A DNA stretch of 64,000 nt, taken from a virus. The position numbers were made by a program, and so were the translations under genes. Below, in pieces: positions 1 to 64,000 of this stretch (position 1 is its first letter; every line of letters starts with the position of its first letter). A model generated the notes under the pieces. That model saw nothing but the letters and a program-made list of their open reading frames with translations, had not been told where the DNA came from and did no database searches. Location of the stretch: positions 96,001 to 160,000 of IMG/VR virus record IMGVR_UViG_3300035696_000007, one strand, 5' to 3'.

Positions 1-2
1 AC

Positions 3-254
3 ATGCCCGACAAAACCACAGAGCAGCGCGTCAGGGAGATAGTCGTCAACCAGCTGAACGTGATGGAGGAGCAGGCCACCCCGGACGCGTCCTTCGTCGA
101 GGACCTGGGGGCCGACTCGCTCGACCTCATCGAGCTGGTGTTCGCCTTCGAGGAGGAGTTCAAGGCCGAGCTCAAGGCGCCGATCGGCGAGGCCGACGCC
201 GCGAAGCTGCGGACGGTGGGCGACGTGGTCGCCTACATCGACAAGCCTATTTAG
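3..254 (+). CDS. acpP: Acyl carrier protein
   Basis: DLGADSLD phosphopantetheine motif, acidic 83 aa, typical ACP helices. Confidence 0.95.
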   Translation: MPDKTTEQRVREIVVNQLNVMEEQATPDASFVEDLGADSLDLIELVFAFEEEFKAELKAPIGEADAAKLRTVGDVVAYIDKPI

Positions 255-257
255 TCC

Positions 258-779
258 ATGGACCCGCAGATGGCCGCCAAGCTCGGCGACGGGACCCTGA
301 TCGACTTCGGGGCCGGCTCGCACCTCCCGGTGCTGCTGGCCTGCCTGCGCGCGACGACCGGCCCGGTCCTGGAGATCGGCTGCGGCCACATCTCCACCCC
401 GTGCCTGCACTCGGCCTGCTGCCCCTGGCGACCGCTGGTGAGCCTGGAGGAGAACCCCCACTGGCTGGCCGTGTTCCAGGAGTGGGCGGTGGACGGCCAC
501 AGGGTCGAGGCGGACAGCCCGGAGAACCTGGCCCAGCACGCCCGGCAGCCATGGAGCGTGGTGTTCGTCGACGACAGCCCCGGCCCGCCGCGGGCCGAGA
601 ACGTGCGGCTGTTCCTGCCCGTGGCGGACTACGTGGTCGTGCACGACGCCCAGGGCGAGGACATCATGGTCCCGATGCGGCCGGTGATCGCGGGCGTGCC
701 CCACCAGCTGATGCACAGGCGCTTCTTCCCGTGGACGCTGGCGCTGAGCATGACGAGGCCCATCCCGGCCGTCGTCTAG
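258..779 (+). CDS. Class I SAM-dependent methyltransferase-like protein
   Basis: PVLEIGCG motif I, VVFVDD and VVVHD strands; TATTTA-N4-ATG upstream. Confidence 0.6.
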   Translation: MDPQMAAKLGDGTLIDFGAGSHLPVLLACLRATTGPVLEIGCGHISTPCLHSACCPWRPLVSLEENPHWLAVFQEWAVDGHRVEADSPENLAQHARQPWSVVFVDDSPGPPRAENVRLFLPVADYVVVHDAQGEDIMVPMRPVIAGVPHQLMHRRFFPWTLALSMTRPIPAVV

Positions 780-1165
780 TTCTCCGGCGCGTCGTGGTGG
801 TCGGGCGCCAACTCCTGGGCGCGCTCGGACGGGCGACGCCCCGGCCGGCGCATCCTCTCGTCGTAGGAGAGGAACTCCCTGTCGCGGTAGGCCGAGCCGA
901 ACTTGGCGTGCGTGACGTGGACGTCCCCGTTCGCGGGGTCCATCAGCTCGTCCACCCACGCCGTGCCCACTTCGCCGCCCTGCATCTGCACGTGCCTCAG
1001 AAGCCCGTTCTTCAGGGCCGCCAGCGCCTCCTGCTCGGTGCGGCCATAGGCGTCGAAGGAAAAGTGCCGGGTGTCCACGCTGGCGTGGCAGAGGTCGCCC
1101 TTCATCAGGTCGGCGACGCGGAACTCCCCCTCGGCCTCGCAAAGCCGCTGGATCACGGATCTCAT
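776..1165 (-). CDS. Small late protein, putative head-internal protein
   Basis: N-term RSVIQRLCE motif; TAGTTA-N4-ATG. Confidence 0.6.
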   Translation of the reverse strand: MRSVIQRLCEAEGEFRVADLMKGDLCHASVDTRHFSFDAYGRTEQEALAALKNGLLRHVQMQGGEVGTAWVDELMDPANGDVHVTHAKFGSAYRDREFLSYDERMRRPGRRPSERAQELAPDHHDAPEN

Positions 1166-1172
1166 GCCGTAA

Positions 1173-1853
1173 CTACCGGCCGACCTCGCGGACGGCCTTC
1201 CCCAGGCGGATGGCCAGCTTGCGCACGACCTCGCGGCCCTGCGGGGTGGTCTTGGCGAACTTGGCCTTGAGGGCGTCCTCGTCGATGGCCAGGGCGCTGA
1301 TCTTCTGGATCTGGCCCAGCAGGTCGCTGATGTTGACGGCGCCCGAGTCGATCCTGGCCTGGATCTTGTCCTCCACCTTGAGCAGGAGCTCCAGCAGGGC
1401 GAGCCGCTCCGTGGGGCTGAGCTCGCTGCGGTAGGCCTGGACGATGAGGCCGTGCTCCAGGTGGGACCGGGCCTGCGCCACCACCACGGCCCGGATGAAC
1501 GTGTGGGCGAGGATGATCTGCTTGACGACCTCGGCGCGCTGGTCCTGGTGGGAGATGAGGCGGGAGATGGTCGGGTAGAGGTGGGCGACCGGCTTGCCGT
1601 CCTGGGTGTTGAGGATCAGCTCGCGCAGGGCGGTGAGCGCCACGTCGGCGGCGGGCGGGATGGGCGGGACGAGGGTGGCGGGGACGGCCACGCCGAACTT
1701 CACCAGGGCGGCGGACTCCTCCTGCTCGGTCGCCAGGACGCGGGCGAGCGTGTCCGCCAGCTCGTCGGCGGCGCCGCCGAGGAGCTTGTCGATGGGCAGG
1801 GCGGGCAGCGGGACCAGCCTAGCCGGCACCGGCCTGTGGAGGCGGCGGGGCAT
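1173..1853 (-). CDS. Hypothetical helical protein
   Basis: ORF with GC3-biased codons, tiles with neighbours. Confidence 0.6.
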   Translation of the reverse strand: MPRRLHRPVPARLVPLPALPIDKLLGGAADELADTLARVLATEQEESAALVKFGVAVPATLVPPIPPAADVALTALRELILNTQDGKPVAHLYPTISRLISHQDQRAEVVKQIILAHTFIRAVVVAQARSHLEHGLIVQAYRSELSPTERLALLELLLKVEDKIQARIDSGAVNISDLLGQIQKISALAIDEDALKAKFAKTTPQGREVVRKLAIRLGKAVREVGR

Positions 1854-1862
1854 GCGGGGCCG

Positions 1863-2060
1863 TCACCCGAAGATCTGCCGCTTGACCTCGACCTTGGGCG
1901 CTGGGGCCGCGCCGCCGGCCTCCTGAAGCTTCTGCTTGCGCTTCTCAACCTCGGCCTGGGCCGCCTGCTCGTCGGGGAACGTCGCGCCGTCGCGGCGCAC
2001 GCCGCCCTCCGTCACGACGAACTGCTCCCCCGGCTGCTTCGATGTTTCCTTTGTGGGCAT
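1863..2060 (-). CDS. Hypothetical protein
   Basis: 65-aa ORF preceded by GTTCT-N7-ATG. Confidence 0.55.
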   Translation of the reverse strand: MPTKETSKQPGEQFVVTEGGVRRDGATFPDEQAAQAEVEKRKQKLQEAGGAAPAPKVEVKRQIFG

Positions 2061-2121
2061 ACGATTGAGAACAGCATAAGTACCGGCCAGCCGCCAGCAA
2101 ATCGTCGGGGCTAATTAGTTC

Positions 2122-4557
2122 GTGGCCCTACCTCTGAACGCCGGGCAGCTTTGCACCACGCTGGACAGCCTCAAGATCCTGGCGATCTCGACGCTGTCCA
2201 AGCTGACCGGGAGGCTGTACGCGCTGCGCAGGCTGGCGAGCCTGCTGGAGCTGGCGGGCGACTCGATCACGCTGCCCGACCCGTCGACGCTCATCCCGTA
2301 CAACCTCGTCGACCCGACCCTCTACAACCAGATCGCGGACGCCTGCCCGGGGCTGCTGCCGCCGCTCGACCCCTTCAACGTCGGGGTGAACCTGCTGCGC
2401 CAGATGGTGCGGGACGCCTACGCCAACCTGGCGGACTCGCTGCTGGAGCACCCCTACGAGAAGCTGATGGGCCTCGACAGCGAGCTGAACGGGCTGGTCA
2501 ACCAGGCGGCCACGGGGCTGGCCAACGCGGCCATCCCGCCGCTCTCGGCGCTCGACTGCGTCACGGCCGTCTGCGCGATCGGCGGCGTGGGCGACCCGTC
2601 GGCCCCGTCCGTCATCCCTTCGGTCTCGCCCGACCTGATCGCCGGAGTCGCGCAAGCCATCCAGACCGGCGGGGCGTCCTCGATCACCGCCTTGAGCGCC
2701 TCGCAGAAGCAGAAAGCTGCGCAGATCAAGGCCCTCATCGCGCAGGTCAAGGAGCTGGCGGCCGGGCCAGCCACAGCAACGGCCGCTACGACCGTTTCCT
2801 CGGCGGGCACGACGGCGCCCGCCACCAAGGCGACGCCGGCCCAGCGCACCGCGGCCATCCAGCAGATGGGCGTCGTGACGACCGGCACCCCCGGCGGCGG
2901 GGGCTTCGGCGCCGGCAATCAAGGGCCGCAGGGGGCGCAAGGGGCGCAGGGGGCGCAAGGAACCTCCGGCTTCCTCGGGGGCACGGGCCCGCAGGGCCCG
3001 CAAGGCTACCAGGGCGCGTTCGGCGGCCCGCAGGGCATCACCGGCCCGCAGGGGCCGCCCGGCACCCAAGGCCCCCGCGGCTTCCAAGGCAGCCCCGGCC
3101 CCCAGGGCAACCAGGGCAACCAGGGCAACCAGGGGAACCAGGGCTACCAGGGCTACCAGGGCAGCACCGGGCCGCAAGGGTTCCAGGGCTACCAGGGTTC
3201 CACGGGCACCCAAGGGAAGACGGGCGCCCAGGGCTCCACGGGGGTTGGGACGCAGGGGGCCCAGGGCGCGACCGGCCCGCAGGGGGCGTTCGGGGGGCCG
3301 CAAGGCGCGACCGGCCCGCAGGGGTACCAGGGCTACCAAGGGAGCACGGGCGCCCAGGGCACCCCAGGCACCGGGGCCCAGGGCTACCAGGGCCTCCAGG
3401 GCAGCACGGGCGCCCAGGGGTACCAGGGCAGCACCGGAACCCAAGGCGGCACCGGCACCCAGGGCTACCAGGGCAGCACGGGCCCGCAGGGCGCGTTCGG
3501 GGGGCCGCAGGGCGACACGGGGCCCCAGGGCTACCAGGGCCTCCAGGGGAGCACCGGCCCGCAGGGCAACCAAGGCTTTCAAGGCCTGCAAGGCTCGACC
3601 GGAACCCAGGGGTACCAGGGCCTCCAGGGGAGCACCGGGGCGCAGGGGTACCAAGGCCTGCAGGGCAGCACCGGCTCCCAAGGGAACCAGGGCTACCAGG
3701 GCAAGACCGGGAACCAAGGCTACCAGGGCAGCACGGGCACGCAAGGCTACCAGGGCTATCAGGGGAGCACCGGCGTCCAGGGCTACCAGGGCGTCCCAGG
3801 CACCGGGGCGCAGGGGTACCAGGGCTACCAGGGGAGCACCGGGGCGCAAGGGTACCAGGGCGGCACCGGAACCCAGGGGTACCAGGGCCTGCAAGGCGAC
3901 ACAGGGCCACAGGGCGCGTTCGGGGGGCCGCAGGGAGCCACGGGGGCGCAGGGCTACCAGGGCCTCCAGGGCAGCACCGGCCCGCAGGGCGGAACGGGGG
4001 CCCAAGGCTACCAGGGCCTCCAAGGGGCGACCGGAACCCAGGGGTACCAGGGCCTCCAGGGCAGCACGGGCGCCCAAGGCTACCAGGGCCTCCAGGGGGG
4101 CACGGGCGTCCAGGGCGCGACCGGCACGCAAGGGTACCAGGGCGTCGTTGGCTCGACGGGGAGCCAGGGCGTCCAGGGCAGCACGGGCGCCCAGGGATTC
4201 CAGGGCAGCACGGGCCCGCAGGGCTACCAGGGGAGCACCGGCGTCCAGGGCTACCAGGGCTACCAGGGCGGCACCGGCACGCAGGGGGCGTCGGGCACGG
4301 GGGCGCAGGGGCCGCAAGGCGACACCGGGCCGCAAGGCTCCTACGGGGGGCCCCAGGGCGCGACCGGCGCCCAGGGCTTCCAGGGCGACACCGGCCCGCA
4401 GGGCGCGTCCGGGTTCCTCGGGGGCACCGGCCCGCAGGGCGCCACCGGCCCGCAGGGCTACCAGGGCGGCGCGGGCGCCACGGGCCCGCAGGGGGCGCAG
4501 GGGGCGCAAGGCAGCGGGGCGGTCCTCGATTGGGTCTCCGTCTGGCTGATTACTTAA
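2122..4557 (+). CDS. Collagen-like virion fibre protein
   Basis: About 530 aa of G-X-Y repeats ([12 protein letters not shown]) after a helical N-domain; TAATTA-N4-GTG. Confidence 0.85.
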
Positions 4558-4560
4558 AAC

Positions 4561-4917
4561 ATGGCCCAGCAACACAGCAGCCTAGGGTACATCCAGTACG
4601 TCCCGCCGAGCCCCGGGGCGGTCTACGTGAACGGCTCCGGCACGCGCGCCTACATCCGCGGCCTCTACTTCTTCAACGCGAACCAGGCCGCCGTCGAAAC
4701 GGTGAAGGCCTACGCCGTGCCCATGATGGGCGGCACGGTCGCGACCGCCGGCACGCAGAACCAGTTTTTCAGCTTCAACCTCCAGCCGAACCAGGGGGTC
4801 TCGCTGGAGCTGCCGGGGCCGGGCCTCATCCTGATGACCCAGTACGACTCGATCCAGGCCTCGACCACCACGGCCGCCCACGTCACCTGCCTGATCTTCG
4901 GCGACTACGACTGCTGA
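4561..4917 (+). CDS. Putative virion structural protein
   Basis: Beta-rich 118 aa; TACTTA-N4-ATG; follows fibre gene. Confidence 0.6.
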   Translation: MAQQHSSLGYIQYVPPSPGAVYVNGSGTRAYIRGLYFFNANQAAVETVKAYAVPMMGGTVATAGTQNQFFSFNLQPNQGVSLELPGPGLILMTQYDSIQASTTTAAHVTCLIFGDYDC

Positions 4918-4918
4918 C

Positions 4919-5539
4919 ATGCTCCGAATAATCACCCCGGACCCCTCCGCCGGGTGCATGACGCCCGGCGCCTACGGCTTCAACCAGCTCCCGGTCGTGT
5001 CCGGCTTCGGCACGACCTCGGCGGTCGAGGTCGGCGACGATTTCCAGCAAATAATGTCGCTCGTGGGCGCCGGCACCTACCCGTGGAACATGCCCAACGT
5101 GCCCGCCTTCGACAACATCGTGGGCAGCACCCCGTGGGGCGGCCCGGGCATCTTCGCCGCCGTCGACTACGCCCAGGCCACCGACGACTTCCAGGGCGAC
5201 CTCAGCATCGCCGGCACGCTCTACGACGTCTACGGCGGGAGCTACTGGCTGGCCGACGGCTCGCTGGCCAGCGTCGACTACACCTACGCGAACGACGATT
5301 TCCAGGCCGACGCGGTCGGCACGTACGCCACGCTCTCCGGCGGCTACAACTGGGGCGGCACGATCTTCTCCACCGGCACGCTCTTCACCAACGACTATCC
5401 GGTCGTGGACAACGACGACTTCCAGTCCTACCAGACCAACCCCGGCGTCGGCGGCGTGGTGCCGTCGGGCGGGACCATCACCACGCTGGCCGGCGGCAAC
5501 GGCTGGGCCGCCGGCGGCACCTTCGTCTCCCCAACCTAA
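4919..5539 (+). CDS. Putative virion structural protein with DDFQ repeats
   Basis: Four DDFQ..(L)xGGxxW units; Gly/Thr/Asp rich. Confidence 0.6.
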   Translation: MLRIITPDPSAGCMTPGAYGFNQLPVVSGFGTTSAVEVGDDFQQIMSLVGAGTYPWNMPNVPAFDNIVGSTPWGGPGIFAAVDYAQATDDFQGDLSIAGTLYDVYGGSYWLADGSLASVDYTYANDDFQADAVGTYATLSGGYNWGGTIFSTGTLFTNDYPVVDNDDFQSYQTNPGVGGVVPSGGTITTLAGGNGWAAGGTFVSPT

Positions 5540-5540
5540 C

Positions 5541-6281
5541 ATGGCATCCTCAGGCTTCATCTGGGCAGTGAACGGGGGCACCGACGTAGTGATCCTCCCC
5601 GACCCGCGCGCCGCCTACCGGCGCCAGTCCCTGATCGGCACGAGCTGGAACGAGGTGCGGCTCGGCATCCTCTACACCTGGGTCCCGTCCGTCTCCAGCG
5701 ACGCCGCCTGCTCGACGGAGGCCATCACGGCGGCCAGCTGCCTCGACTGGTTCACGCTCGGCCTGAAGGACGACTCGGACACCGCGCCCGGCCGGGCGGG
5801 CTCCACGTTCATCGGCTTCTGCTTCCCCGGCACGACCGCCACCTACACGGTGACGGTGAACAGCAACGCCAGCGGCACCGCCAACCTCCAGACGTCCAGC
5901 AACCACTCCTACGTCGCCAGCATCAACGGCACCTCGCTCCTCTCCACGGACAACATCGACGCCACCCTCACCATCCAGTACCCGATCTTCAGCACCGGCA
6001 ACGTGTGCGCCTTCCTGGCCCTGAAGCTGGTGGTGAACAACGCCGGCCTCTCCAACCAGACGGTGACGCCGTCCGTCAACACCACCACCGGGCCGGCCAC
6101 CGACCTCAGCGTAAACAACATCCGCAGCCTGCTCTTCTCCTCGACCTACACCGCCTTCTCCGCGCTCACCTGGAACAGCGGCGGCGTGGCGCTGGCGCTG
6201 CCGTCGGACTTCTACGTGCGCGCCCCGTTCAACAACAACCGCATCCGGCTCAGCTGCCACGAGGTGCTCAAGATCTCCTAG
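5541..6281 (+). CDS. Putative fibre-tip/receptor-binding protein, paralog 1
   Basis: Shares WNEVRL, DW..GLKD, VVNNAGLS, WNSGGVALALP with next two ORFs. Confidence 0.6.
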   Translation: MASSGFIWAVNGGTDVVILPDPRAAYRRQSLIGTSWNEVRLGILYTWVPSVSSDAACSTEAITAASCLDWFTLGLKDDSDTAPGRAGSTFIGFCFPGTTATYTVTVNSNASGTANLQTSSNHSYVASINGTSLLSTDNIDATLTIQYPIFSTGNVCAFLALKLVVNNAGLSNQTVTPSVNTTTGPATDLSVNNIRSLLFSSTYTAFSALTWNSGGVALALPSDFYVRAPFNNNRIRLSCHEVLKIS

Positions 6282-6295
6282 GCCTACTTACTACG

Positions 6296-7030
6296 ATGGG
6301 CGAAATCCAACAGATGTCGGTCACGCAGGACGTGGTGCTGATCCAGGAGCCGCGCGAGTACTACCTCCGGGCGCCCCCGTGGACCACCTGGACGGAGGTG
6401 CGGCTGGCGATGATGTTCACGATGGTCCCCACGGGGAACTTCTCGTCCTACGCGCCCGCCGAGACCATCGGGCCCCTCACCAACCCCAGCGCCACCTACC
6501 TGGACTGGTTCTGCTGGGGCCTGAAGGACACCTCCAGCAACCTGCCGGGCGCCGCCGGCAGCCAGTTCATCGGCCTGGGCTGGGGGAGCGGCGGGGTCGC
6601 CATCGCCCTGGCCAGCAACCTGTCCGGCAACGGGAACATCGGGAGCGGCGGCGCCCAGATCTACATCGCCCAGAACGGGGCGACGAACGTCGCGACCAGC
6701 ACCGACGCCGGCTTCGTGCTCAGCTTCCCGCAGTACTCCCCGACCGCCTACTGCTTCACCAACGGGCTGAGGTTCGTCGTGAACAACGCGGGCCTGTCCA
6801 CCCAGACGGTCACCGCCAGCTACTACGCCAACATCGCCAGCCTCGCCGGCGACTACAGCGTCGCCAAGCTGCGCACGGACACCTTCAACACCTCATATTC
6901 GGGCTCCAAAACCCTCACCTGGAACAGCGGCGGCGTGGCGCTGGCGCTGCCGTGCTGCTGGTACCTGCGGATGCCCTTCAACCTCAGCCGCGCCAGGATC
7001 TCGACGATGGGCATGTGGAAGGTCTCCTAG
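6296..7030 (+). CDS. Putative fibre-tip/receptor-binding protein, paralog 2
   Basis: Starts MGEIQQMSVTQD after TACTTA; paralog motifs. Confidence 0.6.
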   Translation: MGEIQQMSVTQDVVLIQEPREYYLRAPPWTTWTEVRLAMMFTMVPTGNFSSYAPAETIGPLTNPSATYLDWFCWGLKDTSSNLPGAAGSQFIGLGWGSGGVAIALASNLSGNGNIGSGGAQIYIAQNGATNVATSTDAGFVLSFPQYSPTAYCFTNGLRFVVNNAGLSTQTVTASYYANIASLAGDYSVAKLRTDTFNTSYSGSKTLTWNSGGVALALPCCWYLRMPFNLSRARISTMGMWKVS

Positions 7031-7032
7031 CC

Positions 7033-7752
7033 ATGGGCGAAATCCAGCAGATGCCGGTGACGCAGGACGAGATCCTGATCCAGGAGCCGCGCGAGTCGTT
7101 CCTGCGCTCCCCGCCGTGGACCGCGTGGAACGAGGTGCGCCTGGGCATGACGATCACCTTCGTGCCGGTCGGCGTCTTCCAGCAGGCCTGCACGACCGAG
7201 ACCATCTACCCCTACTCCTATCTCGACTGGGTGTGCTGGGGGCTCAAGGACCCCTCGCTCAACCTCCCGGGGCAGGCGGGCGCCAGCTTCGTCGGCCTGG
7301 GGCTGGGGACCACGGGCGTGAGCAACGTCCTGAGCAACAACGCCAGCGGCACCGGGAACATCACCTGCGCCAGCAACAACGCCCTGGTCAGCGTCTACGG
7401 GACCTCCGTCCTGACCAAGTCCGCCGACACCGGGACGGTCATCCAATTCCCGCAGTACTCCGCCACGCTGTACTGCTTCACCTCCTGCATGAGGCTGGTG
7501 TTGAACAACTCGGGGCTGTCGAACCAGACCATATCCGCCCAGTGGGTCCAGAACACCGCGAGCCTGGCCGGCGACTACAGCGTCAACAAGCTGCGCACGG
7601 ATCTCTTCAACAGCGCCTACGGCTCAACCTACACCCTGACCTGGAACAGCGGCGGCCAGGCGCTGACCCTCCCGTACTGCTGGTATCTGCGGATGCCCTT
7701 CCTCCTGAACCGCGCCCGGATCTCCGCGCTGGCGATGTTCAAAGTGTCCTGA
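7033..7752 (+). CDS. Putative fibre-tip/receptor-binding protein, paralog 3
   Basis: Starts MGEIQQMPVTQD; paralog motifs. Confidence 0.6.
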   Translation: MGEIQQMPVTQDEILIQEPRESFLRSPPWTAWNEVRLGMTITFVPVGVFQQACTTETIYPYSYLDWVCWGLKDPSLNLPGQAGASFVGLGLGTTGVSNVLSNNASGTGNITCASNNALVSVYGTSVLTKSADTGTVIQFPQYSATLYCFTSCMRLVLNNSGLSNQTISAQWVQNTASLAGDYSVNKLRTDLFNSAYGSTYTLTWNSGGQALTLPYCWYLRMPFLLNRARISALAMFKVS

Positions 7753-9303
7753 CCGGGCGCCGCGCTCAACCCGACCCCACAATCTCCTTCCACGGCAGCG
7801 GCACGCCCATCTGGTCGAGCGCCTGCCGCGCCATCTTCGGCAGCCACGGCGGGGCGGGCTTGGACGGCAGGACGTGGGCGCCCCACTCGATGAGACCGCC
7901 GCCGTCGGGGTCGATGGTCAGCACGCGGCGGCCACCGAGCTCGGGGCGGGCCACCCGGTAGGCGTTCATGCTGGGCAGCGGGGAGCCAAGCTGGTAGGCC
8001 ATGACCATCACGCCCTCCAGCCTGTGCTCGGCCACCGGCACCGGGTCGCCGGGTTTGGCGCCCTTGACGTACCAGGCGTCCATGACGAAGCCGAAGTGCA
8101 CCGCCTCGAACGCGAGGGCCATGAGGCGCATAATCTGAAGGTAACGGGGGTTGCGCTCCGGCCCGGCGTCGAAGCACACGGTCACGAGCTCGCCGCCCCG
8201 GCGCTGGAGGGCGGCGGTGATGGGCGGGCACCCGTCGCCGGAGTAGGCCCGGCGGGCGATGCCGTCCAGCTCCTTGAAAAACTCCACGAAGTCGGGTCTG
8301 CCGGGCGCGTCCATGGCAACTAACTAGAACCCCTCCACTCCCCGTCGAAGTCCTCCCGCCGGGCGGGGTCGATCATCTCGACGGCGACCCTGTGGGCCAC
8401 CGGCGAGTGGAAGCCGCCGGGCGTCGAGATGCTCTCACTGACCCGGTAGAGCCTGCCGCGGAAGAAGGTCCTGAACACGCGCCGCTCGTTCGTCCGCTGG
8501 TCGAACGCCAGCGGGAAGCCCTCCCGCTCCAGCCGCAGCTGGACGAGGTCGGCGCAGTCGGAGCAGAAGAACCATCCGAACCGGCCCGGCTTCCTGACGA
8601 ACTTGACGTTGACGGTCACGGACGAGGCAGGTAGGCGAACAGGAAGGACTCCAGCAGCTTGACCGGGGGTGTCTCGCCCCTGCGGCGGCTACGCAGCCGG
8701 AGCGCCGAAGCGGCGCCCGCCACGGGGCCCATGTAACCGAGGGTAGCGGCGAGCAACATCGCCCTGGCCAAGCGGGACGAGCACTCGCCCCGCGCCAACA
8801 CGCAGCTGATCGCCATCAAGGACACGGAACAGCACTGCTCGACGCGCATCTCGGACGCGCGGCTGCGCAGGCCCATGTCCACGGCCAGTGCGCCGCACTG
8901 ACACTTGATGAAGTTGTGGAGGGCGCGCTCGACCAGCGCGGAACCAAGGCAGCGCACATCCTGGCGCCGCCGGGTGACGCGACGGCGCCACAGAACATCC
9001 GCAGGACAGCCAGCGCGATGGCGCAGGACGGTCACCAGCGACCGGCTCCAGCGGGCGTCGCCCTGCCACTTCCAGGAGTACTTCGCGCTCATGGGGGGAG
9101 CGTGACACGTCGGGCCGCGTTTGTAAACAAAAAAGTCTATGACATTCTGTCGGCACGCCGCCTGATCCACACGCCACCCCCGACCCCGGCGAGGAGGAAG
9201 GCGAGGCTCCAGAGGGGCGACGACGAGCCCCACGACAGCCGGCCCATGATGAAGAAGGCGGCCAGCAGCACCGAAACGGGCAGTGCGAAGATCTTCACCA
9301 TGC

Positions 9304-9552
9304 TCACCCCCCGTTAAGGAAGCGCCCAATCTCCCGGGCCAGCCGCAGGGCCTCACCGCCGGTGTCGGCCGAAATCTCGACGCACGGCCCGGCGCTCAGC
9401 GCGACGCTGGCGCTCAGGACGGACCGCCACCTCTCCCCGGGTGGCTGCTGCGTCGCGACCACCCGCCACGGCCCCCACCCTGCCGCGGGCGCCGAACCGC
9501 TTGACGGCGGCGCCGCATCGCCGAAGTCGAACCTACGGATGGGGCGGGCCAT
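9304..9552 (-). CDS. Hypothetical protein with N-terminal IRRFDF motif
   Basis: MARPIRRFDFGD start overlapping upstream gene. Confidence 0.5.
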   Translation of the reverse strand: MARPIRRFDFGDAAPPSSGSAPAAGWGPWRVVATQQPPGERWRSVLSASVALSAGPCVEISADTGGEALRLAREIGRFLNGG

Positions 9553-9939
9553 AGACCTCCTCAACCGCACGGTCGGCGGCGTGGACAGACAAGCCGATCC
9601 ACCCGGGGTTTTTGTCGAGGGTGCACTTGAACACCGTCCACCAGAGCACGGCGCGATCGCCGGCCAGCACCTTGTCGGCCGGGAGCTGAGCGAGCGGCTT
9701 AGCGTCGGCGGGCATGTTGACCACGACCAGCGGGTGGCGATGGACGTACAACCCGAGGGAGAACGCCACGAGCCCGGCGAGCAGAACCCCCACAAGGAAC
9801 CTTTCGAGGCTGATTGATTTGGGCATAAGCTGTTTGCACCCCCAGGCCCACCATCCCAGGGCGACCAGCAGAACCAGGCCGAAGCCGATAGTCTTCGACC
9901 AGACGGGGTGCTCCCTGATGAACCGGGTCGGGTCGTCCA

Positions 9940-10275
9940 TCAGTCCGGCTCCTCCTGGGTGCGGCGCTCCGCAGGCGGGCGGCCCTTCCGGGGCGCGGGG
10001 AGGACGCCGGTCCCGATGGCGACGAGCCGCACGTCCCTCTTCGTCTCCTCGTCGAAGACCGTGCCCGCCTCCTTGAGCACGCCCTTCTGCACCAGCCCGG
10101 TGATCCTGGGCCGCACGGTGTTCGGGTCCTGGTAGCCGAGGGCCATCAGCTGCCGGTCCGTCATGGGGACGCCGGCCACCCGGAGGCTGGCGAGAATCCT
10201 CACCGCCCGCTTCTGCGCCTTCCCGCTCGCGACGAGCTTGTCGTGGGAGGCTGCCGAGTTGTCGTGCACGCCCAT
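9940..10275 (-). CDS. Winged-helix DNA-binding protein
   Basis: MTDRQLMALG..NTVRPRITGLVQKGVLKEAG wHTH pattern. Confidence 0.6.
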   Translation of the reverse strand: MGVHDNSAASHDKLVASGKAQKRAVRILASLRVAGVPMTDRQLMALGYQDPNTVRPRITGLVQKGVLKEAGTVFDEETKRDVRLVAIGTGVLPAPRKGRPPAERRTQEEPD

Positions 10276-10458
10276 CAGCCCACCTCGTACTTCTCCTTGA
10301 GCCGGGCGACGGACGCCCGCTGCGCCGGGGTGAACTCCCTGCGGTCGAGGTTCGACTCTACGAACTCGGCCTCCCATTCGGTCAGGTTGGGCTCGCCGTC
10401 CAGCGCCTCGATCACGCGCCGGCACTCGTCGTCGGTGGGCAGGATCATGGTTCAGTAG

Positions 10459-10490
10459 TTAGGGTTATCAAAAGGAATGAGTTACTAATA
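10459..10490. repeat. 32-bp AT-rich site, copy 1
   Basis: TTAGGGTTATCA-AAAGGA-ATGAGTTACTAATA. Confidence 0.7.
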
Positions 10491-10492
10491 CT

Positions 10493-10888
10493 TCACCCGC
10501 CGACCCCGAAGCGGCCACCCTTGAACCTGACCCTGGTCAGGTCCTCCAGCGGGACGTAGGGCGAAAACCTGCTCGGGCTGTGGCTGTTGTCGAAGACGAA
10601 CTTCCCGTACACGGTCGTGGCGCCCACCGCCGTCCCGTCGTCCTGCAGCCAGACGATCATCTCGTCCCCGACCTCACGCCGATACTCCACCAGCGCGTCG
10701 CCGACCACCGGCTGGCCAACCAGCGAAATGCCCTCCGAAGCCTGGTCCAAGCCTTCCAGGTTGAAGAAGCGGCGGCGGTGCGGCAAGTAGTCGTACTCCC
10801 TGCGACAGAGGCGCTTGACCGTGATCCTCGCGGCGAAGGCGACGAGCACCACCCCAAGCAGGATCGGAATGAGAAGGAGCCAGTTCAT
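10493..10888 (-). CDS. Membrane-anchored hypothetical protein
   Basis: N-terminal hydrophobic helix MNWLLLIPILLGVVLVAFAA. Confidence 0.55.
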   Translation of the reverse strand: MNWLLLIPILLGVVLVAFAARITVKRLCRREYDYLPHRRRFFNLEGLDQASEGISLVGQPVVGDALVEYRREVGDEMIVWLQDDGTAVGATTVYGKFVFDNSHSPSRFSPYVPLEDLTRVRFKGGRFGVGG

Positions 10889-12176
10889 GTTTTGTTTACA
10901 GAACACTGAGGCTGGACAGGCCGACGTATAAGTGCGGGGTTCTTCCCCCGCTGTCTCCAGGGTCCCCATTCACGGCAATGTGAACACGAATAAGAGATCT
11001 GACCATAAATCAAAAGCTTTTCCACAACACGGCCGCACTTTGGGCAAAAAGGGTGGCCATCACTCATGACTCAGACGGGTTCAGGCCAGCGGAATCGCAC
11101 GCGCTTACAACCACGGGGCTGGTGGGGCGGCGTCGCCGCGAACGGCGGCGTCGCGCCAGGCTCCGGCATGTGCTCCTCGCAGAGGAAGACGCCCTGGCCG
11201 GCGTCGACCCCGTCGACCAAGACGCGGCCGGTCGCCAGCTCGACGCCGCGGGTCGTGGGCCTGCCGCACTCGGCGCAGAAGAACAGGAGCCCGTCGTCGA
11301 GCTGGCGGCAGAGCGGCGCCATGGCCACCAGCCAATCCTGCACCTCGGCGTCGTGGAGCAGGGAGTTGGCCGCCAGCAGCTTCATCGAGCTCTGGCCGTC
11401 GAACCACTCCTTCAGGCTGGCGACAACCCCGGCCAGCTTGAAGAGGAGGGGCGGCGGAGGCTTGAGGGGGTCGGTCATGGTCGTCATCGCAGCAGTTCCG
11501 CGCAGAGGAGCAGGGCGATCTGGCGGGCGAGGTTGTCCGGCTGCCAGGTGGCGCCCTCCCCGAAGACCGAGACGAGGAAGCCGACGGCCTGGTCGGCCTC
11601 CCCGGGCCTGCGGGCCGACGCGATGAGCGCCAGGCCCGCCGGGAGCTCGTAGGCGTCGTCACGGGCCAGCCACTTCGCCGCGTCCACAAAAAGCTTCGGG
11701 TTCAGCTTCATCGGCCCACCCGCCGTCGGAGCAGGAACTTGCGCGCCTCCGCCTTGGTCGGCTTGTAGGGCGGCGCCCTGAGCCCGTGCCGGACCTTGAG
11801 GTAGCTGACGATCTCGGCGTAGCGCACCCGCCGCGGCAGGGCCCTGTTCGGGAAGCACCGGGAGATGCACTCCCGCTCGTGGCTTCCAAGCGCCGAGTCC
11901 CAGACAGTTACGCAGCGGTAGCCACGCGAGATGTGGAAGATAGCTAAACGTTTCATTGAGGGTATACGATGTCCATGATTACCCGTCGCCTGGGCGTATC
12001 CAACCCACCGAGAAGCCTGCGGCGCCTACGTTTTGGTGACCTGTCGCGCACAACGGGGCAGCCGTTGACCCACGCGATCTGCTTAGTGCGTGGGCTATCA
12101 AGGGCGCACATCAGGCTACTGAGCGAGGACGCCTCATGGTAGGGCACAATCTCGCCATTCGGGTGTTGAATCTTGA

Positions 12177-13022
12177 TCACAGCTCGGGCAGGTAGAGCAT
12201 CTCGGCATCCCAGGCGCCGAGGATGTAGTAGTAAAAGCCGAAGGGGGACTGGGCCAGCACGATGGGATCACGCTTGATCTCGCGGTCGGCGACCTCGCGG
12301 AACTGGTCGTTGGTGGCGATCACGAAGAGCCGAGGCTTCTTGCCACACAACTCCATGGTCCTATCAGTGACGGCTTTCATCATCCGGGTGGCCTCGTCGG
12401 GCATCTCGGGGATGAACATGTCGGCGTCCTTGAGCACGAGCTCGTGCTTCTCGCACAGGGCCATGACCTTGGCGTGGTCGGTGGTGTCGAGGCGGGAGAA
12501 GAACTCGCGGAAGGTGGTGCCGTCCTTGGACTTGGCGTCGTACTTCTTGCGGTTGCGCAGGCACTGGAGCAGGGCGTCGACCTCGGCGGTGGAGTACTTG
12601 GTGCCCTGGATGAGGGACCGCTTGGCCTCCATCATCTCGATCTTCGTGTCGAGGCCCTCCAGCGACCAGTGCGTGGGGACGCGGCCGAGCTCGGCCAGCA
12701 CCTCCTTGGGGCGCACCCTGATCTTGGCCACCTTCTCCGGGGCCGGGGCGGGCACGCCGAGCACCTGCACGCCGGACGTGTCGGGCGTCAGCCACGCGGC
12801 GGTGGGGGTCGTCGCGTTGGTCGAGACCATGTTGATGAGGCTATACTGGGTCGGGCCAGTATGGGCGAAGCCGCCGCCGGCGAACCGGTCGGAGCGGAAG
12901 TCGGCGAGGAAGTCGCCGCCCGGCGACTCCTTCTGATCTTTCACGACCGCTTCCTCGACCTCGTCGGCTGTGCGGCCGCTAATGGCCGCGATGAGCGTCT
13001 TGATCAAACTTGGTTTTTTCAT
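12177..13022 (-). CDS. Conserved phage hypothetical protein
   Basis: Long clean ORF ending DPIVLAQSPFGFYYYILGAWD. Confidence 0.65.
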   Translation of the reverse strand: MKKPSLIKTLIAAISGRTADEVEEAVVKDQKESPGGDFLADFRSDRFAGGGFAHTGPTQYSLINMVSTNATTPTAAWLTPDTSGVQVLGVPAPAPEKVAKIRVRPKEVLAELGRVPTHWSLEGLDTKIEMMEAKRSLIQGTKYSTAEVDALLQCLRNRKKYDAKSKDGTTFREFFSRLDTTDHAKVMALCEKHELVLKDADMFIPEMPDEATRMMKAVTDRTMELCGKKPRLFVIATNDQFREVADREIKRDPIVLAQSPFGFYYYILGAWDAEMLYLPEL

Positions 13023-14056
13023 AAGATGCCTCTTAGTTCCTCGGAATAGGGTTCCGAAGCTTAGTGCGGTATGTGGCCTTGAGGTCGCTACCCTGGCAGC
13101 CGTCCGCCGACCTATACCAACTGAGGGTACCGTCCTCACCGGGGAGCCATATCTCAATTTCAGGCGTCGGTGCCCTAGGCCCGATCTCCTCGGGCGCCAA
13201 CAGGCGCCAGCCGTCCTTCACGCCCACGCGCGAGCCGCGCAGCTTGCACGGGTTGTAGCCGGCGGCGACCTCGTCCTTGGGCCACTCGCCGGGGAAGACC
13301 ATCTTCATCTCGTCCCAGTCCCAGGGCGCGAGCGGCAGCTCCCGCGCGTGGAGGGCGCGCAGCTCGGCCTTGCATTTGAGGATGGCCCTCTTCATGTCCT
13401 CAAGGGCGTCGTTGGAGGCTGGCCAGCCGCCCCGCGCGCACCATTTTTTGGCACAGTCCAGGACGGCGCGGGGCAAGTCGTCGGGGTCGAGGAGGAGGGG
13501 CTGCATCCAGAGCAGGCGGGTGGCCCGCTCGGAGGCCGTCTTCGACTCCTTGATGACCTTGCGCCGCTTGTCGGCCGTCTCGCTGAGGGGCTCCAGGAGC
13601 ACCTCGTGGTGCACGTGCCAGTACCATGTCAGTTCGATGCTCATAAATCCTTCCGGTTCCCGCTCAGCCTCTTGCCGGCGCCCGCGGTGACCCGCACGAT
13701 GACCTTCTGGACCTCGCCCACGATGTCCTCCAGGACGTAGGGGAGCATCCCCACGTCCACCAGCCGCAGGCCGAGCGGGCGGGCCTCCGCGTCGAGCTGC
13801 GCGAACATGGCGTTGAGCATGTCCTGCTGGCCAGCCTCGGCGTAGCCCTTTCCCAGCCAACCCTCGGTGAGCGCCACGGTGTAGGGGCGCCCCCGCTGGA
13901 CGTTGTGCACCTTGGGCAGCAGGTCGGCCCCGTCGAGGACCACGATGACCGGGGGGTGCGCGCCGGCGACGGGGTTCGCGGCCCCGGGCGCGGCCCGCAG
14001 CACGGCCTGCACGTCGCCGTCGTAGACGGCGCACACGGTGAATCTGTTGGAGCCGC

Positions 14057-14455
14057 TCACGCCTTCTTCCCCAGCGCCCGCAGGCGCTTGTCGATAGCGG
14101 CGGCGCACAGGGCGCCGGCCCTGGCCAGGTCACGGATCTCATCCTCCAGCCTGCCCGCGGCGGCCTCCTTCTCAGTCCTGAGCACCCGGCGGTGCTCGGA
14201 GGTGCCCGGCTTCCACCAGGAGGCCTTCCACGGCCAGACGGTGACCATGACGCCCTCCTTGTTGGGCAGGCACATGTTCTCGGCGCGGACGCCGCCGGCG
14301 TTGAGGGCGTAGGCGGCCGCCCCGCGCTCCAGCTCGCCGGCCCGGTAGGCGTCGTCGCGGCCGGCGTCGAAGCCCTCGGCCTCGACCTGGCGGGCGCGCT
14401 CGACCGCGATGAGGTGGACACCCTCATTCGTCATAGATTTGCTCTCTTTTTTCAT
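14057..14455 (-). CDS. Phage protein (AERxRQ..WPW..WWKP family)
   Basis: Motifs IAVERARQ, GELxxAAAYAL, WPWKASWWKP, DLARAGAL common in phage accessory proteins. Confidence 0.6.
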   Translation of the reverse strand: MKKESKSMTNEGVHLIAVERARQVEAEGFDAGRDDAYRAGELERGAAAYALNAGGVRAENMCLPNKEGVMVTVWPWKASWWKPGTSEHRRVLRTEKEAAAGRLEDEIRDLARAGALCAAAIDKRLRALGKKA

Positions 14456-16020
14456 GGATGGTTATGATGCCGAACAGCCGCCACGTGGTGACCCTCCACG
14501 CCCGGAACCAAAAGTCGCCGGAGCAGCCCTGGCTCGCCTCGAATCTGACGGCCTTGGTGATCATCCCGCCGCCGTCCCCTTCCCCGGCTTGCCCTCCCAC
14601 AGCCACGCGACGGGGAGCTTCGCGAAGCCGGGGTCGAGCGGACGCCACGCCAGGCAGGCGGGGCGGAGCCCGACGTACATTGAAAGGTAGGCGGGCGGGA
14701 CGCCGCTTAGGCACATCCTGGTCTTCAGCGTCTGCACCTGGCCGTCCGTGGCCACCTCCACGCAGTAGGCCTCGACCGGCTGGCCGGGGTTCGGCTGGGA
14801 AGGCCACGACCCGTCGGGCCGCCTGACGACCCAGCCGTCGCCCGCGGCTGGGCCCGCGTCGCGGAAGTCCCGGTGGTCCACCAGCTCGTCCACCTTGCAG
14901 TCCTCCAGCTTGAAGCCGCTCTCCGGGGGCCTCGGCAGGGCGACGTGGAGTATCGTCGACGCGTCGTCGGCGACGTGCGCCACCCTCCTGCCGAACTCGT
15001 CGCGGTGGACGTAGACGTACACGGCTACTTCACCCTCGAATAGTAGGCGTTGCTGACCCCGGCCTGCGCGCTCCAGCGCCACTGGTCGAGGACGTACTGG
15101 GCGAACTCGCCCTCGGTCAGCTCGATGACCTTGTCCTTGGTCCAGCGCATCATCGAAATGACACGGTCGTAGTCCTCAGTCTGGTCGACGGGGGCCGCGA
15201 CCTGCACCTGGACCTGGAGGGGGATGCGCTTGCCCCTGCGGGCCAGCCTGAGCATCTTGTCGAGCTGCCGGATGACGGTCTTCCGGTAGCCCTCCTGCGC
15301 CTTGAGGAAGATGGCGCGGTGGGCGTTCCTGTTGGCCACGAGCTTGGCCAGCAGCTTTTCCTTGTCGATTTTCACGGTTTCCATAAAGCCTATGAGAACT
15401 CACTTCGGCGCGGGAGCAACCGGCGGAACTCGCGGGGGTCGGCTGGTGAGCCTGTATGCCCGCACCACCCTCTCGTTGACGATTTCGAGGAGCGTCCAGC
15501 CATTTTCGTATGCAGCGGCCAAAAGAGCGTCCCATTGCCCTGGCCGCATTGTGATGTAACCCTGACCCGCCGGGCCCACCACAGGAAATGGGGAGGGGAG
15601 TGGGATACGATCTAGCAGCGGACGTTTCATGGGATGCAGGTCAGAAGGGCGGCGGGAACCTGGAGCCCTCGGCACCTATCTCCGGCCACCGCATGCGGTC
15701 CGGCCCGGCCCGCTCGGCGGCCCGCCTGAGCGCCTCCAGCTGCGGGGCGTCGAGGCCCTTGCTCTTGTGCTCCTCGATGCTCTTCAGCAAATGCTCGACC
15801 ATGCCGGGCGGCATCGCCGCGACCAGCTCCTCGGCCATGCCAGGCGGCACCGTCGACGCGAGGTGGTCGGCGAGCAAGTTCAGGACCTCGCCCAGGGCCT
15901 TCTCGAACTCCTCCGGCGAGAAGGTCTCGTGCCCGACGGGGAGCCCGACGACGGCTTCGAGCTTCGCCTTCAGCGCCTCGATGAAGTCCTCCCCGGACCC
16001 GCCGATGAAAGGCTCGCCGC

Positions 16021-16423
16021 TCACCGGTCGCCCTCCTCGCCCCTGGCGTCCTCAAGCTCGGCCTCGGCCAGGGCGTCGGACTGGCGGTAGCGGACGGGCT
16101 TGCCGTCGACGAGGCCCACCGCGTTCCGGGCGGCCGCCTGTGCGTCCTTGGCCATCCTGAACACCTTCTCCGCGTCGGCCTTAGAGAGCATCCGCATCGA
16201 GAAGAACGACGGCATGCCGTTGATCGAGCGGGGGCCGGCCTCGGAGAGGTACTCGTAGATCAGGCCCGGCGGGTTCTTGATCATCTCCCTGCGCTGCTTG
16301 GCGCCCATGAAGATGAGGACCATGAACACGGACGAGAGGTCCTCCGGGCTGCGCAGTGAAGACGCGGCCCGCGGCGATGTCCAGCGCGAGCTGCCCGAGT
16401 TCGGCTTCGGGGAGGTCCTTCAT
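16021..16423 (-). pseudogene. Frameshifted hypothetical gene
   Basis: N-part MKDLPEAE..DIAAGRVFT and C-part LRSPEDLSSVFMVLIF..YEYLSEAGPRSING are in different frames, joining near 16355. Confidence 0.5.
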
Positions 16424-16989
16424 GTATCAGGAAAATGTTTACGCCACCCTCGGCCTGCTCGACGGCATGGGGCCGGGGCTGGGCTTCTTCTTCGCGTCAC
16501 GCTCGCGAACCTCCACAAGCATCGGCGGGATGGCCTTGCCCTTGAGGCGGCGGATGTCGAAGTCGAGCGGCAGGATCGCCTGTCCGGTCTTCTCCAGCGT
16601 GCCGCGGGGCTGGATCTCCACGTGCGTGCAGCCGCTGACGTGCACCAATAGGTTGATCGCCATGCCGGCGAAGCCGGTGTAGGTGTCCTCGACCTGCGTG
16701 CCGAGCACTTCGATTGGGATCTCGCAGTCCACAAGTTCGATTTTGTGCTCGCCAAAGCCTTCAAGCCTCTCCGCGGCCAGCCAGACTTGCTTGAGCGGCC
16801 GCTGGTCGGCCGGGTCCAGGCCCTTCGGCTGGACGAGGTACAAGTGCGAAAGATCCAACCCGATCTGCAGGAGCGTCACGGTGCCCCTGAGGCCCGTCGC
16901 AAGGTCCCTGACCTTGCTTCCAAGCTTGATGATTTTCATTCTAGTTTTTGTTTACAACTTTATGTCTACAACAAAATGGTGGCCGCATG

Positions 16990-17763
16990 TCAACTGAAAC
17001 CCGACGCCGTCAGCGCCGCACACGCCTCCATGGCCGCCTTGAGGCCCTGAGCGATCTCGACCCACCGCACGGCAAGGACGACGGCGTACACGGATGGCTT
17101 CACGCCGTAGGCGCCGCAGGCGTAGGCGTCGTTCGCCTCGATCAGGGCCGTGATGGACCCGCCCCGCAGCACACCGAAGTCCAGCAGGAAAGCGACCGGC
17201 CCGCCCGCGGCGAAGTACGCGTACGCCGCGTCCTCGACGACGCCGCGGTCCACCGGCGTGGCCTCGTCGCCCCAGTAGTGCCGCACGTCTAGGACGCGCC
17301 CGAGCAGGACGAACGCCCGCCACTCCGACTTGAAGTCGACCACGTCCGAGCACCAGATCTCGTCGTCGGGGCGAATCCTGGCCAGGGTCGGCGTGCCGGT
17401 GACGAAGCCGGTGAACTTCTTGACCCGGCCCCGCGGCTTGACGAAGAGCGGCGCCCTCCCGCAGACCTCCCGCCAGGTGGACGGCCACACGCACCGCCGG
17501 AAGAACCGGCGCAGGCAGTCGGGGTAGTCGAGCGGCCAGGGCGGGGTGAGGCCGAGCTGCCTCAGCGCCATGTGGACGACCGGCACCGTGCCGCCCACCA
17601 GGGTGCCCGTGGAGAGGGGCACCCGGCCCCTGAAGAGGTTCTTCTCGTAGAAGCCGAACCACGGGACGCGCGGGCTGAGCGCCGACAGCCCGGCGGCGAG
17701 CGCCTGGCAGTCCGTCTCCAGGCGGCCGGGCGACTCCAGCAGGAGCTGCGCGGAGGTTATCAT
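16990..17763 (-). CDS. ATP-grasp domain protein (R2K/DUF4343-like)
   Basis: LFVKP..KKFTG, SEWRAFV, LDFG..LIEAND motifs. Confidence 0.75.
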   Translation of the reverse strand: MITSAQLLLESPGRLETDCQALAAGLSALSPRVPWFGFYEKNLFRGRVPLSTGTLVGGTVPVVHMALRQLGLTPPWPLDYPDCLRRFFRRCVWPSTWREVCGRAPLFVKPRGRVKKFTGFVTGTPTLARIRPDDEIWCSDVVDFKSEWRAFVLLGRVLDVRHYWGDEATPVDRGVVEDAAYAYFAAGGPVAFLLDFGVLRGGSITALIEANDAYACGAYGVKPSVYAVVLAVRWVEIAQGLKAAMEACAALTASGFS

Positions 17764-17764
17764 G

Positions 17765-18607
17765 TCAGCTCCCGATGGCGATCGAGCCGTCGAGGATCTG
17801 GGCGATGTACTGCTCGTGCGTCGCCTGCGCCCGGCGCCTGGCCGGCCCGCCGGCGACGCGCTGCCAGAAGGAGGGCCGCGAGGACATGTGGGCGTCCACG
17901 CGCCTGGCCTCCTCGATCCTGGCGTCGAGCGTGCCGCCGGCCAGGGCCCCGGCCTCGACGCCGCGGCGGGCCGTCTCCAGGGCCCTCGCGATGGCCTCGC
18001 TCCGCCACCAGTGCGCCGGGATGTCCCGCGGGGTGTAGACGACGCGGGGGACGCCGTCCCATTCCGGCCGCGCGCCCACCGGCCCCTGCACGCCCGTCGG
18101 GCCCACCGGCCCCTGCATGCCACCGCGCGGCCACATGCGCGTCGGCTCGACATGCCCGCGCGGCGGAGGCCCCGCGCCGGTGACCCCGGAGGCGGCGGCC
18201 CATCCCGGCCCCGTGGCCCCGGGGAACATGGCGAACGCCCCGGACTCGCGCGCCCCCGGCCACGCGTCCGCGCCGCGCACCTCGAAATTGGAGTTCATCG
18301 CCTCGATCACGCGCACCTGCTCCTCGGTCATGGGGGGCGTCGCGCCGGGCCGGTCCAGCCAGGCGGGGTGCTCCACGGGCTGGCCGTCGACGGGGGCCGT
18401 CAGGACCATCTCCTCGCGGTAGCCCGCGCCGAGCGGCCCCTGCCACTCGCCGTCCTCGTTCTTCCACCAGCGGCTACCGTCGCTAGTGTCCTCGACCGCG
18501 GGCAGGCCGCGCCACTCGCCCGGCCGGAAGCGGGCCTTCGGGGCCTTCGGCTTCTTCGGCCTGGGGGCGGAGGGCTCTTCGAGGTCGAACTTTCGGATGG
18601 CGGCCAC
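17765..18607 (-). CDS. Hypothetical protein, IRKFDL motif and short collagen-like stretch
   Basis: GTG start after GTTCT; GMQGPVGPTGVQGPVG. Confidence 0.55.
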   Translation of the reverse strand: MAAIRKFDLEEPSAPRPKKPKAPKARFRPGEWRGLPAVEDTSDGSRWWKNEDGEWQGPLGAGYREEMVLTAPVDGQPVEHPAWLDRPGATPPMTEEQVRVIEAMNSNFEVRGADAWPGARESGAFAMFPGATGPGWAAASGVTGAGPPPRGHVEPTRMWPRGGMQGPVGPTGVQGPVGARPEWDGVPRVVYTPRDIPAHWWRSEAIARALETARRGVEAGALAGGTLDARIEEARRVDAHMSSRPSFWQRVAGGPARRRAQATHEQYIAQILDGSIAIGS

Positions 18608-18622
18608 GGCTCTGGAAAGAAC

Positions 18623-18946
18623 TCAGGTCATGTAGACCGGCACGCACACCGGCACGGCCACCGGCATCATCACCGTGATCATCGAGATGAACACGGGCAC
18701 GGGCACCGGCACGGGCACCAGCACGGGCACCGACGGCGCGGCTGGCGCCCACCCCCAGCCCGTCCAAGCCAGCCAGCCGAAGCGAGGATCGAAGCAGACC
18801 GTCCCGGGCGGCGGAAACGGCTGGGGGCAGTTCGAAGTCCAGAACGACGGGCGCGCGGGGGCCGGCTCCGGGGGCGGGGGCGGGTCGCCGAGGTCGAACC
18901 TGCGGATGGGCGTCTGCACGGGATTCGAGCCGCGATGGCCGGGCAT
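18623..18946 (-). CDS. Hypothetical Pro/Val-rich protein with IRRFDL motif
   Basis: ORF between neighbours; PVPVPVPV tail. Confidence 0.4.
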   Translation of the reverse strand: MPGHRGSNPVQTPIRRFDLGDPPPPPEPAPARPSFWTSNCPQPFPPPGTVCFDPRFGWLAWTGWGWAPAAPSVPVLVPVPVPVPVFISMITVMMPVAVPVCVPVYMT

Positions 18947-19844
18947 TTGTTTACAAGCCCCGCAGCTTCCTGCACCCCGGGTTGCCGGACATGCAGGGGC
19001 CGCCGAAGCGCCCGCAGAGCCACGTGCCGCAGGTGATGCGCCTGGGGCCGCGCACGCACCTGACGCCTTCGGGCGAGGAGTCGTCGGAGACGTAGTAGCG
19101 GACGGCGGTCTCGGTGACCTTCGGCCCGCGCCTGAGGAGGCCCGCGGCCCCGCAGAGGCGGAACTGCTCGCTGAACAGGCGGGGCGCCTTGGGCGGGGAC
19201 ACCGTGCCGGGGGCGGCGGACTCCATCTCGGCCAAGACGGTGCCCTCCAGCGTCTGGAGGGCGCAGCCGAGCACGTAGAGCTTGCCGCGCAGGCCGCCCT
19301 TGGGCGGCAGGGCGTTGACGGCCGCCCAGAACGGGCGGGACTTGGGGCCGGAGTACCGGCGGTGGAGGGGCTTGGCCCGGCGAAGGAAGGCCTGCCGGTC
19401 CTTGGCGAACTTCCTGAGATCCTTCAGCCATCGGGCGTGCGTCTTTTTCGGTGTCTTTTTTGGTGTCTTTTTTGGCATCTTCATGGCGGGTTCAAAGTTC
19501 GACCTGCTTGCCGTCGAAGCCGATCCAGGGCTCGTCCCTCCAGTCCTCCCCGTCGCCGCGGTCGCCCCAGTCCGTGGCCGCCGTCGGGGTGTCGATCTCC
19601 GTCCACGGGGCGCCCGGCGGGACGTCGCGCTGGTCGCCGCCCGGCCCGGTGTACTTGACGGGGGTGGAGGGGTTCCGCTCCGCGAACAGGGCCACCGCGA
19701 TCAGGAACGCCCGCTCCGGCGTGTCCGTCGCGACGTACGGCCCCGGCCGCAGGAGGCCGAAGTCGTGCACGACGCCCCTGACGTACCGCCGGCCCCGGCG
19801 GGGCAGCCGCTCGTACGCGGCCTCGTTGAACGTCCTCGTCTCAT

Positions 19845-20360
19845 TCACGGCACGGTCTGGAGCCTGAAGGGGGAGACGATGACGCGGGGCTCGACGTAGA
19901 CGGGCTTCACGTCGCCGCCGTTGGGGTCCTTGAGGAGCACCCAAGTGCCCTCGGCGGTGGCGGGCGAGTAGAGGCCGTTGGGGTCGGCCTGGGCGATGGT
20001 GGTCGCCCCCTGCCCGTAGGGGATGGTCTGCTGCGGGTTGGTGAACTGGGTGGCGTAGGGGATGCCGTAGCCGACGGACTCGCCGAGGAAGACCAGCTTG
20101 CCGGTCATCTCCGCCACGATGTAGGTGTAGGTGACGAGGCCGTTCTGGTCGCGCAGCTCGATGATGTCCTTCAGGAGCTTCTTCTCCCTGAAGTTGTGGA
20201 CGGCGGGCATGCCGACGGTCATGTTGGACTCGCGCTGCAGGGTCTCCTGCCGCTGCTTCTCGACGGCGATGCTGTCCGGCGTGCCGGAGCAGGAGTTCTC
20301 GGCGCCGCACCAGAGCAGCGCGAGAGGGATCAGGACTGTGAGGGCCAGCTTTCTTTTCAT
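19845..20360 (-). CDS. Secreted/lipoprotein-like phage protein
   Basis: Signal-like N-terminus with Cys; GYGIPYATQFTNP, QADPNGLYS motifs. Confidence 0.6.
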   Translation of the reverse strand: MKRKLALTVLIPLALLWCGAENSCSGTPDSIAVEKQRQETLQRESNMTVGMPAVHNFREKKLLKDIIELRDQNGLVTYTYIVAEMTGKLVFLGESVGYGIPYATQFTNPQQTIPYGQGATTIAQADPNGLYSPATAEGTWVLLKDPNGGDVKPVYVEPRVIVSPFRLQTVP

Positions 20361-20379
20361 GGGGGCTGGGGGTCAGGGG

Positions 20380-20721
20380 TTATTGGTTGAGGTGCTTGCG
20401 GGCGCGGAGCTGGCGCATGAAGCCCTGGAGGTCGGCCGGGAGCTTCTCGTCGGGGTAGTCGGCGTAGCGGTGGAGGATCAGGCTGGCCAGGGCGTCCTTG
20501 CCGCCCTCGTCGGCGGCGACGTACTGGGCCTCCATGCCGTAGAGGTCCTGGATCATGCCCTGGTTGTAGGCCTTCGACTGCTCGAAGGTGGAGCGGCGCA
20601 CCGCCTCCATCCTGGGGTTGAACACCTTGAACAGGAAGTAGTCGTTCCCCTGAACGACCCATCCGATGGCCAGCACCGCGAGGAGGCCGGCGAGGAGTAT
20701 CGTGGCGATTTTGGTCTTCAT
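20380..20721 (-). CDS. Membrane-anchored protein
   Basis: N-terminal TM, RRSTFEQSKAYNQG. Confidence 0.6.
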   Translation of the reverse strand: MKTKIATILLAGLLAVLAIGWVVQGNDYFLFKVFNPRMEAVRRSTFEQSKAYNQGMIQDLYGMEAQYVAADEGGKDALASLILHRYADYPDEKLPADLQGFMRQLRARKHLNQ

Positions 20722-20792
20722 GGAAGGGGGTCACGGGGCGAAGGACTACCCGGGGGCGTCCCAGTGCTCGCATGACTGGCAGAAGCGCATGG

Positions 20793-21344
20793 TCAGTCCC
20801 TGTCGACGCAGATGGCGATGACGCCCCCGACGGCGAGGACGATGAAGAAGACGACCTGGCAGCCGCCCACCCACCGCCAGAGGGACGGGTGGCTGTGCTT
20901 CCACCAGACGCCCTCGAACACGTCGAGCATCCCCTTGGCCTCGCCCTGCTCCTGAGCCGTGATCTGCTGGATGGCGGCCTGGTACTGGAAGGAGCCGACG
21001 TCCATGTTCAGGATTTCGTGCAGGCGCCCCTGGAGGCTCTTGACGGCCTCCAGGTTGCGGTCGAAGGAGTTGTCCGGGGTCGTGAGGAGCACGGCGTTGT
21101 GCTCGCCGGCGAAACCCCCGGCCTCCAGCGCGGCCACGAAGGCGTCGACGTACTTCGACTTCTGCGGGATGGTGGAGGCCTTCTCGGCGAGGCTCCAGTA
21201 CGACCCGAACTGGCGGCTGTACTGGTACTCGCCGACGATCTCGTTGGCGACGTTGAAGACCGTGGCGGCGACGCCGACCAAGAGCATGACGATCCCGGCG
21301 GGCGTGAGGGCGGACCTGTCGGAGGGCGACGATATGGTGTCCAT
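20793..21344 (-). CDS. Two-TM membrane protein
   Basis: Hydrophobic helices at both termini. Confidence 0.6.
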   Translation of the reverse strand: MDTISSPSDRSALTPAGIVMLLVGVAATVFNVANEIVGEYQYSRQFGSYWSLAEKASTIPQKSKYVDAFVAALEAGGFAGEHNAVLLTTPDNSFDRNLEAVKSLQGRLHEILNMDVGSFQYQAAIQQITAQEQGEAKGMLDVFEGVWWKHSHPSLWRWVGGCQVVFFIVLAVGGVIAICVDRD

Positions 21345-21350
21345 AAAGGT

Positions 21351-21749
21351 TCAGCGCAGGCCGAGGACGCCGGTAACCCCGACGCCCGCGGCGAGCAGCA
21401 GGGCGACCATGCCCGCCTCCGCGAGGGAGGCGCACTCGCCGCTGCGGACCTCGTGGGGCCACGGCCGCGAGAAGTCGAACAGCGTCACGGTCCAGTAGTT
21501 GACCTGGTCGGGGCCGATGTGCCGGGCCTTCCAGTCGCGCCTGTCGAGGCAGGCCAGCACGGCCTTGGAGTCGCCGGTGAAGTTGGGCAAGCCCTCGAAG
21601 ACGCACCGGTCACCGTCGAACCAGCCGCCGGGGTCCACGAGGTGATAGTCCGAGTCGAAGGCGGGGGGACGCATGACGAGGCCAAGCGCACGCTCGGCGA
21701 AGAGTTTGTTCTTCGCGGTGGCGTCCAGGGCGTTCCAGTCGATTGTCAT
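21351..21749 (-). CDS. Phage ABA-sandwich-like protein
   Basis: NKLFAERALG..LPNFTGD..A pattern. Confidence 0.45.
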   Translation of the reverse strand: MTIDWNALDATAKNKLFAERALGLVMRPPAFDSDYHLVDPGGWFDGDRCVFEGLPNFTGDSKAVLACLDRRDWKARHIGPDQVNYWTVTLFDFSRPWPHEVRSGECASLAEAGMVALLLAAGVGVTGVLGLR

Positions 21750-22400
21750 TGAGAAGGCGGTTGAATCTTCGGCTTGGTGATCTGGTGATTGTATTCGTCG
21801 GCCAACGAAGCGGCCATGAAGACCTCCAAGGCGTTGAGAGCGGCCTGGGCGTCGACGCCCGACACGTCGGTAGAGGTCGACAGCCCTCCGTCCGGGCGCA
21901 GCATCTCGGCCCTGGTGGCGATGTTGTCGGCGTCGATCACGACCTTCCAGCCGTGGCGGAGCAGGCGGTTGATGAGGGGGTGGGGCGGGCTCATGCGCAG
22001 TTTGTGTTAGACTATTAGAACTGCGGGTCGCAACTTTTTTCGTAAACAAAAGTTAGAGTCCGATCTCCCGCAGCCACCGGCTGTACGCCATGACCGTCGC
22101 GTCGTGCGCCGCCCGCATCGCCTCCAGGTTGCCGGACTTGACGGCGCAGTGGAACTCCGCGTTGGCCTCGTTGAACTGGCGGAGCCAGAACTCACCCTGG
22201 ACGCAGGCCTGCTCGCGCCCCACGCTGTAGCGCACGAGGCCGACGAGCGCCGCAGCGATCGCGATGTAGACGAGGCCGACGGGCAGCGAGACGCAGCTGT
22301 TCGCGACGCCCAGCCCCGTCGTGACGACCACCATCCCGACGGCCAGCCACTTGGAAAACCTAGCCGAGGCCGCGCTTGGACCCTTGATGATTTCCATTGG

Positions 22401-22432
22401 AAAAAACCGCGGGCGGCGCAAGCCGCCCGCGG
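22401..22432 (-). terminator. Intrinsic terminator-like hairpin
   Basis: CCGCGGGCGGC-loop-GCCGCCCGCGG followed by T6 on minus strand. Confidence 0.6.
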
Positions 22433-22480
22433 CTATGAATCCATCCACTCTCCAGCGCCGGGGGCGCTGGCAAACGAAAG

Positions 22481-22876
22481 TTAGGAGACAGGGGCGGACG
22501 CCACCTCGACCGGCCCGGACACAGGCGAAGGCGCAGCCGAGTCGGGCTGGGCAACCACGGGGGCGACGGGCACTGGCGGCGGAGACCGGGGCGGCTTGAC
22601 GGCGGGGGCCACGTAGGGGCGCTTGCGGACTTCGATGAAGCCGGAGGCGAGCAGGCTCTTCTTGTAGAAGGAGAGGACGCGGGTCGGCTTCTGCCGGGAG
22701 TTCCCGAGGTGCCTGGCCATCGCCGCGATCAGCTCGCGCCGGGTCAGGGGCCGGTGGTGGGTGCGGAGCACCGACACAATCATGCAGCCCTGCGGGGTGA
22801 GCTTGGACGGGTCAGCCGCCCGGAGCGCCCGAAAGGTGGCGACCATGCGTTGCGGTCTTTTGGCGGTTGTTTTCAT
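22481..22876 (-). CDS. Basic winged-helix-like protein
   Basis: PLTRRELIAAM..LSFYKKSLLASGFIEV. Confidence 0.5.
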   Translation of the reverse strand: MKTTAKRPQRMVATFRALRAADPSKLTPQGCMIVSVLRTHHRPLTRRELIAAMARHLGNSRQKPTRVLSFYKKSLLASGFIEVRKRPYVAPAVKPPRSPPPVPVAPVVAQPDSAAPSPVSGPVEVASAPVS

Positions 22877-23148
22877 AGTTTCACTGACAAGAACTGCTAG
22901 CACACCCACGCGATGTTGTAAACATTTATTACCAGAGGCCGAGCCTGTGGCCGAGCGCGCCCAGGATCATGGCCACGACGGACACCAGCATGGCCGCACT
23001 TATGACGTTGTCCCTGAGCCTCTCCCGCCGCTCGTTGCGCCGAAAGATCCTCTCCGTGTCCTCACGGACCCCGCCCATGACCCTCGCCCGCTGATCCTCG
23101 GTGAGCGATGGCCCCTTCGAGCCTTCCGGCCCCTTGTCGTTCATAGCA

Positions 23149-23796
23149 TTAAGCATGGGGAGGGGGAGCGGGCCACTTGTGCTTCCACCATGTAGAACTG
23201 GCCGTGGTGTCGTTCTGGCAAAAGACGTAGGGGGACCCCCTCTGCTTCCTCACGATGCCCTCCCAAAAGGGGAGGTTTTCGGACAGGTGGCGCAAGAAGG
23301 CCTCCGTGGGCGGGTTGAAGATCCACGCCGCCCCGACGGCCCGGCAGGCCTCCTCGGCGACCCTGGCCCGCTCGTCGGGGCCGGCCCGGAGGTAGGACGT
23401 CCCGCCGACGGCGAGCGCCTCGAACGGGTAGAACAGGCCCTTGTAGACCTCGCCGTCGAAGCAGGAGCCGGGCGGCAGCTTAGCGAAGTCGGGGAGATTG
23501 GCGACCTTGTAGTGGTAGCGGCGTCCGTGCCGGTTCTGCACCAACAGGGCGATGCCGTCCACGACGACGGGGGAGAAGAAGCTGCGGTCGGCGTCCGACA
23601 GGGCCGAGGCCCGCACGGTGGCGACGCCAGCCCTGTCGCCGTTCAGCTTGGGCTGGAGGGTGTCGCCGTTGCCCTTGAACTCCAGCACCAGTTCGACGGC
23701 CCTCGCCGGGTCGGAGAGGGCGCGCCCCTCGGCGGGGCGCATGGGATAGAAAGGCACCGCGATGCCGGGCACCACTCTGACGCGGGTCGGGGGCAT
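23149..23796 (-). CDS. Stand-alone ATP-dependent ligase nucleotidyltransferase domain
   Basis: QPKLNGDR (motif I), FDGEV (III), EGIVRK (IV), WWKHK (V); no OB domain. Confidence 0.7.
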   Translation of the reverse strand: MPPTRVRVVPGIAVPFYPMRPAEGRALSDPARAVELVLEFKGNGDTLQPKLNGDRAGVATVRASALSDADRSFFSPVVVDGIALLVQNRHGRRYHYKVANLPDFAKLPPGSCFDGEVYKGLFYPFEALAVGGTSYLRAGPDERARVAEEACRAVGAAWIFNPPTEAFLRHLSENLPFWEGIVRKQRGSPYVFCQNDTTASSTWWKHKWPAPPPHA

Positions 23797-24853
23797 CAAT
23801 CGGCCCTCGGCGTAGCCCCACCCAACGCCAAATCGACGTTGAGTGAAAGACAGACAAGAGCGCCGTCCTCAGCATTGGTCTGAGACATGCCACAGACGTT
23901 GAAGGAACCAACGTGACCAGTGCCACGCAAAGCCCGGCGAACACGCTCCAAGTCTTCTAGCAGATGGACACGCTCCTCAGGGGTACCAGCCTCTATGTAA
24001 AGGCTGGGCACGTTATCATGGACAACAACCTGAAGGTGCATGTTACTCGACGGTGGCGGTGATGGTGTTCTTGACGACCTCGGTCACCTTCTCTTGGTCG
24101 CCCACCTTGGGGAAGGCCGCCCAGCGGGTCTGATGGAACCCCTCGCGGACGGTGACTTTTTCGAAAGTGCTGAGCGGGCACGCGGTGCCTTCGGGGAGGT
24201 AGCCACGCTTGATAAGCTCGGCGGTGACGGTCTCGGCGGACTTCCGGTAGGCGTCGTAGATGCGCTTGCTGAACTCGCCCTTGTCCTCCCCGACCTTGGA
24301 GACGAACACGGCGTCGTCGAACTTCGCACCCGCCCTCTGCTGGACGTAGTCGTTAATGTCCTTGCCGAGGGACTTCATCAGTTCGTCGACGGCCTCGACG
24401 TTAGCGATGATGGAGTAGCGGTCTTGAAAGCTGACCCGCACCGAAGTGCCCTCCCTGTCCGTGAGACGCACCGTCGCGACGGGCTTCATCGGCTCGGCGA
24501 TGTTGTGGATGAAGAGGCGGTGGGTGGCGTCGGCCTTGATGGTCGGCTCCAGTTCGGCGATCTCGGCCTCGGCGGCGCGCTTCGCGCGGATGGCCTCGGC
24601 GTAGCGGCGGAGCCCGTCATTCTCGATGACGAAGCTGGGGACGTCGGTACCGTTCTTGGCGCCGGCGGTGGTGGAGGTCTTGAGGGCAACTGTCTTGAGT
24701 GGCATGGGAGGGTGGATTGGATTTTGTTTTGGTGAGTTCTAAACTATGCCCGGAGTATGGGGGTTCCGGCCCCGGTTGTAAACAAAAAAATGTCATAAAC
24801 TTTTTGCTTGCAACCCCGGCCCGCTTCCCCCAGCCTCCCAGGAGTCACCCGCC

Positions 24854-25744
24854 ATGCCCCGCTTCGTAAAAAACCTCAACTACGGCCTCATAAAGGACAT
24901 AGACCTCCAGAAGATGAGCCGCATCGCGCCCATCATCGCGAACGTGGGCGCACAGGCGTTCACCGAACTGCTGCTGATGCACCTCCACGCCCGCGTGGGC
25001 ATGACCTTCATCATCCAGAAGAAGGTGACGGACGACCTTAGGCTGACGGACTTCCACGAGGGCCGGTTCGAGGACCTGACGTGGCCGAGCACGACCATCG
25101 AGTTCAACTTCGAGGACCCGGCCCTCGGCACGCTGCTCGCGGGGAAGCTCACGCGGCAGCAGGTGCTGGAGGCGTCCGAGCGGCTGAACGTGACGCTGCG
25201 CGGCTACACCGCCGCGCCCGACCACGACCACCAGCTCATCATGGTGTGCCAGGCCTCCGACGGGAGCGGCTCCTGCGTGATGGTCCACGACGAGCACACG
25301 TGGCCGCGGCTGATGGCGGGCGAGGAAGTCGAGAGCATGACGCCCACCGGCCCCGGCGACGGGCGCATGGAGAAGGCGGAGTCGGCCGAGATGATCGACC
25401 TCGCGAAGCTCTGCATGAAGGTGCTGGCCTACTCCTCGATCCCGCAGTTCAAGCCGGCGCCTGTGACCCGCCACCAGCTGCACTACGGCGAGGGCAAGCC
25501 GGGCGTCCGGGGCCGGCCGAACCGCCCGACCTTCCGCGTCATCTACCTCCCGCACGTCATCCACGTCGGCGAGCGCAAGCCGTCCGAGCCGACCGGCATC
25601 CACCGCGAGTTCAAGGGGCGGCGCGGGCACCTGCGCTACTTCCACAGCGACTACTTCGTGAACGTGAAGGGCCAGTGGAAGTACATCGCGCCCGTCGAGG
25701 TCGAGGGCGTCGAGCGCACCATCGCCATAGTGAGGGAGCCGTAG
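24854..25744 (+). CDS. Hypothetical phage protein
   Basis: Clean ORF, GGAG upstream, C-term RRGHLRYF motif. Confidence 0.65.
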   Translation: MPRFVKNLNYGLIKDIDLQKMSRIAPIIANVGAQAFTELLLMHLHARVGMTFIIQKKVTDDLRLTDFHEGRFEDLTWPSTTIEFNFEDPALGTLLAGKLTRQQVLEASERLNVTLRGYTAAPDHDHQLIMVCQASDGSGSCVMVHDEHTWPRLMAGEEVESMTPTGPGDGRMEKAESAEMIDLAKLCMKVLAYSSIPQFKPAPVTRHQLHYGEGKPGVRGRPNRPTFRVIYLPHVIHVGERKPSEPTGIHREFKGRRGHLRYFHSDYFVNVKGQWKYIAPVEVEGVERTIAIVREP

Positions 25745-25746
25745 CG

Positions 25747-25956
25747 ATGTCGCGCTCCCACAGGAACTGGCCCGGCGGAATCCACCGCTGCTCGAAGTGC
25801 GGAAAGGAGTACAAGCAGGGGGCGAGCCTCGCCGCCCACATCATCGCCGGGTGCACGCCGAAGAAGCCCCGGCGCTCCCGCTACCCGAAGCACTACCAAG
25901 ACTTCCTAGACCGGCGCGCCGAAGCCGAAGCCGCCAGCCTGCCAAAAACTTTATGA
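25747..25956 (+). CDS. Small C2HC zinc-finger protein
   Basis: CSKCGKEYKQGASLAAHIIAGC. Confidence 0.55.
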   Translation: MSRSHRNWPGGIHRCSKCGKEYKQGASLAAHIIAGCTPKKPRRSRYPKHYQDFLDRRAEAEAASLPKTL

Positions 25957-26600
25957 AACCAACCCCCAAACTACTCACAACGGGCGTGTTCATGTGGCAC
26001 GCCGAGGAACGCAGGAGCAACCGCTACGGCGCCTTCTACCCGGCGACCGAGAGCTACTCCGGCGAAATGACGAAGCTCCGCCGGATCGACCAGGGCGCGG
26101 TCAAGGGCTTCGACGGCAAGCGCGTCAGGATGTTCGCCGTCGTCGTGGAGAGCCGCCCGAGCGGCCACCTCGGCGATTTCTTCCTCGGCCTCAGGCCGAA
26201 CCCGGCGCCGGTCGGCGCCACCGTCGAGATCGGCGTGGGCACGCTGCGCGTGACCAAGAACCCCGAAATCGGCGACACGCCCATCTTCGAGCTGCACCCG
26301 GACGACGGCCGGCGAGAGTTCTGGTGCGACCCGCGCAACTTCTACAAGCTCCACGACCAGACGGTGGAGTTCTACGCCGCAAGGACGAAGGCCGCCGCGC
26401 CGCCCGCCTACCAGGGCAGCCGGGATGAGGACGAGGCCATCGTCATTGGGACAGACCCGGCAGGAGCCGACCTCCAGGTGAAGACGAGATCGAAATCTTT
26501 CAGGATACCTGGCACCATCGCCAACATGGGCGGCGGCACGTTCATCGTCAGGGCGCCCGTCCTGTCGGAGGGTTCCCGCCACAAACTCGCACCCGAATGA
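25953..26600 (+). CDS. Hypothetical protein
   Basis: ATGA overlap with upstream ORF, GC3 bias. Confidence 0.6.
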   Translation: MKPTPKLLTTGVFMWHAEERRSNRYGAFYPATESYSGEMTKLRRIDQGAVKGFDGKRVRMFAVVVESRPSGHLGDFFLGLRPNPAPVGATVEIGVGTLRVTKNPEIGDTPIFELHPDDGRREFWCDPRNFYKLHDQTVEFYAARTKAAAPPAYQGSRDEDEAIVIGTDPAGADLQVKTRSKSFRIPGTIANMGGGTFIVRAPVLSEGSRHKLAPE

Positions 26601-26652
26601 CACACAGATTTCGCTTGCATTGAAGGTAGGGCTATACTTAGGTGGGTTACTT

Positions 26653-26970
26653 ATGAACTACATCCCACCAGAAGATGCAAACTCCCCCAAAGAACACTTG
26701 TTCTTGATCAAAGTTCTCGTTCACGGTTCCGAGGACACCCTGGCTCTCGCCCTCATAAAATACGACGACACCTTTACGCTCGGTCTCCGCTGGAACGGCG
26801 ACAAGGACAGGCCAGCCGGGTACCCACAATCCTACGGCCATCCCAGTTGGTTCGTTGTCGAAGAGGGGTTTTTCGCCGAGCAGATTGTCAGCGGCCTGAA
26901 GCCCGTAGACCAGGCCTTCGTGCGCAACTTTATCGCGAAGCCGAAAGTACCGCCGCCCTGCCCGGACTGA
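26653..26970 (+). CDS. Hypothetical protein, lower GC (likely recent acquisition)
   Basis: LGLRWNG..GYPQSYGHPSWF; AT-richer codons, own TATACT. Confidence 0.55.
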   Translation: MNYIPPEDANSPKEHLFLIKVLVHGSEDTLALALIKYDDTFTLGLRWNGDKDRPAGYPQSYGHPSWFVVEEGFFAEQIVSGLKPVDQAFVRNFIAKPKVPPPCPD

Positions 26971-29900
26971 TCACTGGAAGGTGTAGGTGGCGGTGGCGCG
27001 CGGACTCGGAGCCACGCCGCTCAGGAAGGCCCGGGCGTTGAGCGTGACCGAGTAGCCGGGGTTGTAGGGCACGTTGACGGCGCCGCCGTAGGGCAGGCCC
27101 GAGTCGATTGACTGCGGGTCGGTGCCGTCGAGCGTGTAGCGGATGGTGACGTTCGCGTCGGGCGACGAGATGACGACGGCCACGCCCTGCGAATAGATGC
27201 CGGAGCTGACGCTGAGGCCGATCTGCTTGAGCCCCGTGGCATAGACGATGCAAGGCGCGACCGAGACCTGCATGGAGGCGCCGAACTGGTCGTAGACGGT
27301 GACCAGCCCGTCGATCGAGGCGCCGACCGGGGCGACCGTGCCGCTCGTGTCGACGTCCACGTTACCGCCCCAGAGGGTCTCGCCGATGGAAGTGAAGTCC
27401 CAGCGGTAGTTGACGGTGTCACCCTGGGCGTCGATGGCGTAGGCGGCGAACGAAGCCAGCTGGCCGACCGCCACGCCGGGGTTGACGGGGTAGGCCCACT
27501 GGATGACCGGGGCGGTGTTCATCACCAGCTCGACGATGCCGTTGGCGGTGGCGGAATAGCCCATTTCGTCGGTCACGGTCGCGCTGAACAGGCCCTGCCC
27601 GCCGGCAGGGATGAGGCCGACGACCTTGGTCAGGGTGGCGTAGTAGGTGTTGCCGTAGCCTCCGATCGGGGTGAGGATGGCGGCCGCCGTGGTGGCGTCC
27701 CAGAAGGAGAAGACGACGCTGGCGATGCCGCGCTCGTCCGGGTCGCTGACGATGGCGGAGAAGACGAGGTCCTGGGTCAGGTTCACGCCGGCCCTGGCCG
27801 TCGCCGGGTACTCGCAGAGGGAGATCGTGGGCGGCTGGTTCGGCGCCCCGAAGAGCGGGATCGTGCCGGTCGTGGTGAGCCCCGCCGAGTTGGCCACGGT
27901 GACCGACACGGTCTGCGGCTCGGAGACCTGGTAGCCAGCGATCTCCTCCGTCGTGCCGATGACCGTGGAACCCGACATCCAGAGGTAGGTCAGCGGCAGG
28001 CCGCCCGGGTCGGCCGCGAAGGCCGTAAGGTTGGTCGTGTAGGGCAGCGGCTGGTTGTTGACCGAGGCGACGATGAGCTGGAGCGACGGCGGCGCGACGA
28101 CGCTGATCGCCTCCGAGACGCTGGCCCACTGGCCCATGTCGTCGACGGCGGTCACGGTGGCGATCGTATCGCCTCCCTGCGCGAAGGTCACGGAGGCCTG
28201 CGGCAGCCGCGTGGACACGGTGCCCGTGCCAGGGACGACCCAGACGTAGCCCAGGTTGGTGCCGGTCCCGTTGACGCTCAACTCCACGGTCTCGCCGACG
28301 TAGTAGGGCGGCGAGACGCTTATCGCGAAGTCGGAAAGAACCGGGACTTCGGGCGCCGGAACGTCGGGCAGCGCCACCGGATTGAGCACGGCCAGATCGT
28401 CGGTTCTCCTGGCCGTCGAGCCGGTGGTCGTGTTCGAGACCGGCCACCGGGAGTTGTCATAAGCGTCCTGGCCAAGGGTGGCCGAGTAAATCGTGGACTC
28501 GTGGGAAAGCGACACGATGGTGCCGTAGCTGTTGAGTGCCCCGACCCACGCCCCGGCCGGCAGGGACACCGGTGAGGCGGCGCTGGTGGAGACGGGGGTG
28601 AGGACGAAATCCGGCGGCGAAAGGGTGACCTGATAGAGCACCGGGGCGAGCTTGCGGATCTCGTAGCCATAGACGGCGAGCTGGCGCACCTGGCCGCGGC
28701 TCGGCACGCTGGCCTCGTTGGCCCATGTGAAGGTGAGCACCCAAGGCCCGGACAGGTTGGAGGCCAGGGTGAAGTCGACGGACGTCAAGCCCCGCGGGTT
28801 CAAGCCGGCGCCGTCCGGCAGGAGCGTCGCTGTGAAGACCGTCGCCGCGCCGCTGGAGCCTTGGAGCTGGATGCTGACCTCGAACCCCGCGAAGTCGTCG
28901 TCCACGACGCCGATGTTGCCGGCGTCGACGGTGATGCGGTAGTACCCGGCGACCAGGGCGTCCGGGACCTCGAAGGACAGGTCGCCGTTGTACGGCAAGG
29001 CCGCCACCCCAAGGGCCGTCCCGAAGCTGTTGGCGTTCAGCCAAACCGAGAAGGCGTTCGGCTGGTCCGACCAGACCTGCGACTGATTGTAAATGAAGAG
29101 GGGCGGCGTGGCGACAGTCCCGGCCCAGGGGGCCACGTAGACGACGCCCGTCGTGCCCATGCCCGCCACGGAAAGACGGTTGCCCGAAACGGCCAGGAGC
29201 GAGACGGCATCGGTGGGCTCGTCGTAGCCCATGAGATCCGGGCCGACGATGGCCTCCTCGGCGGCGGGCCTGGAACGCAGAGGCAGCGATACCGTGAACT
29301 CCGGCCCGGAACCCGTGTTGTCCAAACCGACCTCATAGACCGTCGTGCCGTCGCCAGCCAGGATGTAGGCCCGGTCCTGGGCCGCGTTGAAGTTCGGCAA
29401 AGCCGCGACCGTGCCGGCCCACGCCTGGCCCACGAGCGTGCCCGCGTAGGCATAGGTTTCGCCCGGCAGCACACCGGTCGTCCCGGCGAGCACGACCTTG
29501 CCCGCGCCCTCGATCTCCGGGCCCTGCAGGCCGAGCGGGAAAAGCGGGGGCACGACTTGGGCGCCGCCGAGCCCGACCAGCTTGAACTCGTCATCCCCGT
29601 CGAACTGGCCAGTGGCGTCGTACCGGCCCACGTAACCCTGATCCAGGGCCTCGGTGGTGGGCCGGGTGGCCGCGTTGGTGCCCGCGGCGGGCACCACGAA
29701 GCCGGAATCGAGGATGGCAAGGCCGTACCGGTCACCCCGCACGGAACTGACGTAGGGAAGCCCCTCGACCGTCTCAAGCGGGGTGAACGCCGGGTTGCGC
29801 ACCACGGCGAGATCCGAGCCGAGCTTGATCGAGGCCCAAAGACTGAAATCCTGGAGGTAGGAGAGGCCTTCGGTGCCGTAGATAATGGCCTGCGAGGGGG

Positions 29901-32571
29901 TAGTCGGGTCGAAGATCCCAGCGGCCGACACCGTGACCGGAGACAGCGCCGGGTCAGCCGCGCCAAGCGTGAGCAAGGAAGTGGAGAGGCTGACGAACAC
30001 ATAGGCCTGCGCGCCAGCAAAGGGCACCCAGCCCGTTGACACGGCGGTGCCATTGGACTGCACGGCCATGGCCGAGAACCCGGAGGACCCGACGTACAGC
30101 GACACGGGGCCGAGCAGGGCAAACGTCTCCGCGATGGGCTGGAGCTGGCCCTGCTGGACGTAAAGCCCCGCCGTGAACCCGTCGTCGCCGATGGCTCTCG
30201 AAGCCGTCGAAGTCAGGTCAACGCCCACCGGCAGCGAAAGGCCCCACCCGCGGAAGGGGTCCCACACCCGGTGCGACGGCATGAGCTGCGGCGCAACCGG
30301 GTCAGGATAAGCCGTGACGTCCTCCACGACCAGCGCACTGTCAGGGTGCTCGGCCATCGGCCACCAGGCCGTGAGGTCGTCGTACCTCGCCGGAACCCAA
30401 CATTGGGCGGCGATCAGGAGCTCCTCCGAGACAAGGCGGACTTCCGCGAGGCCCCCACCGCCGAGGACGCCAAGGCCCAGGCGGACCGGGGCGGACGCCT
30501 CCGGCTCGTCCAAGGCGACTGCTCGGACGCGATAGGGCTTCACCGAATAATTGAGATCGAGCACGCGCAGGCCGTACGCCACCCCAGCGTCGTCCACCAC
30601 GCGCGCTTCGGGGCCGATCAGGGTGGGCATCGGGTCCGCCCCGAACGGCATAAAGTAGTCTGGGGAGACCACCTCACCCCCGGCCCTGAGCAGCCGCCGC
30701 CAGGGGTACTCGTCCTGGGTCTCGTAGTCCCAGTCGACGCAGTTGACGCTCCCGTTCAGGTCCACGCCGACGTAGGCGAAGGTGCCGGTCACGTCGACGA
30801 CCGCCTCCGGCCGCGCCTCGTAGCTGACGGACATCCCGGCCGGCGGCTCCGGCCTGATCGTGCCGCTATCGGCGACAACCCATTCGGCGACGACCGTGCC
30901 GGCGAACGCGGGGCCGGCGGCGATCCCAAACTCGCCCGCGCTGAAGTCGTACCAGCCGGACACGACGTCGCCCGTGACGCTGCCGCCGAAGTAATAGACG
31001 CTCCCGATTTGCTCGGTGGAGAGGGGGGTGGAGGAGTCGCCGAGCACAACAGAGAACTCGGCCGCGTAGTCGCCGAACGGCGCCTGCGGGAACAGAAGCG
31101 TCCCGAAGAAGGTGCCGGACCCGCCGCCGGTGAGAAAGTCGTAGGCCGGGTACGGGGCGTAGGCCGCCGCATCCCTCCCAAGCAGCCCGGAGGTCTTGCG
31201 GCGGGGGAGCCGGGTGGCCGCCCTCACATCCTCAAGATAGCCGAATGTCCTCGTCGCATCCGACTGGAGCGTGACCGCGTCCACCTGAGGCGTCCCGGCC
31301 GCCGCCTGGGTGACCGGCACCGGCGCGACTGTGCCCGCCAAAACGACCTTCTCCGGCCAGAGCGTGACCGCGGGCTCGGGCTGCCAACCGTTCGCCCACG
31401 GGCGCCACGGGGCCGGGGCAGTCCCCGCCGGGGTCACAAGGTCCGGGTTGGCCTCCAGATCGGTGTTTGGGATGGCCGCGATGGTGCCGGGGTCGAGGCT
31501 GAACACGCCGAGGTCGAAATAGCTTGTGCGGTACTTGATGCTGGACAGCGCCCCGAAGCACGAAAGCGTGCGCCAGGTGCCGGAGCCGGCCACAACGATG
31601 GGCAGGCCGTTGAAGCTGTCGCCAGGGACGAGCGCCTGGGCGAGCAACCCGGAGACCACGGTACCGCTGTCGAGGGCCACGCTGGCGACAAGCGCCGGGG
31701 CGCCGCCGGCCAGCGGATAGGAGCCGGGCACCGGATTGACGACGCTGCCCGCCGTCTGGACGAGCCTGAAGAAGGGGTTGGCGCCATTAACCGCCGTGAG
31801 GTAGAATGAGTCGCTGGTCCCGTCCGCCACCAGGGCCGGGCTGGCGTACTGGTAGAAGGCACCGTCGGTGAAGTCCTGCGGGTCGTAGTTGCCTTCCGGG
31901 TCCGGGAGGGTCGGCGTCGGGAAATAGTCCGGCACGGCCGCGAAGTCCCTGTCGTTGGCCGGGCTGCCGATGTCCAAGGCCTCGCGCGGCGAGAGCCTGC
32001 CCCACAGGGGCGTCATGGCGGCGTCACCGAAGCCCGACAGCTTGGCCACGGTAGCGAAGCTCTGGGCAGTGCCCTTGGTCTTGAGGCGCGGGAAGTAGGT
32101 GGCCATGGCCCGCTGCTGCCGGGCGGCGGCCTCCGCCGCCGTGTCGGTCGCCGGCCCGGAGTAGAGGGTCGCCCCCAGGCTCCGGGCGAGGAACTGAACC
32201 GTGTCAACGCCCACCTGCCGCAAGAGGTCGGTGCCGACGGTGACGGCGGTCACCTGCGACGGGTCGACGTCCATCTGCGCCGCGGCCCAGGCGAGGAGGG
32301 CCACCGGGTCGTCCACGGGCGTGTCGGGCAGGACGTCGAGCGTGCGCGTGATGAGATTGCCCGCGTCGCCGACATAGGTGGCGAACACGCAGGTGAGGGG
32401 CGCGGGGGCGGGCTGGTTGAGGTTCTCGAACCAGCCGACCAGCGACCTGAGGTCGGCGATCCTATCCTGGTACCCGCCGACGACCGCCTGGATCAACTTG
32501 CGCACGTCCAGGTCGACGATGAACTGCGGCAGGTCGTCGTAGAGATACGATTCTGGCAAATTGGCTAGCAT
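26971..32571 (-). CDS. Large baseplate wedge/tail protein with PKD/Ig repeats and C-terminal FN3/chitobiase-like domain
   Basis: N-term KTKGTAQSF..L.GF wedge-like motif; PKD-like repeats; VTIRYTLDGTDP; about 1866 aa from ATG 32571. Confidence 0.75.
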   Translation of the reverse strand: MLANLPESYLYDDLPQFIVDLDVRKLIQAVVGGYQDRIADLRSLVGWFENLNQPAPAPLTCVFATYVGDAGNLITRTLDVLPDTPVDDPVALLAWAAAQMDVDPSQVTAVTVGTDLLRQVGVDTVQFLARSLGATLYSGPATDTAAEAAARQQRAMATYFPRLKTKGTAQSFATVAKLSGFGDAAMTPLWGRLSPREALDIGSPANDRDFAAVPDYFPTPTLPDPEGNYDPQDFTDGAFYQYASPALVADGTSDSFYLTAVNGANPFFRLVQTAGSVVNPVPGSYPLAGGAPALVASVALDSGTVVSGLLAQALVPGDSFNGLPIVVAGSGTWRTLSCFGALSSIKYRTSYFDLGVFSLDPGTIAAIPNTDLEANPDLVTPAGTAPAPWRPWANGWQPEPAVTLWPEKVVLAGTVAPVPVTQAAAGTPQVDAVTLQSDATRTFGYLEDVRAATRLPRRKTSGLLGRDAAAYAPYPAYDFLTGGGSGTFFGTLLFPQAPFGDYAAEFSVVLGDSSTPLSTEQIGSVYYFGGSVTGDVVSGWYDFSAGEFGIAAGPAFAGTVVAEWVVADSGTIRPEPPAGMSVSYEARPEAVVDVTGTFAYVGVDLNGSVNCVDWDYETQDEYPWRRLLRAGGEVVSPDYFMPFGADPMPTLIGPEARVVDDAGVAYGLRVLDLNYSVKPYRVRAVALDEPEASAPVRLGLGVLGGGGLAEVRLVSEELLIAAQCWVPARYDDLTAWWPMAEHPDSALVVEDVTAYPDPVAPQLMPSHRVWDPFRGWGLSLPVGVDLTSTASRAIGDDGFTAGLYVQQGQLQPIAETFALLGPVSLYVGSSGFSAMAVQSNGTAVSTGWVPFAGAQAYVFVSLSTSLLTLGAADPALSPVTVSAAGIFDPTTPSQAIIYGTEGLSYLQDFSLWASIKLGSDLAVVRNPAFTPLETVEGLPYVSSVRGDRYGLAILDSGFVVPAAGTNAATRPTTEALDQGYVGRYDATGQFDGDDEFKLVGLGGAQVVPPLFPLGLQGPEIEGAGKVVLAGTTGVLPGETYAYAGTLVGQAWAGTVAALPNFNAAQDRAYILAGDGTTVYEVGLDNTGSGPEFTVSLPLRSRPAAEEAIVGPDLMGYDEPTDAVSLLAVSGNRLSVAGMGTTGVVYVAPWAGTVATPPLFIYNQSQVWSDQPNAFSVWLNANSFGTALGVAALPYNGDLSFEVPDALVAGYYRITVDAGNIGVVDDDFAGFEVSIQLQGSSGAATVFTATLLPDGAGLNPRGLTSVDFTLASNLSGPWVLTFTWANEASVPSRGQVRQLAVYGYEIRKLAPVLYQVTLSPPDFVLTPVSTSAASPVSLPAGAWVGALNSYGTIVSLSHESTIYSATLGQDAYDNSRWPVSNTTTGSTARRTDDLAVLNPVALPDVPAPEVPVLSDFAISVSPPYYVGETVELSVNGTGTNLGYVWVVPGTGTVSTRLPQASVTFAQGGDTIATVTAVDDMGQWASVSEAISVVAPPSLQLIVASVNNQPLPYTTNLTAFAADPGGLPLTYLWMSGSTVIGTTEEIAGYQVSEPQTVSVTVANSAGLTTTGTIPLFGAPNQPPTISLCEYPATARAGVNLTQDLVFSAIVSDPDERGIASVVFSFWDATTAAAILTPIGGYGNTYYATLTKVVGLIPAGGQGLFSATVTDEMGYSATANGIVELVMNTAPVIQWAYPVNPGVAVGQLASFAAYAIDAQGDTVNYRWDFTSIGETLWGGNVDVDTSGTVAPVGASIDGLVTVYDQFGASMQVSVAPCIVYATGLKQIGLSVSSGIYSQGVAVVISSPDANVTIRYTLDGTDPQSIDSGLPYGGAVNVPYNPGYSVTLNARAFLSGVAPSPRATATYTFQ

Positions 32572-33092
32572 AGCAGTCTCTCCCTCAAATGATTGTATGC
32601 CTGCCTCAGCCACACAAAAAACTCCTGCTGCGACGCACTGCCCTTCGCATAATTGCAACGCTTACAGCATGGAACGACGTTCGCCAAATCGTATCCCCCT
32701 GAGCTTTCCACTCGATCCAGGCCGTTGTAAAGATGCAGACCTACGAACGGCTTACATGACCGCACGATAACCTGAGCCGGTGGTCTCCCACAATAGAAGC
32801 AGTTGGAGTTGGCCAGTGTCACGAAATCCTGAAAAGAAAGACTGAACTTGATCCCGCGCAGCCGTGCCGTGCTCGCGATGCCTCGGTAAAGCACCCTAAA
32901 GGCCACTTCCCTTTCAGGCAGTTTACGAGCGCACCCGCAGCTCTTCACCCTGACAATGTTGGACGACTTCTGCCTGAACACATTTCCACAACGCTTACAC
33001 TTAGCCAGATACCAACCTCCATCAAAACCGACCACTTTGACGTGTTCAGTCTCAAAAGAGAGGTACTTGAGTGGCGGATGCGGATGAGGCAC
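32565..33092 (-). CDS. HNH homing endonuclease
   Basis: CFYCG..NGLDRVESSGGYDLANVVPCCKRCNYAK; markedly lower GC. Confidence 0.85.
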   Translation of the reverse strand: MPHPHPPLKYLSFETEHVKVVGFDGGWYLAKCKRCGNVFRQKSSNIVRVKSCGCARKLPEREVAFRVLYRGIASTARLRGIKFSLSFQDFVTLANSNCFYCGRPPAQVIVRSCKPFVGLHLYNGLDRVESSGGYDLANVVPCCKRCNYAKGSASQQEFFVWLRQAYNHLRERLLC

Positions 33093-33140
33093 AAACTAAC
33101 TATGGCGGGGCCGGGCCGCCGCCCGGTAGTTAGGCTGGCC

Positions 33141-33794
33141 ATGAGCGAAACCACGACAGGGACGGACACGCAGGACAACTACTTCTCCATCACCGCGCAG
33201 GGCATGGGAATCGGCGAGGGCGGCCCCGCCCCGACCCCCTACGTCGGCGCCGTCCCGGCGACGATCCAGCCGAGCAACCCGCAGGGCTACGACGCGATCC
33301 TGAAGATCTGCGACGGGGCCGGGCCGCTCACCCTCGCGGGCATGACCGTCGCCCAGGGCCACGAGGACTCGGTCAACTTCACCAACGGCTGCCACGACAT
33401 CCAGTTCTCCGGGGTCGTCGGCGCGGGCACGATCCGGGGGCTCCGGGCCATCACGATCAAGGGCCCCTGCAGGAACATAACCTTCGGGCCGACCGTCATC
33501 GACCAGCACGGGACGGATGAGGACGTCAAGCTCGGCGACTGGCTGGACGAGTCCTACGGCGCCCCCGACCGGGTCGACCTCTCCAACATCACCATGCAGG
33601 ACGGGTCCAAGGTCCAGGTCGTGGTCGGCCATTCCCCGTGGCCCAAGTACAACCCAAGCAAGCAGATCCTTTTCGGCTCCACGGCCGAGCTGAAGCTCTA
33701 CTGGTGGTTCAAGCGGGGGGCGCGAATCCTCTGCGGGGTCAAGGTCGGCCAGCAGGGGCCCAAGAACTTCCTGGGGTTCATCGACCTCACCTGA
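33141..33794 (+). CDS. Putative beta-helix late protein
   Basis: TAGTTA upstream; GHEDSVNFTNGCHDI-type beta repeats. Confidence 0.5.
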   Translation: MSETTTGTDTQDNYFSITAQGMGIGEGGPAPTPYVGAVPATIQPSNPQGYDAILKICDGAGPLTLAGMTVAQGHEDSVNFTNGCHDIQFSGVVGAGTIRGLRAITIKGPCRNITFGPTVIDQHGTDEDVKLGDWLDESYGAPDRVDLSNITMQDGSKVQVVVGHSPWPKYNPSKQILFGSTAELKLYWWFKRGARILCGVKVGQQGPKNFLGFIDLT

Positions 33795-34156
33795 TGCTGA
33801 ACACGCGGGGCATAACCCAGGTCGCGGTCGGCCTGAGCCGGGACTTGAGCAAGCGGGGGGCCGAGTTCGCGTTCGACCTGAACGAGAGGAGCCGCCCCTA
33901 CCGCCGCATCGGGCAGTGGGCGCAGGGGGTGTGGCTCAAGTGGCGCGTCATCCTCGCGGCGGCCTTCGTCAACCTCGTGGTGTCGAACGGGCTGGAGGTG
34001 ACGGTCAAGGGCGCGCTGCACTGGCACTGGGCCTTCGCGTGCGTCGACGGGATGGGGATGTCGTGGAAGGCCGCGGTGGCGCAGGCGATCCTGCACTCGC
34101 TCTGGAGCGGCGCGACCCACATCGCCGGGCAGAAGAAGGTGTCGGACGCCGGCTAG
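33794..34156 (+). CDS. Small membrane protein (holin-like candidate)
   Basis: Hydrophobic segments, basic C-terminus. Confidence 0.35.
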   Translation: MLNTRGITQVAVGLSRDLSKRGAEFAFDLNERSRPYRRIGQWAQGVWLKWRVILAAAFVNLVVSNGLEVTVKGALHWHWAFACVDGMGMSWKAAVAQAILHSLWSGATHIAGQKKVSDAG

Positions 34157-34773
34157 TGCATCCACTGCATGCTCTCGACGCGCTCGTCGCCATGCAGGGC
34201 GGCGTCGATGGCGTCCTCGATCTTGGCGATGAGGGCGCCGTGGTGCTTGGGGTCAGCCACGACATCCAGCGAATAGACGTCACCAGTGCCACCCGCGGGA
34301 ATAATCTCAACGCCAAAGGTACGCTCGGCGGAAGGCTCGTCGTCGCCTCCCCCGGCGCCCTCGGCCTCGTGAACTTGAGACTCCTCGGGCTCCTCAGGAT
34401 CATCCTCGTCAGGCTCAAGTCGGTATTTGAAGCCGCACTCCGGGCACTGGCAGATCTGGTAGACCGTTTCGCGCGTCTTCGGGTCGGTGACGTCCTTCAG
34501 AATGTCCACGCGCCGGCCGCACTTGGGGCATGTGGGCGGCTGCTCCGACATAAGCCAAACATCCAGGTCCTCCTTCACGCGGGGGCCCGCCGGCATGGTC
34601 TGGTCGAGCCTGCTCAGCTCCGCGAAGGTGGGCGAGCGGCCCGCGCCGCGGTCGCGGCGGCCCTTGCGCTTGCGCGGCCACATCCCGGCCATGGGCGAGG
34701 CGCTCACGGGGCACTCCAGCAATTTGTCGACGAGCGTCCGGCCCGCCTGTTCCACCCTGTCGAGATCAGTCAT
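34153..34773 (-). CDS. Late Zn-ribbon protein with VDKLLE motif
   Basis: CPKC/CPEC; RTLVDKLLE; TAGTTA-N4-ATG. Confidence 0.6.
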   Translation of the reverse strand: MTDLDRVEQAGRTLVDKLLECPVSASPMAGMWPRKRKGRRDRGAGRSPTFAELSRLDQTMPAGPRVKEDLDVWLMSEQPPTCPKCGRRVDILKDVTDPKTRETVYQICQCPECGFKYRLEPDEDDPEEPEESQVHEAEGAGGGDDEPSAERTFGVEIIPAGGTGDVYSLDVVADPKHHGALIAKIEDAIDAALHGDERVESMQWMH

Positions 34774-35079
34774 GCCCTAACTACTGGGGCACGAGCGTGG
34801 TGGAGCACTCCTCGATGGCGAGGCGGACTTCGCAGGGCAGCTCGGAGTCCGGCACGGCGACGCAGTTGCGGCAGCGCGTGACGACGTGGCCGAAGTCGTC
34901 GAGCACGACGTAGTAGGTCGTGCCGCGGTCCCCGACGGCCGTCAGGTGCAGCCACCCCTCGAAGTCCACGGTCCGGTTGATCTGGAAGATCTCATCCATC
35001 GGATTCGACGATACGCAAACAGGGCTGAAAGTAAACAACAAAAGTAAACATCATCCTGCGCGGCCAGTGGTTACGCGAA

Positions 35080-35133
35080 GTCGTAGACATTATTTTGTTT
35101 ACAACTCCGACCCGCCTGTGGTAGCTTCCAGGC
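35080..35133 (+). promoter_or_regulatory. Sigma70-type early promoter with operator-like GTCNTAGAC (representative copy)
   Basis: GTCGTAGAC..TTTTGTTTACA-17bp-TAGCTT, 6 nt before ATG of XRE gene. Confidence 0.65.
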
Positions 35134-35673
35134 ATGACCAGGATCACGCCCAAGAACATCAGGCGCCTGCGCGCCCGCGCGGGCCTCAGCCAAACGAAGC
35201 TGGCCGAGAAACTCGGCTGGCCGCCCAAGAAGGCCTCCATGATCTCGTGCTGGGAGCGGGGCGTCTGCCAGCCCTCGCTGATCGAGAGGCGCCAGTTGCG
35301 CGAGCTGATGCGCTCGACCCCGGTGACGCGTGCGCTTGGCATGGTCCGGGAGAGCCGCGCCAGGATGAACAGGTATTCCGGCGACCAGCGCGCAAAGTTG
35401 GAGGCGGCGGCGCGGAAAAAGCTGGCGAAGGAGGGCGCGCCCAAGACCGAGATGGTCTGGCACCCGCCGCTGGAGCAGCAGTGCGAGGCGCTGATCGGGG
35501 CGATGGCCGACATCGTCGAGCTGGCCGACCAAATCAAGGACCCGGAGGTCTTCAGGCGCCACGCCCGGAAGATCGCCGATCGCAGCCGCTTCCTCTCGAT
35601 GCAGTGCCGGCTGACCATCTCCGACGCGGCCGCGCGCAAGCTGGTGCGCGACCCCAAGGCCGCGAGGTCCTAG
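35134..35673 (+). CDS. XRE-family HTH regulator
   Basis: IRRLRARAGLSQTKLAEKLG..ISCWERG..P. Confidence 0.85.
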   Translation: MTRITPKNIRRLRARAGLSQTKLAEKLGWPPKKASMISCWERGVCQPSLIERRQLRELMRSTPVTRALGMVRESRARMNRYSGDQRAKLEAAARKKLAKEGAPKTEMVWHPPLEQQCEALIGAMADIVELADQIKDPEVFRRHARKIADRSRFLSMQCRLTISDAAARKLVRDPKAARS

Positions 35674-36320
35674 GCGGGCCGGAACACGACCAGGGCCGAC
35701 GGGAAGGGGGCCGGGCGGGGCGCGCCGCCGAAGGTGAGGCGCCCGCGGATGAAGCGGGTCTCGCCCTTCATGGCGTAGTCGTGCCACCAGGCCGTGTCGG
35801 TGCGGGCGGGCACGAGGCAGACGACGAGGCTGCTCTCGTACGCCTTCTGCATCCACCTGCCGATCTCGCGCCCGTAGGGCGGGTTCATCCAGACGCGCCC
35901 GCGCCAGGGCCGCGACAAGCCGTCCTGGGCCCGCGTGTAGTAGCGCCGGGCCTTGGCGTTCCCCGGGGTGGCGCAGGCGTCGAGGTCGAACGGGCCGAAC
36001 TCGGCCTCGACCTCCTTGAAGAGGGTGTCGGGCGTCGCCCACTCGTCGGTGACGCTGGAGAACGCCTGGCGGCTTCGGAAGAACGGGGTGGCGGCCTCGC
36101 AGGCGAGCAGCCGGCCCACCAGGGCCAGGGCCTCGGCCCTCACGGAGGGGGCCGGCGGGCCGACCCTGAACACCTGCCCCGGCTTGGCGCGGCGGAGGGC
36201 GCCGGCCTGGGCGAGCGCCCTGGCGCGGTCGCGCCTGCCGGGCGGGACGCGCCTGACCTCGGACCACCCGGCCTCCGGGGCGCCGCGGCCCTTGGCGTAG
36301 ATCCTGTAGGGCTCGGCCAT
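35670..36320 (-). CDS. dam: Phage DNA N6-adenine methyltransferase with N-terminal extension
   Basis: DEWATP, FDLDAC, WMNPPY, LVPARTDT.WW, FIRGRL.F. Confidence 0.9.
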   Translation of the reverse strand: MAEPYRIYAKGRGAPEAGWSEVRRVPPGRRDRARALAQAGALRRAKPGQVFRVGPPAPSVRAEALALVGRLLACEAATPFFRSRQAFSSVTDEWATPDTLFKEVEAEFGPFDLDACATPGNAKARRYYTRAQDGLSRPWRGRVWMNPPYGREIGRWMQKAYESSLVVCLVPARTDTAWWHDYAMKGETRFIRGRLTFGGAPRPAPFPSALVVFRPA

Positions 36321-36589
36321 CAGCGTGGCCCGATGAGCCGGTTGACCAGCTCGACCGCCGCGGGGTCCCCCCGTCCGCGCCGGGGCGGCGGCTGGACGGT
36401 TCGGACGACCTCGCCGTGGGGGTAGAGGATGTGCAGGGCGGCCTCCGGGCAGTAGCCGTAGCTCTTGCCGTCGGGGTCGCGCTCGGCGAACTCGTCCGCG
36501 TGATGCCTCTCGTCGACCACGGCGATCGGCAGGCCCGAGTCGCGGGCCGCCTGCTCGGCGCCTTCCACAGCGTCCTTCAGCGTTGCCAT
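36320..36589 (-). CDS. Small late protein
   Basis: TAGTTA-N4-ATG; C-term AVELVNRLIG. Confidence 0.6.
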   Translation of the reverse strand: MATLKDAVEGAEQAARDSGLPIAVVDERHHADEFAERDPDGKSYGYCPEAALHILYPHGEVVRTVQPPPRRGRGDPAAVELVNRLIGPR

Positions 36590-36592
36590 GCC

Positions 36593-36820
36593 CTAACTAT
36601 CGAGCTCGGCGGCGAGGTGGGCGACGACCTTCCGGTACTCCGGCCGGAGCACGGGGTGCATGCCGACGAACCAGTCGGCGCCGAACTCGGCGAGCTGCTG
36701 CGTCGTGCGCCTCGGGTCGTCCGGGTCAGACTGGGCCATGCACATCAGGCCGTAGGCGGCGTGCAGGTCGCTCGCCTCCTCGTCGGTCAGCAGCTCAAGC
36801 TCAAGGCGGTCTTCTCCCAT
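36593..36820 (-). CDS. Small late protein
   Basis: TAGTTA-N5-ATG. Confidence 0.55.
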   Translation of the reverse strand: MGEDRLELELLTDEEASDLHAAYGLMCMAQSDPDDPRRTTQQLAEFGADWFVGMHPVLRPEYRKVVAHLAAELDS

Positions 36821-36950
36821 CCTTCTAACTACACCACTAATCGCAGCGCAACACAGACAAAAACATCATAAGCGAATGTTGTTTACTTTTCCCGGCAAAG
36901 CGGGTGGAAAAGCAGTTCTCTCCTTGGAACAACCGAACAAAGAAACCCAC

Positions 36951-37799
36951 ATGCACTCGAAACGAGCCCCATACTCAAAGCTGGAAACCCTGACCCCGAA
37001 ACTCGCAGACCACCTCCTAGAAACCCTCACCCACGGCCCGCTCAACATCGACCAGGTATCCTTCCTGGCGACCGAACTGAGGGAGAATCGGTGGAGGAAG
37101 TTCCCGGGGGCCATAATGATCGCCGACGCCGAGCGCGTGCTGGTCGACGGCGCTCACCGGTGCGGGGCTTGCTCCCTCACCGGAATCTCGTTCCCGGTGT
37201 ACATCTGGCACAACGTGCCGGCGGACACCAACCCCGACCTCGGCATAAGGGGCCACTCCCTGGCCGAGGCGATGAAGCTCAACAAGAACATCGTGTCTGC
37301 CGCCCGCCAGCTCGCCGCCGCGTGCTGCAAGCACCACCCCGTCAAGATGAGCATGGGATCGACCCTGATAGTGCTGGACGAGTTCCAGGGCGACATCGAG
37401 CGCGTGACCAAGGCCATGGCGGGCTTCAGGGCGGGGAAGCACGCGTGGGTCGTCGGCGCGCTCGCGCTGGCCTGCGGGGCGGACCCGGGGACGATCCCGT
37501 TCATCGAGGCCTTCGGCTCGGGCGAAGGCCTCCACCGGGGCGACCCCGCCAAGGCGGCGCGGCAGTGGCTCACCAACAACGAGCCGAGCGGCCACGACCA
37601 CAACCACGGGGCGGCCGTCGAGACACTGCTCATCGCCGCCTACCACGCCGCGATGGGCGAGCAGATCACCGTGCTGCGGCGCAGCGACCAGGGGCTCAAC
37701 TACTTCCTCGGCAGGAAAGCCGGGTTCGTCAAGGCCCTCCGCTCGGCGCTCACGCTCCTGCTGCCCCGCCCGCGCACCCAGCCCGTAGTTAGGGCGTGA
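36951..37799 (+). CDS. ParB/DGQHR-like domain protein
   Basis: LVDGAHRC motif; TPKLA..LL N-terminus. Confidence 0.6.
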   Translation: MHSKRAPYSKLETLTPKLADHLLETLTHGPLNIDQVSFLATELRENRWRKFPGAIMIADAERVLVDGAHRCGACSLTGISFPVYIWHNVPADTNPDLGIRGHSLAEAMKLNKNIVSAARQLAAACCKHHPVKMSMGSTLIVLDEFQGDIERVTKAMAGFRAGKHAWVVGALALACGADPGTIPFIEAFGSGEGLHRGDPAKAARQWLTNNEPSGHDHNHGAAVETLLIAAYHAAMGEQITVLRRSDQGLNYFLGRKAGFVKALRSALTLLLPRPRTQPVVRA

Positions 37800-38302
37800 C
37801 CGACTACAGGAAGCTTGTGCGCAGGTTCCCGGGGGACGACGACGCCTCGTTCGAGGCGAGGGCGGCGCGCGCCGGGGACCTGGGGATCGAGGACATGGAG
37901 GACGGCGACCTCACGCCCGCGGGCCTCAAGGCCAAGGCCGAGGCGGTCCGCGAGATCGGGGGCGACTTCTGGGACGAGTACCGGGGGATGCACCCGGGGC
38001 TGCGCGAGCGGGCACGCCACGAGTCCCGCGCCAAGCGGGAGCTGGAGGGGCTCCTCGGCGAGTCGGCCCTGGTGTGGACCGAGATGCTCACCAAGGCGTG
38101 GGCCGAGGGCAAGCGGTTCCTCATGCTGCCGCAGCGCGGCGCGGCCGAGCTCCTGGCCACGAGGGAGGAGGCCCTGCGCCTCGGCAAGAACTTCGAAAGC
38201 GTCGCCATCCCCTACGCCGTCTTCTCCGTGCGCGAGCTGGTCGGGGCGACCCACCAGGCGGCCTACAACCAGCCCATGACGGCGCGCGGCTCCCCGCAAT
38301 GA
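37796..38302 (+). CDS. Small late protein
   Basis: TAGTTA-N4-GTG; ESRAKRELEGLLGES. Confidence 0.6.
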   Translation: MTDYRKLVRRFPGDDDASFEARAARAGDLGIEDMEDGDLTPAGLKAKAEAVREIGGDFWDEYRGMHPGLRERARHESRAKRELEGLLGESALVWTEMLTKAWAEGKRFLMLPQRGAAELLATREEALRLGKNFESVAIPYAVFSVRELVGATHQAAYNQPMTARGSPQ

Positions 38303-38811
38303 ACCCCCCTGACAGCAGAGCGCGCCGGGCGGTGGACCGCCTCGTGGAGGCGGAGGCCGTCACGGCGATGGACAAGGCGACCGCCAAGCGCATCCACCAC
38401 GAGGCGGACGACCTGATGAGGACGCTGGCCGAGGACCTAGGGATGCAGCACGCCGGCAAGGGCGGCAGCTACAGCTAGGACACCTTCACCTATCGCTGCG
38501 AGTTCAAGCTCAAGACGGTCGGGGGCGTCCCCGCCGAGGAGGCGAGGTTCAAGCGCGAGTGCTACCTCTTCGACTTGGAGCCGTCCGACTACGGGGCGGT
38601 GATCACCATCAACCGCGAGCAGTGGAGGCTGACGGGGCTGCAGCCGAACCGGTCGAAGTTCCCGCTGGTGTTCACCCGCGTCAGCGACGGCAAGCAGCTG
38701 CTCTTCACCGACGACCAGGTCGACAGAGTGAAGGCGGCCCGCAAGGGCGGGGCGCCGCCACCACCAGCAGCACCGATGAAGCCCTTTGCGCCGCGGGCGC
38801 CGGAGACATAG
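38299..38811 (+). pseudogene. Late gene interrupted by in-frame TAG (38476-38478)
   Basis: Same frame continues GGSYS*DTFTYRCEFKLK..; N-term RARRAVDRLVE. Confidence 0.6.
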
Positions 38812-39137
38812 TCAGACCGTCGGGTCCTCGAAGTCCTCGAACGGGTTCCCCTCGCACATGACGGCGAGCGGGACGGGGGTTATGGTGCCGTCGCGGTTGC
38901 GCTGCATCGCGGCGACGAGCGCCACGGGCTTCTTGTCCGCCTTTCGGACGGCGGAGATCAGCCCGAGGTCCCCCTCCTTGGCGGCCCGGAGGAGCATGCT
39001 GAAGTTCTTGCGGTAGCCGACGTAAGAGGGGGCGGGGTGGGCCCCTCCCCGGCCGGGGCGTCGCCCCGCTGCGCCCCCTCGTCAGCTTCCAGCAGCTTGT
39101 CGACAATCTTTCTGGCCCGCTCGGCGTCTCGGTTCAT
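38812..39137 (-). pseudogene. Late gene with internal frameshift
   Basis: MNRDAERARKIVDKLLEADE frame shifts (-1) into ..YVGYRKNFSMLLRAAKEGDL frame between about 39020 and 39081. Confidence 0.55.
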
Positions 39138-39189
39138 GCCCTAACTACAGCCCCTACGTTGTAAGCAAAAAGAGTTATGACCAGAAAGG

Positions 39190-39593
39190 GGTGCGGAGAC
39201 AGCTCACCGCGGCTCGGCGAGGTGTCGTTGTCGGCAGACACCTCGCCCTTAGTTGCGCGCGTGCGCCCGCGCGAGGGCGGGCGCCGCAGGTGGGCGGGGT
39301 GGCGCATAAGCCGGCTGAGGGGCCGGCTGGAACGGTTGCCGCCGGTCTTCCCATGACGCGGCCCGTGCTCGCCCAACTCCAAATGAGGCGGCGGCCATCC
39401 GGCCCGCATGGTGCGTTCGAACCGGTTTCATCTGCCCCATCCGATATGGCTCAATCCTGACGGCTAGCGGCTAAGACAAGGAGCACGCCGGGGTGTCAGG
39501 CTCGATGAACACGTATGGCTTAGAGTTGCGGCACGCGCGCAAGCGCAACGAACAACGGCCCGTGCGGAGGCGACGGCACCCCGGCGGCAACCG
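39190..39593 (-). ncRNA. Candidate large structured ncRNA (unknown family)
   Basis: Gene-free 0.45 kb with 12-13-bp long-range helices and several hairpins; GTTCT motif at 39597-39601. Confidence 0.55.
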
Positions 39594-39618
39594 GTAAGAA
39601 CTGCAAACCGCGGCCAAG

Positions 39619-40326
39619 TCACCTGCCGGACGGCGACCACGGCTGGAGCCCCGGGTAGGGGCGCCCGATGGTCTTAACCACCGCGCCGGGCCAGCGCTCG
39701 TGCAACAGATGCGCGATGACCGAGTCCAGATGCTCGGCCTCGACGCCGGCGGGAACCATGATGTTCTGGCGGTTCACCCCGACCTCCGCGCCGACGTCCA
39801 CGGTGAACTCGACGCCATAGGTCTTCGGGCCCTGGTCGAAATCGGCCTCCTCCAAGCCCCCCTCCACCTCTTCCTCCTCCGGGTGCTCGGCCTCCCAGCC
39901 CTCCAAGAAGTCGCCCCAGCTCGTCCACAGGAACTCCTCGGTCTCGCTGTCCAACAGGAGCGTGTTCTCGTAGGTGTCGCCCATGTTGACGTACGTGGCG
40001 ATGATGTCCCCGTAGTAGCCGTCCACCCAGGCGTCCTCCTTGTGGATCGCCTCGACGCCGTAGCCCTCCAGGACCTCGTTGGCGGCCTCAAGGATCTTCT
40101 CCTCGTCCGAAGGCTCGTTGTAGCACTGGCCGACCCAGTCCTGCACAGACTTGAAGGACATCGGATCGAGCTCGCCTCTCACCAGCTGTCGGATCTGCTC
40201 AGGTGCACCAGCCAGGCCTAGGTCACCCCGCGGAACAGGGGCACCGCCGCCCGGACCAGCGAGACGGTCTCTCGCGGCCATGCTCACCTCGACCAACGAA
40301 TCCAGTATGCTGCGGGCGTTGCTCAT
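39619..40326 (-). CDS. Acidic late protein with ILDSLVE motif
   Basis: TAGTTA-N4-ATG; YVNMGDTYENTLL motif. Confidence 0.65.
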   Translation of the reverse strand: MSNARSILDSLVEVSMAARDRLAGPGGGAPVPRGDLGLAGAPEQIRQLVRGELDPMSFKSVQDWVGQCYNEPSDEEKILEAANEVLEGYGVEAIHKEDAWVDGYYGDIIATYVNMGDTYENTLLLDSETEEFLWTSWGDFLEGWEAEHPEEEEVEGGLEEADFDQGPKTYGVEFTVDVGAEVGVNRQNIMVPAGVEAEHLDSVIAHLLHERWPGAVVKTIGRPYPGLQPWSPSGR

Positions 40327-40333
40327 GGCCTAA

Positions 40334-42055
40334 CTACTTGTCCAAGTCGGCTGCCTCATATCCGGCGCCGATGGAGTCCGGCCCCAAACAAGGCCAGAAG
40401 AAGCTGAACCCGCGCGTCTTCTCCAGCTCGGCGACGAGGGCCAGCGACCCGCGGCGCATCGCCGAGGTCTGCCGGTCAATGAAGAGGGTCACGTGCGCCT
40501 CGTTCTCCCCGGCAGGCTTCCTGCGGATGAAGCGCCCGATCATCTGCCGGGCGACGTCCGGCCCGGCCACGTAGTCGGCGATGACCCCGGCCTTGAGCTC
40601 CGGCAGCGACACGCCCTCCTTGACGAGCGGCGAGACGAGGACGGCCCCCGGCGTGCCGACCAGCCAGGCAAAGGCCTCGTCGCGGGTCTTCGAAGTGTCC
40701 TCGCCGGTGAGGGTGCGCACCTCGGCCAGCCCGGCCTCGGCCAACAGGGTCTCGATGATGAGGACGTGCAAGGTACGGGTAGCGATGACCAGGGTCGGCC
40801 AACCCTTGGAGACATAATGCCTGACCCACTCGACGACCAGCCGGTTGCGATCCCTGAAGCGGACGACGCCCTCATCATGCTGCCGATGGAGGAGGCACCA
40901 GCGGCTCTCCACCTCGAACTCGCCGCCCTCGTCCAGCTCGATGAGGTGCTTGTTGATGACCACGGTGGGCTCCTTCCTGGCGTTGCGCACGATCACGCCG
41001 CGCTCGTCGCGCTCGTAGACCGGCCCGACGTAGGTGCCCCGCTTCCAACCCTCGCCCATCAGGCACCAGGCCTTGGTGCCCTTCTTCGCCCGGTTGGGCA
41101 AATCCTGGAAGCGGTTGTTCCACTCCGGGCAGTCGACGAGGTAGAGGATGGGCTTGGCGACGCGCCCGACCTCGATGAGCGGCGCGAGAGTCGTGCGATG
41201 GCGGGCGGGCCCGAAGGCACCCTCGACGGCCAGCCCGCGCATCTTGTCCTGCGGGCGGCTGCTGTCCTTGACCGAGGCAGAGGCCCCGAAGCGGAAGAAG
41301 GTGGGGATGTCGCCGACGACCTTCCGGGTCGCCGGGGCGCCGACGTGGTGCACCTCGTCGAACAGGAGGCCGGAGAAGGTCTTGTACCAGCCGGAGACTA
41401 AGAACCGGTCATGGTTACGGTTGAGCGAGGCCATCGTGGCCACGACCATGTCCCGCCCCGTCTCCGACTTCACCCCGCCGCCGAACTGCGACACCCTCAG
41501 GGAGGGTGCTAGCTTCCTAGCCTCCTTGACAACCTGGCGGACGAGCCGCTCGGAGGGCGTGACGTAGAGGAACCGGGCGTCGGGGAAGCGCCGGCGGATG
41601 AGGAGGGCGACGGAGAAGAGGACGGCGGTCTTGCCGCCGGAGGTGGTGATCTCGACGGTGCCGAAGGCGTTGCGGCAAAGCTCGGCCACGCAAGTCCGCT
41701 GGTCGAGGTCGAGGGTCAGGCCCTTGAGCAAGTCGGGCGGCACGTCGTCGACGGTGATCCCGGCGAGCGGCTTGCGCCGCTCTTTCCATTCGACCTCGAT
41801 GTCCTCCTGCGCGGCGGCCGCCAGCAGCCGCTCCTGGTGGCCCCGCTGCACCCACGCCTGGTCGCGGGCGACGCGGTGCACCAGCGTTAGCGTGCCATCC
41901 CAGCCACTCTTACCGTCGGTGCGCTTCCACAGCTGGTACTTCGGCGATCGCCAGTACTCCGGCGGGTGGAACCGAAGGCGCTCCACGAGGGCGTCCAGCT
42001 CGCCCCTCTCGCCCTTGAGCCAGACCCGCACGTTGGATTCTTCGAGCGTAACCAT
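40334..42055 (-). CDS. uvsW: SF2 DNA helicase, UvsW-like
   Basis: TTSGGKT Walker A, FDEVHH, EGVSLPEL, QMIGRFIR; N-term FHPPEY..PKY..WDG. Confidence 0.85.
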   Translation of the reverse strand: MVTLEESNVRVWLKGERGELDALVERLRFHPPEYWRSPKYQLWKRTDGKSGWDGTLTLVHRVARDQAWVQRGHQERLLAAAAQEDIEVEWKERRKPLAGITVDDVPPDLLKGLTLDLDQRTCVAELCRNAFGTVEITTSGGKTAVLFSVALLIRRRFPDARFLYVTPSERLVRQVVKEARKLAPSLRVSQFGGGVKSETGRDMVVATMASLNRNHDRFLVSGWYKTFSGLLFDEVHHVGAPATRKVVGDIPTFFRFGASASVKDSSRPQDKMRGLAVEGAFGPARHRTTLAPLIEVGRVAKPILYLVDCPEWNNRFQDLPNRAKKGTKAWCLMGEGWKRGTYVGPVYERDERGVIVRNARKEPTVVINKHLIELDEGGEFEVESRWCLLHRQHDEGVVRFRDRNRLVVEWVRHYVSKGWPTLVIATRTLHVLIIETLLAEAGLAEVRTLTGEDTSKTRDEAFAWLVGTPGAVLVSPLVKEGVSLPELKAGVIADYVAGPDVARQMIGRFIRRKPAGENEAHVTLFIDRQTSAMRRGSLALVAELEKTRGFSFFWPCLGPDSIGAGYEAADLDK

Positions 42056-42056
42056 A

Positions 42057-42302
42057 TCAGTCGGAGGCCGGGATGTTCTCCCAGCAGCTCTCGCCGCGCC
42101 TCCGCTGCCAGACCGCCCCTGGCTTCCTTGTCGCGAGGGCAACCTGCTTCGCATCCGTGGCCACGCCGCCGTGGGTGTCCATGTCGTACTGCGAGACACC
42201 CATCAGCCGGAACGCCGCGGTCTTCGTCCGGGCCGCGACGATCCTCAACCCCTCGGGGCACCGCACATAGTAGACTTGGATGGCATCCCTGCTGACGTTC
42301 AT
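42057..42302 (-). CDS. Hypothetical protein
   Basis: GGAG RBS; TTTGTTTAC upstream. Confidence 0.5.
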   Translation of the reverse strand: MNVSRDAIQVYYVRCPEGLRIVAARTKTAAFRLMGVSQYDMDTHGGVATDAKQVALATRKPGAVWQRRRGESCWENIPASD

Positions 42303-42351
42303 CTCACCCCCATATAGTCTATGACATTTTGGCCGTAAACAAAAAAGTGGC

Positions 42352-43470
42352 TCAGCCGAGGATTTCCTTGACGGCCGCGACGATCTGCGCGGGGTCGCGC
42401 GGCAGCACGCCGCACCACCCGGAGGTCCTAGTCGGGCAGTAGGAAGGGAACTGCGGCCGGTAGACGAGGCACGGGGCGTGCGGGCACACCTTGGGGTCGC
42501 GGAGCGGTCGGTGACCCTTGTAATAGGCCACCCTGTAAGCCGGGTCCGTCGAGCCCCATAGGCCGACGCACGGGCGCCCCCAGACGCCCATGGCGTGGCA
42601 GAGCAGGCTATCGGGACCGACGCCAACCTCGGCCAGCTCGGCCATCGCGAACAAGTGGCGAAGCGAGGGGAAGCAGATGATCTCGACATTGGAGGCGCCG
42701 TCGGGCTTCTTCCAGAAGCCTTGCGGCACGAATGAGTCGACGATGCTGAACCAGTGGATGCCGGGGAAGGCCTTCGCCAGGGCGGTCAAAGTGGCCACGG
42801 ACAGATCGGCCGGCAGCGTGCGCGTCGGCGAGGTGGCGGAAGGCTGGTAGAAGGCCACCTTGCGGCCCGCCCGGAACCTTCTGGCCATCGCCCGCTCGCC
42901 GTCGGACAGCGCAGGCGCCACGCACTTCGCCTCGCTCGGCACCAGGTCGGGGTCGATCCCCATCCGGTGAAGCACGGCGTCGATCGGGTGAAGCTGGCCA
43001 GGGTGCTCGTCGACGTTCGTTATTTGCTCGAAGAGGCAGAGCTCGTCGAAGCCGCGAAAATAGTCCAACGGCTTGGGGAGGCTGCTGACACCCTTCACCC
43101 AGGGGAAGTGCCACCAGCACGTCTCATTGCCCTTGAAGTCGGCCAGGACGTGGACGGCGTAGCCCGCGCTCTCCGCGAGCCACCGGACGACCGGCCACAT
43201 CATCAGCTGGTCCCCGTAGCCCCCGGCGCCCGTGTGGAACAGGACGCTCTTGCCCCCACCACCGTGCGGGTCGACGCGGAACTGCCTCAAGCGGGGCTCG
43301 AAGAAGCTGCTGCGCTTAAACTCGGCGGCGACCTTGGGCTCGGCGACGAGCCTCTCCCAGTGGTGGGCGGAGATGACGTAGTCCCGGCCTGCCTCGAAGC
43401 GGAACGGCTGCTCGCCCTCGGACTTGCGGAAGTTGACGTTGAAGTCGCGGATGAACGTGACGAGCTGCAT
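42352..43470 (-). CDS. GT9 (heptosyltransferase-like) glycosyltransferase
   Basis: GGYGDQLM, VGPDSLLCHAMG..P.VGLWGST.P, CPHAPC. Confidence 0.85.
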   Translation of the reverse strand: MQLVTFIRDFNVNFRKSEGEQPFRFEAGRDYVISAHHWERLVAEPKVAAEFKRSSFFEPRLRQFRVDPHGGGGKSVLFHTGAGGYGDQLMMWPVVRWLAESAGYAVHVLADFKGNETCWWHFPWVKGVSSLPKPLDYFRGFDELCLFEQITNVDEHPGQLHPIDAVLHRMGIDPDLVPSEAKCVAPALSDGERAMARRFRAGRKVAFYQPSATSPTRTLPADLSVATLTALAKAFPGIHWFSIVDSFVPQGFWKKPDGASNVEIICFPSLRHLFAMAELAEVGVGPDSLLCHAMGVWGRPCVGLWGSTDPAYRVAYYKGHRPLRDPKVCPHAPCLVYRPQFPSYCPTRTSGWCGVLPRDPAQIVAAVKEILG

Positions 43471-43725
43471 TGTTGCCTTTGAAGAACTTGCCTGCCGCGG
43501 GGCGTGAGTTCGACCCGGGCCACCCCGCGCGTTACGAGCACCCCCCAGTCGTCGACGACGGCCTCGGGCACGGAGCGCCCCTCGGCGTCAACCCCGGATG
43601 GCGCCCACATCCGAACCAAGCCCCTGCGACGGAGAGCCAACCGAAGCTGCCGACGGCTCAGCGACCGGCCACCATCGACCACCCGCAGCAGCTCGCCCAT
43701 TTCGTCCATGTCCACTAGAACTGGC

Positions 43726-44457
43726 TCACGAAAGCTTCTCGCACATCAGGACCGAACCGGTCGAGACCCAGTTGCCAGTCTGCGACCCGGACGTGGACAC
43801 GGCGGCTATGGACAGCGTGTAAGTGCCGGCCGGCGACACGACGACGTTGGACACGGCGATAGCGCCCATCCCGACGTTGCGCCCGAAGCCCGAGCCGCCC
43901 GTCCGAAGGGCGGTGAAGGAGGTGGTGACTATGCCAATGCCGGTGATGGCCCCGACCTGGCTCACCTGGATGTTCGAGTTGCCGCCGGAGTCGTTGTCGT
44001 AGCCCATCGTCTGGAGGCTCAGCTGCCACGTCCCCGCCGCCAGGTAGGCCGTCCGGGTGGTGGCCCCGCCCGAACTGACCAGCGTGTAGTGCGTCGGGTA
44101 CACCACCGAGGCCGGCGGGGCGACGACCTGCCAGCCGGAGCCGTCGTTGTACACGTACTCCCCCTGGAGCGTGGTGTCGTAGAAGAGGAAGCCGTTCGCA
44201 GGGTTGGAGGGCCGCTGGTTAGTCGTGCCGAAACCGACCATGGCGGCCGCAGGCGCCACCGGGATCGAGACGGGCTGCCAACTCGTGTCGTTCCAGACGT
44301 ACTCCTGGCCGATGGTGGTGTCGTAGTAGAGGAAGCCGTCCGGCGGGTTGCCGGGGCGCTGCGCGCTGGTGCCGTAGCCGACCATCACCAAGGCCGTGGC
44401 GGCGGCCGGGGGCTGGGTCTGGAGGCTGGCGCTCTGCGGTGTCGCTGTCGATGCCAT
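43726..44457 (-). CDS. Tail-fibre-associated protein with duplicated GTxxQRP..YDTT..W repeat
   Basis: Two copies of YG/FGTxxQRP..GFL.YDTT...Y.WN. Confidence 0.7.
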   Translation of the reverse strand: MASTATPQSASLQTQPPAAATALVMVGYGTSAQRPGNPPDGFLYYDTTIGQEYVWNDTSWQPVSIPVAPAAAMVGFGTTNQRPSNPANGFLFYDTTLQGEYVYNDGSGWQVVAPPASVVYPTHYTLVSSGGATTRTAYLAAGTWQLSLQTMGYDNDSGGNSNIQVSQVGAITGIGIVTTSFTALRTGGSGFGRNVGMGAIAVSNVVVSPAGTYTLSIAAVSTSGSQTGNWVSTGSVLMCEKLS

Positions 44458-44460
44458 GGC

Positions 44461-45978
44461 TCAGGAGATTGCGTTGGCCGGCTTGTCGCCGGTGATGACG
44501 ATTTCGACCTGGTTGGTGCCCCAGGAGGTGACGTTCCAGGCGGTGCCACCCATGGGCACGACGGAGACCAGCGGGACAGTCGTAAGGCCGAACAGCGGGT
44601 TGCCGTGGGTGCTGGCCTCGATGACCGTGTCCGCGACCGTCCAGTTGGCCCGGGCGCTGTTGGCCAGCGTGGGCAGGTTGATCTGGAGGTCGCCGTAGAA
44701 CACCAGCCCGGCGCGGCCCCGCAGCCAATTCATCGAGCTGTAGGGCTGGGCGGGCGGGCCGCCGAAGATGACGGACTCGACGAACGGGAAGTTCCAGATG
44801 GTGCCGACGACGATGATGTCGTAGCCCGGCTGGGCCGTCGTGGGGTCGGCGACGAAGCTGGCCTGGGGCGCGACGGCGACGGGCACCGAGGACTGGACGT
44901 AGCACGGGCCGGTGAACGGCCCGAAGAGCGGCAGCCACGGGGCGGACGGCGGGGCGTTGTACGTGGCGCCGACGTCGTTGTAGTACACCATCGTCTGGGT
45001 GGTGCCGGTGCCATTAAGGACCACCGCGCCGTACGGGTACTGCGTGCCCGCGGCGAAGTACCCCATGTATATGAAGCCCTGAGTGCCCGTGGCGCCCACC
45101 TCGCCCTGCACGCCCTGCGCGGCGGCGGCGAGCACGTCCCAGTTGGTCGACGGCGCATTGGCGGGCAGGGGCGGGACGACGCCCGTGCACGGCAGGATGT
45201 TGATGTAGCTGACCAAGCCGATCGTGCCGTCCCAGTCGTGGCTGACGCCGTCGTTGACGGCGTAGATGGAGGTGTTGCTGTACGCGCCGCGCCAGTTGAG
45301 GCCGGCGAGGCCGGGGGCGCCCGGAGGGCCGACGACGCCCACCCCCTGCGGCCCCTGCGGGCCGGGGGCACCCTGCGAGCCCTGCACGCCCGGGCCGATG
45401 ACACTGCCCGTCTGGGCGGTGGTCGGGCGGACAGTCATCATGATCGAGGCGACGACCTCGGTCGGCGTGACGCCGGTGTTAGTGAGCTGGACGACGAACT
45501 CGCCCGTGCCGTAGAAACTGGTGCCCGCGCCGGATTCCTTGTAGGTGGAGACGGCGGTAACCGAGCCGGTCGTCTGGCCGAACGTGTTCGCGTTGTAAAG
45601 GACCTCCAGGAGCACCTGCTGGGTGACGGGGGTGGAGGAGACGGTCGAGTCAATCAGCCGGGCCTCGAAGCCGGGTGGGATGCGGTAGTTGGTGGCGACC
45701 ACCGACTCGCCGGGGCCCAGCGCCGTCCAGATGGCCGGCAGGTTCATCAGCTGCTCCTTGTTGTTCACGACCGCGATCAGCTCGTTGAGCTTCGCGGAGA
45801 GCAGGGCGTCGCGGTACGCCAGCATGCGGGTGACGTTGCTGATGGCCGGCGCGTCCAGCGGGCTGCTGGGGCCGAGGTGCTGCACGTCGCCGCCGTTGTA
45901 GTTGATCGGCGAGCCGTCCGGGAGGGAGAGCGGGCTGACCAAGCCCAAGGTGCCTGTGCTGACAATCTGAGTCGCCAC
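44461..45978 (-). CDS. Tail fibre protein with short collagen segment
   Basis: GVQGSQGAPGPQGPQG, NWRGAYS..YAVND repeats; TAGTTA-N4-GTG. Confidence 0.7.
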   Translation of the reverse strand: MATQIVSTGTLGLVSPLSLPDGSPINYNGGDVQHLGPSSPLDAPAISNVTRMLAYRDALLSAKLNELIAVVNNKEQLMNLPAIWTALGPGESVVATNYRIPPGFEARLIDSTVSSTPVTQQVLLEVLYNANTFGQTTGSVTAVSTYKESGAGTSFYGTGEFVVQLTNTGVTPTEVVASIMMTVRPTTAQTGSVIGPGVQGSQGAPGPQGPQGVGVVGPPGAPGLAGLNWRGAYSNTSIYAVNDGVSHDWDGTIGLVSYINILPCTGVVPPLPANAPSTNWDVLAAAAQGVQGEVGATGTQGFIYMGYFAAGTQYPYGAVVLNGTGTTQTMVYYNDVGATYNAPPSAPWLPLFGPFTGPCYVQSSVPVAVAPQASFVADPTTAQPGYDIIVVGTIWNFPFVESVIFGGPPAQPYSSMNWLRGRAGLVFYGDLQINLPTLANSARANWTVADTVIEASTHGNPLFGLTTVPLVSVVPMGGTAWNVTSWGTNQVEIVITGDKPANAIS

Positions 45979-46010
45979 GCCCTAACTATTCCCGGCGCGG
46001 CGCGGCGCCT

Positions 46011-46325
46011 TCAGGGGGCGAGGCCGTGGAGGCGCCCGAAGGCCTTGAAGACTTTGAAGGTATAGCTGATCCTGATCCCCAGGAGGTAGTTCCGCTTCAC
46101 CTTCCGCACGCCGCTCGCGTCGCGCATGAAGCCCATCGTGACCGTGCGGGCCCCCCGCTTGACCGGCTTCAGGACGCCCACGTGGCCGACGCAGATCTGG
46201 GAGCGGCTGGCGACGCCATCCTCGAAGAACCCGACCACGGCCCGATAGGCCGTCTGGGCCTGGGAGTAGGTGAGGCCGGCGTCGACGAACCGGCGGATGA
46301 AGTCGACGCGCTTGAGCTTGGGCAT
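46011..46325 (-). CDS. HU/IHF-like DNA-binding protein
   Basis: Basic; LTYSQAQTAY..ICVGHVGVLKPVKRGAR..YTFK fold pattern. Confidence 0.65.
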   Translation of the reverse strand: MPKLKRVDFIRRFVDAGLTYSQAQTAYRAVVGFFEDGVASRSQICVGHVGVLKPVKRGARTVTMGFMRDASGVRKVKRNYLLGIRISYTFKVFKAFGRLHGLAP

Positions 46326-46329
46326 ACCG

Positions 46330-47040
46330 TTAAGAACCGGAAAACGAAAGCGGGGCGAGGAGCGTGTACGTCTGCGGCCCCAGGTTGGAGGTGAAGGTGA
46401 TGAGGATGTTCACCTGGGTGCCCTGCTGCGTCGCCTTGACGTCGGTGAGCGTCACGCGGGGTTCGTTCGCACTCACGGCCGAGGTGACGAGCTCCCGTAC
46501 GGCGTTGAGCAGCGAGGGGTCGTTCGGGTCGAACACCAGCCTCCGCACACCGCACCCGAAGTTCGGGCGCATGAGCCGCTCCCCGGGGTTCGTGAACAGG
46601 ATCGAGACCAGCGACGCCTCAAGGCAGAGGCCGTCGGTACCCACGTTGAACTGCCAATCCTGGGCGTCTGGGAAGCCGTTGATCCGAGGGAAAATCGGCC
46701 CGAAGTACACGGGAGCCGCGGTCGGGACGACAGCCTGGTTGGCTAGGACGACGGTGAGCGGCGACATCCACACGGCCTGGGTCTGGTTCGGGACCTCGGC
46801 GTTGACGGCCGTGATGCGGATCAGGTAGGTGCCGGGCGGGTAGGCGTGCTCGACGGCGACCGGGCCAAGCGGCTTCGTCTGGAGCGGGTACGCCTGAGTC
46901 TGCCCGTCGCCCCAGGCGACGGTGGCCGCCACTTGGGACAGGTAGGGGTCGGTCTCGTCGACGGTGAAACTGAGCGTCACGACGGCCTTGGAGACCGTCT
47001 CGATCTGCGTGGCGGAAACGGTGGCGATGATGGTGACCAT
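46330..47040 (-). CDS. Baseplate wedge gp25-like protein with N-terminal PKD domain
   Basis: ILFTNPGERLMRPNFGC..FDP..EPRV; WGDG..HAY..GTY. Confidence 0.9.
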   Translation of the reverse strand: MVTIIATVSATQIETVSKAVVTLSFTVDETDPYLSQVAATVAWGDGQTQAYPLQTKPLGPVAVEHAYPPGTYLIRITAVNAEVPNQTQAVWMSPLTVVLANQAVVPTAAPVYFGPIFPRINGFPDAQDWQFNVGTDGLCLEASLVSILFTNPGERLMRPNFGCGVRRLVFDPNDPSLLNAVRELVTSAVSANEPRVTLTDVKATQQGTQVNILITFTSNLGPQTYTLLAPLSFSGS

Positions 47041-47043
47041 GGC

Positions 47044-48939
47044 TCAGCCTCGCGACACCGGCGACCAGGCCCTCCACGCCTCGCCCTGGGCCTTCTGGAC
47101 GTCGTTCGCGAAGTGGTCGAGCTGCCCGAACGACGAGACGATGAGGTCGCCCGGCTTGATCGCCCCGTCCAGCCGGTCGGGCCGGGTCTGCTCACTCTCG
47201 AAGATCTTGCGCCCGTGGTGGGCCAGCGTCCTGTGGTTGCTGCGGGTGTCGTAGACGACTTGGCGCAGGTCCTCGACCACCGTGCGGAGGTAGCGGTTGC
47301 CCTGCACCTTCTTCTCGATCTCCTCAAGGAGCTGGCGGGTGGTGTCGCCGCGGGCCGTGCGCTGCTTGCTCTCCGTGGGGCCCTTGGCCTCCGGGGGCAG
47401 CGCCGTCATGAAGGCGTCGACCACCTCGGAGGGCAGGTGCATGTACTTCTTGAAGATGACCTCCAGCCAGACCTCCTGCGGGAGGCTGTACTTGTCGACG
47501 ACGTCGCCAAGCTTCTGGAGGATGTCGACCTGCTTTTCCAGCATCTCCAGCTTCATCTGGTCCTCCAGGGACCCGATGTCGCTCATCCTGGTGCGGATGT
47601 CGAGGTTGGTGATGTTCTTGCCCTTCAGGAGGCAGTGGAAGTAGGCCAGCCAGGTGTAGCCGTTGATGATGGGGCGCCGCAGGGCCTTGACCTTGCGGTA
47701 GAACCGAGCGTCCTGAGCGAGCAGCGCCTTGCCGGACGCGGGCTGGTTGCCACCCTCGCCGCCGCCCGTGCTGGCCATGCCGAGCCAGGACTTGGGCATG
47801 CCGATGATCGAGAAGAAGAGGTTCACGAGCATCTCGATGTCGTACACGTCGGGCACGGTGGTGGTGCCGGCCAGCTTCTCGATGGCATGGTTGAAGCCCT
47901 TCGGCTTCGCCAGCCAGAAGATGGTGTCGAGCGAGAGGGCGTTGTAGTAGGACTTGAAGTCGTTCGGGGTGGTGTAGTCGATGTTCTGCCCCTGCTGGTT
48001 GGTGGTTCCGCCCCAGCCGAAGGCCAGCTTGGCCCGCATGGACTGCTTCCACCGCTGGATGGTGCGCATTTGCTCGACGGGCGGCTGCTCCTGGGTGTCG
48101 ATGTTGACGACATAGCGGTCGGGCTGGACCTGGGCGCGATGGACGACCATCTGGTCGATGGCCAGGCGGAGCTTCTTGTAGATGCCCTGGGCCTCATCGA
48201 AGATCGGCTCGCCGTGCTCGTTGAGCCGGAGCCGGTACATGCGGCGGAAGTGGAGGAAGTCCCACGGGTAGTGGAGCTCCTCGGTGGACTGGCCGTCGGC
48301 GATCTCCGTGTGGGGGACGATCTTGTTGGCCTGCATCCAGAGGCTCTCCTTGTCGGGCTTCACCAAGTTGGACATGTTCTGGTTCCACCGGAAGCCGACG
48401 CACTGCCGGTTCTTGGCGAGCCAGTAGCGGCGCACGTCCATCGGATGGGCGAAGGCCATGCCCAGGACACCCTCCTTCTGGGCGTAATAGAGCTTCTCGA
48501 AGTGGTTGCCGAAGGCGGCGGTGTGCCAGAACTGCGACGGGAGGACGCCCTCCACGTCCAGCTTCTCCACGATGTTCTCGTTGAGGTCGTCCTCGACCTC
48601 GTGATCGTTGCTCTCGTACCAGAGCGTGCCAGGAGCCATGGAGTCGGGCTGGGTAGCCTCGTCAACCACCTCGACCAGGGCGGCCGCCAGCAGGTCCCAG
48701 GTCGACATGTCCTGCCAAAGGCGGAGCATCTCGTCGTACGAGGTGGGCATCCGCATGCTGGCGTTGTAGTAGCTCCAGACGTCCGGGTTGGCGATCTTGC
48801 TGTCGTCGAGGAAAGTCTGGTAGTCCCGCTCCCGGGTGGGCAGGTTGTCCATCCGCGGCGCCAGGGTGCTGGTGGCGACGCCCCCGCCCGTGATGCCCAA
48901 AAGGCTCAGCACGTCGCCAGCGATAGAGTGTTCGGCCAT
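47044..48939 (-). CDS. Portal protein (T4 gp20-like)
   Basis: AAALVEVVDEAT, FLHFR, KKLRLAIDQMVVHRA..PDRYV.NID, IEKLAG, LAQDARF.RKV. Confidence 0.9.
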   Translation of the reverse strand: MAEHSIAGDVLSLLGITGGGVATSTLAPRMDNLPTRERDYQTFLDDSKIANPDVWSYYNASMRMPTSYDEMLRLWQDMSTWDLLAAALVEVVDEATQPDSMAPGTLWYESNDHEVEDDLNENIVEKLDVEGVLPSQFWHTAAFGNHFEKLYYAQKEGVLGMAFAHPMDVRRYWLAKNRQCVGFRWNQNMSNLVKPDKESLWMQANKIVPHTEIADGQSTEELHYPWDFLHFRRMYRLRLNEHGEPIFDEAQGIYKKLRLAIDQMVVHRAQVQPDRYVVNIDTQEQPPVEQMRTIQRWKQSMRAKLAFGWGGTTNQQGQNIDYTTPNDFKSYYNALSLDTIFWLAKPKGFNHAIEKLAGTTTVPDVYDIEMLVNLFFSIIGMPKSWLGMASTGGGEGGNQPASGKALLAQDARFYRKVKALRRPIINGYTWLAYFHCLLKGKNITNLDIRTRMSDIGSLEDQMKLEMLEKQVDILQKLGDVVDKYSLPQEVWLEVIFKKYMHLPSEVVDAFMTALPPEAKGPTESKQRTARGDTTRQLLEEIEKKVQGNRYLRTVVEDLRQVVYDTRSNHRTLAHHGRKIFESEQTRPDRLDGAIKPGDLIVSSFGQLDHFANDVQKAQGEAWRAWSPVSRG

Positions 48940-48949
48940 ATCGTAAGTA
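48940..48949 (-). promoter_or_regulatory. Late promoter motif TANTTA-N4-start (representative copy, portal gene)
   Basis: TACTTA-CGAT-ATG; about 23 copies in window. Confidence 0.75.
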
Positions 48950-49010
48950 TTCCTCGGAGGCGCGTTTTTGATCGACGCCCGTGTTTACAAGAACAGTTCT
49001 TAGGGGCTAT

Positions 49011-49226
49011 ATGCCAAAGTTCGTTAATGAAGGCGAAGGGCTGGAGACCGTCGTCATCTTCAGGCTGACCGCGGCGGACTTCGCCGCCCTAGACAAGCAG
49101 GTGCGCGACCTGCGCATCATCAAGGTCCACTCCGCCAACCAACTCGCCCGGAAAATCGTGATCGACTACCTCAGGGAACGGCTCATGTACCTTAGCGAAG
49201 CCGACAGGCACATCTGCGGGCCCTAG
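49011..49226 (+). CDS. Small ribbon-helix-helix-like protein
   Basis: VVIFRLT..DF..LD..SANQLARKIVIDYL. Confidence 0.45.
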   Translation: MPKFVNEGEGLETVVIFRLTAADFAALDKQVRDLRIIKVHSANQLARKIVIDYLRERLMYLSEADRHICGP

Positions 49227-49543
49227 TCCAGCCGTTCGACCCGACCCTCGGCGGGCTCCACCCTGAAACGAACCTCGATGGCGAACGGCGAAGCGTCCTC
49301 ACAGTCCTCGGCCATGGCCGGGGCGGCGCAGCAAACCCACTTGGGGCCCATCGACTCCACGACGACCCCCGCGGGGTCACAGACTTCGGGCTGGGCGGCC
49401 AGGAAAGCCCTCACCGCCCCGGAAAGGCTGCCCTCGCGCACCTGCCTCGTCATCCAGGCCAGGACGCCGTCAGACGACTCGGCCAGCGGCGCCGGGTGCA
49501 GGCCGGTCAGCTCCCTGATCGTCCTCGTGCCCTTCAGCAGCAT
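49223..49543 (-). CDS. Hypothetical late protein
   Basis: AGGAGG RBS, tiled ORF. Confidence 0.5.
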   Translation of the reverse strand: MLLKGTRTIRELTGLHPAPLAESSDGVLAWMTRQVREGSLSGAVRAFLAAQPEVCDPAGVVVESMGPKWVCCAAPAMAEDCEDASPFAIEVRFRVEPAEGRVERLD

Positions 49544-49955
49544 GCTCGCCCTCCTCCTGCGGCGCCACTTCGAGCTCGGACAGGTCCTCGTCGGTCGGGT
49601 GGAACCTAAACCCGGTGCAGGGCGCATCGTGCCGGTAAAACTTGAAGATCTCGACCTTCGCGCAGCCGGAGAGCTTGACCACGCCCTCGATCAGCTCCTT
49701 CGGCAGGCGCCAAAAGCTGAACTCGATCGCGTCGTCGACCACGCCGGAGTTGATCATGAAGGTCACCAGGCCGGGTGCCGCGCTAAAGAAGCGGAGCACA
49801 AGCAGATCCGCGAAGACCTTCAGCTTGGCCTCGCGGTCGAGGCTGCCCTTCTCGGCCGACGGCTCGTCAGCCCTGTCGTTCTTCACGGGCAAGCCTTGCG
49901 CAAGGGCGGTGGTGGCCCCCTCAGAACCGATGTCAGCTGCGTTGAAGTCCGGCAC
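49470..49955 (-). CDS. Hypothetical late protein
   Basis: TAGTTA-N4-GTG. Confidence 0.55.
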   Translation of the reverse strand: MPDFNAADIGSEGATTALAQGLPVKNDRADEPSAEKGSLDREAKLKVFADLLVLRFFSAAPGLVTFMINSGVVDDAIEFSFWRLPKELIEGVVKLSGCAKVEIFKFYRHDAPCTGFRFHPTDEDLSELEVAPQEEGEHAAEGHEDDQGADRPAPGAAGRVV

Positions 49956-50266
49956 GCCTTAACTACAGGAGGCAGAGAGCGCGGCAGATGAAGTGCCGCA
50001 GCCAAGTGTCGCGGACGGACAACGTCGGCCTCACGGGCAGCCAGAACGGCTGCTCGACGATCACACGGGCCAGCAGCCTGCCGTTGACCTCAAGCCGATA
50101 TACTTCGACATCGCGCATCACCATAAGAACCAGGGGCAGGGTCGCCGCCCGGCCCACGGGGAGCCTTATGACCCCGAAACAATTACCGGCTATGATCATG
50201 GTGGAAAAACCCATAGAGGCGCCCCCAGGGACGAAGTAAACAAAAACCGAACAGTTCTCAGGGCGG

Positions 50267-51316
50267 ATGAAGATCCTAGTCTATACCGACGTGCAGGCGA
50301 CGGAGGGCGCCGAGCGGTGCCGGGCCAGGCCGGAGGTCACGCTCCAACGGTATCGCACGGCCCGCTTCTTCATCGAGCTGGAGCGCCTGGCCCGGGAGCG
50401 CCGGGTGGACGCCGTCTGGGACCTCGGCGACACGCTGGACAACCGCAGCGAAATCCCCGTGCCGACCATCCAGGTGGTGGAGGCCGGGCTGGCGTGGCTC
50501 ATGCGGGGGCGGGGCGGCCCCCTGTGCTACAAGCTGATCGGCAACCATGAGCAGCACCAGAAGGCCGCCGGCGTCCACACGGGTGCCCTCTTCAACCCCT
50601 TCTTCCGCGTCGTGCCCGAACGCGAGGTCTTCGACTGGTCGCGGGTTGAGGAGGACGGCCCCTGGATCATCGCGGCGGCCTTCCCCTACGACTTCGAGGA
50701 CGCCGCGGCCTGGATCAGGGCGGAGGTGGTCCGGGGCCGCGAGGCCAACCGGAACGTCATCGTCATAGGGCACCTGCCCCTGAAGGGCGCCAGGCTGCCA
50801 GGAGGGCCGCTAGCGACGGGCCTGGAGGCGGACTGCCTTGAAGGCGCGGACTTTGCCCTGCTCGGCCACGTCCACCGGCACCAGGAGGTGCGACGCAGCT
50901 ACTGGTACGTGGGCTCGCCATTCCAGCAGGACTTCGGGGAGGCGGGCGAGCCGAAGGGCGTCGCCCTATTCGACACCCGGACGCTGGAGGTGGAGTTCGT
51001 CGACCTCGGCGGGTTCCCACAGTATAGGGTGGCCGAAGCGGCGGGGCTGCCGGACGAGCTGGCCCTCGGCGAGGACCGGTGGAAGATCCTCGTGCGCGAC
51101 CGGGCGCAGGCCCAGGCGATCTACGCCAGGCCGTGGGCGCCGGAGGTCGAGCTGACCTACCTGTACGAGGAGGCCGCAGCCCGCGACCCGGAGGCGAACG
51201 TGCTCGTGGGCGAGCCGGAGAGCCTCGTCAAGGAATACCTGGCTACCCACCCGGCGGCGGGTCTCGACGGGGCGCGACTACTGGAGATGGGGATGGGGTT
51301 CCTGCGCGGGCAATAA
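50267..51316 (+). CDS. Recombination nuclease, gp47/SbcD/Mre11-like metallophosphoesterase
   Basis: TDVQ, LGDTLD, GNHE, GH, GHVHRHQ, YVGSPFQQDFGE. Confidence 0.9.
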   Translation: MKILVYTDVQATEGAERCRARPEVTLQRYRTARFFIELERLARERRVDAVWDLGDTLDNRSEIPVPTIQVVEAGLAWLMRGRGGPLCYKLIGNHEQHQKAAGVHTGALFNPFFRVVPEREVFDWSRVEEDGPWIIAAAFPYDFEDAAAWIRAEVVRGREANRNVIVIGHLPLKGARLPGGPLATGLEADCLEGADFALLGHVHRHQEVRRSYWYVGSPFQQDFGEAGEPKGVALFDTRTLEVEFVDLGGFPQYRVAEAAGLPDELALGEDRWKILVRDRAQAQAIYARPWAPEVELTYLYEEAAARDPEANVLVGEPESLVKEYLATHPAAGLDGARLLEMGMGFLRGQ

Positions 51317-51345
51317 AAAAGCCCTGTGATTCTCGGCCCACAGGG
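51315..51345 (-). terminator. Terminator-like hairpin
   Basis: CCCTGTG..CACAGGG followed by T-run on minus strand. Confidence 0.5.
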
Positions 51346-51550
51346 AAAGCCGTGCAAGAGGCGCCGTAAGGCTAGCGCGATCTGCTGACCTGCGCCAAGA
51401 AGACCACAGAGCGTCTCCCTGTCAACTCTGTTCACGATATGATTTGCACCCAATCATATCGAACAATCGAAGCCCGGAGGCGGTGATTAATCTGCTAAGG
51501 CGTGCCGTTCACGGTGCGCGTCCACATCACCATCAACCCAGCCAATCCCC

Positions 51551-52018
51551 ATGCTCAACCAACTCAGTGGCGTCCCCTTCGGGACAGACGCCACCACCCT
51601 GGCAGGCTATGCGATTGCCGTTAACGACCGCCTCGGTAACGTCAACTTCATCGTCGAGAACACCGGAGCGAACAATCTTTGGATCGAGTTCCGCGAGTTC
51701 GTCGGCGTCGCCAACACTCCAGTGGCCGCCTCCGGCTACTCGACCATTGGCGCTGCGTTCACCGTCGTCCCCGGCGGCCAGATCACGCAGTCGCTGTCGA
51801 TCCTCAGCCAGCAGGTTGGGTTCTTCGGCTCAGGCAGCACCACAGCCAACATCTCCTGCGTCTTCCGCAACCCGGCCGACCGGCGCGGCGCGCAGATCGA
51901 TCTGGCCATCGTGGGCCGCGTGGGCTGGAGCGTCGACCCGGCTTACCCCGTCAAGGCCTTCCGGCCGAACTGGGGCTCGCCGCCCGACAGCCCAACCACC
52001 CCGCCGACCAATCAGTGA
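51551..52018 (+). CDS. Putative virion protein
   Basis: Beta-rich ORF, followed by terminator. Confidence 0.55.
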   Translation: MLNQLSGVPFGTDATTLAGYAIAVNDRLGNVNFIVENTGANNLWIEFREFVGVANTPVAASGYSTIGAAFTVVPGGQITQSLSILSQQVGFFGSGSTTANISCVFRNPADRRGAQIDLAIVGRVGWSVDPAYPVKAFRPNWGSPPDSPTTPPTNQ

Positions 52019-52332
52019 TCGCGGGCGCCAGCAGACTTCAAAGGGCCGCCACGGGGCGGCCCTTTTTCTTGCTCAGGGTCGGCGCCGTTGGACCTCAGGC
52101 AGACGAGCGCGACCTGGTAGAGGTGCCGGGCGTGCTCGACCGTATGGGGGAGGATCACCCGCTCCCCCGACTCAAGGCCGTCCAGCTGGCGCTTCAGCTC
52201 CTTACGCTCCTCCTCGCACAGGCGAAGTTGCGCCAAGGCCGCGTCAACAAGGTGCGAAGGCACATGGTGACTCTGCACGAGGTACTCCCGCGCCTCGACC
52301 AACACCGCCTGGGTGTAGCTGGGGTCGTACAT
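52012..52332 (-). CDS. Hypothetical protein
   Basis: Tiled downstream of GroES. Confidence 0.5.
   Translation of the reverse strand: MYDPSYTQAVLVEAREYLVQSHHVPSHLVDAALAQLRLCEEERKELKRQLDGLESGERVILPHTVEHARHLYQVALVCLRSNGADPEQEKGPPRGGPLKSAGARDH
52041..52070 (+). terminator. Intrinsic terminator
   Basis: AAGGGCCGCC-ACGG-GGCGGCCCTT then TTTCTT. Confidence 0.75.
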
Positions 52333-52946
52333 CAGTCGACCTTGGCGTGGATGAACCCCTGGTCAATGTAGACCATAAGGTTCGCGCCGAGCTTGAAGGG
52401 GTTCGCCCGGCCGGGGTCGAGCTTCACCTCGTCGCCCGCCTTCACGTCGATCTCCGCCGCCGGACCCGCCTGGGACACGTAGTAGCGGGGGCGGCCGGGG
52501 GCCTCGAATACGCTCTGGTCGGGCAGGTAGATCCTCCCCACCTTCTCCGGCATCTCGATCCGGCACAGCACCCACGCGCCGGTGACGTGGAAGGTGTCGG
52601 CGTGCACTCGCTCGGAGTCCAGCGTGGCGATGACGTCGCCCTGCGGGATGACGAGAACCTTCACGCCCTCCACCTGGCAGCCGCAGTGGGCGATCATCAT
52701 CCCGTTAAACTGCATGAAGACGACGTCGCCAGGCTTCAGCCACATGTGGCGGACCTTCGCTTCGCCACGGACGCGCCCGTCGCCGACGGCGACGACCAGC
52801 CCGATGCAGTACTGCCTCTGCCTGTTCTCCGGCAGGACGATCCCGGTGTCGTTCTCCTCCTCAAGGTCCATGACCGCCACCCGGTCGCCGAACACCGTGA
52901 GTTTGCCGTTGATCTTCTTGAAGTCCTTCCGTTCCGATTCAGTCAT
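52332..52946 (-). CDS. groES: Tandem two-domain GroES (Cpn20-like) co-chaperonin
   Basis: GDRVAV..GIVLP..VVAVGDG..LKPGDVV and second WVL..RIYLP..VKAGDEV domain. Confidence 0.8.
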   Translation of the reverse strand: MTESERKDFKKINGKLTVFGDRVAVMDLEEENDTGIVLPENRQRQYCIGLVVAVGDGRVRGEAKVRHMWLKPGDVVFMQFNGMMIAHCGCQVEGVKVLVIPQGDVIATLDSERVHADTFHVTGAWVLCRIEMPEKVGRIYLPDQSVFEAPGRPRYYVSQAGPAAEIDVKAGDEVKLDPGRANPFKLGANLMVYIDQGFIHAKVD

Positions 52947-52958
52947 GCCGGTAAGAAC
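52947..52958 (-). promoter_or_regulatory. GTTCT-N7-start motif (representative copy, groES)
   Basis: GTTCT-TACCGGC-ATG; recurs before primase, gp47, HU, FkbM. Confidence 0.6.
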
Positions 52959-53306
52959 TCATTCGAATCCCTTGTCGTAGTAGAGGTTCGCCGCCCGCTG
53001 GGCCTCGTCCCGCTTGCGATAGGGGGCGTCCCGCATCCCCGCCGGCCCCGCCGCCCAGGCCAGGGCCAGCCGGTACGGCGTCGGGTCGGGAACGACCTTC
53101 TCCAGCCACCGCAGGTATTCGAGCGGGTCCAGCGCCCTCTTCCGGGCGGCGGCCGTCATCTGCTGCGGGCCGATCTCGCCCGCGCGACCCACCATCCAGC
53201 GGTTCCCGGTCTCCACCGCGCCGATGCAGCGCAGCTCGCGCGCCTCGTCGATCTGGGCGACCGCGGGCAGCGCAAAAAGCAACAAGAGAATGAACAGGAG
53301 CCTCAT
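52959..53306 (-). CDS. Secreted lysozyme-like/lytic transglycosylase
   Basis: Signal peptide; IGAVETG (catalytic E), GEIGPQQM, LALAWAAG. Confidence 0.65.
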   Translation of the reverse strand: MRLLFILLLLFALPAVAQIDEARELRCIGAVETGNRWMVGRAGEIGPQQMTAAARKRALDPLEYLRWLEKVVPDPTPYRLALAWAAGPAGMRDAPYRKRDEAQRAANLYYDKGFE

Positions 53307-54331
53307 GGCAGGCGGCTGAGCAGCGACTCGTATTCGGAGTACGCCCCCCTCTTGGCGAAGAGGTCGGCGGCCAGGCGGGCGTCGTCGTTGGGGTCTACTT
53401 TCCTGCCCTGGGCGTCCGACGGCATCTTGACCACGGTCACCGGCACGCCCCCCTGGAGCCGCCGGCACTCCTCATAGGCGCTCGCCAGGGCGTCCGCGTC
53501 GAACATGAGGCACACCTCGGCCAGGCCCTTGACGGAGGACAGCTTGCCGAGCTGCTCGGCGCTGACCTTGTGCTTGAAACAGGCGACGGGGGTGGCGCCG
53601 ACCCCCCGCGCCGCCAGCTCGCGACGCAGCGACCTCACGTTGAGGATGGCCTCGACCACGATGGCGACGCCGCCCCGCTCGCGCAGCTCGTCGAAATTGT
53701 AGAGCCAATGGCGGGAGCCGAGCTTGACCTCGCTCCGGCTGGGGAACTGCTTGGTGGCTCGATCCGGCTCATCCGTGTAGGTGCGGCCCTGGTAATAGAC
53801 GACCCGGCCCCATTCGAACACCGGGAAGATGGCGTAGGGCTCCCACCGAGGGTCAACGCGGGTGAAGCCGACGCCCGCCTCGATAAAGTCGGCGAGGTCG
53901 AGGTTCTTCCGCTCCGCCATGCGCCCGATGAGGCGGGCGTAGGCGCCGTCAGGCTCGTCGGCCAGGAGCGTGAAGCCCGCTGGCAAGCACACCTGAGGCA
54001 CGTAGGACGGCTGCCTGCCCTCCGGGACGCCAAGGCCGGCGACCATCCCACTCAGCTCGCCCACGGCCAGGCCCGGCTCCTCCTCGATCTCCACCGGGTA
54101 GCCAAGCTGGGTGGCCCAGCGCACGAAGTCGCCACCCTTGTTGCAGCGCCAGCAGTTGGTCTTGCCGGTCCTGAGGTTGACGGACCTGTTGCCGGAACGG
54201 TCGCCGCAGCCCGGCTCGGGGCAGAGGAAGACCAGCTCGTCACCTTGGCTGCGGTCAGGGATGACGTCGAACAGCATCTCCACCTGCGACCGAAGCTGGG
54301 CGGGGTTGTATCGTCTGACCTTGCTTTCCAT
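53303..54331 (-). CDS. DNA primase (gp61/DnaG-like)
   Basis: Zn finger CPEPGC..CWRC; YYQGR; TOPRIM VEAILN, FDADA, DPND. Confidence 0.9.
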   Translation of the reverse strand: MESKVRRYNPAQLRSQVEMLFDVIPDRSQGDELVFLCPEPGCGDRSGNRSVNLRTGKTNCWRCNKGGDFVRWATQLGYPVEIEEEPGLAVGELSGMVAGLGVPEGRQPSYVPQVCLPAGFTLLADEPDGAYARLIGRMAERKNLDLADFIEAGVGFTRVDPRWEPYAIFPVFEWGRVVYYQGRTYTDEPDRATKQFPSRSEVKLGSRHWLYNFDELRERGGVAIVVEAILNVRSLRRELAARGVGATPVACFKHKVSAEQLGKLSSVKGLAEVCLMFDADALASAYEECRRLQGGVPVTVVKMPSDAQGRKVDPNDDARLAADLFAKRGAYSEYESLLSRLP

Positions 54332-54344
54332 CGAGTGTCAGAAC

Positions 54345-55124
54345 TCAGATGAGAGCCGCCGTGGACACCTGGACGGGCAACCAGCCGGAGCACCCGAAAG
54401 TAGCCGTGATCATCCACACACCCTGCCCACTGTATTGGAGGGCAGAGGGTGAGATGCCGATGGGCCACATCTGGTGAATCTTGATGGCTGACGCGACCTC
54501 AAAAGGCGGGTTAGGGGCGATGACGCCCCTGCCGCCGGTCGTCGCTTGGTCCCCGCTGAGGATGGACTGCAGGGAAGCACCCATGAGCAGGTTGACGAGC
54601 ACGTCGAACTGGTAGGTGGGCTGCAGGGTCGAACCGTCGATGTCGTTGAGGCCTACGGCGAACTCGAAGTCGGGGTTGTCCGCAAAGCCGCCCTGGAAAG
54701 AGCCGCGACCCGCGCGGCCGAGGGCGCGCCAGGCGAAAAGCAGGCTCAGCAGCTTCGAGCCGAGGGCGGGGGCGGGCGAGCCTGCGTCGACGAGGAAGGT
54801 GAGCTTCACGGTCGAGGGCGCGTGGTCGATTCCCGGCACAAGGTAAGGCAGGGCGTCCCGTGCGATCGTCGGCGAGTCCATGACGAGTTCGGGCAGGTCC
54901 ACGGACTGGACGTAATAGAGGGCGTAGGCCGAGGAGGGCAGGCTTCTGAGGAGGGGGCCGGAGTTGCGGTACTGCGCAACCTGCTGCAGCTGGTTGCGGA
55001 TCTCGTTGACGACACCGTGCAAGTCGACCTGCCAGAGGTCGACCCTCTGCGCGTCCATCAAGAGCGCATTGGCCGCCGTCGGAGTGATCTTCCCCCAGGG
55101 GTTCGCTACATGGTATCTTGGCAT
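54345..55124 (-). CDS. Tail tube-like/baseplate tube-initiator protein
   Basis: QR.DLW.V, VQSVDLPEL, WPIGISPSALQY..ITATF tube-fold pattern. Confidence 0.6.
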   Translation of the reverse strand: MPRYHVANPWGKITPTAANALLMDAQRVDLWQVDLHGVVNEIRNQLQQVAQYRNSGPLLRSLPSSAYALYYVQSVDLPELVMDSPTIARDALPYLVPGIDHAPSTVKLTFLVDAGSPAPALGSKLLSLLFAWRALGRAGRGSFQGGFADNPDFEFAVGLNDIDGSTLQPTYQFDVLVNLLMGASLQSILSGDQATTGGRGVIAPNPPFEVASAIKIHQMWPIGISPSALQYSGQGVWMITATFGCSGWLPVQVSTAALI

Positions 55125-55146
55125 AGTCCTCCTGTCTAATTATGGT

Positions 55147-56043
55147 GTGGCGCACTTTTTCGCAACCTACGCCGGAACCGTAGAGTCCACCAGCGACCCG
55201 GAGAGGGTCGGGAGGCTCAAGGTGCGCGTGCCGCTGATCTACGGGCCGTCCAGCTCCAACGAGGCCATCTCGGTCTCCGACCTCCCGTGGGCCCTCCCCG
55301 CCGGCCTCCCGGCCGGGGGCACCGCCCAGTCGGGCGGGATGGTGTGGCTCCCGCAGGTGGGCGACCACGTCTGGGTGCGGTTCCTCGACGGCGAGGCCGA
55401 GAAGCCCATCTGGGAATGGGGCGCCCAGGACACCAAGCAGGCGGCCGCCTACCGGTACTTCCGGCTCCAAGACGGCGGCTACGAGGCCAGCGGCGCCGCC
55501 CCCACCATGGGGATGCTGACGCGGTACGGGCACGCCATCCAGCTCTCCCCCGGCGCCGTGGTCCTGTCCAGCTCCGGCGGCTACACCTACTACGTCAACG
55601 ACAGCGACGAGGCGGAAGGGCAGCTCGGCCTGCGCACGGCGCGGGGGTACCTCCACGAGTTCGACGACTCGACCGACACGCTGCTCCTCTACGTTCGGAA
55701 CTACACGGCCAACGTGTCCTACCTGTTCTTCACGGGCGACGACTACAAGTGGGTGGTGACCGACCAGGCCGAGTTCGACGTGGGCAACACCTTCGCGGTG
55801 ACCGCCGGGGTCTCCGCATCCTTCGACACGCCGGAGTTCGACGTGAGCGCGGCCCACTTGGAGCTTGGCATGGACGCCGACGATCCCGTAGTACGTCTCA
55901 GCGACCTCCAGGCCGCCATCGACACCGTAACCGCCTTCTTCAACGACCACCAGCACACCGGCAACCTGGGGGCGCCGACGTCGCCCCCGCTGGCCCCGAT
56001 GGAGGTCACCGGAACCGGCAGCCCCACCACGTTCTCAACCTAG
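55147..56043 (+). CDS. Baseplate spike, gp5/VgrG OB-fold
   Basis: GTVESTSDPERVGRLKVRVP, LPWA, LPQVGDHVWVRFLDG..PIW; C-term HQH. Confidence 0.9.
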   Translation: MAHFFATYAGTVESTSDPERVGRLKVRVPLIYGPSSSNEAISVSDLPWALPAGLPAGGTAQSGGMVWLPQVGDHVWVRFLDGEAEKPIWEWGAQDTKQAAAYRYFRLQDGGYEASGAAPTMGMLTRYGHAIQLSPGAVVLSSSGGYTYYVNDSDEAEGQLGLRTARGYLHEFDDSTDTLLLYVRNYTANVSYLFFTGDDYKWVVTDQAEFDVGNTFAVTAGVSASFDTPEFDVSAAHLELGMDADDPVVRLSDLQAAIDTVTAFFNDHQHTGNLGAPTSPPLAPMEVTGTGSPTTFST

Positions 56044-56056
56044 GCAGCAAAACACA

Positions 56057-56239
56057 ATGAAAACAGCCATAATCATCATCGGCATCCTGACCGTGGTCTT
56101 CTGGGTCCTCGTGGCCGTCGATCTCGTCATGCGGAAGTTCGCCAAGAGCATCCCCGGCGTGGCCCAGATCAAGGCCTTCCTCGTCAAAGTCCTGAGCTAC
56201 ACGCCCGCTCCGAAGTCGGTTCCCCCCGCCGTAGCGTAG
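56057..56239 (+). CDS. Small membrane protein
   Basis: Single TM helix. Confidence 0.5.
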   Translation: MKTAIIIIGILTVVFWVLVAVDLVMRKFAKSIPGVAQIKAFLVKVLSYTPAPKSVPPAVA

Positions 56240-56246
56240 TTAAGGC

Positions 56247-56774
56247 ATGCCAGAGGGCTACCTCACCTGCATCGGCGTCCGCGACGCGGGCGGCCGCGAG
56301 ATCGCGTTGAAGGACGCCGTCCGTTACGGCTGGCTCAGGCCCGCCAGGGCCCCCGCCGGCTGGGGCATCGGCCCCGGCGAGGTGCCGCTCGGCCACAACC
56401 TCTTCCTCGACGCCGGGCGGCAGTACCTGGCCTACTCGTTCGGGTACCGGTCGCCCGTCGCCAACTACGCCGTGCAGTACTTCGGCATCGGGACGGGCAC
56501 GTCCACGCCGACCGCGGCGGACACGGCGCTCGCCAACCCGGTGGCCTTCGACTACGCGAGCACCTACCTCAAGCTGATCGACACGGTGGACTACCCGGCG
56601 CCGTTCGTGGCCCGCGCCCTGTTCACGATCGGGGCGGGCCAGGCGAACGGCTACCTTATCACCGAGTTCGGGCTGTATTCCGGCGACAACACGCTGCTCA
56701 TCCGGCTGACGCGGGTGGGCATCAACAAGACGAGCGACTTCGCACCCCAGCTGGCGCACCGCATCCGCTTCTAG
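56247..56774 (+). CDS. Baseplate/tail-fibre attachment protein
   Basis: HNL..GRQYLA, GIGTG..P...DTAL, ANG..ITEFGL, INKTSDF. Confidence 0.7.
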   Translation: MPEGYLTCIGVRDAGGREIALKDAVRYGWLRPARAPAGWGIGPGEVPLGHNLFLDAGRQYLAYSFGYRSPVANYAVQYFGIGTGTSTPTAADTALANPVAFDYASTYLKLIDTVDYPAPFVARALFTIGAGQANGYLITEFGLYSGDNTLLIRLTRVGINKTSDFAPQLAHRIRF

Positions 56775-56776
56775 CC

Positions 56777-57118
56777 ATGAACGCCAAGGCCCTTCTCGAC
56801 CAGCTAGTCGAGATACAGGCGACCCGGAGCATCCCGCGCGAGGCGATGAAGCAGAGGATCGCCCGCGCTTTCCCAAAGCTCTGGATGAAGGACTCGGAGG
56901 AGTTCGACCCCGGAACGAGGGGGGCCATCTGGACGACGGCCGAGGACGCCGACGCCACCGCCTCAGACGGCAACCGCCTCTTCGACGCCTACGCCGAGGA
57001 CTTCAAGGAGACCACCTACGTCCTGGGCGTCCATCGGCAAATGCTCGCCCTCCTCGACGCAGGCGGCTGGTCCGCCGAGTTCTACGACCCAGGCACCGTG
57101 CTGCTCTTCCCCGGCTAG
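56777..57118 (+). CDS. Small late protein with LLDQLVE motif
   Basis: MNAKALLDQLVE; W.AEFYDPGT. Confidence 0.6.
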   Translation: MNAKALLDQLVEIQATRSIPREAMKQRIARAFPKLWMKDSEEFDPGTRGAIWTTAEDADATASDGNRLFDAYAEDFKETTYVLGVHRQMLALLDAGGWSAEFYDPGTVLLFPG

Positions 57119-57759
57119 GCCGGAAGAACGAACGGCAGGTGCTGCGGGTCGCGGGCGTCGCGCAGCCGGATAATGACGGGCATGGTCGGCGGCGCCTTCG
57201 GGGCGCGCCGGAGCTTGAGGCCAACCTGGTGCGGCAGGCGGTCCCCCTTGAGCGTGTTGGTGGCCTTGCGGGTGACGACGACGTTCTCCCAGACGGTCTT
57301 GCCGCCGGAGTGGCGGGAGACGACGTGGTCGATGTTCCACTCGCCCGGCTGGAGCCGGCGGTCGTCCGCCGCGTACTGGTCGAGGCCGTGGTCGCGCTCG
57401 TAGACGGCCTTCGGCGTGCACTTGACCGTGCGCACCGGGACCTTGTCGTAGTGCTGGCAGATGAGGACCATCGGGACGCGCACGCGCTGGTGCGCGGCCT
57501 GGAGCCAGAGGTCGAACGGGCGGATCGGGAGCTTCAGCCAGTCCCCCCAGGCGGTCGGGATCGAGCGAACCGGGCGCAGGTAGTCGAACTCGCCGTCGGC
57601 GCCGACGGCGAACTCCAGGTCCATGGCGAACTTCGCCGGGCCCCGGCCCATCAGGCCGCCGTTCATGTCGACGATGGCCTGCCGGACCGTGCGCCAGCCG
57701 ATGGCCCGCCAGTGACGGTTCAGGGAGAGGACGATTGGCTTGTCGAGATCCGCGAACAT
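57115..57759 (-). CDS. HNH endonuclease (McrA-like)
   Basis: VLSLNRHW, VYERD..QY, NIDHVVSRHSGG..WENVV..N..KGD. Confidence 0.85.
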   Translation of the reverse strand: MFADLDKPIVLSLNRHWRAIGWRTVRQAIVDMNGGLMGRGPAKFAMDLEFAVGADGEFDYLRPVRSIPTAWGDWLKLPIRPFDLWLQAAHQRVRVPMVLICQHYDKVPVRTVKCTPKAVYERDHGLDQYAADDRRLQPGEWNIDHVVSRHSGGKTVWENVVVTRKATNTLKGDRLPHQVGLKLRRAPKAPPTMPVIIRLRDARDPQHLPFVLPA

Positions 57760-57802
57760 AAGATGACTCTGAGCGGTGGTTCCTTCGTAGAAAAGTTGAA
57801 AG

Positions 57803-57897
57803 TGGCGGAGGCGTGCGGTTCCGCCCCGCGCCGGGCTTGACCTCGGTCCCGGGTTAGCAACCCGGTCGGACTTCTGGATGTCCTGCTTACTGCCTCC
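57803..57897 (-). tRNA. tRNA-Ser(GCU), atypical 8/4 fold
   Basis: CCGGG-TTGCTAA-CCCGG; long V arm; G73-CCA. Confidence 0.7.
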
Positions 57898-57903
57898 GAA
57901 AGA

Positions 57904-57990
57904 TGGCGGAAGGCGATGGAGTTGCGCCATTGTCCTTGCGGGCACTGCGGTTTTCGAGACCGTTCGAGGAGACTACCCTCAGCGCCTTCC
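57904..57990 (-). tRNA. tRNA-Ser(CGA), 8/4 fold
   Basis: GGAAGGCG/CGCCTTCC acceptor; CTCGAAA loop; CCA. Confidence 0.8.
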
Positions 57991-58004
57991 GAAAATGGTA
58001 TTAT

Positions 58005-58036
58005 TTAGGCTTATCACACTAGATGAGTTACTAATA
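58005..58036. repeat. 32-bp AT-rich site, copy 2
   Basis: TTAGGCTTATCA-CACTAG-ATGAGTTACTAATA. Confidence 0.7.
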
Positions 58037-58038
58037 GA

Positions 58039-58126
58039 TGGCGGAGGGCGGAGATCTCGCGTCCCAGCGGCTCGCGCCGCCCCATGAGCTTCCAACTCAG
58101 GCCGACCCTCGGCCGGTTCACCCTCC
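58039..58126 (-). tRNA. tRNA-Ser(GGA), 8/4 fold
   Basis: GGAGGGTG/CGCCCTCC acceptor; TTGGAAG loop; CCA. Confidence 0.8.
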
Positions 58127-58409
58127 GAAAAGGAAATCGTTGACAAAACCGCGCCGGGAACAATCGGTGGTCGCGGGGATGTTTACGAAATCATGGTGGC
58201 CCGGCAGCTGGCTCGTGCGCGTCTCGGCCCGGAAGAAGGTCGTGCGCAGCTTCCAGTGCCTGACCTTCGACGACGCGAGGCTGGAGGCCTCCAAGGCCGT
58301 GAACGCCCGGCGCCTGCGCAGGCACCCGCTGCCGACGGCCGTCACCGTGGCGCTGATCGAGGGGCCGGGCCGGACGAGCCCGGAGATGCCCCTCTTCAGC
58401 GGCGGAAAG

Positions 58410-58485
58410 TGGTCCCCCCGCCCGGATTCGCGCCGGGATCTGCGCCTTAGGACGACGCGGCCCTGTCTAGTTGGACGACGGGGAG
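58410..58485 (-). tRNA. tRNA-Arg(CCU)
   Basis: GCGTC-GTCCTAA-GGCGC; CCA. Confidence 0.85.
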
Positions 58486-58486
58486 A

Positions 58487-58562
58487 TGGTAGGGGCGGTG
58501 GGACTCCCACCCACACTATGCCGGGTTCGTAGCCCGGGTGACTAATAATTGCCGACGCCCCC
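58487..58562 (-). tRNA. tRNA-Arg(ACG)
   Basis: CCGGG-CTACGAA-CCCGG; CCA. Confidence 0.85.
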
Positions 58563-58586
58563 AAGATTGAAAAAGGTAGTTACGGC

Positions 58587-59009
58587 ATGAACAAGAGCCG
58601 ACGGGTGATCAGCCAGCTGACGGAAGCCGGGCCGGACCAGGGACAGAAGCCCGACGCCCTCGCGGCACTGGTGGCCTTCGCCAAAGAGGTGGTCGAGGCG
58701 TTCGAGGAGCACGAGTCCGGCGACCTCAACGACATCCCGGCGGACATCGTCATCGAGCGCGGCCGGGCCGCGCTGAAGCTGGCCGGCGCGGACGTGTCCA
58801 GCCTGCAGAAGTACAAGGTCGAGCAGCTCTTCGGCGGCGACTGGGGCGACCCGCAGTGGGAGGAGAACGAACACCCCATGCGCTTCGACACCGAGGAGGA
58901 GGCCTGGGTGGAGGTCGACGAGTTCCTCGCCGACGCGGCGGCCGCCGCGGAGGCCGGGCACATGGCGGCGGGGTTCAGCCGGGACGAGTTCCGGGTCGTC
59001 CCCGCCTGA
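58587..59009 (+). CDS. Acidic small late protein (VISQLTE motif)
   Basis: TAGTTA-N4-ATG. Confidence 0.65.
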   Translation: MNKSRRVISQLTEAGPDQGQKPDALAALVAFAKEVVEAFEEHESGDLNDIPADIVIERGRAALKLAGADVSSLQKYKVEQLFGGDWGDPQWEENEHPMRFDTEEEAWVEVDEFLADAAAAAEAGHMAAGFSRDEFRVVPA

Positions 59010-59012
59010 GAG

Positions 59013-59088
59013 TGGACCCCGCGGCGGGATTCGCACCCGCACCACCGGCCTTAGAACGACCGGGCGCTGTCTGTTACACCACGCGGGG
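59013..59088 (-). tRNA. tRNA-Arg(UCU)
   Basis: CGGTC-GTTCTAA-GGCCG; CCA. Confidence 0.8.
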
Positions 59089-59104
59089 AAGGGGTACTTA
59101 GGCC

Positions 59105-59341
59105 ATGAAGAGCGCCGTCGAGAGGCTGCTGGAGGACGACCGGCAACCGTGGAGCCACGAGAACACGGTCAACGCCATCGTCGGCTCGTTCGTCGGCTTC
59201 GACTTGGACGCCAGCGTCGCCAGGCTGCGCGTCCTCCTGGCCAAGGTGCCCGACCCGCTGCTGCGCCAGGTCTACGACGCGATGCACGCGGGCGAGGAGG
59301 ACACCCTCGCGAGGGGCCCCTACCGGTTCACCGACAAGTGA
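59105..59341 (+). CDS. Small late protein (AVERLLE motif)
   Basis: TACTTA-N4-ATG. Confidence 0.65.
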   Translation: MKSAVERLLEDDRQPWSHENTVNAIVGSFVGFDLDASVARLRVLLAKVPDPLLRQVYDAMHAGEEDTLARGPYRFTDK

Positions 59342-59342
59342 G

Positions 59343-59416
59343 TGGTCGCCCCGCCGGGAATCCCACCCGGGACGCGGCCTTCGGAGGGCCGCATGATATG
59401 GCTTCACCACGGGGCG
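59343..59416 (-). tRNA. tRNA-Arg(CCG)
   Basis: CGGCC-CTCCGAA-GGCCG; CCA. Confidence 0.85.
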
Positions 59417-59420
59417 AAAT

Positions 59421-59497
59421 TGGGGCGATCGACGGGGCTTGCACCCGCAACCCGCGGGCTCACAACCCGCTGCTCTGCTGATTGAGCTACGACCGCC
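59421..59497 (-). tRNA. tRNA-His(GUG)
   Basis: G-1:C73; GCGGG-TTGTGAG-CCCGC. Confidence 0.9.
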
Positions 59498-59498
59498 G

Positions 59499-59573
59499 TG
59501 GGGCCTCAGTGGGGATTTGCGCCCCCCTGTCCGATTTACAAAATCGGTCCCTCGCTGCCTAGGGGTCTGAGGC
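59499..59573 (-). tRNA. tRNA-Thr(UGU)
   Basis: CCGAT-TTTGTAA-ATCGG; CCA. Confidence 0.85.
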
Positions 59574-59596
59574 GAAGTCGAAGTTGTAGTTAAGGC

Positions 59597-59917
59597 ATGG
59601 AAAAGACTCCTGCACCGAAGCCGAAGCTGCGTGGAACCATGGCGCCGGGTTCCGCCCTCCTCAGCCTTGTCGCCGACATCGAGGCGATGCAGACCAATGT
59701 CCCCGACGAATATGAGGGGGATGCGGCTGACCGCGGCTGGTTCGGCCCCTTCGAAACAGGGGTGTCCGCGTACGAGCGGGGCCACTTCATCCTGTGGCCC
59801 AACCTTGAAATCCTTCTGGTGCAAGCCAAGGCGGCCCTGGAGGCGACCAAACCAAGAGGCTCCGCCGGCCCGGTCGAATCCAAAGCCTCCCGCCTCGTCG
59901 ACAGGCTACTCGAATGA
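59597..59917 (+). CDS. Small late protein (C-term LVDRLLE)
   Basis: TAGTTA-N4-ATG. Confidence 0.65.
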   Translation: MEKTPAPKPKLRGTMAPGSALLSLVADIEAMQTNVPDEYEGDAADRGWFGPFETGVSAYERGHFILWPNLEILLVQAKAALEATKPRGSAGPVESKASRLVDRLLE

Positions 59918-60399
59918 GCCACCGTTTCATCCTTTTCGGCGGCGGGTCTGGGAACGTCTACGGCGTCAGCGACGCCGCGAGCTTCGAGGAGGCGTGGAAG
60001 GAGATCCTGGCGGCGGGCGGGCCGCTGGGCTACTCGGCTGGCGGGGAGCCCGGGGGCGAGGTCGAGCGCGAGTGGCCCGAGTTCGACGACATGTCGGTGA
60101 TGCTCGGGGGCGCGGAGATCGAGAAAAAGGACGGCTACTGGCTGATCACCGCCCGCGACTCGGACGAGGGCCAGTTCGGACTGCTGGACGCCCAGTCCGC
60201 CAACTCGGCGGTGCAAAAGGAGATCGAGGATCTCGGCCTGCAGAAGTACGCCGACGAGTTCGTCGCCGAGAAGGCCGCGCTGGACGCCGAGGCCGAGGAC
60301 GAGATGCACCGCCAGGCGGTCTACGCGCAGGCGCCGCAGCACGAGTCGGTCAAGGCGGCCGCGAAACGGCTGGTCGACGCGCTGCTCGGCGAGGCCTGA
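59914..60399 (+). CDS. Acidic late protein (C-term LVDALLGEA)
   Basis: ATGA overlap with upstream gene. Confidence 0.65.
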   Translation: MSHRFILFGGGSGNVYGVSDAASFEEAWKEILAAGGPLGYSAGGEPGGEVEREWPEFDDMSVMLGGAEIEKKDGYWLITARDSDEGQFGLLDAQSANSAVQKEIEDLGLQKYADEFVAEKAALDAEAEDEMHRQAVYAQAPQHESVKAAAKRLVDALLGEA

Positions 60400-60402
60400 A
60401 AG

Positions 60403-60478
60403 TGGGGCCACCGACCCGAGTCGCACGGGCAACGTCCTGTTTACGGAACAGGTGCTCTGCTGATTGAGCTACGGCGGC
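60403..60478 (-). tRNA. tRNA-Thr(CGU)
   Basis: CCTGT-TCCGTAA-ACAGG. Confidence 0.85.
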
Positions 60479-60483
60479 GAGAT

Positions 60484-60558
60484 TGGTAGGCGCGGGAGGG
60501 GTTTCGCCTCCACCCAAGGGATTATGGGTCCCCTGCTCTGAGATTGAGCTACGCGCCC
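60484..60558 (-). tRNA. tRNA(CAU), Ile2 or Met
   Basis: GGGGA-CCCATAA-TCCCT. Confidence 0.8.
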
Positions 60559-60562
60559 GAAG

Positions 60563-60648
60563 TGGTGCGGCCGGCGCGAATCGCACGCGCACGCCCCGGA
60601 GGGCAGCGGGGTTTAGGCCCGCCGCGTCTGCTGTTCCGCCACGGCCGC
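60563..60648 (-). tRNA. tRNA-Leu(UAA)
   Basis: GCGGG-CCTAAAC-CCCGC; long V arm; A73. Confidence 0.85.
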
Positions 60649-60653
60649 GAAGT

Positions 60654-60737
60654 TGGTGGGGGCGGAGGGGGTTGCACCCTCATGCCTCGCGGCCGGGGGT
60701 TTTGGGTCCCCTGCGTATGCTGTTCCGCCACGCCCCC
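60654..60737 (-). tRNA. tRNA-Leu(CAA)
   Basis: CCCAAAA loop; long V arm. Confidence 0.85.
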
Positions 60738-60742
60738 GAGAT

Positions 60743-60819
60743 TGGCGGCGGCGACGGGAGTTGCACCCGCATTTCACCGGCTGAGAACCGGGGTTCCTAG
60801 GCTGTTAGAAGACGCCGCC
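60743..60819 (-). tRNA. tRNA-Glu(CUC)
   Basis: CCGG-TTCTCAG-CCGG. Confidence 0.85.
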
Positions 60820-60826
60820 ATGAAAT

Positions 60827-60902
60827 TGGCCGCCCCGACGGGATTCCCACCCGTGTCGCAGGCTTGAAGGGCCCGCATCCTGGGATGCTAGAAGACGGGG
60901 CG
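60827..60902 (-). tRNA. tRNA-Glu(UUC)
   Basis: CGGGC-CCTTCAA-GCCTG. Confidence 0.85.
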
Positions 60903-60905
60903 AAA

Positions 60906-60990
60906 TGGTACGGGTAGAGGGACTCGCACCCCCATGCCTTGCGGCGCCGCCTTCTGAGGGCGGTGTGTCTGCTGATTCCACCATACCCGC
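60906..60990 (-). tRNA. tRNA-Leu(CAG)
   Basis: CCGCC-CTCAGAA-GGCGG. Confidence 0.9.
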
Positions 60991-60996
60991 GTGAAA

Positions 60997-61254
60997 CTAT
61001 TCGGCCATCGCCCTGCGGATCGCGGCGAGCGCGGCCGGGTCCCCGGCCTTGGCCCTCTTGGCGAACAGGGCGAACGAGGTCCCCCTGACGGCGTCGGTGA
61101 CCGGCTTCCGGCCGTGGAGCCTCTGGAGGTCGAGCTCGGCGGCGCGGCGGGCGACTCTCTCGCCGTAGGCGTCGCGCAGCCACCGCACGGCGTCCACCGT
61201 GCTGCCCTCCTCCCTGGGCCTGGCCAGGGCGTCGGCTATCCTGACGAGCCTCAT
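60997..61254 (-). CDS. Small late protein
   Basis: TACTTA-N4-ATG. Confidence 0.55.
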   Translation of the reverse strand: MRLVRIADALARPREEGSTVDAVRWLRDAYGERVARRAAELDLQRLHGRKPVTDAVRGTSFALFAKRAKAGDPAALAAIRRAMAE

Positions 61255-61266
61255 GCCCTAAGTAAA

Positions 61267-61351
61267 TGGTGCGGTCAGGGGGAGTCGCACCCCCACGGGT
61301 CACCCCACCGGCCCCTCAAGCCGGCGCGTCTGCTGGTTCCGCCATGACCGC
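61267..61351 (-). tRNA. tRNA-Leu(GAG)
   Basis: CCGGC-TTGAGGG-GCCGG. Confidence 0.9.
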
Positions 61352-61361
61352 GAAAAATCGT

Positions 61362-61625
61362 TCAGCCCCGGACGTGGTACTCGATGCGCAGCCGGGCCCT
61401 GTCCTCCGCCGAAACGCACTCCCAGCACTCCACCTGGCCGGGGAAGAATACCCGCACGGGCAGGTCCTCGGGGTAGTCGCCCTTCATCTCGACGAAGACG
61501 GTGTGGCAGCGCTTCTCGGCGTCCCAGAGGTTCAGCTGGGCCGCGCACCCCGAAAGGAGCCGCCCGCCGACTTTGAACCTGATTTTGATGCCGTGCGGCG
61601 GCAGGAGCCTGTTGATGCTGATCAT
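61362..61625 (-). CDS. Hypothetical protein
   Basis: GTTCT-N7-ATG. Confidence 0.55.
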   Translation of the reverse strand: MISINRLLPPHGIKIRFKVGGRLLSGCAAQLNLWDAEKRCHTVFVEMKGDYPEDLPVRVFFPGQVECWECVSAEDRARLRIEYHVRG

Positions 61626-61641
61626 GCCCGTAAGAACAAAG

Positions 61642-61717
61642 TGGGGCCTCCTGTCGGATTTGCGCCGACCGTCCTCCCCTTACCAAGGGGTAGCATCGCT
61701 GCCTATGCTTAGGAGGC
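61642..61717 (-). tRNA. tRNA-Thr(GGU)
   Basis: CCCC-TTGGTAA-GGGG. Confidence 0.85.
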
Positions 61718-61718
61718 G

Positions 61719-61795
61719 TGGTAGCACCGGTCGGATTTGCGCCGACGACCTTCCCCTTATGAGGGGGCTGCGCTGGCTGGCTGCGCCACGGTGCC
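61719..61795 (-). tRNA. tRNA-Met(CAU)
   Basis: CCCC-CTCATAA-GGGG; GGC..GCT A73. Confidence 0.85.
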
Positions 61796-61802
61796 ATGAA
61801 GT

Positions 61803-61881
61803 TGGTGGGGGCCGAGGCAGTTGCAGCCTCACGGATGGTCCGGGTAAGGGCCGGGTGCCCGTCTACTGTGGCTTGACCCCC
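61803..61881 (-). tRNA. tRNA-Lys(CUU)
   Basis: CCGG-CCCTTAC-CCGG; CCA. Confidence 0.75.
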
Positions 61882-61888
61882 GAAAGTT

Positions 61889-62098
61889 TTCCAGCCCGAG
61901 CGTAGCCGCGATTCTGTTTTATCCGCACATCACTCTAGGCCGCTACCATGCCCTCTTGACGGGAAGCACTACCCTGGGGCCCTTTTGCGTTGCAGCTACC
62001 ATGCGGTGTTGGCGGGCCCGCGCCCTCCCGATCGGCTGCTTTGCTGTCGCGAACTTCCTCCGGGGACGAGCCCCGGCGTGCAGTCCTCTTGGCTGGAA
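61889..62098 (-). ncRNA. rnpB: Miniature RNase P RNA (catalytic domain, nearly no S-domain)
   Basis: P1 TTCCAGCC/GGCTGGAA; GAGGAAGTTCGCGA pairs with ACAGAATCGCGGCTA (P4 with bulged U); P5 CAGC/GCTG+CAA; P6 AAGCA/TGCTT; L15 GGTA; CCTAGAGTGATG. Confidence 0.88.
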
Positions 62099-62105
62099 TC
62101 GAAAG

Positions 62106-62180
62106 TGGCTGGGGCGGCAGGATTCGCGCCTGCGCCATCGGGGTTCAAGGCCCCGCGTGCTGCTGTTACACCACGCCCCA
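62106..62180 (-). tRNA. tRNA-Gln(UUG)
   Basis: CGGGG-CCTTGAA-CCCCG; U1-A72, G73. Confidence 0.88.
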
Positions 62181-62200
62181 AAAAGCTGTTCTGACGAGGC

Positions 62201-62836
62201 ATGGTCGACTACTCGACGATCCCCGCCTCCTGCCAGATCCCCGGCCTGGCGGGCATCTACCGGAAGTGGCTCGCGCCCGCGGAGACGGGCGCCTTCGTCG
62301 AGGTGGGGGCCTACAGCGGCATCGCCTACAGCAACACCTACTGCTTCTGCCTCGCGGGCTGGCGCGGGCTGCAGATCGAGCCGCACCCCGCGACCTTCGC
62401 CTCGCTGCTGGAGAACATGCGGCCCTTCCCGAACGTCGCCTGCGAGCAGGTGGCCTGCTCGGACTGCGACGGGGAGGCGAGGCTGTACGACATGGGGGAG
62501 TGCTCCACGCTCGTGCTGGACGAGAACGCGCGGGCCTGGGGCTGCCGCGAGGACCGGTTCATCGTGGTCAGGACGACCCGGCTGGACGGGCTGCTGGAGA
62601 GGCACGCCATCCCGCCCGGCTTCGAGGTGCTGGTCGTCGACGTCGAGGGGGCGGAGCTGTCGGTGCTGGCCGGGCTCGACCTGCGGCGGTGGCGCCCGAG
62701 GATGGCGATCGTGGAGACGCACGAGAAGCACCCGAGCATCCTACACCCCAACGCCTGGGCCATCACCAAGCACTTTGAGGACCGGGGCTACTGCAAGGTC
62801 TACGCCGACCACATCAACAGCATCTTCGCCCGCTGA
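62201..62836 (+). CDS. FkbM-family methyltransferase
   Basis: FVEVGAYSG..SNT, GWRGLQIEP, VDVEGAE..VLAG. Confidence 0.88.
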   Translation: MVDYSTIPASCQIPGLAGIYRKWLAPAETGAFVEVGAYSGIAYSNTYCFCLAGWRGLQIEPHPATFASLLENMRPFPNVACEQVACSDCDGEARLYDMGECSTLVLDENARAWGCREDRFIVVRTTRLDGLLERHAIPPGFEVLVVDVEGAELSVLAGLDLRRWRPRMAIVETHEKHPSILHPNAWAITKHFEDRGYCKVYADHINSIFAR

Positions 62837-62839
62837 AAC

Positions 62840-62915
62840 TGGTGGAGGTGGCGGGATTCGCACCCGCGGCCTACGCGATGCCATCGCGCCGCTCTGCTGG
62901 CTGAGCTACACCCCC
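62840..62915 (-). tRNA. tRNA-Ala(GGC)
   Basis: G3:U70; ATGGCAT loop. Confidence 0.9.
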
Positions 62916-62964
62916 GAAAAAGTTGATCCAAGCAGCCGCGCTTAGAGTTCTTGTTTACATTCCC

Positions 62965-63360
62965 ATGAACACGAAACAGACGCTGCAGACACTGTTGAGC
63001 TACTACACGGCGACCCGCAAGATCGGCCACACCCGCGCGATGCTTGCCGGGGCGCAGAATACAGATGGTTGTCTTATTCTCACCGGCGTGGATGACATCG
63101 CCCTGACTCCCCCCAAAGGCGCCTCGTGCGTCAACGTCGTCTATGACGACAATCTGGTCCAACACTTCGTGGGTGTGCGCAAGCCCATGCTAGTGGACAA
63201 CTCCGCCATCGAGCACATCCTGCGCACGTCGCTGGCCGAGATCACCCGGCTGGAGACCCACGTCAAGCGGCTGAAGACCGAGAAGGCGCACCTGGCGCAG
63301 GGCAGACCCGGCCAGATCCCGGCCGAGGCCCCGGCGGCCCCCGGCGAGCTGCCGGCCTGA
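62965..63360 (+). CDS. Hypothetical protein
   Basis: Clean ORF after GTTCT; RKIGHT, LVDNSA. Confidence 0.55.
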   Translation: MNTKQTLQTLLSYYTATRKIGHTRAMLAGAQNTDGCLILTGVDDIALTPPKGASCVNVVYDDNLVQHFVGVRKPMLVDNSAIEHILRTSLAEITRLETHVKRLKTEKAHLAQGRPGQIPAEAPAAPGELPA

Positions 63361-63363
63361 AAG

Positions 63364-63438
63364 TGGCTGCGGCGACTGGCTACGCTCCAGTGACTTCGGT
63401 TTCAGAGACCGACGTGTTACTAGCTACACCACACCGCA
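63364..63438 (-). tRNA. tRNA-Gln(CUG)
   Basis: TCGGT-CTCTGAA-ACCGA. Confidence 0.85.
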
Positions 63439-63480
63439 AAGGAGTCTTCTTCACCGTCCGAGAACAGACCGTGCGTAGAT

Positions 63481-63557
63481 TGGTCGGCCCGGTGGGATTC
63501 GCACCCACGGTCTCTTGCTCCCGAAGCAAGCGCGATACTAGGCTACGCCACGGGCCG
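63481..63557 (-). tRNA. tRNA-Pro(CGG)
   Basis: CTTGC-TTCGGGA-GCAAG; C1-G72. Confidence 0.9.
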
Positions 63558-63565
63558 AACGGAAA

Positions 63566-63641
63566 TGGTGGTCGGCGGGGGACTCGCACCCCCGGTCCCC
63601 TGCATGTCGCGCAGGTGCCTTGGCTGCTGGGCTAGCCGACC
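63566..63641 (-). tRNA. tRNA-Val(GAC)
   Basis: CCTGC-GCGACAT-GCAGG. Confidence 0.85.
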
Positions 63642-63648
63642 GGAAAGC

Positions 63649-63725
63649 TGGTCGGGCCGGCGGGATTCGCACCCGCGGTCTCCTGCACCCCATGCAGGCG
63701 CGATGCTAGGCTACGCTACGGCCCG
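63649..63725 (-). tRNA. tRNA-Pro(GGG)
   Basis: CCTGC-ATGGGGT-GCAGG. Confidence 0.9.
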
Positions 63726-63730
63726 GAAGA

Positions 63731-63805
63731 TGGCTGCTCGGGCAGGACTCGCACCTGCAACCCTGGTGTTAACAGCACCCCGCTCTACTTTGGAGCTACC
63801 GAGCA
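63731..63805 (-). tRNA. tRNA-Asn(GUU)
   Basis: GGTG-CTGTTAA-CACC; G73. Confidence 0.9.
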
Positions 63806-63813
63806 ATGGAAAG

Positions 63814-63942
63814 TGGTGCCGGCGCTTGGAGTCGAACCAAGTCTAGTCTATTAGCAGTAGAAGTAACCCTCGTCATCACTGCGCCTTGCGACGAGAATAG
63901 GAGACCCGGGTGTTTTCTGTGCTACCGTTACACTACACCGGC
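63814..63942 (-). ncRNA. tRNA-like RNA with about 55-nt insertion between D and anticodon arms (Y-RNA/Yrl-like candidate)
   Basis: GCCGGTG/CGCCGGC-ACCA acceptor, canonical GG D-loop and TTCGA T-loop, TCTA-CTGCTAA-TAGA arm. Confidence 0.6.
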
Positions 63943-64000
63943 AGAAGCCTCCCGGGAGGAAGTCGAGTAGGGGTTTGGCCGGGTTTGCGGCCCGGTGCCT

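Follow-up and report, generated by a model that had tools for sequence, protein, structure and literature searches.

A set of about 40 tRNA genes in a large, high-GC phage has a matched A18 and G55 at the elbow. In canonical tRNA, G18 inserts between T-loop bases 57 and 58 and bonds to U55 or pseudouridine 55 (Psi55), and this G18-U55 interaction is a nearly universal contact at the corner of the molecule. The set probably represents functional tRNA genes in a phage-borne array that belongs to the L-array type, their elbow being locked by an alternative tertiary pair, although for this phage there are no data on expression, processing, charging or modification. No published description of the A18/G55 swap was found in a literature search.

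The tRNA array and its elbow positions

The window (the whole stretch of DNA analysed, 64,000 nucleotides) has 27 minus-strand cloverleaves that encode their own CCA, spanning 57803 to 63805; this recount gives the same number as the first-pass annotation. The array continues beyond 63805, as far as contig position 10811 (some 5 kb past the window end), and of the roughly 40 tRNAs on the whole contig 38 have G55. Its decoding set is nearly complete, with all 20 amino acids covered and CCA encoded. Default finders overlook 11 to 16 of the 27 tRNAs: ARAGORN at default settings detects 16 in the interval, while Rfam finds 11 in the whole window at the gathering score and 17 in a laxer scan. The features are as follows, the T-loop being given before the D-loop.

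63814..63942, minus: tRNA-like RNA, CCA-ended; T-loop TTCGACT (canonical), GG D-loop, ~55-nt inserted stem
63731..63805, minus: tRNA-Asn(GUU); TGCGAGT, CAAAGTA (A18 G19)
63649..63725, minus: tRNA-Pro(GGG); TGCGAAT, AGCCTAGCA; compensatory stem changes in the G001 orthologue
63566..63641, minus: tRNA-Val(GAC); TGCGAGT, AGCAGCCA
63481..63557, minus: tRNA-Pro(CGG); TGCGAAT, AGCCTAGTA
63364..63438, minus: tRNA-Gln(CUG); AGCGTAG (A54 G55 .. U58), AGCTAGTA
62840..62915, minus: tRNA-Ala(GGC); G3:U70; TGCGAAT, AGCCAGCA
62106..62180, minus: tRNA-Gln(UUG); CGCGAAT, AACAGCA
61803..61881, minus: tRNA-Lys(CUU); TGCAACT, AGTAG in D-loop; variable region 8 nt
61719..61795, minus: tRNA-Met(CAU); CGCAAAT, AGCCAGCCA
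61642..61717, minus: tRNA-Thr(GGU); CGCAAAT, AGGCAGCG
61267..61351, minus: tRNA-Leu(GAG); TGCGACT, AACCAGCAG; long variable arm
60906..60990, minus: tRNA-Leu(CAG); TGCGAGT, AATCAGCAG
60827..60902, minus: tRNA-Glu(UUC); TGGGAAT (G55 G56), AGCATCCCA (A18 U19)
60743..60819, minus: tRNA-Glu(CUC); TGCAACT; T-arm identical to that of Glu(CUC) in the trn operon of Anabaena
60654..60737, minus: tRNA-Leu(CAA); TGCAACC, AACAGCAT
60563..60648, minus: tRNA-Leu(UAA); TGCGATT, AACAGCAG
60484..60558, minus: tRNA(CAU); CGAAACC (G55 A56), AATCTCA (C18 U19)
60403..60478, minus: tRNA-Thr(CGU); TGCGACT, AATCAGCA
59499..59573, minus: tRNA-Thr(UGU); CGCAAAT, AGGCAGCG
59421..59497, minus: tRNA-His(GUG); encoded G-1, C73; TGCAAGC, AATCAGCA
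59343..59416, minus: tRNA-Arg(CCG); TGGGATT (G56), AGCCATA (A18 U19)
59013..59088, minus: tRNA-Arg(UCU); TGCGAAT, AACAGACA
58487..58562, minus: tRNA-Arg(ACG); TGGGAGT (G56), AATTATTA (A18 U19)
58410..58485, minus: tRNA-Arg(CCU); CGCGAAT, AACTAGACA
58039..58126, minus: tRNA-Ser(GGA); CGCGAGA; long variable arm; D-loop numbering ambiguous
57904..57990, minus: tRNA-Ser(CGA); CGCAACT, GGTAGTCTC
57803..57897, minus: tRNA-Ser(GCU); GGCGGAA (G54 G55 .. G58); D-loop numbering ambiguous
57115..57762, minus: HNH nuclease gene (214 aa), immediately 3' of the final tRNA

G55 is present in all 27 tRNAs of the interval, as the first-pass annotation had claimed, and with it the proposed loss of the Psi55 site is upheld. 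The T-loop pentamers are TGCGA (ten), TGCAA (four), CGCAA (four), CGCGA (three) and TGGGA (three), with single copies of CGAAA, AGCGT and GGCGG. A18, said to occur in nearly all, is clear in 24 of 27, followed by G19 or U19; the usual D-loop forms are ..CAGCA, ..TAGCA and ..TAGTA. C18 is found once, in tRNA(CAU) at 60484-60558, and D-loop numbering is unsafe for two Ser tRNAs (58039-58126 and 57803-57897). Co-variation of positions 19 and 56 had also been proposed, and U19 does match all four tRNAs concerned: the three with G56 (Glu UUC, Arg CCG and Arg ACG) have A-T at 18-19, and the one with A56 (CAU, 60484) has U19. The statement that T-loops never read TTC holds within 57803-63805 but fails beyond it, where TTC occurs in the tRNA mimic at 63814-63942 (TTCGACT), a tRNA(CAU) (TTCGAGC) and a second mimic (TTCGAAT). 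A check of the identity elements and ends confirms G3:U70 in tRNA-Ala, G-1/C73 in tRNA-His and NCCA termini. Weak D-arms are seen in a few array tRNAs.

The same scanner was run on control phage arrays from Rhodobacter phage RcXuper and DSS3_MAL1, which together hold 49 tRNAs. U55 was found in 49/49 (TTCRA, with one ATCGT each) and G18 was assigned in 47/49; chance is thus excluded for the G55/A18 pattern.

Co-variation and structure of the elbow

Across 18 arrays, 98 tRNAs have G18/U55 and 190 have A18/G55, with a single G18/G55 and a single A18/U55 (Fisher p = 5e-76), and the association is also found inside single mixed arrays (p = 1e-4 to 0.015). Common ancestry among related arrays means that the 190 A18/G55 cases cannot be taken as separate events; roughly ten independent switches were counted. 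Positions 18 and 19 were placed by a rule using complementarity to position 56, which leaves the 18/55 table independent, but not the 19/56 table. Position 19, assigned in this way, tracks position 56 in most non-C56 cases.

In orthologous tRNAs of a related 238-kb phage (G001), positions 18 and 55 flip together. tRNA-Pro(UGG) has CGCGCAT with AGCCTAGCA in this phage, whereas its G001 orthologue has ATCGAAG with AGCCTGGCG, and 14 of the 17 stem pairs are identical. Both bases also switch between the Asn(GUU) and Lys(UUU) orthologues of the two phages. The elbow pattern is conserved through deep divergence. When G000 and G001 isoacceptors are compared, 152 of 374 stem pairs (about 40%) have changed on both sides and 11 changes are one-sided, although the scanner demands paired stems and kept pairing is partly built into these figures. 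The near-perfect 18/55 co-variation across the 18 arrays, the joint flips in orthologues and the compensatory stem changes bear out the earlier reading of selection rather than decay.

The A18/G55 elbow is not an unknown design, but an ordinary T-loop type of RNAs other than tRNA. T-loops outside tRNA have the consensus YGNRA. Among FMN riboswitches, 99.96% use adenosine as the intercalating receptor base, and in the solved structure of the env8 cobalamin riboswitch two hydrogen bonds connect A61 with the sugar edge of the position-2 guanosine (bioRxiv 10.1101/2022.12.26.521914). The array T-loops resemble those of riboswitches and other large RNAs in having YGNRA, the common type in which an intercalated adenosine is bonded to the guanosine at position 2. 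YGNRA is found in 25 of the 27 T-loops in this interval, and in 157 of 213 G55 T-loops overall. By analogy, A18 would replace G18 between bases 57 and 58 and bond to G55, while the outer 19:56 pair would be retained, co-varying as G:C, U:G or U:A. This geometry is inferred and has not been modelled in tRNA. Since a YGNRA T-loop can hold an intercalated adenosine on its position-2 guanosine, the L-shape should persist.

A mobile array family linked to an HNH gene

Published L-arrays are long and horizontally spread, and have a conserved HNH gene as well as rtcB close by (PMC8421152); the array of this phage matches them in its length and its linked HNH gene (57115-57762). An HNH homologue adjoins seven G55 arrays that were found independently of HNH (G000, G001, L045/L100, L090, L256, L380 and L381), and every G55 array examined contains or adjoins a homologue. 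Searching IMG/VR with HNH gave further G55 arrays, with G55 in 24/26, 18/18, 21/27, 8/9 and 26/27 tRNAs. Two homologous G55 arrays lie on Verrucomicrobiota MAG contigs (G006 and G008) with cellular genes on their flanks. The array type is present in phages of GC content 0.52 to 0.67 and in these two MAGs; it thus travels independently of any single host.

A18/G55 is a trait of the whole mobile array family, and an independent origin for each isoacceptor is not required. The trait is inherited together with a mobile module, comprising the tRNAs, the linked HNH gene and often Ro60, that appears in unrelated phages and bacterial chromosomes. An Anabaena array beside a homologous HNH gene consists mostly of canonical tRNAs, so HNH linkage is a general L-array trait and is not specific to G55. 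The Anabaena operonic tRNA-Ile(GAU) nevertheless has T-loop GGCAGTA and A18, that is, G55/A18. This tRNA is reported to be aminoacylated in vivo, and Anabaena operonic tRNAs have been detected on polysomes (PMC8421152).

Alternative explanations and meaning of the swap

It is unlikely, but conceivable, that the array does not mainly serve decoding, its tRNAs being decoys or sponges for tRNases induced by stress or defence, or Ro60 ligands, with an elbow that bars them from normal tRNA pathways. Ro60/TROVE genes lie within or adjoin the arrays of G000, G001, L380 and L079, RtcB adjoins that of L380, and the L-array authors themselves raised a sponge idea and non-canonical roles (PMC8421152). 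The present array also contains three tRNA mimics: the one at 63814-63942 is a candidate Y RNA for the Ro60 encoded in the array, and its ~55-nt inserted stem recurs in two further mimics past the window. However, the candidate Ro60 ligands are then the mimics, of which two of three have a canonical T-loop. Moreover, a decoy requires no full anticodon repertoire, Ala G3:U70 or His G-1, yet the array has tRNAs for all 20 amino acids whose identity elements, anticodon loops and CCA ends are correct, and the Anabaena operonic tRNAs are charged and reach polysomes.

Selection at the DNA level seems distinctly improbable. Here the HNH protein would be a homing endonuclease cutting canonical T-arm DNA, the T55-to-G change would confer self-immunity and G18-to-A would compensate. 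The HNH gene is strictly linked to G55 arrays, the change spans the array as a shared target site predicts, and there is a precedent in T4 SegB, a homing endonuclease in a tRNA cluster that cuts preferentially inside tRNA genes (PMC8421152; PMC2330249). Nevertheless, canonical GGTTCRA T-arms remain in HNH-linked arrays, including the mimic at 63814-63942, the tRNA(CAU) and second mimic past the window, an initiator-like tRNA(CAU) of G001 (C1/A72 mismatch) and tRNAs of L346, L348, L357 and L381. The Anabaena array adjoining a homologous HNH gene is mostly canonical, and GTTCRA is not depleted in the array-bearing genomes tested.

That the phage merely mirrors a host whose own tRNAs are A18/G55 is very improbable. 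No host has been identified for this phage, and scattered cellular cases exist (tRNA-His in a Saccharibacteria MAG, tRNA-Ala in Marsarchaeota and Mancarchaeum MAGs). Shared A18/G55 in the host would have undone the first-pass interpretation, but in the two array-bearing Verrucomicrobiota MAGs 20/20 sampled dispersed tRNAs are canonical (TTCRA and GG), and in no genome examined was A18/G55 seen throughout the dispersed tRNAs. The spread of the array type over phages of differing GC content and two MAGs, and the canonical elbows on the same contig, in the mimics and tRNA(CAU), also speak against it. Finally, decaying pseudogenes or an assembly artefact, which the genes missed by default finders and the weak D-arms might suggest, are hardly credible given intact cloverleaves and CCA ends, and are contradicted by the compensatory stem changes between phages, the 18/55 co-variation and the same design in more than 12 independent assemblies and a sequenced plasmid of a cultured cyanobacterium.

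For functional tRNA genes with an alternative elbow, both use in translation and a benefit from the swap are inferences. It follows from the sequence itself that A18/G55 tRNAs lack Psi55 and Gm18, and that those with C, A or G at position 54 also lack m5U54. The analyses here do not indicate a specific enzyme that is escaped by the swap. The preferred benefit, put forward only tentatively, is that the tRNA set would neither depend on nor be recognised by proteins reading the canonical elbow; the proteins avoided during infection or translational stress would be modification enzymes and tRNases directed at the T-loop or elbow.

The tRNA array and its elbow

A cloverleaf scanner without any loop-sequence requirement, combined with hand inspection of the remaining NCCA sites, identifies 27 cloverleaves with CCA ends in the interval 57803-63805, all on the minus strand, in exact agreement with the count in the first-pass annotation. 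All 27 have a 7-bp acceptor stem, D, anticodon and T arms and a 7-nt anticodon loop, and all encode NCCA. Long variable arms are found in the Leu, Ser and Tyr tRNAs, and the identity elements claimed earlier, G3:U70 in tRNA-Ala and G-1/C73 in tRNA-His, are present. ARAGORN reports 16 tRNAs in the window, while Rfam gives 11 on the whole window at the gathering score and 17 with laxer filters. Default tRNA finders overlook 40 to 60% of G55 array genes; tRNA annotation counts for phages and MAGs are therefore underestimates. The missing G18/U55 elbow is itself the finding, and does not exclude these genes from the tRNA class (RF00005).

G occupies the second T-loop position, 55, in 27/27 tRNAs, as had been reported. 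The T-loop pentamers are TGCGA (10), TGCAA (4), CGCAA (4), CGCGA (3), TGGGA (3), CGAAA (1), AGCGT (1) and GGCGG (1). The near-universal A18 is also upheld, being clear in 24/27; the D-loops lack the usual GG and have A-G at 18-19. The exceptions are one tRNA with C18 and two Ser tRNAs that cannot be confidently numbered. G19 and C56 are retained in 22/27 and are otherwise replaced in step. As first described, the three G56 tRNAs (Glu UUC, Arg CCG and Arg ACG) carry A18-U19, and the A56 tRNA (CAU, 60484-60558) carries U19.

DNA similarity between the array and GenBank phages is limited to four weak tRNA-Leu matches, all to canonical arrays, and the arrays so matched were taken as controls. With the same scanner, both control arrays (RcXuper and DSS3_MAL1) prove canonical, with U55 in 49/49 tRNAs, nearly all as TTCRA, and G18 assigned in 47/49, so that the study array does stand apart from these other phage tRNAs. 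Given these controls, the A18/G55 observation is real and far beyond chance. The control arrays also differ from the study array in lacking a homologue of its HNH gene in the 24 kb examined. In other respects canonical phage arrays (RcXuper, DSS3_MAL1 and the T4 cluster) are similar, being likewise large, CCA-encoding and near structural genes. The T4 cluster likewise has an embedded endonuclease gene (SegB), and tmRNA occurs as an accessory RNA gene both in DSS3_MAL1, a canonical array, and in G001, a related 238-kb phage.

The array of G001, 27 tRNAs at 183.6-212 kb, is mostly G55/A18, and all four of its U55 tRNAs have GG D-loops. Among 374 stem pairs compared between isoacceptors of the study phage and G001, there are 152 two-sided changes and 11 one-sided; thus, the cloverleaves are maintained through deep divergence. 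Between orthologous tRNAs of the two phages, both elbow bases switch jointly. In tRNA-Pro(UGG), where 14/17 stem pairs are identical, the D-loop reads AGCCT-A-GCA in the study phage versus AGCCT-G-GCG in G001, and the T-loop C-G-CGCAT versus A-T-CGAAG. The same joint switch is seen in Asn(GUU) and Lys(UUU).

The coordinated change at 18 and 55 holds over a pooled table of 18 arrays, in which position 19 is taken as the D-loop base complementary to 56 and position 18 as the base preceding it: G18/U55 occurs 98 times, A18/G55 190 times, and G18/G55 and A18/U55 once each (Fisher p = 5e-76, with totals inflated by shared ancestry). For mixed arrays taken singly, p lies between 1e-4 and 0.015. Allowing for the inflation of these counts by shared ancestry, we estimate some ten independent elbow switches. 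In non-C56 tRNAs, base 19 matches base 56 in most cases (U:G, U:A, A:U, C:G), and within G55 loops positions 54 and 58 co-vary, T/C54 occurring with A58, G54 with G58 and A54 with U58.

The interval 57803-63805 does contain 27 tRNAs, but it is not the full extent of the array, which continues about 5 kb past the window end, to contig position 10811. The whole array comprises about 40 tRNAs on one strand over 11 kb, covers all 20 amino acids and includes 38 tRNAs with G55. The non-G55 members are tRNA-Gly(GCC), with T-loop GCCAGCA, and a tRNA(CAU) with TTCGAGC and a GG D-loop. One well-formed G55 cloverleaf, at L134:15424-15500 (L134 coordinates refer to the phage's own contig beyond the window), has the anticodon loop CCACACA and thus the anticodon ACA, one that bacteria do not normally use.

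Three CCA-ended tRNA-like RNAs of 126-134 nt have a common inserted stem (..TCTCGYCGCRAGGCGCAGTGA..GGGTTACTTC..). Unlike the surrounding tRNAs, two of these three mimics have canonical TTCGACT or TTCGAAT T-loops. The statement that T-loops never read TTC therefore stands for 27/27 tRNAs in the interval but not for the mimic at 63814-63942, which has TTCGACT. Because a Ro60/TROVE gene lies inside the array, the three mimics are candidate phage Y RNAs.

Features in and around the array (window coordinates unless prefixed L134)
57115-57762, minus strand: HNH nuclease, 214 residues, directly 3' of the last tRNA
60997-61254 and 61362-61625, minus strand: two small ORFs, on the same strand as the tRNAs
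62201-62836, plus strand: FkbM-family methyltransferase, between tRNA genes
63814-63942, minus strand, with L134:14082-14215 and L134:14220-14345: tRNA mimics, CCA-ended, with a common inserted stem
L134:12130-13584: Ro60/TROVE gene, inside the array, beside the mimics
L134:1967-6931 (minus strand) and 6942-10259: collagen-repeat protein of 1654 residues and two glycosyltransferase (GT2) genes, just upstream of the array

Small protein genes interrupt the tRNA run (window 58587-63360), several of them on the opposite, plus strand; PADLOC and NCBIfam gave no informative matches for these small array-embedded proteins. Of the GT2 genes, one is fused to TPR repeats and the other to a methyltransferase domain, and the G001 array region contains methyltransferases, glycosyltransferases and Ro60 as well. 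The best match to the phage Ro60, LR745206.1 (44% identity), is not a relative, having 29% GC and no tRNAs nearby. An intergenic segment of about 210 nt at 61889-62098 on the minus strand has a stable predicted fold (-82 kcal/mol over 229 nt). Nothing similar was found except at L346:3104-3245 in another G55 array, a weak match by nhmmer. An identity as RNase P RNA is not supported: Rfam yields no RNase P match with E values as high as 10, nor any in related arrays at the gathering score.

A recurrent module of tRNAs and an HNH gene

The window corresponds to bases 15584-79583, reverse strand, of an 82.8-kb IMG/VR record with a CheckV completeness of 37%. It has a GC content of about 67% and encodes a portal, a 1895-residue ORF, collagen-like tail fibres, a helicase, a primase and a baseplate spike. 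The portal bears a distant likeness to jumbo-phage portals and shares 51-56% identity with the portals of 13 further IMG/VR contigs, among which G001 (238 kb, 96% complete, 55% GC, portal 54% identical) is the sole array carrier. G002, a 203-kb relative, has one canonical tRNA only, and no tRNAs were detected in the fragments G003-G005. The single tRNA of G002 (L150) has the anticodon UUA and would read the UAA stop codon; stop-codon recoding in this phage is possible.

A scan of IMG/VR with a T-arm 17-mer identified unrelated contigs whose tRNAs are all G55/A18, including L045/L100 with 22-29 tRNAs and L090 with 22, the latter without encoded CCA. Other arrays are mixed, with G55 in 5/17 tRNAs (L079) or 3/22 (L108). 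When the phage proteins were compared with the array loci by tblastn, one common gene emerged besides Ro60, the HNH nuclease. The arrays of G001, L045/L100, L090, L256, L380 and L381, none of which had been found via HNH, each have a homologue (29-45% identity) within them or at their 3' end, and HNH homologues adjoin all G55 arrays examined. A search of IMG/VR with the HNH alignment gave 439 relatives, many in low-GC contigs without tRNAs. Among the best 80 of these 439 loci, large G55 arrays are present in five of the seven with a GC content of 0.52-0.66 (G55 in 24/26, 18/18, 21/27, 8/9 and 26/27 tRNAs); of the remaining two, L358 has a single G55 tRNA within range, whereas L356 lacks any. 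About 70 low-GC loci among the best 80 have no tRNAs, or few, nearly all canonical.

The HNH domain is of the Cas9/IscB type, matching type II-D Cas9 and IscB in a PDB profile search (E = 2e-12 to 7e-12) and in structural comparison (VIA Z = 9.4, residues 112-191). Foldseek and VIA on the protein model identified the HNH half alone, and a sequence search with the N-terminal half gave no matches. Since that half (residues 8-110) resembles the N-termini of IscB/IsrB only weakly in structure (Z 3.6-4.1), an IshB-like (PLMP + HNH) architecture is merely a lead.

The module of tRNAs and HNH, with or without Ro60, is found in phages without other detected common genes, and also, with cellular genes on both sides, in two contigs of Verrucomicrobiota MAGs. 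These MAGs, G006 (labelled Opitutus) and G008, have T-arm 17-mer matches and G55 arrays of 19 and 12 tRNAs. In G006 the array is flanked on one side by RtcB, an AAA ATPase, HNH and Ro60, and on the other by LysR, a TonB-dependent receptor and an MFS transporter. In G008 the neighbours are a class II fructose-bisphosphate aldolase and an MFS protein at one end of the array, with DUF1552- and DUF1592-type proteins at the opposite end. With a portal query, no phage portal was found in three MAGs, and the idea that the MAG arrays are prophages of the study phage type was rejected on this basis.

The phage module matches the L-arrays described by Santamaria-Gomez et al. (NAR 2021; PMC8421152). These have up to 43 tRNA genes, are spread horizontally among Verrucomicrobia, Planctomycetes, Actinobacteria, Cyanobacteria, Proteobacteria and phages, and have a conserved HNH gene alongside and rtcB in the neighbourhood (PMC8421152). 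In the same manner, the arrays studied here consist of dozens of closely spaced, same-strand tRNA genes with little periodicity and have spread horizontally through Verrucomicrobia, other phyla and phages. The HNH domain of the phage (residues 117-190) is 39% identical to that of the gene beside the trn operon on plasmid delta of Anabaena/Nostoc sp. PCC 7120, and rtcB, not found on the study phage contig, is close to the homologous array of one MAG contig (G006).

The trn operon of plasmid delta is induced by translational stress; charging in vivo is reported for 23/26 of its tRNAs, polysomes contain operonic tRNAs, and its tRNA-Ile(GAU) is named as aminoacylated, with aberrant gel mobility (PMC8421152). 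In this plasmid region 17/19 parsed tRNAs are canonical and two are G55/A18. One is tRNA-Glu(CUC), with T-loop TGCAACT, A18-G19 and the same T-arm as the study phage's Glu(CUC); the other is tRNA-Ile(GAU) itself, with T-loop GGCAGTA and A18-G19. The charged Anabaena tRNA-Ile(GAU) is thus one experimental data point for a G55-type tRNA. By analogy, it lends the only support, and that indirect, to the expression, processing, charging and ribosome use of the phage tRNAs. Unlike the Anabaena array, that of the study phage and at least 11 further arrays consist nearly entirely of A18/G55 tRNAs, and the study array belongs to a large lytic-type phage and is accompanied there by Ro60 and tRNA mimics. 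The main text of PMC8421152 does not mention the T-loop, the D-loop, G18 or U55.

The swap is not confined to arrays, as single A18/G55 tRNAs occur in MAGs of Saccharibacteria (His) and of Marsarchaeota and Mancarchaeum (Ala CGC; L193, L237, L253). An identical tRNA-Tyr(GUA) with a TGCGAAT T-loop and the D-loop GAGCAGACGAA (A18 G19), without CCA, recurs in L021, L024 and about 25 further IMG/VR loci, many of them small contigs with a GC content near 61%. One possibility for this gene is a host attachment-site tRNA that has an A18/G55 elbow.

A generic T-loop consensus within tRNA

The G18-Psi55 pair is regarded as virtually universal in cytoplasmic tRNA. In the canonical structure G18 stacks into the T-loop between 57 and 58, where it contacts U55, and C56 forms a pair with G19 (PMC7912444), and no single mutation of G18-Psi55 is tolerated in a yeast suppressor tRNA (PMC4117946). 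T-loops outside tRNA follow a YGNRA consensus (UGNRA 88.7% and CGNRA 10.9% in FMN riboswitches), from which the tRNA T-loops (UUCRA) have been explicitly distinguished; the base intercalating between positions 4 and 5 is adenosine in 99.96%, and in the env8 cobalamin riboswitch this adenosine contacts the position-2 G at its sugar edge through two hydrogen bonds (bioRxiv 10.1101/2022.12.26.521914).

The array tRNAs resemble this generic T-loop, known from FMN and cobalamin riboswitches, RNase P, rRNA and group II introns: Y54-G55-N56-R57-A58 with A18 corresponds to YGNRA with its intercalated adenosine. The generic motif is a helix-closed pentamer with two flipped-out bases after it. Counting the minority C54 form, YGNRA is present in 25/27 T-loops of the interval and in 157/213 G55 T-loops overall, and the closing pair 53:61 is G:C in 206/213. 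The adenosine donated by the partner co-varies with the position-2 G (A18/G55 190, G18/U55 98, two exceptions). A GGNRG type occurs in both settings, as GGCAG or GGCGG in the tRNAs and as GGAAG in an rRNA loop (bioRxiv 10.1101/2022.12.26.521914). Generic T-loops dock onto receptors in large RNAs, the receptor in the array tRNAs being the D-loop; unlike generic T-loops, however, those of the array retain a position-3 base that pairs with base 19 in tRNA style. Thus, the tRNA-specific UUCRA with G appears to have been exchanged for the general YGNRA with A, whilst the tRNA-specific 19:56 pair is retained. The geometry of A18-G55, with A lying between positions 4 and 5 and hydrogen-bonded to the sugar edge of G, is inferred by analogy with PDB 4FRG as described in bioRxiv 10.1101/2022.12.26.521914.

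The exact T-arm 17-mer of four of the tRNAs also occurs in group II intron 5' domains, in cobalamin riboswitches and in the tmRNA T-arms of many bacteria; in genome collections its matches are mostly to these three classes rather than to tRNAs. This recurrence shows that the G55 loop is a common stable fold. The tmRNA of G001 (L177:3212-3642) has a G55-type T-loop, GGCAGTG, and TGCGAAT T-loops are found at many bacterial tmRNA 3' ends in IMG/VR and GTDB. The direct consequences of the swap, as read from the sequence, are the loss of Psi55 and Gm18 from the tRNAs, and of m5U54 from the roughly one third that are non-U54.

Possible benefits and significance

The favoured explanation for selection of the altered elbow, although one held only tentatively and with no nuclease partner identified, is that proteins reading the usual elbow are neither needed by these tRNAs nor able to recognize them. 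As to independence, the set requires no Psi55, Gm18 or m5U54 enzymes. As to invisibility, a T-loop tRNase is known, CdiA-CT E479, which cuts between T and Psi (PMC9086364), and the authors of the L-array study connect the arrays with toxin RNases and RtcB repair (PMC8421152). The idea that sequence changes shield phage tRNAs from tRNA-directed nucleases has been developed for PARIS AriB, retron PtuAB and anticodon nucleases (PMC10264068, PMC11555353, PMC12409363). The documented escapes from tRNA-cleaving defences involve changes in the anticodon loop only (PMC10264068, PMC11555353), and in single tRNAs, whereas in the study array the elbow of a whole set is altered. As no nuclease partner has been identified, the link to tRNA-nuclease escape is a hypothesis only.

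A decoy or Ro60-ligand role for the array RNAs is an alternative. Another, that the swap confers DNA-level immunity on the array against its linked HNH nuclease, is weakened by the persistence of canonical T-arms inside HNH-linked arrays. It might also be supposed that the study phage merely mirrors its host's tRNA elbow, and the first-pass annotation had recognized that host tRNAs sharing A18/G55 would undermine its case. Where array and cellular tRNA set are visible together, in the two array-bearing MAGs, the cell's own tRNAs are canonical, with TTCRA and GG in 20/20 sampled dispersed tRNAs. Mirroring of the host is thus disfavoured, although mis-binning is not fully excluded. GC pressure is rejected as the cause, since the T-to-G change at 55 raises GC and the coupled G-to-A change at 18 lowers it, and a canonical TTC T-loop is still present in the mimic at 63814-63942.

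No description of the A18/G55 elbow swap was found in the literature searched, which did not cover most subscription journals, and the study array is an unusually complete member of a recurrent variant that is apparently undescribed. Four points are new here: the HNH gene is strictly linked to the arrays, array and chromosome differ in two MAGs, the Anabaena operon already studied by experiment contains two G55 tRNAs, and positions 54 and 58 co-vary. A whole decoding set carries a different co-varying pair in place of the near-universal G18-Psi55.

A broader proposal, which we consider possible but less likely than not, is that A18-G55 defines a second, orthogonal class of tRNA elbow, carried on a mobile 'spare translation kit'. 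Such a kit, passing between phages and bacteria, would combine a long tRNA array with an IshB-like HNH nuclease and with Ro60 accompanied by tRNA-mimic Y RNAs, in some cases adding RtcB and tmRNA. Enzymes and nucleases that recognize the canonical TPsiC/GG elbow would fail to see the kit's tRNAs, and translation could continue while the cell's own tRNA pool is attacked or under-modified.

If the tRNAs work, Psi55, Gm18 and often m5U54 would be dispensable for a complete tRNA set, and the T-loops of tRNAs and riboswitches would be interchangeable solutions to the same folding problem. They would also offer an orthogonal tRNA scaffold for engineering. The finding joins the literature on phage tRNA escape to the unexplained L-arrays, and the elbow provides a testable handle on why such arrays are retained.

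Follow-up and report, generated by a model that had tools for sequence, protein, structure and literature searches.

A miniature phage-encoded RNA homologous to the catalytic domain of RNase P RNA, found in tRNA arrays of large phages

Introduction

RNase P is the ribozyme that trims new tRNAs, and its RNA subunit is one of the few universal ribozymes. In Escherichia coli this subunit is M1 RNA, the 377-nt product of rnpB and a member of class A (Rfam RF00010), whose RNAs are 340–420 nt long. In bacterial RNase P, the GGU motif of loop L15 pairs with the 3'-CCA of the tRNA. To our knowledge, the gene for RNase P RNA is usually taken to belong to cells and organelles. A minimal archaeal RNA of the Pyrobaculum type (type T) was reportedly described by Lai et al. 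in 2010.

The Pyrobaculum RNA, named type P in PMC4919922, is a natural RNase P RNA made up of the catalytic domain (C-domain) only, nearly the whole specificity domain (S-domain) being gone (PMC4919922). In bacteria the S-domain reads the D and T loops of the tRNA, and the protein RnpA binds in the C-domain; pre-tRNA is cleaved by the isolated bacterial C-domain whether or not RnpA is present, constructs restricted to this domain acting at reduced rate and affinity (PMC4919922).

Here we describe a 210-nt gene on the minus strand at positions 61889–62098 of the window, by which we mean the whole 64,000-nt stretch of viral DNA that was analysed. The RNA specified by this gene is genuinely homologous to the catalytic domain of RNase P RNA, and its structure is under selection. 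The RNA resembles bacterial class A RNA in its P1–P5 topology, P2/P4 pseudoknot and bulged U in P4, in the P6 pseudoknot between J5/7 and L17, in a P15–P16–P17 arm with a GGU internal loop, and in near-identical CR-I, J5/15 (GCAA), CR-IV and CR-V strings. It departs from class A in length (210 nt versus 340–420), in carrying a stub of about 27 nt in place of P7–P14, CR-II and CR-III, in the loss of P18, in the proximal P4 pairs (AGU/GCU instead of AAG/CUU), in being encoded by a phage without rnpA, and in scoring under the threshold of RF00010, which finds nothing in the window record. With the Pyrobaculum RNA it shares a natural architecture that is limited to the C-domain; unlike that RNA, which is cellular, archaeal and associated with archaeal proteins, it has L15 GGU, J15/16 and CR motifs of bacterial type and lies in tRNA arrays of tailed phages, among tRNAs with encoded CCA. 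Engineered bacterial ribozymes reduced to the C-domain contain the same parts and likewise have no S-domain; they are, however, laboratory truncations, whereas the phage RNA is a natural conserved gene with a small stub of its own and usually no P18. Among Rfam models, that of the archaeal type A/M RNAs (RF00373) scores best and aligns end to end, and archaeal type A RNAs also lack P18, yet the scores are 16–41 bits against a gathering score of 84 bits and the archaeal forms retain the S-domain. Archaeal type M, moreover, is without P6, P16 and the P15 recognition loop, all three of which the phage RNA keeps.

Results

The gene and its setting in a phage genome

An earlier note on this DNA, made from the letters alone, had proposed a phage-encoded, type-A-like RNase P RNA at this locus. 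An unbiased search for the best P1/P2 pairing returned exactly its coordinates, 61889–62098 on the minus strand, running from the 5' end to the 3' end of P1, so that RNA position p corresponds to window coordinate 62099−p. R1, a covariance model of the family described below, matches 61892–62094 at 119.5 bits and finds no second copy in the 64 kb, and the end-to-end alignment with RF00373 spans 61890–62097. The gene boundaries are the same in all homologues.

The window belongs to an IMG/VR virus record of 82.8 kb, about 37% complete and 65–72% GC, and carries genes for a T4-like portal protein (PF07230, E 1e-17) and a phage-type helicase, which bears out the assignment to a phage. We rejected a protein-coding reading of 61889–62098, since the overlapping open reading frames are typical high-GC frames and the sequence varies through indels and through base changes that come in pairs; the 262-aa frame that overlaps the RNA gave no Pfam match. 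A scan of the flanks of the window copy for promoters and terminators gave no signal above chance.

The gene sits in a dense array of tRNA genes on the minus strand. In the window ARAGORN identified 16 tRNAs, to which Rfam added tRNA-Gln(UUG) and a relaxed ARAGORN threshold tRNA-Thr(GGU). The upstream neighbour is the tRNA-Gln (62106–62180, minus; Rfam match 62109–62180, 53.3 bits), which ARAGORN missed; its CCA, at 62106–62108, ends 7 nt ahead of P1. Downstream, 93 nt past P1, lies tRNA-Met(CAU) at 61719–61795 (minus; ARAGORN and Rfam), followed after 1 nt by the tRNA-Thr at 61642–61717 (minus), which was missed by ARAGORN at default settings and at the Rfam gathering score. CCA is encoded by the tRNA-Met, the tRNA-Thr and indeed all 18 window tRNAs checked (16 of 16 found by ARAGORN, tRNA-Gln and tRNA-Thr). 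An open reading frame for an FkbM-family methyltransferase (62201–62836, plus strand; PF05050, E 7e-21) lies midway through the array but on the other strand.

Sequences following the tRNA CCAs on the minus strand between 58800 and 64000 are T-rich, typically with 25–62% T over the first 8 nt compared with 17% for the strand. The motif CUUUC(G/A) recurs in the 12 nt after these CCAs and is also present 3' of the mini RNA, in AACUUUCGG; it may be a shared 3'-processing signal.

Secondary structure of the window copy

All elements lie on the minus strand. The 5' strand of P1 (62086–62098) is composed of UUCCAGCC, an AA bulge and GAG, and the 3' strand (61889–61900) of CUC, a G bulge and GGCUGGAA, giving a UUCCAGCC/GGCUGGAA helix with an additional inner GAG/CUC. 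P2 is formed by CUGCACG (62077–62083) and UGUGCGG (61923–61929). The P3 hairpin, CCGGGG-CUCGU-CCCCGG as read from the sequence, occupies 62060–62076; relatives often have a 3-bp stem capped by a GNRA loop here. CR-I and the 5' strand of P4 follow at 62047–62060 (GAGGAAGUUCGCGA, bulged U included), and pair with the region at 61903–61917 in which CR-V (ACAGAA) precedes the 3' strand of P4, UCGCGGCU, and an A, matching ACAGAAnnnnGGCUUA of the Rfam models. In RNA numbering, the P4 pairs are A44-U195, G45-C194 and U46.G193, with U47 bulged, and C48–A52 with U188–G192; the resulting 8 bp plus bulged U are equal in length to bacterial P4.

P5 pairs CAGC (62043–62046) with GCUG (61993–61996), and the 5' strand of the P6 pseudoknot, AAGCA (62037–62041), pairs with UGCUU (61964–61968) in L17, the loop of the P16–P17 arm (61950–61980), whose P16 and P17 pairs covary. 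J5/15 (GCAA) and the 5' strand of P15 (CGC) occupy 61987–61993, the GCAA being invariant or nearly so and the same in RF00010 and RF00373. The L15 sequence GGUA, a candidate binding site for the tRNA 3'-CCA, and the 3' strand of P15 (GCG) lie at 61941–61947, and the GGU is conserved in the alignment. CR-IV, AGAGUGAU, leads into the P2 3' strand UGUGCGG (61923–61936) and aligns to AGAugAAUG of RF00010. Each helix that the earlier note had claimed (P1–P5 with the bulged U in P4, P6, P15 with the GGU, P16 and P17) is present, and every one covaries in homologues. The minimum free energy of the window copy, taken as a single sequence, was no better than that of shuffles (z-score 0.28).

A stub replaces the specificity domain

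In the window 46 nt separate the two P5 strands, close to the 40 nt or so estimated beforehand and within the family range of 40–81 nt. CR-II and CR-III are not present, and the specificity domain P7–P14 is replaced by a helix-loop-hairpin stub of about 27 nt (62004–62030, minus) with a CGG/CCG outer helix, a 5' GA, the hairpin GGGC-GCGG-GCCC and the 7-nt 3' strand GCCAACA. The same module is common across the family, where an outer helix of 3–5 bp, a 5' GA and a short hairpin, often GNRA-capped, follow the P6 strand and the 7-nt 3' strand ends in an invariant A.

As the earlier note had observed, P18 is missing: only CCU separates the P15 3' strand from CR-IV in the window, and most members have no P18 either. 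In four members, however (L150:7597–7840, L206:8913–9139, L182:3279–3496 and L140:176–399), a GNRA-capped hairpin stands in precisely the place of P18. This agrees with an origin from a class A RNA that was reduced, and the four look like intermediates in that process.

A family of homologues with compensatory changes

Two scans of IMG/VR for sequence patterns (GAGGAA[N]GT and, after a gap, ACAGAA-NNNN-GGCT; also a version with a longer gap) recovered relatives among 93 and 104 viral stretches. R1 was built from a trimmed 23-sequence alignment, A2, and contains P1, P2, P3, P5, the inner helix and P15–P17, P4 and P6 having been deliberately omitted. Together, the two scans and R1 gave 83 matches in 69 distinct alignment rows, scoring 68–186 bits. 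Full-length matches are 182–245 nt long and range from 33 to 65% in GC; about 59 of the matches lie outside the seed, and the non-seed member L120 was recovered at 67.8 bits. The CR-I string GAGGAAGUUC is invariant across all members, although this invariance, like that of CR-V, was partly imposed by the search patterns.

Carriers include contigs of 306–501 kb. One copy is present in the 735-kb GenBank record LR756501.1 (R1 112.6 bits), which is not annotated. When compared by blastn with 50,697 GenBank phage records, only the L143 query found a match, to LR756501 and LR756503; the window copy, L040, L201 and L186 gave none, and the search found no cultured phage with the mini RNase P RNA. A partial R1 match at L035:3230–3343 (plus strand; 21.5 bits, model positions 19–147) has GAGAGGAAGUAUGUC and an arm resembling P15–P17, and may represent a diverged relative whose P4 region has changed.

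RNAalifold, run unguided, predicted P4, P5, P15, P16 and P17, and 17 of the 21 pairs carry compensatory changes; ViennaRNA with P4 masked returned P1, P2, P3, P5, the inner helix and P15–P17. In A2, 92.4% of the cells are paired (67.9% in shuffles and 29–40% in slid controls) and double changes occur in 36 of 46 pairs. In A4, the alignment of 69 distinct sequences, the paired fraction is 94.5%, as against 65.5% in shuffles and 30–44% in slid controls; double, compensatory changes affect 39 of 46 pairs, and none of 500 shuffles equalled any observed measure. For the nested helices A4 follows the model to which it was fitted; cleaner evidence therefore comes from A2 and from P4 and P6, which the model left out.

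Helix by helix, A4 shows P1 88.5% paired with all 8 pairs covarying family-wide, P2 98.1% paired with 6 of 7 pairs covarying, P3 95–99% paired, and P5 100% paired with covariation in all 4 pairs; P15, P16 and P17 covary as well. P4, though absent from the model, is 99.8% paired in the 69 distinct sequences and has 4 covarying pairs. The P6 strands form 3–8 bp in every member, and at least 5 bp in 22 of 24, drawing on about ten distinct pairs of sequences; the mean score is 5.9 for cognate strands and 3.6 for non-cognate ones, and only 2.9% of non-cognate pairings reach the cognate median. Compensatory change is thus found in every helix, both pseudoknots included, as a genuine structure had been expected to show. 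Taken alone, the window copy is weak by Rfam score and by folding energy, but its homologues decide the matter, their covariation indicating more than chance.

Relation to known RNase P RNA models

At the gathering score, a search of the whole window against Rfam gave no RNase P match, nor did the 601 nt around the locus at E ≤ 10. RF00010 matched neither the window record nor LR756501. The archaeal model RF00373, of the RNase P clan (CL00002), matched the window copy at 16.3 bits (E 0.0058), and did so only when 234 nt were searched alone. Over positions 1–288, the same model aligns to L074 at 40.8 bits (E 1.9e-8), and it also aligns to L037 (E 3.7e-7) and L120 (E 1.7e-3); in the alignments to these three and to the window the S-domain segment is collapsed. 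All Rfam scores stay far under the gathering thresholds of 84 and 100 bits, the best for RF00373 being 16.3 (window) and 40.8 (L074) against 84. Other models of the clan matched too, at lower score, and were masked by clan competition behind RNaseP_arch. Since the top model of the clan is archaeal, the scores do not settle between bacterial and archaeal ancestry. In the reciprocal test R1 failed to recover E. coli rnpB (3.1 bits), because it is unable to bridge the S-domain and P18 of that RNA. The model comparison that the earlier note called for came out in favour of its reading, with CR-I, CR-IV and CR-V aligned end to end by RF00373; RF00010 gave no match and every score fell below the gathering thresholds.

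For the comparison of motifs, E. coli rnpB aligned to RF00010 served as the class A reference. The CR-I, CR-IV (AGAnnAAU) and CR-V (ACAGAA..GGCUA) blocks occur in the right order, aligned to the model consensus. CR-I reads GAGGAAAGUCC in class A and GAGGAAGUUC in the phage family, two positions deviating with compensation in CR-V, where class A has ACAGAACCCGGCUUA and the family ACAGAAucgcGGCUA (ACAGAA-nnnn-GGCUA). The three outer P4 pairs are accordingly AGU/GCU in place of AAG/CUU, so that two normally invariant pairs next to the bulged U are changed and their pairing is kept; a P4 that strays from the E. coli-type consensus and still pairs was part of the original description. J5/15 and J15/16 read GCAAggccAAAUAGG in class A and GCAAc.cAAAcAG in the family; L15 is CGGGUAggcc in class A, cGGGUUg.GGC in the family and AUGGUAGCGGC in the window, and CR-IV is AGAugAAUG, AGAuaAAUG and AGAGUGAUG, respectively. 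The term type-A-like is well suited to an RNA that has P6 and the P15–P16–P17 arm with its GGU, and whose J5/15, L15, CR-IV and CR-V are nearly identical to the RF00010 consensus. The RNA falls outside class A on the S-domain, P18 and the Rfam thresholds, while all the parts said to be sufficient for catalysis are present (PMC4919922). The alternative of a tRNA-like or YrlA-type RNA family was considered for 61889–62098 and rejected, as the locus has the CR blocks and is aligned by models of the RNase P clan.

tRNA neighbourhood and protein partners

Within 5 kb of 72 distinct copies we counted 630 tRNAs on the same strand as the mini RNA and none on the opposite strand. Same-strand tRNAs occur within this distance of 54 of the 72 copies, and at least three such tRNAs near 49. 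The upstream tRNA is no more than 30 nt away in 18 copies and the downstream tRNA in 17; in L089, for instance, a tRNA lies 5 nt away on either side. Around some copies, the nearest 4–5 kb contain no tRNA. The share of tRNAs that encode CCA ranges among relatives from 0 of 9 to 31 of 32, with low cases of 0/9, 1/22 and 2/25, so that CCA–GGU pairing cannot be all there is to recognition.

RnpA (PF00825) was not found in five phage records, namely the window record and four of huge phages, three of the records being at least 98% complete. Clustering of the open reading frames within 4 kb of the 72 copies, meant to reveal a protein cofactor encoded nearby, gave no family present at more than 11 of 72 loci. 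The recurrent clusters comprise HNH endonucleases (the largest), GIY-YIG proteins, a metallophosphoesterase and an AAA_33 kinase, and none of them includes the window.

Two other features of the carriers concern translation. tRNAs with the suppressor-type anticodon CUA (ARAGORN 'Pyl') occur at L044:8568–8641, L080:5497–5648 and L107:9933–10005, a sign that those huge phages may recode TAG. Phage tmRNA genes lie near the mini RNase P RNA at L061:1263–1644 and L107:5069–5412, both on the minus strand; pre-tmRNA is among the known substrates of bacterial RNase P (PMC4919922).

Occurrence in prokaryote genomes

A scan of 185,579 prokaryote species genomes yielded 8 pattern matches, 2 of them strong by R1. 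The two strong matches sit on MAG contigs of 13 kb and 2.3 kb, each with tRNA genes; given their shortness and these genes, the contigs are probably mis-binned phage DNA.

Discussion

We regard the locus, with a probability of about 0.7, as a gene under selection that encodes a reduced RNase P RNA of bacterial type, which likely cleaves the 5' leaders of phage pre-tRNAs, probably together with host RnpA. Expression, catalysis, protein partner and substrates are matters that we infer from the sequence and its context. The RNA would probably be co-transcribed with the surrounding phage tRNAs and probably be freed from the array by the same processing of tRNA ends. As the phage records have no RnpA and the contact surface for this protein lies in the C-domain, host RnpA is most likely borrowed and bound by the mini RNA, which would then most likely remove the 5' leaders of the phage's own pre-tRNAs, aided by CCA–GGU pairing.

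The same observations can be read in other ways. A non-catalytic mimic of the C-domain might act as a decoy or regulator, binding host RnpA or the 3' ends of pre-tRNA and so diverting or throttling host tRNA maturation to the advantage of the phage. The lack of an RnpA gene in the five phage records, of which three are 98% or more complete, would agree with this, as would the retention of the domain in which bacterial RnpA binds (PMC4919922) and the alteration of two universally conserved P4 pairs. A decoy, however, has no need of the bulged U, ACAGAA, the J5/15 GCAA, the L15 GGU or P6, all of which are conserved across a GC range of 33–65%; the P4 changes are compensatory, and a place on the same strand among the phage's own tRNAs suits processing better than inhibition. 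We therefore consider a decoy improbable. About equally improbable, if marginally less so, is an active ribozyme with different or broader substrates, one that reads only an acceptor-like stem and CCA and mainly cuts non-tRNA targets, for instance host RNAs or tRNA-like punctuation of phage transcripts, or works with a phage protein rather than host RnpA. The RNA lacks the S-domain that reads the D and T loops (PMC4919922), some copies have no tRNA nearby, and in several relatives few tRNAs encode CCA. Against this, 75% of the copies lie in same-strand tRNA arrays, and no family of neighbouring proteins recurs at more than 11 of 72 loci, the recurrent ones being homing endonucleases, a phosphoesterase and a kinase.

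A decaying fragment of a host rnpB, or a chance GC-rich look-alike, might be suspected from the window copy by itself, which has no Rfam match at the gathering score, a folding z-score of 0.28 and overlapping spurious reading frames. This explanation is very hard to sustain in the face of 69 distinct homologues that span 33–65% GC, with identical boundaries and compensatory changes in 39 of 46 pairs and in both pseudoknots. Nor does it gain from the overlapping reading frame, which lacks a Pfam match, or from the prokaryote genomes, where the only 2 strong matches among 185,579 species are on short, tRNA-bearing contigs. The reading as a reduced RNase P RNA that matures phage tRNAs is the one we prefer.

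A further, rather doubtful step would be that large phages carry their own minimal tRNA-processing ribozyme in order to take over or bypass host RNase P during infection. If so, the RNA might act with no dedicated protein or with hijacked host RnpA. A ribozyme without an S-domain would recognise its substrates through an acceptor-like stem and CCA only and could therefore act on a wider set, which might include its own release from the array. It would then be the first RNase P encoded by a virus and, among natural RNase P RNAs of bacterial type, the smallest. A full-text literature search, with most subscription journals beyond its reach, found no publication on a phage- or virus-encoded RNase P RNA, in line with the earlier note, whose author knew of no characterised phage version of bacterial type. 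Maturation of tRNA 5' ends would join the translation-related functions of large phages, with a bearing on phage escape from host shut-off or from tRNA-directed defence.

The family also represents a natural experiment in minimisation, in which P1–P6, P15–P17, CR-I, CR-IV and CR-V were kept and the S-domain and P18 dropped, and it offers a bacterial-type RNA of about 200 nt, a putative ribozyme, for structural and mechanistic work. Since Rfam thresholds miss these genes, phage sites such as that in LR756501 are left without annotation.

Two contigs of archaeal MAGs gave weak full-length R1 matches with a different reduced architecture. These RNAs of about 196–215 nt, L130:4582–4777 and L129:3630–3844 (both minus), lie on contigs assigned to a Micrarchaeota MAG and to an uncultured archaeon, and score 42 and 36.5 bits, respectively. 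They keep GAGGAAGUUC, GCAA and ACAGAA..GGCUA, P15–P17 being collapsed to a 5–6-nt loop and the middle insert being longer, at 59–82 nt, and may represent another reduced form of RNase P RNA, either cellular (DPANN) or viral.
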